Shown: piece after piece, positions 1-17,888 of the stretch
Layout of the letters: the number at the start of each line of letters is the position of its first letter
How positions within the stretch are numbered: the stretch's first letter is position 1
Origin: Candidatus Thorarchaeota archaeon
Lineage (GTDB): Archaea > Asgardarchaeota > Thorarchaeia > Thorarchaeales > Thorarchaeaceae
DNA: 17,888 bases
Assembly (NCBI GenBank): GCA_048882385.1
Contig: JBHLRQ010000015.1
Span: forward strand, 28,733 to 46,620
Direction: 5' to 3'
The notes under the pieces: model-generated
Told to the model about the DNA's origin: nothing
Database searches by the model: none
Seen by the model: only the letters and a program-made list of their open reading frames with translations
Made by a program: the position numbers and the translations under genes

Positions 1-100
1 TTCTCGAAGTAGACTAGACGGTCAACAGCATTCTCGAAGTAGACTAGACGGTCAACAGCATTCTCGAAGTAGACTAGACGGTCAACAGCGTTCTCGAAGT
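1..100. repeat. 30-bp tandem direct repeat (TTCTCGAAGTAGACTAGACGGTCAACAGCA) x3.3, coding; degenerate 27-bp units continue to ~200
   Basis: Units 1-30 and 31-60 are identical, 61-90 differs only at position 90, and 91-100 is a partial unit. No spacers. Each unit encodes 10 aa on the minus strand. Confidence 0.97.
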
Positions 101-389
101 GGAGCCGATCGACCATAGATACAATCACTATACGATCGACAGCGTTCTCAAAGTAGAGTCGATCGACAGAATTTTCAAAGTAGCTTCGATCAATCATAGA
201 AACTGGTCCAGTATCTAGGCACTGGGCAATTTCTTTGGTTTCTTCTGTGAAAAGACCATCTGGAGCTACAGCTATTGTGTTGTTCATACTCATCCAAGCC
301 ATTGCGATTAATGAACCAAAAACAGCGAGTGTAAGGACGAACAAGATTCCTGAAGCAAGTACAACCCTATAGGATTTTTTGGTAAACAT
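1..389 (-). CDS. Signal-peptide/TM-anchored protein with tandem 9-10 aa DR-ending repeats (3' end truncated by window edge); candidate multi-core precursor or repetitive surface protein
   Basis: Manual translation from ATG at 389, open to position 1: MFTKKSYRVVLASGILFVLTLAVFGSLIAMAWMSMNNTIAVAPDGLFTEETKEIAQCLDTGPVSMIDR-SYFENSVDR-LYFENAVDR-IVIVSMVDR-LHFENAVDR-LVYFENAVDR-LVYFENAVDR-LVYFE... Basic N-terminus plus ~22 hydrophobic residues. Purine-rich GGAGAAGA just upstream. Synonymous codon variation between units (GAT/GAC, CGA/CGT/CGG, TTT/TTC, GAA/GAG) supports this frame. Absent from the ORF track because no stop lies in the window. Confidence 0.88.
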   Translation of the reverse strand, partial: MFTKKSYRVVLASGILFVLTLAVFGSLIAMAWMSMNNTIAVAPDGLFTEETKEIAQCLDTGPVSMIDRSYFENSVDRLYFENAVDRIVIVSMVDRLHFENAVDRLVYFENAVDRLVYFENAVDRLVYFE

Positions 390-497
390 TTTCTATCTTC
401 TCCATTAGGTGTAAGGATTCAGTGACGATATTGTTGTGAAATTGATCAGTCCAGTTTTTACCAGACTGAAGATGTCATTGTTTTTCCAAATCACTCA

Positions 498-579
498 AAT
501 ACTACGAAATAGTATTACATGATACATGTAATATATTTTTCGGTAACACTATTTACAATAGAAAGATATATTACGTAAT
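498..579. promoter_or_regulatory. AT-rich cluster of overlapping inverted repeats upstream of the DR-repeat gene (probable promoter/operator)
   Basis: AATACTA-N5-TAGTATT (498-516), TATTACATG-N3-CATGTAATA (513-533), GTAATATAT (528-536) / ATATATTAC (566-574), and palindrome ATTACGTAAT (570-579). The minus strand reads GAAAAATATATTAC, which is BRE/TATA-like. Confidence 0.5.
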
Positions 580-595
580 TATGTTACAATAATCA

Positions 596-669
596 AGAAG
601 TCCCCCGGTCATGAAGATTGGAAATGTTCTCCTTCTTTCTGTTCTCAACGGGGTGGACGGGGGATTTCT
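596..669 (-). terminator. GC-rich long-loop inverted repeat immediately after the radical SAM stop codon (possible terminator or RNA-processing element)
   Basis: AGAAGTCCCCCGGTC (596-610) pairs with GACGGGGGATTTCT (656-669) with one mismatch and one bulge, enclosing ~45 nt. No clear U-tract follows. Confidence 0.35.
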
Positions 670-2490
670 CTACTCCTTTTCCTTCCGTTTTATTTGTCTG
701 CGGAGTTCAGCAATCTCAAAACTGAGTTCTGTGTAGGCTATTGCGTCTGTTTCCTCATTCCAGAAGATGAATATCGTTCGTGGTTGTTTGTCAAGCTTGT
801 TAGGATTGTAATCATGACCCATGATTCTATTCATGTGCTCAATCGGATGATACCAGGTTTCGATAAACTTACTGTGATCAGGTTTTCGTCTGGCAACTTC
901 AGCAAAAGCAATTTCTGCTTCAACGATTGCGTCATAAAGAAGTTCATTGTCATTATCATCCCTTAAGAGCTCGATGACCAAATCTCTGATAGACTCCATC
1001 ATTTCTCGATAATCAATCTCTGGCCATTTCAATTCAGGAATTCCAATTTCTTCAAGCTTATCAATCAACCTTTGAGCTAACTTGTTTCCCAGAATCGAAT
1101 ATGCGAATTGTATACTGCAAGTAGATAGAGAGTCAACTATCTGTCCCAAATAGACTTGTCGAATGATATTCTCTCTTTTCATTGATGGAGTATTAATGTA
1201 GTAGTAGTTGGGAAATATATCTGGGTGTGTTTTGATCATGGTCCGAAGTTCAGTCCAACTGATTGGTGGAAAGTCAGAATGTCCTGGGCCACCGTAGTCA
1301 TCATACTCTAGGTATTCTTTCATTGTTTCAAACAGTTGTGAGCCTGGTTCGGGAACAAGAGAATGTATCTGAATGAGAATATTTAGTGGATGAATCGATT
1401 TCGCATGTATCACGAACTCCCACAATTCTACAATATCCGCTATTTTTTCCTCAGGAAATCCAACTACGAAGGATAGCGTAATTCTGAAACCCAAATCTGC
1501 AGCAACCCGTAGGATTTCATCAATATTTGTCAGGTCTAATCTTTTGTTTATCCTACTTTGTAATCTGTCTGATACAGTTTCTATTCCCAGATAGATACTG
1601 TCACAGCCAGCCTGTCTCATCTTCTTAAGAATCTCTTCATCCAGAGTATCCAATCTCGCACTACAGCTCCAAGCAATTGGAGTTTCTATTAATACTAGAC
1701 CGTCACATAGAGAGAACATATAATCCCGATTAAATGTCAACAAGTCGTGATTCAGTTTGATTCTTTTGTGTCTGAATTTCTTTTGTATGACTCGAATCTC
1801 CTCAATCACTCGTTCAACAGATTTAACTCGAAACCTCCTCTTGAAGAAACTTGAGGTTGAACAAAATATGCAGGCAAATGGACAACCTCTTCCTACTTCG
1901 AGAGTCACAGGTTCATCACTGTTCTCATCTTCTTCACAGACAGCATAATCTGGAATCGGGAGTGAATTCAAGTCCTTAATTGGATCAGGCCAACCATTAT
2001 CTAAAATCTTGACTCCGTTTCGATGCACGACACCTTTGATATTGGTAAAATCTTCTCCCTGTATCATTTGATTGACCAACATAGGTAATGCGAAATCCGA
2101 TTCACCACGAATAATGAAATCCACATCCTCAAATAGTGACATTATGTTGCCCGCACTAAATGAAGCTCCTGGACCTCCCAGAATCGTTTTTGTCATTGGA
2201 TTCATTTCTTTGACTTTACGACAAACATCCAATGCCATTACTATATTGTTGGACATGGTTGAAAGGCCTAGTAGATCGGGTTTTGTAGATAATATCTTCC
2301 CAACTATCTCTTCCATTATTTGCTTGTAATCCGAAAAAGCCGTTATCGAATAGTTTGCTAAGTCGAGTATTTCAACATCAATGTTTACTGATTTCAGAGC
2401 TGATGAGAGAGTCAAAATTCCTAAGCATCTGTGGATTGGTACACGAGTTTCCATTGAAATCTGATGAATGGCTACCAATGTAATCTTCAA
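670..2490 (-). CDS. B12 (cobalamin)-binding domain radical SAM protein (class B radical SAM methyltransferase-like)
   Basis: N-terminal B12-binding-type motifs KPDLLGLST, ILGGPGAS and VDFIIRGESD. CxxxCxxC motif in GRGCPFACIFC. Also AGCDSIYLGIET, FVVGFPEE and PEPGSQLF, followed by a long C-terminal extension. TTG start preceded by GAGAAGA. Confidence 0.93.
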   Translation of the reverse strand: MKITLVAIHQISMETRVPIHRCLGILTLSSALKSVNIDVEILDLANYSITAFSDYKQIMEEIVGKILSTKPDLLGLSTMSNNIVMALDVCRKVKEMNPMTKTILGGPGASFSAGNIMSLFEDVDFIIRGESDFALPMLVNQMIQGEDFTNIKGVVHRNGVKILDNGWPDPIKDLNSLPIPDYAVCEEDENSDEPVTLEVGRGCPFACIFCSTSSFFKRRFRVKSVERVIEEIRVIQKKFRHKRIKLNHDLLTFNRDYMFSLCDGLVLIETPIAWSCSARLDTLDEEILKKMRQAGCDSIYLGIETVSDRLQSRINKRLDLTNIDEILRVAADLGFRITLSFVVGFPEEKIADIVELWEFVIHAKSIHPLNILIQIHSLVPEPGSQLFETMKEYLEYDDYGGPGHSDFPPISWTELRTMIKTHPDIFPNYYYINTPSMKRENIIRQVYLGQIVDSLSTCSIQFAYSILGNKLAQRLIDKLEEIGIPELKWPEIDYREMMESIRDLVIELLRDDNDNELLYDAIVEAEIAFAEVARRKPDHSKFIETWYHPIEHMNRIMGHDYNPNKLDKQPRTIFIFWNEETDAIAYTELSFEIAELRRQIKRKEKE

Positions 2491-2597
2491 TTGAATCTTC
2501 TCTGTTTATCGATTCACAGCAGAAACTCGAGTCATTATCATATTTCCGTTGTAATCCAATCCGTGTCTTTGGTTGGTTCTCATTAGACTATAGATAT

Positions 2598-2831
2598 TCA
2601 CCTATCAGTAACGCCCAGTGTTCTACTGATGCCACCTAGGCCATCTTCTAGTTCAGATATTGTCGTGGCAGCTCTACAAAGAAGATCGATTACTCTCATT
2701 TCCTCTTCGGTCAAATCTCTCTGCAGTCTTTCCATGACCTCTTCTCTATTTTGACACACATTTTTACGGAACTTGGGATCTCTGATCATCCGTTCTATTA
2801 GAACATCAATTGATACCGGAACTTTGCTCAT
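2598..2831 (-). CDS. Small NHLP-clan/Os1348-like leader protein; putative RiPP precursor (77 aa)
   Basis: The likely start is the ATG at 2831 (GGAAGGTG upstream) rather than 2864. MSKVPVSIDVLIERMIRDPKFRKNVCQNREEVMERLQRDLTEEEMRVIDLL matches the remembered NHLP/Os1348 pattern LIxRxxxDxxFRxxxxxxxEE...LTxEE. It ends ELEDGLGG-ISRTLGVTDR and lies directly upstream of the radical SAM gene. Confidence 0.75.
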   Translation of the reverse strand: MSKVPVSIDVLIERMIRDPKFRKNVCQNREEVMERLQRDLTEEEMRVIDLLCRAATTISELEDGLGGISRTLGVTDR

Positions 2832-3006
2832 TACATACACCTTCCATTTACGCGGAGTGGACAATCATTTTTGTAGCCTTGAGGTTGGTAATATATTCTT
2901 ACAAATCGAGCTTATACACATTAATCATAGATTTCTTTGTTCGAAAGACTCATCTCAAAGATAATTGATAGATTGCAGTTACAAAGTAACTGGTGAGGGA
3001 GCAGGC

Positions 3007-4503
3007 TTGAAGCCACTAGGAACAATCACTATGCATCTAAAGTTCTTAGACCAAGAGGCAAGTGAAGTTCTCACTTCAATCATGAACGATGCTGAGAATT
3101 ACTGTGACTTTGTAGTCCAACTGGGTAACTGTGTATACCAGATTGAAGCCCCAATTGAACTTGCTCATATAGCATCTGTCCATGCTTGGGAGCTTAGAGA
3201 TACAGCTGTTATTGATGATATATCCAGTAAATATGGTGGCCACCCGTTTGTTAAACCCTGGACATATCCTATTAGAAGCAGAGGTGATCGACTCTCACAT
3301 TCTCACAAGATTCAGGATGCTGTTGATCATGCGATTACGTTGAAGCCTGCAGATTGGATTCATGCGGAGCTTTTACTGGTAAAAGCATATGCACTCTTAC
3401 ATACTCCTGATGGGATTGTTGCTCTTCAGGCAGCGAAAGATATCATTGATGTAAACAAAGACTTGGATTGTTACAAACCACAGGTTCATCACATCGAAGG
3501 AAGAATTCATCATGAAGAGGGAAATAACCAGTTGGGAATACCAATATGCAAAGTAGGTCTTGAACTTGCTTTGGCTCAAGATAACAAATGCCAAGCCATC
3601 TGGTTGCTCCGTTGGCTAGGTATGCTGTCAATGCATGATGACCTGAAACAAGCCTCGGCATATCTTGATCATGGATATTCGCTCGCTAAGGAACTTGGTG
3701 CACCCTTTCATTTGGAACATGTCCTAACAGAGATGGGGTGGATATCCACAATATTGGGGGAGTATGATCTTGCTCTGGCGTTCTATGATGAGGCAAGAAA
3801 AATGTCCATTTCACAAGATGAGTTGACAGACCGTCACTCACTCATTCTTTCACGAATTTGCAGTGACATATGTGATGGAATTCAAGCCCTTGATTGGGCA
3901 CAGTGGACATTGGACTGGCATTTGTCTCATGGTTCTGCAGGTGATTCTTACGCCCATCTTGCTATGGCTCGTGCTCTGATACTTCTAAACAGATTTGATG
4001 AAGCAAGGGAGTATCTCGACACAGGTGGAAAGCTTGCATTTCAAGGAGGACAGGAACGAGAGGTGTGCATCTACTATTTGGTTTCTGGTCTTTATGAAAC
4101 AGCCACTGGTTCTCCAGCGGATGCCATCGCTACCATCAAGAATGCGCTGGAGATATGCGAAAGAACAGAAACAGCGATTTATCGTAATAGATGCCTCTTA
4201 GGCCTGGCTCAGGCAGAACTAGCTGTATTCCAGCTGGAAGGAGGGGATGATACAGGTGAATCTCCAGGAAGTTGGATGAACTACTTGGAAGAAAAAGCAC
4301 TTGAACATAATCTTCCCGGCCTACTTATGCAGCATAGAATGCTGCTAGCTGATTTTCGATTATTACAGAATCGCATTCCAGAAGCTCGAAAAATACTGAT
4401 TGACGCCTTAGATTTATACGATTCTCCAGGTGTTCGAACTCTTCAGAGGCTGATTCTCGAAAAGATACGATCAATTGATACAAGAAAACAAATTGTGAGC
4501 TAA
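3007..4503 (+). CDS. TPR-like helical repeat protein (Thorarchaeia-type 'KPLGTIT' family)
   Basis: Helical repeats such as LGEYDLALAFYDEA, MARALILLNRFDEAREYL and AIATIKNALEIC. Probable TTG start at 3007 after GGTGAGGGAG; the ORF track starts it at 2965. Confidence 0.8.
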   Translation: MKPLGTITMHLKFLDQEASEVLTSIMNDAENYCDFVVQLGNCVYQIEAPIELAHIASVHAWELRDTAVIDDISSKYGGHPFVKPWTYPIRSRGDRLSHSHKIQDAVDHAITLKPADWIHAELLLVKAYALLHTPDGIVALQAAKDIIDVNKDLDCYKPQVHHIEGRIHHEEGNNQLGIPICKVGLELALAQDNKCQAIWLLRWLGMLSMHDDLKQASAYLDHGYSLAKELGAPFHLEHVLTEMGWISTILGEYDLALAFYDEARKMSISQDELTDRHSLILSRICSDICDGIQALDWAQWTLDWHLSHGSAGDSYAHLAMARALILLNRFDEAREYLDTGGKLAFQGGQEREVCIYYLVSGLYETATGSPADAIATIKNALEICERTETAIYRNRCLLGLAQAELAVFQLEGGDDTGESPGSWMNYLEEKALEHNLPGLLMQHRMLLADFRLLQNRIPEARKILIDALDLYDSPGVRTLQRLILEKIRSIDTRKQIVS

Positions 4504-4620
4504 GCATGATTCTGATTCATAGTGACAATATAGCAACCCGAATGGTGAGTTCTAATAGCTTTGAGGAATAGGTATCAACCGAATCGAAAATTCGTATTGT
4601 GAATTCAAAGTACTAGTTGG

Positions 4621-5076
4621 TCATGAGGCCTCTTTGAACTTCTTCGGAAAGGGAATCCTGGGAGAGCTCTCTCCTCTGCCATGTTCCGGTGGTGGTTTCC
4701 AGTCCTCAGTCATTTTGAGGTATTCCGCCCTTTCTGCAGCATCATGTAGTTCCATTACTGTTGCAACGTGGTTTCCACTTTCATCTCGAAGTGGATAGAT
4801 ATACTCGTAAAAATATCTGCCAATGAAGTGGACCCACCCCTCGTACTTTTCAAGATCCCCACTCTTCAGGTCATTAATCATCTTCATAACACCTAGCTCT
4901 GCTCTTTCGGGATGACATCGTAGAATGGACGAACCGATTCTGCTCTCATTGTCCTGTTGGAGCTGCTCACCAGCTTTTCGATTGAAGACCACGATATTGT
5001 TGTTTTTGTCAAGAACACATATTCCAACATTGAGGTCATCAACAAGTCGCTGCATCAACAATAAATCAAGAGTCAT
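4621..5076 (-). CDS. Stand-alone PAS domain protein (CHP-motif type, as in DUF438-associated PAS domains)
   Basis: GICVLDKNNNIVVFNRKA and RIGSSILRCHP, with C-terminal YPLRDESGNHVATVMELHD forming the PAC-like strands. No output domain. Confidence 0.85.
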   Translation of the reverse strand: MTLDLLLMQRLVDDLNVGICVLDKNNNIVVFNRKAGEQLQQDNESRIGSSILRCHPERAELGVMKMINDLKSGDLEKYEGWVHFIGRYFYEYIYPLRDESGNHVATVMELHDAAERAEYLKMTEDWKPPPEHGRGESSPRIPFPKKFKEAS

Positions 5077-5156
5077 GTTCCTACATACTGCAAACAGTGT
5101 GAAAATCTTTGGGTTACGTTTGATTTATGTTGAAGAGTCAACAACAACAACGAGTT

Positions 5157-5870
5157 ATGGGAGAATTCTATTCAAGACTTGGCAGGTATTATGATCAGTT
5201 TTATGTTCACATCGACTATGAGGGCAACAGTCGCAGGCTCCATGAGATAATTCAGAGATTCAAGAAGTCTCGAGGTAATTCGTTATTGGATGTTGCATGT
5301 GGAACAGGCACTCATATCAAACATCTCAAGGACTGGTATCACCCCACGGGACTCGATCTCGTTGAGAGTATGCTGGAGGTTGCAAAAGAGAAATGTCCCG
5401 ATATTGAGTTTTTCCAAGGCAATATGACTGACTTTGATCTTGGACGCATGTTCGATGTCATAACCTGTCTATTTGGGTCAATTGGCTATCTCACCGAGAG
5501 GAACGATCTTGAAAACGCAATTGCATCGTTCTCCAGACACACGGAACAGGGTGGAATCCTGGTTATCGAGCCCATGTTCACTAAAGAGTCAGTCCGAGAG
5601 GGATCGATTGGAATCACCAGTCTGGATCTGCCTGATATTAAAATCTCACGTGTCAACTCCACACAGATTGAGGGTGCTGTTGCTTATCTCAATTTTCACT
5701 TTCTGATTGCCACCCGAGAGAATGGTGTTGAACACTTTATCGACCCCAGCCCAATGAGTATCTTCTCCAGGGATTTGTACATCTCTCTAATGGAGAAGCA
5801 TGGATTCGAAACAGAGTTCTTGGAACCTGGTTTGATGAAAGAAGGCTTGTTTTTGGGTGTCAAACAGTAA
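5157..5870 (+). CDS. Class I SAM-dependent methyltransferase (TylM1/DesVI-like N-methyltransferase family resemblance)
   Basis: SLLDVACGTGTH (motif I), FDVITCLFGSIGYL and GGILVIEP. The start may be 5157 or the upstream ATG at 5127. Confidence 0.88.
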   Translation: MGEFYSRLGRYYDQFYVHIDYEGNSRRLHEIIQRFKKSRGNSLLDVACGTGTHIKHLKDWYHPTGLDLVESMLEVAKEKCPDIEFFQGNMTDFDLGRMFDVITCLFGSIGYLTERNDLENAIASFSRHTEQGGILVIEPMFTKESVREGSIGITSLDLPDIKISRVNSTQIEGAVAYLNFHFLIATRENGVEHFIDPSPMSIFSRDLYISLMEKHGFETEFLEPGLMKEGLFLGVKQ

Positions 5871-5918
5871 ATTTCCTCTTTGCAGTAGTTGATTAACGTT
5901 CAAGTGAGTAGTTTCTTT

Positions 5919-6446
5919 ATGGAAACTACAACTCTTGGATCCGGTTGTTTCTGGTGCACAGAGGCTGTTTTTCAGCAATTGAAAGGAGTCGAATCTGTTG
6001 TTTCTGGCTATTCTGGAGGACATGTGGAGAATCCATCCTACAATCAGGTCACTACAGGAAGAACAGGACATGCAGAAGTCTGTCAAATCCAGTTTGATCC
6101 GGAACAGATTTCGTATGAGGAAATACTTGAAGTGTTCTTCAACACCCATGATCCAACAACACTCAATCGTCAAGGTAATGATGTTGGTACTCAATATCGG
6201 TCGGTTATATTCTATCATAGTGATGAACAACGAGAGATTGCAGAACGGATAAAGAATGAACAGGATGAGAGTGGGAATTGGAAGAATCCAATTGTGACCG
6301 AGATTGTCCCGTATGATAAATTTTACCGTGCTGAAAACTATCATCAGAACTATTATCGTAACAATCCAAATCAGGGATATTGTAGAGTCGTTATCGCTCC
6401 CAAGCTCAAAAAGTTCGAGAAAGTCTTCAAATTGAAACTGAACTAG
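5919..6446 (+). CDS. msrA: Peptide-methionine (S)-S-oxide reductase MsrA
   Basis: [10 protein letters not shown] active site, [40 protein letters not shown], and resolving Cys in QGYC. ATG at 5919 is the likely start. Confidence 0.98.
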
Positions 6447-6596
6447 TTCGATATGTGTGATTTTTGATGGAAAATTCTTGTCAGTTAGAGAATCAAGCGC
6501 AGAGAGGTATAATCACTGTCGATTTTCATAGCATAATCCTTAATTGATTATCTAAATGAGTGTAGAGAACATTAATTATCTGCGGAGGAATTTGCA

Positions 6597-6899
6597 TTGC
6601 AACAATTCTCAGTGAATATGCCAAGTCTACTAATTATTGGATTTCTAATTGGAATAATCTTTGTTGTTCTTGGAAACCGAGAAATGGGAGATCTTGTCAG
6701 ACGAAATCGTCTATTGAAGATAGGTATCTCGGTTGTTGGTATTATGATCCCAGTTACTCCATTATCTTGGTATGGTTATTGGGCTCTAACAAGTTCAATT
6801 GTTCTAATGCCACTTGATTACATCATTATTGGGATTGCGATTCTGGTAGGTGTAATCGTGATTTACAAAGGCTTGACAACTTATACATCAAATCAGTAG
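6597..6899 (+). CDS. Small integral membrane protein (about 3 TM helices), function unknown
   Basis: Three long hydrophobic stretches; GGAGG lies ~8 nt upstream of the TTG start. Confidence 0.75.
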   Translation: MQQFSVNMPSLLIIGFLIGIIFVVLGNREMGDLVRRNRLLKIGISVVGIMIPVTPLSWYGYWALTSSIVLMPLDYIIIGIAILVGVIVIYKGLTTYTSNQ

Positions 6900-6910
6900 A
6901 AGTAAAGTGG

Positions 6911-6945
6911 TGGGGGAGGTAGATTTACCGCCCCCAAACATTTTT
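6911..6945 (+). terminator. GC-rich hairpin followed by a T-tract
   Basis: TGGGGGAGGTA-GATT-TACCGCCCCCA (one mismatch), then AACATTTTT, starting 12 nt after the stop at 6899. Confidence 0.65.
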
Positions 6946-7010
6946 GGTAGGAATTCTTTTCTGTTACCAACCTCATCTGAGAGATACGATATCTCAAAGG
7001 TGAGTAGGGA

Positions 7011-7205
7011 TTGCCAGAGACTTTTGATTATCTATCTGAGGAATGGATGAATGCTGTGATAGATCTTGTAACAAAGAAACTCACAGCAGAGGAGATGAAA
7101 CATGTTTCGTCCTCAATGGTGAACATAGTTGAGAACTGCCCAGATGGGAAACGCCACTGCAGGTCACAGATTTGTAGAGAATTCATCTCAATTATGAATG
7201 CCTAG
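7011..7205 (+). pseudogene. Truncated SCP2 sterol/lipid-binding domain-like gene
   Basis: The N-terminus FDYLSEEW...SSSMVNIVENCPDGK resembles archaeal SCP2-domain proteins, but the ORF stops at 64 aa, about half a domain. RBS-like GGTGAG upstream. Confidence 0.55.
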
Positions 7206-7273
7206 TGTTATCGGAAAGACAGATAGGGTGAGTTGATTAAATTAGTTCCAGAATAATTAGGAAGAGATGAATA

Positions 7274-8167
7274 TTGACAGATATACCATATAGTGGTGAG
7301 AAAACCACAAAGGTGGGTGATATCGAGCTCACCTATGACACATTTGGCAACCCATCATCCCAACCAATGTTGTTGATCATGGGGCTTGGTTCCCAGATGA
7401 TTCGTTGGGATGAAGCTTTTTGTCAGGCTATCGCTGCACAAGGTCGGTGGGTGATTCGTTTTGATAATCGTGACGTAGGCCTTTCAACAAAGTTGGATTA
7501 TGCCGGTGTTCCTAATGCCATGGCTCTATTACAAGGACAGTCTGTCGATGTGCCATATAAGTTGAAAGACATGGCTGATGATGCAATAGGTCTACTTGAT
7601 TCACTTAGAATAAAAGCTGCTGATGTTGTAGGAGTATCAATGGGCGGCATGATTGCACAGACAATGGCAATTCATTATCCCGACCGAGTACTGACTCTAA
7701 CATCGATTATGTCCTCAACAGGGAATCCTAGTCTGCCACGAGCAAAACCTGAAGCGGCCGCCCTTCTGGTAACGCCTCCAGTGTCCAATCTAGATGACTA
7801 CATCAATAATACTCTAAATTCGTCAAAGGTGCTTCATGGCCCAAAATACGAATTGAATGAGGATTATGTCCGGGATTGGGCGGAGCGCTCGTATAACAGA
7901 TGTTATCATCCTCCAGGATTTGCCAGGCAGCTAGGTGCAGTCATGGCATCTGGAAGTCGACATGAAGAATTAAAGAATGTGAAGATTCCAACTCTTGTAA
8001 TTCATGGGGATGCAGACCCGCTAGTTCCAGTTGAGGGTGGAAAAGACACAGCTAAGAGTATACCTGGAGCCAGATTAGTCATCATAGAAGGTATGGGACA
8101 TAGTTTTCCGACTGAGGTTACGCCACAGATAATCCAAGAGATTCTACAACACACTGCACCGAAATAA
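7274..8167 (+). CDS. Alpha/beta fold hydrolase (esterase/lipase-like)
   Basis: LLIMGLG, RFDNRDVGLS, nucleophile elbow GVSMGG, catalytic Asp region HGDADPLVP and catalytic His in GMGH. Confidence 0.95.
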   Translation: MTDIPYSGEKTTKVGDIELTYDTFGNPSSQPMLLIMGLGSQMIRWDEAFCQAIAAQGRWVIRFDNRDVGLSTKLDYAGVPNAMALLQGQSVDVPYKLKDMADDAIGLLDSLRIKAADVVGVSMGGMIAQTMAIHYPDRVLTLTSIMSSTGNPSLPRAKPEAAALLVTPPVSNLDDYINNTLNSSKVLHGPKYELNEDYVRDWAERSYNRCYHPPGFARQLGAVMASGSRHEELKNVKIPTLVIHGDADPLVPVEGGKDTAKSIPGARLVIIEGMGHSFPTEVTPQIIQEILQHTAPK

Positions 8168-8188
8168 GACCCTCCCGGAGATTATCAA

Positions 8189-8980
8189 TTGATTGCAGAT
8201 TTACCATCTGAGCTCAGAGAGTCTGGTGCAGTCGAAATCAGGACAAAACTCGGAACCATCTCTGGGGGTGATGTACTAGATGTGGGTACAGATGATGGCG
8301 ATTTCATTAGAGTCCTAATGAAAACTCTGAAGGACTACAAATCATTCACTGGAATCGACATCTCAGACGAGGAATTGGAAAAAGCCAGAAACCAATTCAA
8401 AGATGCTCCAGTGGAACTCATGGTAATGAATGCTGAATCTATGGTATTCAAGGATAACCAATTCGATACTGTATGCATGTCTTATACAATTCATCACTTA
8501 GAGAATATTGATGCTGTGTTGACCGAGATGCATCGTGTGGTAAAGCCTGGTGGTCATTTCATTATTCAAGAGATGTATGCTGATGGAGAACAGACTGCAG
8601 CTCAGCTTGTGGACAGGGACGTACACCATTTGGAAGTGAAGGTTGATTCCCTATCAGGCATTCCTCATTTCGAAACACTGACCCGAAAGAGATTGCGAAA
8701 ATTAGTCGATAGACTTGGTCTAAACGACACAGAAGTGTTCGAGTCCAAATGGGCTGTAAAATGTCTATTCTGTAAGGAATCACAAGCCTGTCAAAATCCA
8801 ACGAGGTCTGAGAATGTAGATTCTGTTCTCAAGCAAATTGATGATGCATTGAACAGATCTCGGGAGTATTCATCATATACGGATCTGAAAGCTGAAGCTG
8901 AATCTTTGAAGAAGAGACTGAAGATTCATGGATCATCTGCAGCATCTGTGATTTACTTCTTCGGGACTAAAGGGAAATAA
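8189..8980 (+). CDS. Class I SAM-dependent methyltransferase (Methyltransf_11/31-like)
   Basis: VLDVGTDDG, GIDISDEEL, FKDNQFDTV, TIHHLEN and EMHRVVKPGG. C-terminal CxxC-x4-C. Confidence 0.9.
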   Translation: MIADLPSELRESGAVEIRTKLGTISGGDVLDVGTDDGDFIRVLMKTLKDYKSFTGIDISDEELEKARNQFKDAPVELMVMNAESMVFKDNQFDTVCMSYTIHHLENIDAVLTEMHRVVKPGGHFIIQEMYADGEQTAAQLVDRDVHHLEVKVDSLSGIPHFETLTRKRLRKLVDRLGLNDTEVFESKWAVKCLFCKESQACQNPTRSENVDSVLKQIDDALNRSREYSSYTDLKAEAESLKKRLKIHGSSAASVIYFFGTKGK

Positions 8981-9006
8981 TAGAGTAGGACAGTAATCCT
9001 ACTCTA
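8981..9006. terminator. Perfect 10-bp inverted repeat between convergent genes (possible bidirectional terminator)
   Basis: TAGAGTAGGA-CAGTAA-TCCTACTCTA lies between the stop codons at 8980 (+) and 9018 (-). Confidence 0.65.
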
Positions 9007-9017
9007 CATACATTGGT

Positions 9018-10157
9018 TCAACGTTCCTTCACTTTTCGCCACACTATTAGAATTACAAGTCCTACAAGAGCTACTGACCCAGATAGAGCCGCAAATAATG
9101 CTAAATCAAAAACTCCTGTTGTCTGTGCATTTCCAATTTGAAGTATCTCTAGACCATCTTCTCCATCTGCAACATAGATTAGCTCATCGACTATTGCTAT
9201 ACCTGATGCACTCCCGCCATCATAATAATTTCCAACTTCAGTGACGTTGGACAAATCATTGATATCCAGAATTTCCAATCCCTCTTCTCTGTCAGCAATA
9301 AATGCATAATCATTATAGAATTCTAAATCAACCGAATGTCCTCCATCATTGTGACTATAGATCTCTGTAAGTGAAAGAGGATTGCTAATATTGAAGACCT
9401 TCACACCACCATATGAACACATCATATACGCAATATCTCCAACGAAATCGATGGAAAAAACTTCACCATCTATAGGAAACTCCGCGAGCTCTTGGATATT
9501 TGAGAGATCCGAGATATTTAGAACTATTAACGACTTCTGTGTCGCAGAAATGAAATCTGATACATATGCCAAATCATTGTTTATTTCAACATTGAAGATG
9601 TAGCTGATCCCCGTATTGTATTGATATATCTCCGTAGGATCAGTAGGATCTGAAATATTCACTATTTCAAGTCCATCCTCAAAGTCTGCTATGAAGGCAA
9701 GGTCTTCGTAAATATCGAATGTACCGACTTCTCCGCCATCGTGACATAATCCTACCTGAGTCGGGTTGATAGAATCTGAGATGTTGATAACTTTGAATCC
9801 TTCAGTATAATCTGCTATGTAAGCTAAATCTTCATCGACATACAATTCATGAATATGATCAATTCCTTCATCGAATCTACTCAATTCTGTTGGATTTTCT
9901 GGGTCAGAAACATCAATTATGCACAGACCACTATCGGAGTCTGCAACGATAGCAACACCATCTTTCACATGTATGCTTGCAGCGAATCCACTTGTATTCA
10001 ACTGTCCAATCTCTGTTATTACGAGAGTCTGTGTTTCTTGAGCACTTGCTATATTTCCTGCATTGATGTTCACAAGAATCGAGATTACAAGGATGCTAAT
10101 TGTTAAAATTCCTGTTTTTCTCATGCTGTTCACATTCCAATACGGTACCTCCTTCAT
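9018..10157 (-). CDS. LVIVD-repeat (beta-propeller) cell-surface protein with signal peptide and C-terminal TM anchor
   Basis: About seven ~43-aa repeats of the type AYIADxxxGLxIxNISDPxNP. N-terminal hydrophobic segment (alternative start 10124). C-terminal TM followed by WRKVKER. Confidence 0.92.
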   Translation of the reverse strand: MKEVPYWNVNSMRKTGILTISILVISILVNINAGNIASAQETQTLVITEIGQLNTSGFAASIHVKDGVAIVADSDSGLCIIDVSDPENPTELSRFDEGIDHIHELYVDEDLAYIADYTEGFKVINISDSINPTQVGLCHDGGEVGTFDIYEDLAFIADFEDGLEIVNISDPTDPTEIYQYNTGISYIFNVEINNDLAYVSDFISATQKSLIVLNISDLSNIQELAEFPIDGEVFSIDFVGDIAYMMCSYGGVKVFNISNPLSLTEIYSHNDGGHSVDLEFYNDYAFIADREEGLEILDINDLSNVTEVGNYYDGGSASGIAIVDELIYVADGEDGLEILQIGNAQTTGVFDLALFAALSGSVALVGLVILIVWRKVKER

Positions 10158-10426
10158 AGAGTCGAATGCTTATTCATGAACATCAAACGACCCGTAATCT
10201 CCCCGAAAACTGGAAAATTTCTAATTCATTAACGTTATTTACTGAGCAATAATTCAGCAAGAAAATGACTACTGACACTTTGGAAAGAATGAATCAGGAA
10301 ATTGATGAGAACAGGTTCGGATATGTCGAGTGACAGAAAATTTCCAATCTTTTCCTACTGTCCACCTAGCAACCTCAAATCTAATACTCTAAATCACAAT
10401 AACACATGTTGCTTGTATACTGTTTG

Positions 10427-11407
10427 TCAAATAGCTGATTCAGTTTCCCAAGTTTTGATTATTGCCTCCAGTGGAGTTCCAAGTATCTGAATTCTGTTAT
10501 AATCTGATTCTCCTATTTCTCTTTCAGCAGCATGTTTGAGGTAAGGTATGTTAAACGGATTCAGTCCACCAATTCTTGCTGCGATACAATCAAGAGCGAG
10601 TGGGTCTTGACTAGCAAGGATTGTGTTGAGATCGAATGGGTCCTGGCCCATTGTATTTGTCATATCTACATCATTGCTCACAATTATTGCATCAATAACA
10701 TTGAGCGTTGGCTTGATGACGCTATGAATGTCTGCTAAACCTTGTGCAAAATTCTCGTGGATTCGCTTTTTTTCCCCGCTGGGTGTCCACCATTGGCGAT
10801 AAGAAGAATGGTAGTACTTCCCTCTAGCTGTCAAGAATTCTTGGGAAAGTTCCAGACAAAACCCTTGAGACCGAGTATCTGAGTATTCCCCCTTTCCGGG
10901 GAGAGCTCCCATAAGATTCTTGACCGCCAAGCTGGCCCAATCACTTTTTCCTGGAATATGTCTATACAGTTTGAGCTTTGGTACATTAATTAAGACGTCG
11001 CAATCAAGAATGACTTTCGGAACATGTAACTCTTTAACCGCCTGACCTGATGGGACTGGCACATTTGTGGTTGGACTTTCATTCAGGTCAACTAATTTCA
11101 CATCATATTTCACAGCCAATTCTGTATATCCACTTATTCTATAGGCAAGTTCTGTGTTGATACCACCAGAACCCTCAGCTATGATTATGTCAGAAGTACA
11201 CCTTTTTTGACAAAGTTCTATGATTGATTGGACAATCGGTAAGTCTGTTGTAAAACCTGTGAATGGAGGTAAACCAAAGACCAAGTTTGGCTTTATCACA
11301 ATATTACTATCTGGCTTCATAAGACTTTCAATCTCACCAAGTAGTCTAATTGACTCTTCAACTGCGGTTCTGATACTATCATTTTGTGCAATAGACACAA
11401 TTGCCAT
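10427..11407 (-). CDS. DUF362 domain-containing protein
   Basis: IVIKPNLV, IIIAEGS, LVDLN, DVLINVPKLK, LAVKNLMGALP, KPTLNVIDAI and ASQDPLALDCIAA. Confidence 0.9.
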   Translation of the reverse strand: MAIVSIAQNDSIRTAVEESIRLLGEIESLMKPDSNIVIKPNLVFGLPPFTGFTTDLPIVQSIIELCQKRCTSDIIIAEGSGGINTELAYRISGYTELAVKYDVKLVDLNESPTTNVPVPSGQAVKELHVPKVILDCDVLINVPKLKLYRHIPGKSDWASLAVKNLMGALPGKGEYSDTRSQGFCLELSQEFLTARGKYYHSSYRQWWTPSGEKKRIHENFAQGLADIHSVIKPTLNVIDAIIVSNDVDMTNTMGQDPFDLNTILASQDPLALDCIAARIGGLNPFNIPYLKHAAEREIGESDYNRIQILGTPLEAIIKTWETESAI

Positions 11408-11500
11408 AGTCCCTTCACCAACATTTGTAATCCCGATAAATCGACCTGCTCTCTTGTTATTGTATTTCTATCAATTGATGTTGATTAGGTATGATCAACG

Positions 11501-11542
11501 AAATAAAAAGGGAGAGCCTCTTGGATTTACCAAGAGCTTCCC
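11501..11542 (-). terminator. Hairpin plus T-tract downstream of the secreted-protein gene
   Basis: GGGAGAGCCTCTTGG-ATTTA-CCAAGAGCTTCCC, with a perfect inner stem CTCTTGG/CCAAGAG. Preceded on the + strand by AAATAAAAA, which is the T-tract on the minus strand. Confidence 0.65.
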
Positions 11543-11561
11543 GATATCTCATTTCCTAGCG

Positions 11562-12149
11562 TCAGTTAATTCGGAAGTCGCCGGGGGCAAAGTGAGGAGC
11601 GGGGATATCTTCGTACCATTCAATCAATCCACTCATGTAGACATTACGGCCTGCCCACATAGTGAATGGATCTCCTGCATATTCGACGCTCCCAGTCATG
11701 TGATATTTGGTGTTTGCCATATTAGTCAAACCTTCATCATATCCCCAAAGAACTAATTCTTCGGGATTGTTTGCCGGAAGCCAATATGCCCAATCTTCGG
11801 AATCACCATTTGGTATAACCGGAAAGTTCGCCCCGTCCATATCATAGATTGCCCATATTTCACCAAAGAAGAATGCCATTCCTTTCGCTGGGTTATCAAA
11901 TGGCTTTCCTGTCCAAAAAGCGAAGAATAACATTCCATACGTTTCTCCGTCTATCTTAATTGTCCCCACCCAATCAGGTATTCCAGTTTGGTATTCAGGC
12001 CATCCGAGATTAAACTCTAATTTCATACTGCCTTTCAGCGGCTTTACTGCTTGCACAGGTGAAACGGAAACCAATGCAATGGTGAATGTTAATACCAGTG
12101 CTACTACGCATAATCGTTTCGTCAAGCTCATTCTATACAGCCTTTTCAC
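11562..12149 (-). CDS. Secreted hypothetical protein (signal peptide; aromatic/Gly-rich, probably beta-stranded mature domain)
   Basis: KRLCVVALVLTFTIALVSVSPVQA is a signal peptide with a signal-peptidase-like site. A strong GGAGGTGA element overlaps the GTG start, so ATG 12131 is an alternative start. Confidence 0.82.
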   Translation of the reverse strand: MKRLYRMSLTKRLCVVALVLTFTIALVSVSPVQAVKPLKGSMKLEFNLGWPEYQTGIPDWVGTIKIDGETYGMLFFAFWTGKPFDNPAKGMAFFFGEIWAIYDMDGANFPVIPNGDSEDWAYWLPANNPEELVLWGYDEGLTNMANTKYHMTGSVEYAGDPFTMWAGRNVYMSGLIEWYEDIPAPHFAPGDFRIN

Positions 12150-12477
12150 CTCCTCTCAAGTTCATATAATGAACCATCTCGGTGACTGATGATTCTCAGT
12201 CCACAATGTACAATTTCACTTGTCGCAAATAGTACATTGCAGTCTAAAGCATCACTCACTGGAATATCAAGGAGCGGGCGGTAGTGACAGCCAGAAATTA
12301 CTAAAAGTATGGTTTACTAGCATAATTTCACCTTAGTTTCTACTGAATATTTACCAAAAAGCCAGTTTTATTAACAAACTGTTGTATTGAATTGCACTAG
12401 ACGTTGGGAACGTGGTAGCCCACAGGATTTCCAAACCTATCTGATAACCAAGAATCGTTTCCCAGGTCAGCAGAAGC

Positions 12478-13434
12478 GTGGTGAGTAGATTGGATCCCCT
12501 AGACTGGGCTTTGATATGTGAACTGTGCGGCAATGCAAGGATGCCGTATAAAACACTCGCAAAGAAATTCGATATTTCAACTAATACAGTCAAGAACCGT
12601 ATCATCAGACTTCGTAAGCAAGGAGTGATTAAGAAATTTGGCGTTTGTGTAAGCTTTGAAACGCTTGGCGCTGAAAGCGTAGCTGGTTTTGTTATTACTG
12701 ATGGATCCGAGAATGTGATAGAGCTAATGGAACAAATCGCCGACCAGCCTATGATTTGTGAAATCTATCGTACTAGTGATCGCCGTTATGAGTATCATGC
12801 AATGGTGTTGGGAGCAGGTGAAACTCTTGGACTCAAACGGCTCTTAAGTAATCTTGATGGTGTAATTGATGTGGAAATGAGACCCATTGTCCTTCAATTT
12901 CCTAACAAACCGCCTACTTATCCTGGTAATACACGAGGGAAGAGAGTCACATTCACCCGCGATCAATTACGTGTTCTGAAAGCGCTGACAATAGACTCTC
13001 GACTGCCTGTTTCCAAGATTACTCAAGAAACAGGATTCACTCCCAGACGAGTACGGAAAATCCTCCGGAATCTGCAAGAAGGTGGTGGTGTCCATACCTA
13101 TGCCATTTACAATGCATATGCGTTGGGAGATATGGAATACCGAATGAGAATCAGCTATGACGATGCAAAAACGACAGGTCAGAGCATCATAATGGAGCTG
13201 TACGACAAGTATCCAGAACTATTCTGGTGGGGAAGCATCACCACCAATGAACCAATCGTTGATGTGGGTCTGATCATTGATCGTCCCGGTAAAGGTCCGC
13301 CAATTGCTGCTGAGATTAAAGCAGCTGCTTATACCAAGTCTGTAGAGGACTTTGTATCCTATCCTAGGGTTGTTGCTAGTGTCAACAGGCTCAATGCTCA
13401 TCTATGGGATTTGATTCATGAGGCTGAGCTTTGA
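12478..13434 (+). CDS. Lrp/AsnC-family transcriptional regulator with two tandem wHTH modules
   Basis: LDPLDWALICEL...ARMPYKTLAKKFDISTNTVKNRIIRLRKQGVI, and a second module DQLRVLKALTIDSRLPVSKITQETGFTPRRVRKILRNL. Confidence 0.92.
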   Translation: MVSRLDPLDWALICELCGNARMPYKTLAKKFDISTNTVKNRIIRLRKQGVIKKFGVCVSFETLGAESVAGFVITDGSENVIELMEQIADQPMICEIYRTSDRRYEYHAMVLGAGETLGLKRLLSNLDGVIDVEMRPIVLQFPNKPPTYPGNTRGKRVTFTRDQLRVLKALTIDSRLPVSKITQETGFTPRRVRKILRNLQEGGGVHTYAIYNAYALGDMEYRMRISYDDAKTTGQSIIMELYDKYPELFWWGSITTNEPIVDVGLIIDRPGKGPPIAAEIKAAAYTKSVEDFVSYPRVVASVNRLNAHLWDLIHEAEL

Positions 13435-16400
13435 TCTTCACTAATCGATATTATTCTCTCCATACTCCTTGAATGTTGAATTGGGGCTATTCGTTCGAAT
13501 GGCCGATGATTGAATCGTCGTTTCCGCCAGATATATTGTCCTGCAAAGACAGAATATAGAAGAATCACAGCTCCAAATCCTGCCAGTATAAACAGCACTA
13601 GAGTATCAGATCCGGAAGCACTGGGCGGGTCAATATGATACTGTATCAAGCTACGTGCTCTTACAGGATTCCCTTCTCCAGAGGAAGCCTCACCTACAAC
13701 AAGATAGATGCCCTTTTGCCAAATGCCTTCAGCTACATAGTAGGCTATCGTTTCCGGTGACCGATAGAGGTAGACTCCAGGTTCAATCTCTGACATGATC
13801 ACTGTCCAGAAGAGGTTTCCATCCGGGTCATAGATTCTAAGCTCGATGTACGCCCCTGAGATAGGCTCGCCAGTTTCATCGAATGTGAGCAATGCTCCTA
13901 TCTGTATTGGAACCTCCTCAGTGTCTGGGTAGTCGAAGTTCCCATTGAGTTCAAGCGACCATTGCACACTCAGCGAATCTACAACTGTTATGGTGAATAT
14001 TGCCGTTAGAATACCGACATAGATACCATAGGGTGCAAGCCACTCATCAACAAAAACCGAGTAGATGTTCTCCACACCCACCTCAACTCTATACGTTCCA
14101 ACAGGTAATTGCATTAGGTCAGTGATTCTTCCCTCATGATTGATAGCAAAGTGTTCCGTGTCATTAATCCACCAAGACTCAACCGGTGGATCGTGTGAAC
14201 CAGCTTCAAGGTCAAGGTCAAGGTTGAGCAATGCGAGGCGTTGACCAAACTCAAGAGTAAAATCATTGAGAGGCGCCAACCATCTTGATTTTGAGTAGTA
14301 AACAAGCGGATGTGGGTCCACACTGCCTGCCTCTCCAGGAATGTTGTATGGGGTATCCCCTATACCATCACCGTCATTGTCAGGTCCCACATATTCAGAA
14401 TAGTAGTTGTAATAGAAATCGTTCAGAGTTCCAACTACATTTTCTTGAACATCATGTTCGGAACTCTCAGCAAAAGTATTCCACCAAACCACTATGTAAT
14501 CTGATGAGGTGATGAATAGACCGAATTTATTTCCAATGCAAATATCATAATAGACTCTGTTATCATCCGAGTATCTGATCGAGATGCCAGCGTCTGCATT
14601 GCCATTGCAGGTGTTTTCCTGTACTCTGTTACCATTTGAATTTTCGAGTTTGATGCCACGGACGTTGTCATCACAGGTATTTCCATCCAGAATATTGCTA
14701 TCTGCTCTATCAAGGCGGATACCGTTATCCTCGTTGTAAGTGCAGGTATTTCCTTCAAGCGTGTTGCCAGTTGAGTAGTAGAGGACAACGCCGTCTTCCC
14801 AATTGTGCAGGCAGGTGTTTCCATCCAGCGTGTTGATATGTGAATAATTAATCACAATCCCATGGTTTTCGTTGACATTACAGGTGTTTCCAGAAAGCGT
14901 GTTATGATGTGAGTCCCAGAGGTAGATACCATAGTCGTTGACATTACAGGTGTTTCCAGAAAGTGTGTTCCAGTCTGAGTAACAGAGGTAGATGCCAAAC
15001 TTGTTGTTATTGCAGGTGTTTCCAGAAAGCGTGTTGCCATGCGATTCATCGAGGTATATTGCATGAAGAAAGCTACTGCAGCTGTTGCCGTCCAGAGTGT
15101 TTTCATTTGATAATAAAAGAAGTATGGCATTAGGGTATCCATCGCAGGTGTTCCCTGACAGCATGTTACCATCCGACTCTTCGAGGTAGATACCATAATC
15201 TGAGTTGCCAGTGCAGATGTTTCCAGAAAGCGTGTTTCCATCCGACTCTTCGAGGTAGATACCATAATCTGAGTTGCCAGTGCAGATGTTTCCAGAAAGC
15301 GTGTTTCCATCTGATCTATAGAAGATGTAGATGCCGTCTTCGTCATTATCACTGCAGGTGTTGCCGTCCAGCGTGTTTCCATGCGAAAGATGTGGGCGAA
15401 TACCATAGGTATTGTCACTGCAGGTGTTGCCAGAGAGTGTGTTGTCATTTGAAGAAACGAGGTCGATACCTATCATATTATTAGCATTACAGGTGTTTCC
15501 ATCCAGCGTGTTTCCATGCGATTGATGTAGGCAAATACCATTGATATTGTCACTGCAGGTGTTGCCAGAGAGTATGTTTTCATCCGAGTATGAGAGGATG
15601 ATGCCTTCCCCATCCTCTTCAACAAGGTTAACATTTTCGTTGCAGGTGTTACCAGAGAGTGTGTTCTCATTTGAAGAATAGAGGCGGATGCCTCTCATAA
15701 TATTGGCATCACAGGTGTTTCCATCCAGTGTGTTGCTTTCTGAGTAAAAGAGGTAGATACCATTTTCATTGTAACTACAGGTGTTCCCGATTAGCGAGTT
15801 GCCATTCGATTCTTCGAGGTAGATGCCATAGTCGTTGTCAGTGCAGGTGTTCCCGATTAGCGTATTGTCATCGGAGTCACTGACAAAGATGCCGTTCGCA
15901 TTGGCTTTACAAAGATTCTCCAGAATCTGGTTCCCGGTACTCTCCCCTCTAACGGCAATACCACATAGAGCATTCTCACTGCAGTTGTTATCCGTCAGAA
16001 CATTATCAATGCCTAGCCAAAGGTTGATTCCCGCTTGAGGATTAATGAAGCAATGATTATGAATGATCCTGTTGTCAAAAGCTCCAATCCCAACACCAAT
16101 ACCACTCCACCCGTTGTCAAAGCATTCGTTGTCCTTCACTATATTTAGCGTGCTTGAATAGAGTACAGCTATACCTTCCAAGAAGTTGTCACTGCAGGTG
16201 TTTCCGTCCAACATGTTGATATTCGATTCTTCGAGGCAGATGCCATAGTCGTTGTCAGTGCAGGTGTTCCCGATTAGCGTATTGTCATCGGAGTCACTGA
16301 CAAAGACGCCGTTCGCATTGGCTCTACAAAGATTCTCCTGAATCTGGTTCCCGGTACTCTCCCCTCTAATGGCAATACCCCATAGATTATTCCCGCTGCA

Positions 16401-17459
16401 GTCGTTATCCGTCAGAACATTGTCAATGCCTAGCCAAAGGTTGATTCCCGCTTGAGGATTATTGAAGCAGAAATTATGTCTAATCATGTTGTTATATGCT
16501 CCAATCCCAACACCGATACCACTCCATCCGTTGTCATAGCAACGATTGTTCCTCACCATGTTCTGTCTGCTCTCGTAAAGCACACCTATTCCTTCCCAAT
16601 TGTTACCTGAACAAGTATTATTTGCCACAACAATCGAATAAGCATCGTCAATTCGAATCCCATAGCAGTTGCCTATGCATGTATTGTTTGACACCCAGGT
16701 GCTATTGACAAATCTACCATAGTTCACGTTGTAGAGGTGAATGCCTGCACGCCAGTCAGGAGTCGCTCCTTGAAGAGTGCAGAAACGTATCCGGAAGAAG
16801 ATTTTGTCTATATTGTGAATCTCGATGCAGCTCCTGTCATCACCTCCCACATCGATGTCTAGACCTTCAATGAGGTAAGGGTCTTCCATTGTGCCTTCAC
16901 CGAGCCAGTCCTCCCTCTTGGCTTGTCTGTCGAAATCATCATCGCCTTGAATGAATATAGGGTCATGTGGCACCCCGAGTGGCGTGTCCTGAAGCGGAAT
17001 TGGAAGGAGCATATCAACTGCTCGCTGACTCATCCCATTCAGACTCGGCATAGGTGGCTGATAATCATATTCTGGCATAGTGACTGCGGGGCGTTGAATC
17101 TCAACATCTGGTGCGTTGATTATTGGATCCTGATGCCAATTTTCCAGCCTAGGTCGTGCAGAAATCAAGGTGAATTCGGATTGGATTTCATCAAGTTCTA
17201 TAGGTTGAAACTGTTGTAATTTTGCGGAACTTGCCTGTATCTCTACATTGTCTAGTGTAGCTCCTAGCATTGCATCTCCTGTGTCATCTGGCCAATATGC
17301 TGGTTGTGAGAATTCGTCTATTAATGGATAAGCTGCGACATGGAGGTCGTAGCTTCCCATCGGGGCTAGAAACAGACCCAATCCTGTCAAAGATAGAATC
17401 ACACATAGAGAGCAAGCAAGTACTCGCAGTTTATTTTTTCTCATTACTGTTTCACTCAT
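13416..17459 (-). CDS. Large right-handed parallel beta-helix (NosD/PbH1 repeat) cell-surface protein with C-terminal Ig-like segments and TM anchor
   Basis: N-terminal signal/TM, then the GEGTMEDPYLIEGLDI cap motif. More than 30 repeats of 22-24 aa (GIxLxxSxxNTLxGNTCxxN). NosD terminal motif YYSEYVGPDNDGDGIGDTPYNIPG. C-terminal TM followed by WRKRR. Confidence 0.93.
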   Translation of the reverse strand: MSETVMRKNKLRVLACSLCVILSLTGLGLFLAPMGSYDLHVAAYPLIDEFSQPAYWPDDTGDAMLGATLDNVEIQASSAKLQQFQPIELDEIQSEFTLISARPRLENWHQDPIINAPDVEIQRPAVTMPEYDYQPPMPSLNGMSQRAVDMLLPIPLQDTPLGVPHDPIFIQGDDDFDRQAKREDWLGEGTMEDPYLIEGLDIDVGGDDRSCIEIHNIDKIFFRIRFCTLQGATPDWRAGIHLYNVNYGRFVNSTWVSNNTCIGNCYGIRIDDAYSIVVANNTCSGNNWEGIGVLYESRQNMVRNNRCYDNGWSGIGVGIGAYNNMIRHNFCFNNPQAGINLWLGIDNVLTDNDCSGNNLWGIAIRGESTGNQIQENLCRANANGVFVSDSDDNTLIGNTCTDNDYGICLEESNINMLDGNTCSDNFLEGIAVLYSSTLNIVKDNECFDNGWSGIGVGIGAFDNRIIHNHCFINPQAGINLWLGIDNVLTDNNCSENALCGIAVRGESTGNQILENLCKANANGIFVSDSDDNTLIGNTCTDNDYGIYLEESNGNSLIGNTCSYNENGIYLFYSESNTLDGNTCDANIMRGIRLYSSNENTLSGNTCNENVNLVEEDGEGIILSYSDENILSGNTCSDNINGICLHQSHGNTLDGNTCNANNMIGIDLVSSNDNTLSGNTCSDNTYGIRPHLSHGNTLDGNTCSDNDEDGIYIFYRSDGNTLSGNICTGNSDYGIYLEESDGNTLSGNICTGNSDYGIYLEESDGNMLSGNTCDGYPNAILLLLSNENTLDGNSCSSFLHAIYLDESHGNTLSGNTCNNNKFGIYLCYSDWNTLSGNTCNVNDYGIYLWDSHHNTLSGNTCNVNENHGIVINYSHINTLDGNTCLHNWEDGVVLYYSTGNTLEGNTCTYNEDNGIRLDRADSNILDGNTCDDNVRGIKLENSNGNRVQENTCNGNADAGISIRYSDDNRVYYDICIGNKFGLFITSSDYIVVWWNTFAESSEHDVQENVVGTLNDFYYNYYSEYVGPDNDGDGIGDTPYNIPGEAGSVDPHPLVYYSKSRWLAPLNDFTLEFGQRLALLNLDLDLEAGSHDPPVESWWINDTEHFAINHEGRITDLMQLPVGTYRVEVGVENIYSVFVDEWLAPYGIYVGILTAIFTITVVDSLSVQWSLELNGNFDYPDTEEVPIQIGALLTFDETGEPISGAYIELRIYDPDGNLFWTVIMSEIEPGVYLYRSPETIAYYVAEGIWQKGIYLVVGEASSGEGNPVRARSLIQYHIDPPSASGSDTLVLFILAGFGAVILLYSVFAGQYIWRKRRFNHRPFERIAPIQHSRSMERIISISEDQSSAS
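15169..15311. repeat. Perfect 69-bp tandem duplication inside the beta-helix gene
   Basis: The unit starting CCATCCGACTCTTCGAGG occurs at 15169 and 15238 with no mismatch seen. It encodes GNTLSGNICTGNSDYGIYLEESD twice. Confidence 0.93.
15804..16617. repeat. Imperfect 417-bp (139-aa, six-rung) tandem duplication inside the beta-helix gene
   Basis: ATTCGATTCTTCGAGG occurs at 15804 and 16221, and GCCATAGTCGTTGTCAGTG at 15825 and 16242 (offset 417). Protein blocks such as NPQAGINLWLGIDNVLTDN and VSDSDDNTLIGNTCTDNDYGI occur twice. End points are approximate. Confidence 0.9.
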
Positions 17460-17484
17460 GTATTCTCTCTCCTCTCGTATTCTG

Positions 17485-17888
17485 TTATGGCTGTGCGATT
17501 GATTGTAGGATTAACTCAGCAACCAGATTTGCCAAATTGATGAGGTACTGAGCTTCGTAGTCTGTCAAGATCCCTGTATTTTCAAATGCATTGACTTGGC
17601 AAATGAAGGAGGTTATTATTTGGAGAGCAGCAATGTACCTCTCTTGACTTAATTTGGCCAAAGCCGCTTCAAGCTTGACGATAAGGGACAGGCCAGTACC
17701 ATCGCCGAGCACTCCACAATCGATGAGCTTCTGTACTTCCCCTATGAGATTTTCAATCAAATCACCTATATTCAACGGGGCAACAAAGGGATAGTAGTCA
17801 AAGCCTTCGCTTGGCCAAGGTATCTCGGTGTCTCCTATCAGGTCACCAGCGATAGCATGTTTCTCAGTTCCACTCCCATCGTCGACAC
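17485..17888 (-). CDS. C-terminal part of a NosD-type protein ending in a FIMAH-like helical bundle (5' end outside window)
   Basis: The frame stays open beyond the ORF-track start at 17775 up to the window edge: VDDGSGTEKHAIAGDLIGDTEIPWPSEGFDYYPFVAPL is a NosD-type terminal motif. It is followed by SLIVKLEAALAKL...FICQVNAF...EAQYLINLA, a FIMAH-like pattern. Confidence 0.75.
   Translation of the reverse strand, partial: VDDGSGTEKHAIAGDLIGDTEIPWPSEGFDYYPFVAPLNIGDLIENLIGEVQKLIDCGVLGDGTGLSLIVKLEAALAKLSQERYIAALQIITSFICQVNAFENTGILTDYEAQYLINLANLVAELILQSIAQP

Follow-up and report, generated by a model that had tools for sequence, protein, structure and literature searches.

A small precursor-like gene and a B12-binding radical SAM enzyme gene as a candidate RiPP-like pair in Thorarchaeia

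Three consecutive minus-strand genes stand at the start of a 17,888-nucleotide stretch of a Candidatus Thorarchaeota contig, the whole of which we refer to as the window, and raise the question which of them act together and on what. The ORF list confirms all three (2598..2864, 670..2490 and 3..389), which a preliminary description had read as a gene for a small peptide, a gene for a B12-binding radical SAM enzyme (rSAM) and a gene for an exported repeat protein, linked by a DR motif in or next to which the enzyme would modify a residue. All sequences stem from metagenome-assembled genomes (MAGs).

The small gene and the radical SAM enzyme gene

The middle ORF (670..2490, minus strand, 606 aa) was correctly identified as a B12 radical SAM protein, since both Pfam domains score above their cut-offs: B12-binding (PF02310) with 56.7 bits against 32.1 over residues 20-136 and Radical_SAM (PF04055) with 81 bits against 29.5. 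The cysteines C203, C207 and C210 of the CxxxCxxC motif for the radical SAM [4Fe-4S] cluster (codons 1861..1884, minus strand) are invariant across a 42-sequence alignment of the clade, and the TTG start agrees with the aligned family N-terminus MK[VI]xL. Judged by its cluster motif and cobalamin domain, the enzyme belongs to class B of the radical SAM proteins. Close homologues carry the name Thorarchaeota, which makes an Asgard origin plausible, and the closest ones outside the clade are ApyD orthologues. The best NCBIfam match is likewise the ApyD model NF050148, which reaches 311 bits against a cut-off of 750 over model positions 20-472 of 645; four other clade members score 274-335 bits, and a Nitrospira orthologue that served as positive control scores 980 bits. 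TIGR03975 follows as the second-best match (134 bits, cut-off 282), TIGR04014 gives 100.7 bits (cut-off 360), and the enzyme also scores against the non-peptide class B enzymes BchE, HpnJ and HpnR. Residues 1-439 align with the ApyD orthologues at an HHalign probability of 100% (E 6.6e-89, 33% identity), whereas residues 440-606 (673..1173, minus strand) have no detectable homology to the C-terminal part of 31 ApyD orthologues (probability 1.7%). This clade-specific C-terminal domain is the predicted leader-binding domain, and its Atlas model resembles DUF4080 (TM 0.70) and the DUF2063/HvfC RiPP maturation proteins (TM 0.64-0.66).

The small gene on the same strand encodes 88 aa if translation starts from TTG (2598..2864) or 77 aa plus stop from the ATG at 2831 (2598..2831). 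A Shine-Dalgarno-like GGAAGGTG stands 5′ of this ATG, and the protein database entry (P0124) holds the 77-aa form. The protein possesses two helices, one leader-like at the N-terminus (about residues 8-25) and one around L40-TEEE, and its C-terminal tail is variable; in 13 sequences of the family the tails vary, and F21 of the first helix is kept in at least 90%. The alignment of the nine-member subfamily contains only two invariant columns, Thr75 and Asp76 (codons 2604..2609, minus strand), which we regard as the candidate modification site, and Asp is the last or second-last residue in 8/9 members. The translation does end in GG followed by ISRTLGVTDR, as described; P0139, the closest relative, has NT in place of the double glycine, which the other seven subfamily members lack as well, and the position of R77 is taken by W or H or is missing in the others. 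Tails of other clade members without Thr-Asp end in PPxWI, GLDP[QR]W or YFVRDF, among others. An aromatic residue does not occur in the tail of the window protein.

The leader had been called NHLP-type. What speaks for this assignment is a weak resemblance to the NHLP-clan model NF038399, which gives 22.7-23.1 bits against a cut-off of 40 for the small protein and matches 8/13 family members at E<=0.1, all of them below the curated cut-off, including the window protein with the best E-value of the family (5.6e-05). Against it, the NCBIfam scan with TIGR03793 returned no match at E<=1, and Pfam scans found neither a peptidase C39 nor an ABC transporter domain in any scanned window ORF, nor any other leader peptidase or exporter among these ORFs. 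One of the 13 family members matches Nif11 (E 0.005). The family is rare: a search of 1.84 billion representative proteins gave only 14 matches with E<=0.001.

The association of the small gene with the rSAM gene is strict. In 11/11 loci (9/9 Thorarchaeal loci and 2/2 from bacterial MAGs), the rSAM gene has a small ORF of the same strand upstream of it, which is its immediate neighbour in ten; at the Aminicenantes locus a gene for a predicted kumamolisin-type peptidase stands in between. The pair occurs in at least five different flanking contexts, and reading the Thorarchaeal loci with 1.5 kb flanks revealed no further ORF between the cassette genes. Among 400 genomes of the phylum, nine encode the rSAM, all of one family (8/85 other family members, 0/314 elsewhere). 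Of the 86 family genomes, a profile of the small protein matches exactly these nine, each time next to the rSAM gene, and none of the other 77. As the profile was built from the sequences that it recovers, its only informative part is the silence in these 77 genomes, which are incomplete MAGs (52-99% complete), and related genomes in such counts do not represent independent samples. The bacterial versions of the cassette adjoin STAND Ser/Thr kinases.

Divergently from the small gene, a TPR protein of 512 aa is encoded at 2965..4503 on the plus strand. Pfam TPR_12 scores above its cut-off and TPR_MalT below (33.7 bits against 45); the protein may start at residue 15, where its Atlas sequence begins. 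Among the 86 genomes, its six best non-self matches (41-55% identity, E<=1e-121) are all encoded beside an rSAM gene, and the best match away from any rSAM shows 35% identity (E 5.4e-87). By these comparisons, the TPR protein belongs to a large family of Thorarchaeal paralogues, of which it is the member specific to the cassette. The conserved unit is the small gene with the rSAM gene, joined in Thorarchaeia by the cognate TPR protein. Two genes for class I methyltransferases (5127..5870 and 8189..8980) lie beyond a PAS gene in the window.

The repeat protein and the shared DR dipeptide

The third minus-strand ORF (3..389) is open at the window start and represents the 5′ part of a gene for a predicted membrane-anchored tandem-repeat protein. 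Its N-terminus is basic, a long hydrophobic stretch follows, and then come units of 9-10 aa. The units that had been named (LVYFENAVDR, LYFENAVDR, IVIVSMVDR) are found in the translation; they correspond to DNA tandem repeats with periods of 30 and 27 nt. On the contig the gene covers L001 12328..13122, at least 264 codons. A run of 100 N (L001 12634-12733) interrupts it directly ahead of the first window base, so that this length is a minimum and the number of repeats can be given only provisionally. Between the repeat gene and the rSAM stop lies a 280-nt AT-rich spacer with TATA-like boxes, which suggests a promoter of its own and a separate transcript.

A three-way link between the small gene, the rSAM gene and the repeat gene does not hold up against the distribution of the latter. 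The repeat gene is present in 17/27 other genomes of the genus as compared to 4/27 for the rSAM gene, and 14 of these 17 genomes lack an rSAM match; in 9/9 rSAM-less loci that we read, it holds the same backbone site beside a small conserved gene to which no Pfam family matched. Conversely, it is absent downstream of the rSAM gene in 3/7 informative Thorarchaeal loci and in 2/2 bacterial loci. Three further genomes of the genus (L009, L010 and L011) have the order small gene, rSAM gene, repeat gene as well; since the genomic site and the genus are the same in all four, a single event probably underlies them. Of the two neighbours ascribed to the enzyme gene, its homologues thus keep the small gene throughout and the repeat gene in part of the loci. 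The repeat gene is a backbone gene of the genus that neighbours the cassette and lies outside it.

The shared dipeptide fares no better. The repeat protein of this genome contains 17 DR, whereas 4/17 homologues contain one and 13/17 none, the latter including all three other copies next to an rSAM gene, and DR-rich units were found only in this genome among the 17 homologues compared. The last ten residues of the small protein have DR as their only dipeptide, and no tripeptide, in common with the repeat region; at least one such common dipeptide is found for 48% of the 2599 long ORFs of this genome, DR falls within the last ten residues in 2.4% and forms the terminus in 0.31%. Moreover, tandem repeats can be read in any phase, and to let the units end in DR is a choice of register. 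The DR common to both proteins is no more than chance. Of the earlier proposal that a residue in or next to DR is modified, the part that stands is the invariant Thr75-Asp76, which may matter, whereas the Arg of DR is not conserved. What was most striking at first, namely the repeat protein and the DR common to both proteins, thus appears to be a coincidence of neighbourhood, and a misleading lead is avoided.

Proposed function and alternative explanations

From the observed gene content, conservation and co-occurrence and the homology of the catalytic part, we infer that the pair modifies a peptide, and we consider it rather probable that it consists of a RiPP-like precursor and its B12 radical SAM maturase, most likely C-methylating in or beside Thr75-Asp76. 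The 77-aa protein would be the precursor peptide, with its conserved N-terminal helices as the leader. This leader may dock on the C-terminal domain of the rSAM (residues ~440-606) and thereby bring the short variable tail to residues 1-439, the ApyD-like catalytic module. The enzyme would then most likely act as ApyD does and C-methylate an unactivated carbon of the invariant pair Thr75-Asp76 or of a neighbouring residue, with Thr75 as the first-guess site, followed by Val74 or Asp76. The repeat protein encoded downstream would be the product of an unrelated backbone gene, beside which the cassette sits in this genus.

Docking of the leader on the C-terminal domain is supported at the level of a model. 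Co-folding of the small protein with the rSAM yielded a score of 0.68, compared to 0.00 for the best of three controls, and passed a mark that is reached by 58/80 solved complexes and 2/110 mismatched pairs (rough counts; own alignments were used here). Three runs share at least 70% of the contacts with a partner pLDDT of 75-76, and the predicted interface comprises peptide residues 7-17 and 41-68 and enzyme residues 369, 454-458 and 526-604; residues 69-77 of the small protein are placed without confidence in this model, which is devoid of cofactors. As no solved structure matches the enzyme in sequence beyond profile position ~395, it is unlikely that the score reflects a memorised structure. 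Together with the conservation in 11/11 loci and the occurrence in the same 9/86 genomes, the co-fold supports the earlier view of the small gene and the rSAM gene as a precursor/maturase-like pair.

The explanation given in the preliminary description, in which the small peptide and the exported repeat protein are both substrates of an enzyme that recognises DR, or in which the small protein acts as a leader in trans, accounts for three co-directional, adjacent genes in the window and their identical order at L009, L010 and L011, and for a DR at the end of the small protein that is found again, 17 times, in the repeat protein. However, the co-linear cases probably reflect one event, the repeat protein occurs without an rSAM match in 14 genomes of the genus and the rSAM without a repeat neighbour at 3/7 informative Thorarchaeal and 2/2 bacterial loci, no DR is present in the repeat proteins encoded at the other three loci with an rSAM gene, and no tandem repeats could be read in the L011/L104 copy. 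In addition, R77 is not conserved and a common dipeptide is expected for nearly half of all ORFs, the spacer points to a separate transcript, and the repeat protein lacks a leader-like helix and appears to be exported, while radical SAM enzymes work in the cytoplasm. Conservation thus largely refutes this explanation as far as sequences can tell, and we regard it as extremely improbable; what had been set out as evidence against the whole system was found for the repeat protein and DR and not for the small gene. Alternatively, the small protein might be a binding partner of the rSAM (an activator, chaperone or regulator) with the true substrate encoded elsewhere, as the cassette lacks a protease and an exporter, the tails vary greatly between genera, the co-fold supports the helical part and not the tail, and the enzyme also scores against BchE, HpnJ and HpnR. 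We judge this unlikely. Conserved leaders followed by variable tails are typical of RiPP precursors, and the invariant Thr-Asp at the C-terminus speaks for selection acting on the tail. Moreover, both top NCBIfam matches represent RiPP enzymes, the closest outside homologues are ApyD orthologues, and two different precursor-like genes stand before one rSAM gene at L009 and L010, as in multi-precursor RiPP clusters.

The pair could also be a RiPP pair with another chemistry, for example a cross-link, a dehydrogenation or other rearrangement, or a methylation away from Thr-Asp. Class B enzymes catalyse several reaction types, which according to PMC10635010 include ring contraction and C-P, C-S and C-C bond formation; furthermore, the ApyD score lies far below its cut-off at 33% identity over the catalytic part, and other tails of the clade lack Thr-Asp. 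On the other hand, ApyD and TIGR03975, the top NCBIfam matches, both stand for RiPP C-methyltransferases, and the position of the invariant Thr-Asp mirrors the ApyD site before a C-terminal Asp, so that we hold another chemistry to be fairly unlikely.

C-methylation at Thr75-Asp76 by a precursor/maturase pair would lend itself to experiments: the cassette is minimal (one precursor and one enzyme), which makes co-expression easy, and the invariant C-terminal Thr-Asp provides a precise site for testing. The RRNPP class comprises bacterial TPR-type peptide receptors. By extension, the cassette could represent an archaeal peptide signal, probably of bacterial origin, in which the rSAM C-methylates the Thr-Asp end, the product carries, for example, a β-methylated Thr at the peptide end, and the TPR protein acts as cytoplasmic receptor. 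This reading as a whole is very unlikely in our estimate; if true, it would mean peptide-based signalling in an Asgard archaeon. We know of no RiPP precedent for β-methylated Thr and, to our knowledge, archaeal RiPP pathways are barely charted. Full-text searches with partial coverage did not turn up any B12 radical SAM system for peptides described from Asgard archaea.

Comparison with known systems

Mmp10 and the MCR glutamine C-methyltransferase, both archaeal B12 radical SAM enzymes, add methyl groups to sp3 carbons of one protein, methyl-coenzyme M reductase, and do so without a leader peptide. The rSAM is likewise an archaeal B12-binding radical SAM protein and matches TIGR04014, though well under the cut-off, and in contrast to these enzymes it co-occurs strictly with a dedicated small gene. 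TIGR03793 and TIGR03975 represent proteusin/NHLP systems, for example the precursor PoyA and its two class B radical SAM C-methyltransferases, PoyB and PoyC. The cassette has in common with these systems a class B radical SAM maturase and a long helical leader ahead of a short core, as reflected in the weak matches to NF038399 and TIGR03975. Unlike in proteusin systems, however, these matches stay below the cut-offs (23 against 40 and 134 against 282 bits) with TIGR03793 silent, GG is not conserved, a C39/ABC exporter is missing from the window, and the putative core spans ~10 residues instead of a long poly-modified peptide. With DUF2063/HvfC and DUF4080, the similarity concerns the C-terminal domain: residues 440-606 superpose at TM 0.64-0.70 and hold the leader in the co-fold, although this compares predicted structures only, Pfam finds no sequence match and the domain is fused to the enzyme here.

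The closest comparison is ApyD from the aminopyruvatide pathway of Burkholderia thailandensis. In PMC10635010, ApyD is termed RRE-containing and adds 14 Da to the penultimate Tyr of a GYLYD C-terminus, the product being β-methyltyrosine by NMR; it hence methylates the β-carbon of the residue before the C-terminal Asp. ApyD and the rSAM share the class B radical SAM type, a RiPP setting (for the rSAM a probable one) and a homologous catalytic module of ~440 residues (33% identity), and just as the ApyD site precedes a C-terminal Asp, the small proteins keep an invariant C-terminal Thr-Asp. A point against our preferred reading is the lack of an aromatic residue in this tail, whereas the known target of ApyD is Tyr. 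The precursor family and the archaeal host also differ, there is no Tyr at the candidate site, and the Pfam scan of the window ORFs found no MNIO (DUF692) with partner, cytochrome P450 or ApyS methyltransferase. With 311 bits, the rSAM ranks far under the equivalog cut-off of 750, and its C-terminal domain is unrelated to that of ApyD. Judging from the models, the cassette couples an ApyD-like catalytic module with a different, predicted leader-binding domain and a rare precursor family.

The radical SAM enzyme and its ApyD-like module

The B12 radical SAM gene (670..2490, minus strand) encodes a protein of 606 aa in which the Pfam domains B12-binding and Radical_SAM both score above their cut-offs. 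In an alignment of 42 clade sequences, drawn from the 48 best matches of the enzyme (P0008, P0010, P0015, P0020, P0024 and P0045 were left out), the cysteines of the CxxxCxxC motif are invariant. The top NCBIfam match is ApyD (NF050148), the B12 radical SAM C-methyltransferase of the aminopyruvatide RiPP pathway, with 311 bits (cut-off 750) over model positions 20–472 of 645, followed by TIGR03975 (RiPP C-methyltransferases) with 134 bits against 282. As a positive control, a Nitrospira locus whose adjoining ORF is MNIO-like by reading its sequence yielded 980 bits on the ApyD model. Database matches ranked below the clade (P0049 onward) are mostly full-length ApyD orthologues. Residues 1–439 of our enzyme are homologous to ApyD (HHalign probability 100%, E 6.6e-89, 33% identity), and for residues 440–606 the same comparison detected no homology to ApyD (probability 1.7%). 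PMC10635010 describes for ApyD a mass shift of +14 Da on the penultimate tyrosine of a GYLYD C-terminus, the product being (2S,3R)-beta-methyltyrosine by NMR; the work used E. coli with a cobalamin-uptake (btu) plasmid, Fe-S helper genes and supplied cobalamin.

The genome of the window, which itself spans C15:28733-46620, harbors four more B12-binding radical SAM paralogues with 26–32% identity (C54:17849-18829, C28:6404-7510, C46:156-638 and C61:5233-6207). Elsewhere, a small ORF of another kind, with EIKIEVP/EIRVEIP and LTEEQ among its motifs, precedes the genes for ApyD-like enzymes in Acidobacteriota and two Methanosarcina MAGs (loci L019, L021, L023, L024 and L040); it probably represents a further family of precursors for this enzyme superfamily.

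The small gene and its predicted docking to the enzyme

The small gene (2598..2831, minus strand) encodes 77 aa if translation begins at the ATG at 2831, or 88 aa with the TTG at 2864 as start; the protein database entry P0124 corresponds to the 77-aa form, and a GGAAGGTG stretch lies just ahead of the ATG. A preliminary description had combined this gene, the radical SAM gene and a repeat-protein gene into one system, and its account of three consecutive minus-strand genes, including their ORFs, the C-terminal GG followed by ISRTLGVTDR and the units of 9–10 residues, is accurate. Its expectation that homologues keep the small gene next to the enzyme was likewise borne out, as a small ORF on the same strand lies upstream of the radical SAM gene in 9/9 Thorarchaeal and 2/2 bacterial loci. 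A profile of the small proteins matches exactly the nine radical SAM-bearing genomes among 86, each time beside the enzyme gene, and none of the 77 others; since the profile was built from 13 of these same proteins, the matches are expected by construction, and it is the lack of matches in the other genomes that carries information. This is a rare family, with 9 matches at E≤0.001 in a collection of 5.8 billion proteins and 14 matches among 1.84 billion representatives.

The 13 aligned small proteins have in common an N-terminal helix that follows the pattern I..RLL.D..FR, with F21 kept in at least 90% of them, and a second, acidic helix; their tails vary. The small protein had been proposed to carry an NHLP-type leader. 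This holds as a remote resemblance to the NHLP-clan model NF038399, which 8/13 small proteins match at E≤0.1, but not as membership, because the window protein, with the best E-value among them, reaches 23.1 bits where the cut-off is 40. The Nif11 leader model is matched by 1/13. In the nine-member subfamily that includes the window protein, Thr75 and Asp76 are the only invariant columns, and in eight of the nine the aspartate occupies the final or penultimate position. Other branches end in PPxWI (in L009 and L010, from a second precursor gene), YFVRDF... or, in bacteria, GLDP[QR]W. The double glycine was considered as a cleavage site and rejected, as it is not conserved among the small proteins; the nearest relative of the window protein carries NT in its place.

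This second precursor-like gene forms a tandem pair with the first (L009 889..1140, plus strand; L010 3658..3915, minus strand), and its type (P0122, P0123, P0126, P0127 and P0129) combines the same kind of N-terminal helix with a tail end of PPxWI or PPTYI. In the window, a spacer of only 133 nt leaves no space for a gene of this type.

When the enzyme and the small protein were co-folded using their two family alignments, the median run scored 0.68, while three controls reached 0.00 at best. In the calibration of such co-folds, 58/80 solved complexes and 2/110 mismatched pairs attained the mark, counts that apply only roughly here owing to the use of our own alignments. The three runs have at least 70% of their contacts in common, with a partner pLDDT of 75–76. 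In the predicted complex, peptide residues 7–17 and 41–68, forming two helices and a linker, contact enzyme residues 369, 454–458 and 526–604, which puts the enzyme side of the modelled interface on the C-terminal domain specific to the clade; for the tail of the small protein (69–77) the placement is not confident. Beyond profile position ~395 no solved structure matches the enzyme by sequence. For comparing the domain we relied on the Atlas model of the enzyme (pTM 0.79) and on the co-fold. In the Atlas model, residues 440–606 resemble DUF4080 (TM 0.70) as well as the DUF2063/HvfC RiPP maturation proteins (TM 0.64–0.66), likenesses of predicted structure that we regard as leads and not as proof. 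The possibility that the small ORF is spurious was rejected, as it is conserved, is matched by the profile and passes the co-fold.

Four DNA runs were compared with the window. Run X5 yielded one contig identical over 639..3000, and run X9 gave several pieces within 238..3000, none of which differs by more than one letter. Where the runs give cover, the small gene shows no variants, and they therefore permit no reading of selection. The identical X5 contig stops at 639, a 13-kb contig of the same run overlaps the window at 639..668 only and a third covers 489..668 with 16 differences, so that the assembly graph branches just 3′ of the radical SAM stop codon, which may reflect a cassette boundary or strain variation. 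A sigma-70 promoter and terminator scan found 12 sites versus 9.2 expected and is uninformative for an archaeon.

Distribution and genomic neighbours

All data stem from MAGs, and related genomes are non-independent samples. The closest homologues of the enzyme that bear a name are labelled Candidatus Thorarchaeota. Across 400 genomes of the phylum (E≤1e-60), the enzyme is confined to the window's own family, where 8/85 other members carry it as opposed to 0/314 genomes outside. Together with the names of the homologues, this gives good support to a Thorarchaeal, and hence Asgard, origin of the window. Among the best 80 loci listed from a scan of genome contigs with the clade alignment, only L017, L018 and L079 fall in the clade, the remaining ones being ApyD-like or more distant; 16 of the loci were read and served as context only. 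A metagenome scan with the single protein returned 19 loci, all distant (23–29% identity), and these were set aside. In a quick tree with SH-aLRT support and midpoint root, in which most rows are without names, the 42-member clade is monophyletic (support 100), every named Thorarchaeal row lies inside one subclade of 23 rows (support 88) and three named bacterial rows lie outside it. This midpoint-rooted topology hints at a transfer from bacteria.

The two bacterial loci, L017 (Aminicenantes) and L018 (Acidobacteria), each have a very large, divergent STAND protein of the Ser/Thr kinase-AAA_16 type, which in L018 also has GAF and SpoIIE domains. Their precursors end in GLDPQW and GLDPRW. In L017 a kumamolisin-type peptidase gene (pro-kumamolisin/S8-type) lies between the small gene and the radical SAM gene.

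In the window, a TPR protein of 512 aa (2965..4503, plus strand) is encoded divergently from the cassette genes. Its paralogue family occurs in 60/86 genomes of the family, and a single genome can have as many as 17 matches. The six closest matches other than the protein itself (41–55% identity) all adjoin a radical SAM gene, and the best match away from one has 35% identity. In Thorarchaeia the pair is thus accompanied by a cassette-specific TPR orthologue. The TPR gene is divergent and upstream in 7/8 informative loci, and L014 has a more distant paralogue downstream. The position is taken in the bacterial loci by the kinase-STAND proteins, to which BLASTP showed no homology of the window TPR protein (best E 0.42 and 1.5). 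An Atlas search with the TPR protein returned generic TPR clusters only, the first at 0.90 (possibly its own cluster) and the rest below 0.9. As a guess, the TPR protein may be a regulator or receptor. Copies of the family often form tandem arrays of 3–4 genes (e.g. G354:C48:333-6323 and G343:C33:20304-24756), and in-frame stops (TGA, TAA or TAG) occur in several, which may be pseudogenes or of some other nature.

The repeat protein (3..389, minus strand) has a basic start, a long hydrophobic segment and then units of 9–10 residues that correspond to tandem repeats in the DNA with periods of 30 and 27 nt. On the contig (L001 12328..13122) the gene comprises at least 264 codons and is interrupted by a run of N that ends one base before the window; the repeat array is collapsed by this 100-N gap. 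The repeat protein had been proposed as the third member of the system, linked by a DR motif, and neither proposal held. Homologues of its 64-aa N-terminal anchor occur in 17/27 other genomes of the genus and 1/58 elsewhere in the family. The radical SAM enzyme is present in only 4/27 other genus genomes, so that 14 carry the anchored protein without a radical SAM match, although single absences prove little because these MAGs are incomplete. In 9/9 loci read without the enzyme (L098, L100, L102, L105, L106, L108, L110, L112 and L113), the anchored gene has as a neighbour one and the same small conserved gene, which encodes ~110 aa and belongs to no Pfam family; no radical SAM gene occurs within 1.5 kb in any of them. 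On the far side of the anchored gene, L098, L100, L105 and L108 have a membrane-protein gene and then a PAS gene (4621..5076 in the window); in the window, L009, L010 and L011, this side is instead separated from the anchored gene by the block of radical SAM, small gene(s) and TPR gene. The arrangement appears to reflect a single insertion or replacement at a single site within one genus. The anchored gene is found at 4/7 informative Thorarchaeal radical SAM loci, all four in one genus, and the downstream neighbours of the enzyme differ outside the genus (L012, L013, L014) and at both bacterial loci. The repeat protein is a backbone gene outside the system.

DR is the sole dipeptide common to the last ten residues of the small protein and the repeat region, with no tripeptide in common; of the 2599 long ORFs in the window genome, 48% have at least one dipeptide of their last ten residues in common with the repeat region. 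The repeat protein of the window genome contains DR 17 times, its BLASTP-picked homologues (17 of 18 non-self loci, L111 left out) not at all in 13/17 and once in 4/17. DR is absent from all three other repeat proteins adjoining a radical SAM gene, one of which has no tandem repeats by reading, and in the nine-member subfamily of small proteins the final arginine is replaced by tryptophan or histidine or is absent.

The anchored family (window 3..389; L001; L098–L115) evolves fast in the genus, keeping the signal-anchor while the repeats are quite different (DFRLDPGETVSI-type, RVDPNTVRILDY-type, DYRDAVRVI-type or none), and its gene keeps its place beside the ~110-aa gene and a hydrogenase-like operon. 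Elsewhere the window encodes an LVIVD-repeat beta-propeller protein (9018..10157, minus strand) and a NosD/right-handed beta-helix protein of 1347 aa (13416..17459, minus strand), both probably surface proteins.

Candidate chemistry and relation to known systems

We consider it probable that the small gene and the radical SAM gene form a precursor/maturase pair. In the mechanism we propose, the leader helices would dock on the C-terminal domain of the enzyme, allowing the tail to reach the ApyD-like active site. Hydrogen abstraction by a 5′-deoxyadenosyl radical and methyl donation by methylcobalamin are established class B chemistry; here, the radical would abstract hydrogen from an sp3 carbon and methylcobalamin may supply the methyl group. 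C-methylation is put forward tentatively, its chances being somewhat below even. The modification would most likely occur at or beside Thr75-Asp76, by analogy with ApyD, which acts on the residue before a C-terminal aspartate; that Thr75 itself is the site is rather doubtful. Neither a peptidase nor a transporter was found in the Thorarchaeal cassette when the window ORFs were scanned and the loci read.

Full-text searches of a partial library on Asgard and archaeal RiPP radical SAM enzymes turned up no description of this cassette, which a genome-mining table could list, and passages of PMC13635244 contain nothing on such a system. Compared with known systems, the catalytic module is known, and we regard the predicted recognition domain, the rare precursor family and the host lineage as new.

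Follow-up and report, generated by a model that had tools for sequence, protein, structure and literature searches.

In Mycoplasma, the Vlp and Vsa proteins are surface lipoproteins of variable size, in which tandem repeats accompany a conserved N-terminal anchor. Curli CsgA is a functional amyloid, and the alveolins are intracellular cytoskeletal proteins of eukaryotes. According to the available text of PMC6339444, KEPs are defined by KR, RR or KK between the repeats together with the Kex2 protease, and the criteria applied to them are a signal peptide and at least three internal repeats covering more than 15% of the protein. ApyD, a Tyr C-beta-methyltransferase of aminopyruvatide biosynthesis, acts on ApyA, as described in the accessible part of PMC10635010. 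For Asgard archaea, the available portion of PMC12144867 gives RiPP predictions at the class level only. A limited search of the literature on Asgard RiPP precursor peptides found no mention of the family described here.

Anatomy of the gene and its repeat array

The window, the whole stretch of DNA analysed here, comprises 17,888 nucleotides of the genome that carries the gene (G000:C15:28733-46620). At its start, a minus-strand ORF at 3..389 encodes 129 aa and has an open 3' end, as seen from the ORF listing and its translation. The features of this end of the window are as follows, with the basis of each assignment in brackets.

3..389, minus strand: anchor-plus-repeat gene (the tail gene), 5' part, codons 1-129 (ORF listing, N-run sequence, GGAGG, pN/pS)
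291..389, minus strand: N-terminal anchor, residues 1-33 (alignment A1 of 18 genus members, AlphaFold helix)
213..290, minus strand: acidic spacer, residues 34-59, with the N-x-T sequon NNT just past the anchor (translation)
3..212, minus strand: first half of the tandem array, residues 60-129 (unit and codon table, Tandem Repeats Finder)
390..595, minus strand: the gene's own AT-rich upstream region, conserved (7-genome DNA alignment)
596..670, plus strand: conserved element of about 75 nt bounding a variable cassette (present in 7/7 aligned loci)
670-2490, minus strand, as the tail gene, and 280 bp upstream of it: B12-radical-SAM (rSAM) gene (ORF listing, Pfam)
2598-2864: example of a small NHLP-like ORF upstream of the rSAM gene (set of rSAM-upstream small ORFs)

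The window begins directly after a 100-N scaffold gap that falls inside the repeat, and the rest of the gene lies beyond this gap, outside the window (G000:C15, L004 14328..14733). With the gap included, the full gene encodes 264 aa and ends in ...RRVIVSMVD-stop; because the gap sits inside the array, this length is only nominal and does not give the true number of units. No contig bridging the gap was found among those of four public runs, all of which break inside the array. In run X5, the repeat unit had about 4-5 times the word depth of its flanks, a ratio that is not readable as a copy number. Once the gene is followed beyond the gap to its stop codon, no C-terminal domain is found after the array in the nominal 264-aa protein, and the large C-terminal domain that the original prediction had considered is absent.

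The translation bears out the proposed architecture of an N-terminal hydrophobic segment, an acidic spacer and tandem units of 9-10 aa, and the details first described (the [IV]DR spacings, the [YH]FEN blocks and the acidic spacer) were confirmed. The gene had also been called unannotated, which holds for its function and not for the gene itself: gene callers predict the ORF (P0001), and its homolog P0002 has an NCBI record as a hypothetical protein from a Promethearchaeota archaeon, a name that agrees with the Asgard-like host suggested in the original prediction. The repeat protein matched no family in Pfam (E <= 0.01), NCBIfam or PADLOC, and its matches in the PDB were at chance level (best E 0.014). 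Nothing in Rfam matched window positions 1-3000, and the window contains no tRNA genes.

The [IV]DR motifs stand at residues 66, 75, 84, 93, 102, 112 and 122, with spacings of 9, 9, 9, 9, 10 and 10 residues. The [YH]FEN blocks are located at residues 70, 79, 97, 107, 117 and 127, the last being trimmed to YFE by the window edge. The units in the window start with TGPVSMIDR, SYFENSVDR, LYFENAVDR, IVIVSMVDR and LHFENAVDR, and end with two copies of LVYFENAVDR and the cut LVYFE. Tandem Repeats Finder gives a period of 30 (3.3 copies, 98% matches) at 1-100 and a period of 27 at 133-191. Over the whole gene, 17 [IV]DR motifs were observed, compared with about 0.4 expected by chance from the tail composition, and at least 18 units span residues 60-264 of the nominal 264 aa, a repeat content that falls within the KEP definition.

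Two unit types, xFENAVDR and xIVSMVDR, alternate in G000. The original prediction had taken IVIVSMVDR for one divergent unit; it belongs instead to a second unit type, xxIVSM[VI]D, which occurs six times in the full gene. P0002, a complete homolog with 70% identity, has a strict 18-aa B-A period, and the alternation of the FEN and VSM types is ancestral.

The differences between units are mostly silent. The 12 FEN-type units exist in seven distinct DNA versions and encode three peptides only, with 69 synonymous and 16 non-synonymous differences (pN/pS 0.06), and the corresponding ratio for the VSM-type units is 0.08. Synonymous divergence between units is near saturation (pS 0.63-0.76), and the codons CGA, CGT, CGG and CGC are all used for the Arg at the unit boundary. 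Since synonymous differences far exceed replacements, the frame is translated and the peptide motif is constrained.

Distribution of the family and conservation of the locus

The gene is real and lineage-restricted, and encodes a membrane anchor followed by short tandem peptide repeats only. Among 1.84 billion representative proteins, the anchor profile A1 matched 38, of 42-217 aa, and in 32 of these the match starts at one of the first five residues. The anchor gene is present in 21 of the 28 genomes of one genus (20 of 27 besides G000), with one strong copy in each. Outside the genus, among 58 genomes of the family, there was one strong match, which lies at a contig edge in G216, and there were two weak ones. 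A metagenome scan with a narrowed anchor alignment yielded five loci; a scan with a single anchor-repeat protein found no relative.

The gene sits at a fixed chromosomal locus. An RHH gene is found at 12 of the 18 loci scanned, with a sulfhydrogenase-type gene beyond it in 8 of these 12, and a methionine sulfoxide reductase gene (in most cases with a PAS gene) lies on the other side at 13 of the 18. Neither a protease or exporter gene linked to the locus nor accessory secretion or nucleator genes were seen at the loci scanned.

The upstream region of the gene is conserved as well. In the 7-genome alignment it contains long invariant blocks whatever gene stands further upstream, and GGAGG is found about 9-10 nt before the ATG in 7/7 aligned loci. 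Two palindromes are present, TTACATG-ata-CATGTAA at 515-531 and ATTACGTAAT at 570-579. The adjoining 75-nt element occurs once in the genome and has no match in Rfam. Its folding energy on the plus strand is -27.1 kcal/mol by RNAalifold, with a single-sequence z of -3.6, and in G002 a compensatory change converts CCCCC/GGGGG to CCCTC/GAGGG. We consider this element a candidate structured RNA, with a putative link to the anchor-repeat gene.

The tails themselves are hypervariable, with periods of 9, 12, 15, 18, 21 or 27 aa, or no repeats at all. Even near-identical loci differ in copy number, as in G014 (123 aa) and L083 (144 aa), which are one 21-aa unit apart. About two thirds of the family members show no clear repeat or carry the motif only once or twice, and many tails are short (50-70 aa, with one or two motifs). 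The gene can also be lost: it is a frameshifted 42-aa stub in L085 and L086 and carries an in-frame TGA in G018.

Possible roles of the anchor and the tail

The anchor starts with the K/R-rich MFTKKSYR, continues with a hydrophobic stretch of about 24-25 residues and ends in a conserved juxtamembrane segment, ...FGSLIAxAWMSMNNT, which includes an A-x-A motif just before Trp32. Subfamilies I and II of alignment A1 both keep the sequon (NNT or NAT). AlphaFold draws one helix over residues 4-40 of the window protein (mean pLDDT of 68, 83, 79 and 57 in blocks of 10 residues) and one over residues 4-31 of the G013 homolog (77, 92 and 77). According to the positive-inside rule, the basic flank of such a helix stays cytoplasmic. 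Because the hydrophobic stretch has K4, K5 and R8 on its N-terminal side and an acidic flank on the other, we infer an N-in/C-out topology. The original reading of this segment as a signal peptide or transmembrane helix stands as far as an N-terminal hydrophobic segment is concerned, with a signal anchor being no less probable than a signal peptide that is cleaved off.

Archaeal type IV pilins carry a class III signal, in which a [KR]-[GA] cleavage motif directly precedes the hydrophobic helix. Alignment A1 has Arg or Lys itself at the last position ahead of the hydrophobic stretch, and H, Y, Q, A or G at the position before that. There is no K/R-G/A junction, and a pilin-like signal was therefore rejected.

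We propose, with moderate confidence, that the gene encodes an anchored (N-in/C-out), rapidly evolving repeat-display protein of the cell surface rather than a hormone-like precursor. The basic N-terminus and the hydrophobic helix of about 24 residues would hold a small single-pass protein in this orientation; alternatively, the anchor may act as a long signal peptide that is cut at the A-x-A motif before Trp32. Everything beyond the anchor, made only of short peptide units, would be exported. The array may grow and shrink as its near-identical units of 27-30 bp recombine or slip, with selection maintaining the peptide sequence of every unit. Between species, the tail is exchanged for units of a very different kind, while anchor, promoter and chromosomal position do not change. 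The product would be a regulated, dispensable display protein, whose repeated motif may bind a partner or self-associate outside the cell, possibly in an adhesive role.

The composition of the tail is beta-strand-prone rather than disorder-like. It contains 44% VILFYWM and 3% Pro+Gly, falls on the folded side of the charge-hydropathy plot (H 0.506 vs a boundary of 0.447), and both unit types are rich in Val, Ile, Phe and Tyr, punctuated by Asp-Arg. In the single-sequence AlphaFold model of the window protein, the repeats have pLDDT values of 36-58 and are drawn as helices; the G013 tail, with values below 50, appears as coil or strands, and in both proteins the confidence is limited to the anchor helix. 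The ESM Atlas model of the protein (pLDDT 0.51) aligns to beta-helix and bactofilin models with a TM of 0.39-0.49, a feature-based search of the Atlas gave no usable match, and the G013 units gave weak Pfam matches to domain fragments, on the beta-hairpin parts of Fn3-like domains. The structure-prediction check suggested at the outset gave no confident beta-solenoid with AlphaFold (G000 and G013) or the ESM Atlas, and no confident fold of any kind for the tail. Because of this outcome, the argument for a beta-rich tail is a compositional one.

It is possible, though unlikely, that the protein forms a fibre or functional amyloid, in which the signal peptide is cleaved and the released V/I/F/Y-rich 18-aa (B+A) repeats stack into a beta-solenoid or cross-beta polymer, the material of an extracellular matrix or sheath. 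The hydrophobic composition with its low Pro+Gly content, the ancestral 18-aa period in P0002 and the A-x-A motif before Trp32 would all fit such a protein, as would the weak resemblance to beta-helix and bactofilin models and to Fn3-like hairpins. However, the low pLDDT of all three models and the variation of unit length and sequence between species argue against it; to our knowledge, known fibre subunits keep their repeat register. In addition, many of the tails would be too short for a fibre, and the locus has no accessory secretion or nucleator genes. The original prediction had offered a beta-rich surface or fibre protein as its alternative. This reading fits the data better than a KEX2-like precursor does, but the alveolin analogy that came with it found no support. 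Membership in the alveolin/IMC family was rejected, as no Pfam family matches at E <= 0.01 and an export or anchor segment is present.

Alternatively, the protein could be a secreted pro-protein that is cut after Arg, with the Arg perhaps trimmed, into many copies of two or three signal or antimicrobial peptides such as xVIVSMVD and xHFENAVD, as an archaeal counterpart of alpha-factor, KEPs or prohormones. We regard this as improbable, and as slightly more improbable its more specific form, an Asgard prohormone-like polyprotein that is exported by Sec and cut after every Asp-Arg by a non-kexin protease, to give many copies of two alternating octa- to nonapeptides in a dialect particular to each species. 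Such a polyprotein would follow the logic of eukaryotic alpha-factor or neuropeptide precursors. An N-terminal export segment followed by nothing but units is what such a precursor would look like, and the peptide of each unit is strongly constrained despite the high pS. Arg closes 17 units, and the last unit ends in ...VD-stop without it. Some relatives have RR at their boundaries (three RR in P0002, RRGPIEI... units in G015 and P0024, and RRG[DS]IEYVP units in P0036), and the genome encodes about nine S8 subtilases (10 matches).

The boundaries nevertheless do not resemble those of a kexin substrate. Only 1 of the 17 in G000 is dibasic (RR), the others being Asp-Arg followed by L, I, S or E. 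No dibasic dipeptide occurs in the tails of 36 of 54 family members, and two or more are present in only 6. The boundary Arg is itself not conserved, since it is replaced by Ser or Thr in the ETVS/ETAT units of G013 and by Q or A in the repeat-related 'family B'. The kexin P-domain PF01483 has no match in the 95.3%-complete genome, whereas the control was matched in Methanosarcina. UstYa/DUF3328 (PF11807) also has no match in the genome, but here the control was silent in all 14 genomes. Moreover, the hydrophobic segment may be long enough to remain in the membrane, no linked protease or exporter gene accompanies the locus, and in about two thirds of the family the repeat is unclear or limited to one or two motif copies. 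The claim of a multi-core precursor cut after Arg in the manner of KEX2, dikaritin or prohormone processing is therefore not sustained. The original prediction had also named homologs away from any modifying enzyme as evidence against such a precursor, and most homologs do occur in such places. Constraint within a genome combined with replacement of units between species is, however, the pattern expected of a recognition motif, and for this reason we keep a small chance for a released-peptide system.

The rSAM gene next to the tail gene raises the question of modification. Its best named relative is ApyD (NF050148, 311.1 bits, residues 17-473, model positions 20-472 of 645); as the score is below the cut-off of 750, the enzyme is a relative of ApyD and not its equivalog. 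Of eight small ORFs found upstream of rSAM genes, six match NF038399 (NHLP clan) at E <= 0.05, all below the 40-bit cut-off (best 8e-5, 22.7 bits), and these ORFs have a leader-like pattern in common in alignment A3. The rSAM orthologs of three genomes from two other genera keep a small leader-like ORF, and a TPR protein is present in two of the three. Two SAM-dependent methyltransferase genes lie about 2.6-5.7 kb away, and Pfam scans of the larger ORFs in the window, with several ORFs of at least 90 aa outside the scan, found no MNIO or P450. In other genomes, the rSAM cassette is replaced by a YdjM-like membrane protein. This protein was rejected as a processing partner; its Pfam match is weak (20.9 bits vs a cut-off of 29), and the gene is absent from the locus in G000.

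That the tail protein is a multi-core RiPP precursor modified by the ApyD-like enzyme, for instance through C-methylation at the aromatic position of each YFEN or HFEN, is very improbable. The enzyme gene is a close neighbour on the same strand, and the two genes adjoin in all four complete rSAM-bearing loci of the genus. ApyD beta-methylates a Tyr beside an acidic residue, according to the available part of PMC10635010, and each unit contains an aromatic and then an acidic residue. Repeated-motif substrates of rSAM enzymes are known, as described for TvgA/TvgB in the available part of PMC9062424. Nevertheless, the rSAM ortholog was found in only 5 of the 28 genus genomes, compared with 21 for the anchor gene, and the tail gene occurs without it at 12 loci or more. 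In the two further rSAM-bearing metagenome loci, L085 and L086, the tail gene is the 42-aa stub, and none of the three genomes of other genera has an anchor-repeat gene within about 1.5 kb on either side of the rSAM gene. The rSAM gene always has its own small NHLP-like ORF or ORFs directly upstream, the tail gene is preceded by a conserved promoter region of its own, and a single inherited insertion can account for their adjacency within the genus. No RiPP leader family in Pfam or NCBIfam matches the tail protein. Instead of a cytoplasmic leader of the TvgA type, its N-terminus is a membrane-inserting helix with a basic flank, and a tail exported in the N-in/C-out orientation would lie outside the cytoplasm, the compartment in which a radical-SAM enzyme acts. 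The rSAM gene belongs to a separate cassette of NHLP-like peptides and TPR protein inserted at this variable spot, and the tail protein is, in our reading, not a substrate of the enzyme.

Finally, a spurious ORF, that is, a non-coding tandem DNA repeat open by chance, is scarcely credible: repeats do keep several frames open, but pN/pS is 0.06-0.08 in frame, all repeat periods are multiples of 3, and the gene keeps its start context, anchor and position in 21 genomes.

Comparison with known systems

If the display reading holds, the gene adds one more lineage-specific, fast-evolving surface repeat protein, without conceptual surprise. As a marker, it could trace the diversity of strains and species, and it would be a candidate for cell-cell or virus contact in an uncultured Thor-type Asgard lineage. 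What is noteworthy is the strong constraint on each unit within a genome, together with wholesale replacement of the units between sister species behind a highly conserved promoter. If peptides were released, this would be the first prohormone-like polyprotein in archaea, with a species-specific role as an extracellular signal or weapon. The ApyD-like B12-radical-SAM cassette, with its NHLP-like peptides and TPR protein in Asgard archaea, is a by-product of this analysis and offers the cleaner RiPP lead.

Like TvgA/TvgB, as described in the accessible part of PMC9062424, the repeat gene has a short motif repeated in a small product and an adjoining radical-SAM gene. In that account, however, TvgA lacks a membrane segment and TvgB belongs to the rSAM-SPASM enzymes, whereas the enzyme next to the tail gene is of the B12-binding class, has its own NHLP-like peptides and is missing from most tail-gene loci. 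The neighbouring enzyme shares with ApyD, so far as its source describes it, the B12-binding and radical-SAM domains, a RiPP-type context and small leader-like peptides, and differs in scoring far below the equivalog cut-off of 750 and in its archaeal host.

With KEPs and alpha-factor, in the features given by the available text, the tail protein has in common an export segment, a short pro-region and a compact array of near-identical peptides that dominates the protein, the last copy finishing at the stop codon. It differs from KEPs in its Asp-Arg boundaries, its membrane-anchor-like segment, the absence of a kexin P-domain and the absence of sequence homology.

The CsgA and alveolin-type repeats resemble the tail in that an export signal is followed by imperfect short repeats rich in beta-formers. 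In the tail family, unlike in these proteins, the repeat register is not conserved, accessory genes are absent and no confident beta-solenoid is predicted.

The Vlp/Vsa proteins differ from the tail family in several respects. The latter is archaeal, has no lipobox Cys and no homology to them, occurs as a single copy per genome rather than as a phase-variable multigene family, and its units are hydrophobic and beta-prone, not highly hydrophilic. The two nevertheless share a conserved anchor or leader and a charged C-terminal region of tandem units in variable number, and in both the exposed part diverges fast and is dispensable.

Anatomy and predicted structure of the repeat tail

The tail gene, a minus-strand gene for an N-terminal anchor followed by a repeat tail, is only partly contained in the window, which begins directly after a 100-N run inside the repeat; the contig goes on upstream.

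Window 3..389, minus strand: 5' part of the tail-gene ORF, 129 aa, open at the window's first base

Translation of this ORF agrees with the original prediction in its K/R-rich, strongly hydrophobic N-terminus, an acidic segment some 30 residues long ahead of the repeats, seven [IV]DR motifs at residues 66, 75, 84, 93, 102, 112 and 122 (spacings 9, 9, 9, 9, 10 and 10), and six [YH]FEN blocks, the sixth truncated at the window edge. The DNA carries tandem repeats with periods of 30 bp (window 1-100; 3.3 copies, 98% identical) and 27 bp (window 133-191). The rest of the gene was recovered from the flanking contig, as had been suggested, giving a nominal protein of 264 aa, read across the 100-N gap, that ends in ...DRRVIVSMVD-stop, has 17 [IV]DR motifs and contains no C-terminal domain. 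Four public runs yielded no gap-bridging contig, every contig breaking within the array. Two unit types are present in the full G000 (source genome) gene: x[YHC]FEN[AS][VI]DR, with 12 complete copies and one cut copy, and xx[IP]VSM[VI]D(R), with six. Therefore, IVIVSMVDR, earlier taken for a single divergent unit, is a second regular unit. In P0002, a complete, 70%-identical homolog, both types alternate strictly with an 18-aa period; in G000 the 10-aa LVYFENAVDR sub-array is additionally expanded, its 30-bp copies being nearly identical.

On whether the repeats are disordered or form a beta-solenoid, modelling returned neither a confident solenoid nor another confident fold. In single-sequence AlphaFold models (mean pLDDT 52.9 for G000 and 46.2 for another genome, G013), confidence is confined to the anchor helix, and the G000 repeats, modelled as helix, score 36-58. 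The ESM Atlas model (pLDDT 0.51) resembles a beta-helix or bactofilin only at TM < 0.5. The tail composition (44% VILFYWM, 3% Pro+Gly, net charge -18) and a charge-hydropathy H of 0.506, where the boundary lies at 0.447, indirectly favor a folding or associating tail over an intrinsically disordered one. That the protein is a secreted fibre subunit appears unlikely.

Family distribution, tail turnover and the peptide-precursor reading

A whole-protein search matched 17 of the 27 other genomes of the genus, part of them through the repeats, and none of the 33 searched outside it. A profile of the anchor (the first 45 residues, aligned in 18 genus members) matched 20 of the 27, with one strong copy apiece. 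In 58 family genomes beyond the genus, it gave a single strong match, in G216 at the edge of a contig, and two weak matches. Against 1.84 billion representative proteins, it gave only 38 matches (42-217 aa), 32 of which start within the first five residues. In NCBI, one homolog is annotated as a hypothetical protein from a Promethearchaeota (Asgard) archaeon. By sequence comparison, the tail protein is without detectable homology to any described family.

The anchor is conserved across the family (...VFGSLIxVAWMSMN[NA]T...), whereas the tails are not, as their units illustrate:

G013: IDFRLDPGETVS, 12 aa
G004: LDYRVDPNTVRI
G026: VIDFKDAAR/VIHFREPVR/TVDYRDAVR, a 27-aa triple unit
G010: 21 aa
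G015: RRGPIEIMPDYAPFE

Six further members have tails without clear repeats that end in YIGPGENPxxPGxLLD, and best-period identity is at least 30% in 16 of 54 distinct family members. FENAVDR of G000 can be aligned by eye to IHFREPVR of G026, which suggests that the two units are probably of common ancestry. Copy number varies at near-identical loci (123 aa in G014 vs 144 aa at metagenome locus L083, one more 21-aa unit), and the gene also decays: the G018 copy is interrupted by TGA, and loci L085 and L086 retain frameshifted 42-aa stubs with tail remnants readable in another frame.

A second anchor-plus-repeat family occurs at unrelated loci. Its N-terminal helix is distinct, and its acidic units, APIE[DN]AVDQ, are 8 aa long and resemble FENAVDR of G000; the G011 copy has an additional C-terminal hydrophobic segment.

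L022 5631-6332: copy in G011
L020 5962-6390: copy in G018
L024 1-549: copy in G002

The original prediction favored a multi-core precursor cut after Arg into peptides. One account defines fungal KEX2-processed repeat proteins as having a signal peptide and three or more internal repeats separated by KR, RR or KK sites (PMC6339444). The repeats are present in the tail protein, and its hydrophobic N-terminus may be either a signal peptide or an anchor, but only 1 of 17 unit boundaries in G000 is dibasic; 36 of 54 relatives have no dibasic site and six have two or more. A kexin P-domain was not found in the 95.3%-complete G000 genome, where generic subtilases are present, and Arg at the boundaries is not a conserved feature of the family. 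Conversely, each short unit is under very strong constraint, the last unit of the G000 array stops at ...VD without Arg, and RR recurs at unit boundaries in P0002 and in the RRGPIEI... and RRG[DS]IEYVP units of another subfamily. The repetitive architecture stands; the release of multi-copy peptides is improbable.

The locus and its radical-SAM cassette

The position of the tail gene is largely fixed. A conserved gene for a ribbon-helix-helix-like (RHH) protein is found at 12 of 18 scanned loci, convergent with the tail gene in G000, and at eight of those 12 a sulfhydrogenase-type hydrogenase gene lies beyond it. On the opposite side, 13 of the 18 loci have a methionine sulfoxide reductase gene, mostly with a PAS gene. 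No Pfam family matches the RHH protein, and in NCBIfam it matches AbmR only weakly; 55 of 81 family genomes contain one to eight matches each. In genus g3, a gene of 87-89 aa lies close to the orthologous RHH gene, but on its opposite side, at four of the eight loci examined; this gene could be a distant analogue of the tail-gene family.

L004 13799-14128, plus strand: RHH gene, 109 aa, outside the window
L058-L061, about 640-910, minus strand: g3 gene, N-terminal hydrophobic helix and acidic tail (VPKEIHRRVPIEIHED...)

Upstream of the tail gene, two features hardly vary across 7/7 aligned genus loci: a GGAGG about 9-10 nt 5' of the ATG, and a long AT-rich region that carries two palindromes. 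Both palindromes look like operator sites, possibly for the neighboring RHH protein.

Window 515-531: palindrome TTACATG-ata-CATGTAA, in the AT-rich region
Window 570-579: palindrome ATTACGTAAT, in the same region
Window 596-670, more stable on the plus strand: conserved element of about 75 nt, between promoter and variable cassette
Window 670-2490, minus strand: ApyD-like B12-radical-SAM enzyme (rSAM), best named relative ApyD (NF050148)
Window 2598-2864, minus strand: NHLP-like ORF, 88 aa
Window 2965-4503, plus strand: divergent TPR protein, 512 aa

The 75-nt element is single-copy and present in 7/7 aligned loci, irrespective of the gene beyond. RNAalifold folds it at -27.1 kcal/mol, with a closing stem of 12 bp (single-sequence z -3.6), and G002 shows a compensatory change from CCCCC/GGGGG to CCCTC/GAGGG. 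The element has no Rfam match and is a candidate for a small RNA or a regulatory structure. Contigs from public runs X1 and X8 part from the reference sequence precisely where the element meets the rSAM stop codon (L004 15401, window 668), which suggests that the sampled populations include variants carrying another cassette. Elsewhere in the window, a NosD/right-handed beta-helix protein of 1347 aa (13416-17459, minus strand), whose gene has 66-69-bp tandem repeats, looks like a large surface protein of ordinary type.

Between tail gene and PAS gene lies a variable segment with either a YdjM-like membrane protein (weak likeness) or, in G000, G010, G026 and G002, the rSAM cassette: one or two small ORFs, the 606-aa enzyme and a divergent TPR protein. 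The enzyme scores 311 bits against NF050148, well under the 750-bit equivalog cut-off. ApyD is described as a Tyr C-beta-methyltransferase whose substrate is ApyA, at its C-terminal GYLYD (PMC10635010). This likeness invites the idea that the tail protein is a multi-core RiPP precursor with methylated YFEN/HFEN aromatics. However, rSAM orthologs were found in only 5 of the 28 genomes of the genus, one ortholog being a fragment at the end of a contig, and at least 12 loci have the tail gene without rSAM. Among 301 sampled genomes of the phylum, seven have the enzyme; the three outside the genus lack an anchor-repeat gene in the ~1.5 kb flanks fetched per side. Upstream of the enzyme, all three retain a small leader-like ORF, and two of them have a TPR protein nearby. 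At two further rSAM-bearing metagenome loci, checked on the cassette side for enzyme and TPR alone, the tail gene is only a frameshifted stub. Moreover, the small ORFs upstream of rSAM share a leader-like pattern; NF038399, an NHLP-clan model, matches six of eight at E <= 0.05, each time below cut-off, and one also matches PF14407 weakly. The tail gene's own promoter is conserved regardless of the upstream neighbor. Modification of the tail by rSAM is therefore very doubtful, and independence of the tail gene from the enzyme is well supported by these comparisons.

The enzyme and a small leader-like ORF recur in three more genus genomes and three genomes of two other genera, and the enzyme also at the two metagenome loci; a TPR protein accompanies it at every recurrence except G196. 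We regard window 670-4503 as a RiPP-like cassette of an Asgard archaeon. Its adjacency to the tail gene within the genus can be a single inherited insertion; the enzymes at this locus are diverse (44-57% identity to that of G000), and a 34-aa TPR-gene remnant is still present in G014 and L083.

Constraint and proposed role

The FEN core occurs in seven distinct DNA versions, and the differences between them number 69 synonymous and 16 non-synonymous (pS 0.76, pN 0.046, pN/pS 0.06); the VSM core gives a pN/pS of 0.08, and all four CGN codons are used for Arg in the array. This pattern indicates that the tail gene is real, translated and constrained, and a spurious ORF has a negligible probability. 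We propose, with slightly more confidence than doubt, that the gene is genus-restricted, single-copy, regulated and dispensable, and that an N-in/C-out anchor displays fast-turnover, beta-prone acidic units outside the cell, surface display being its putative function. An anchor bearing a variable tandem-repeat surface tail is a familiar architecture.
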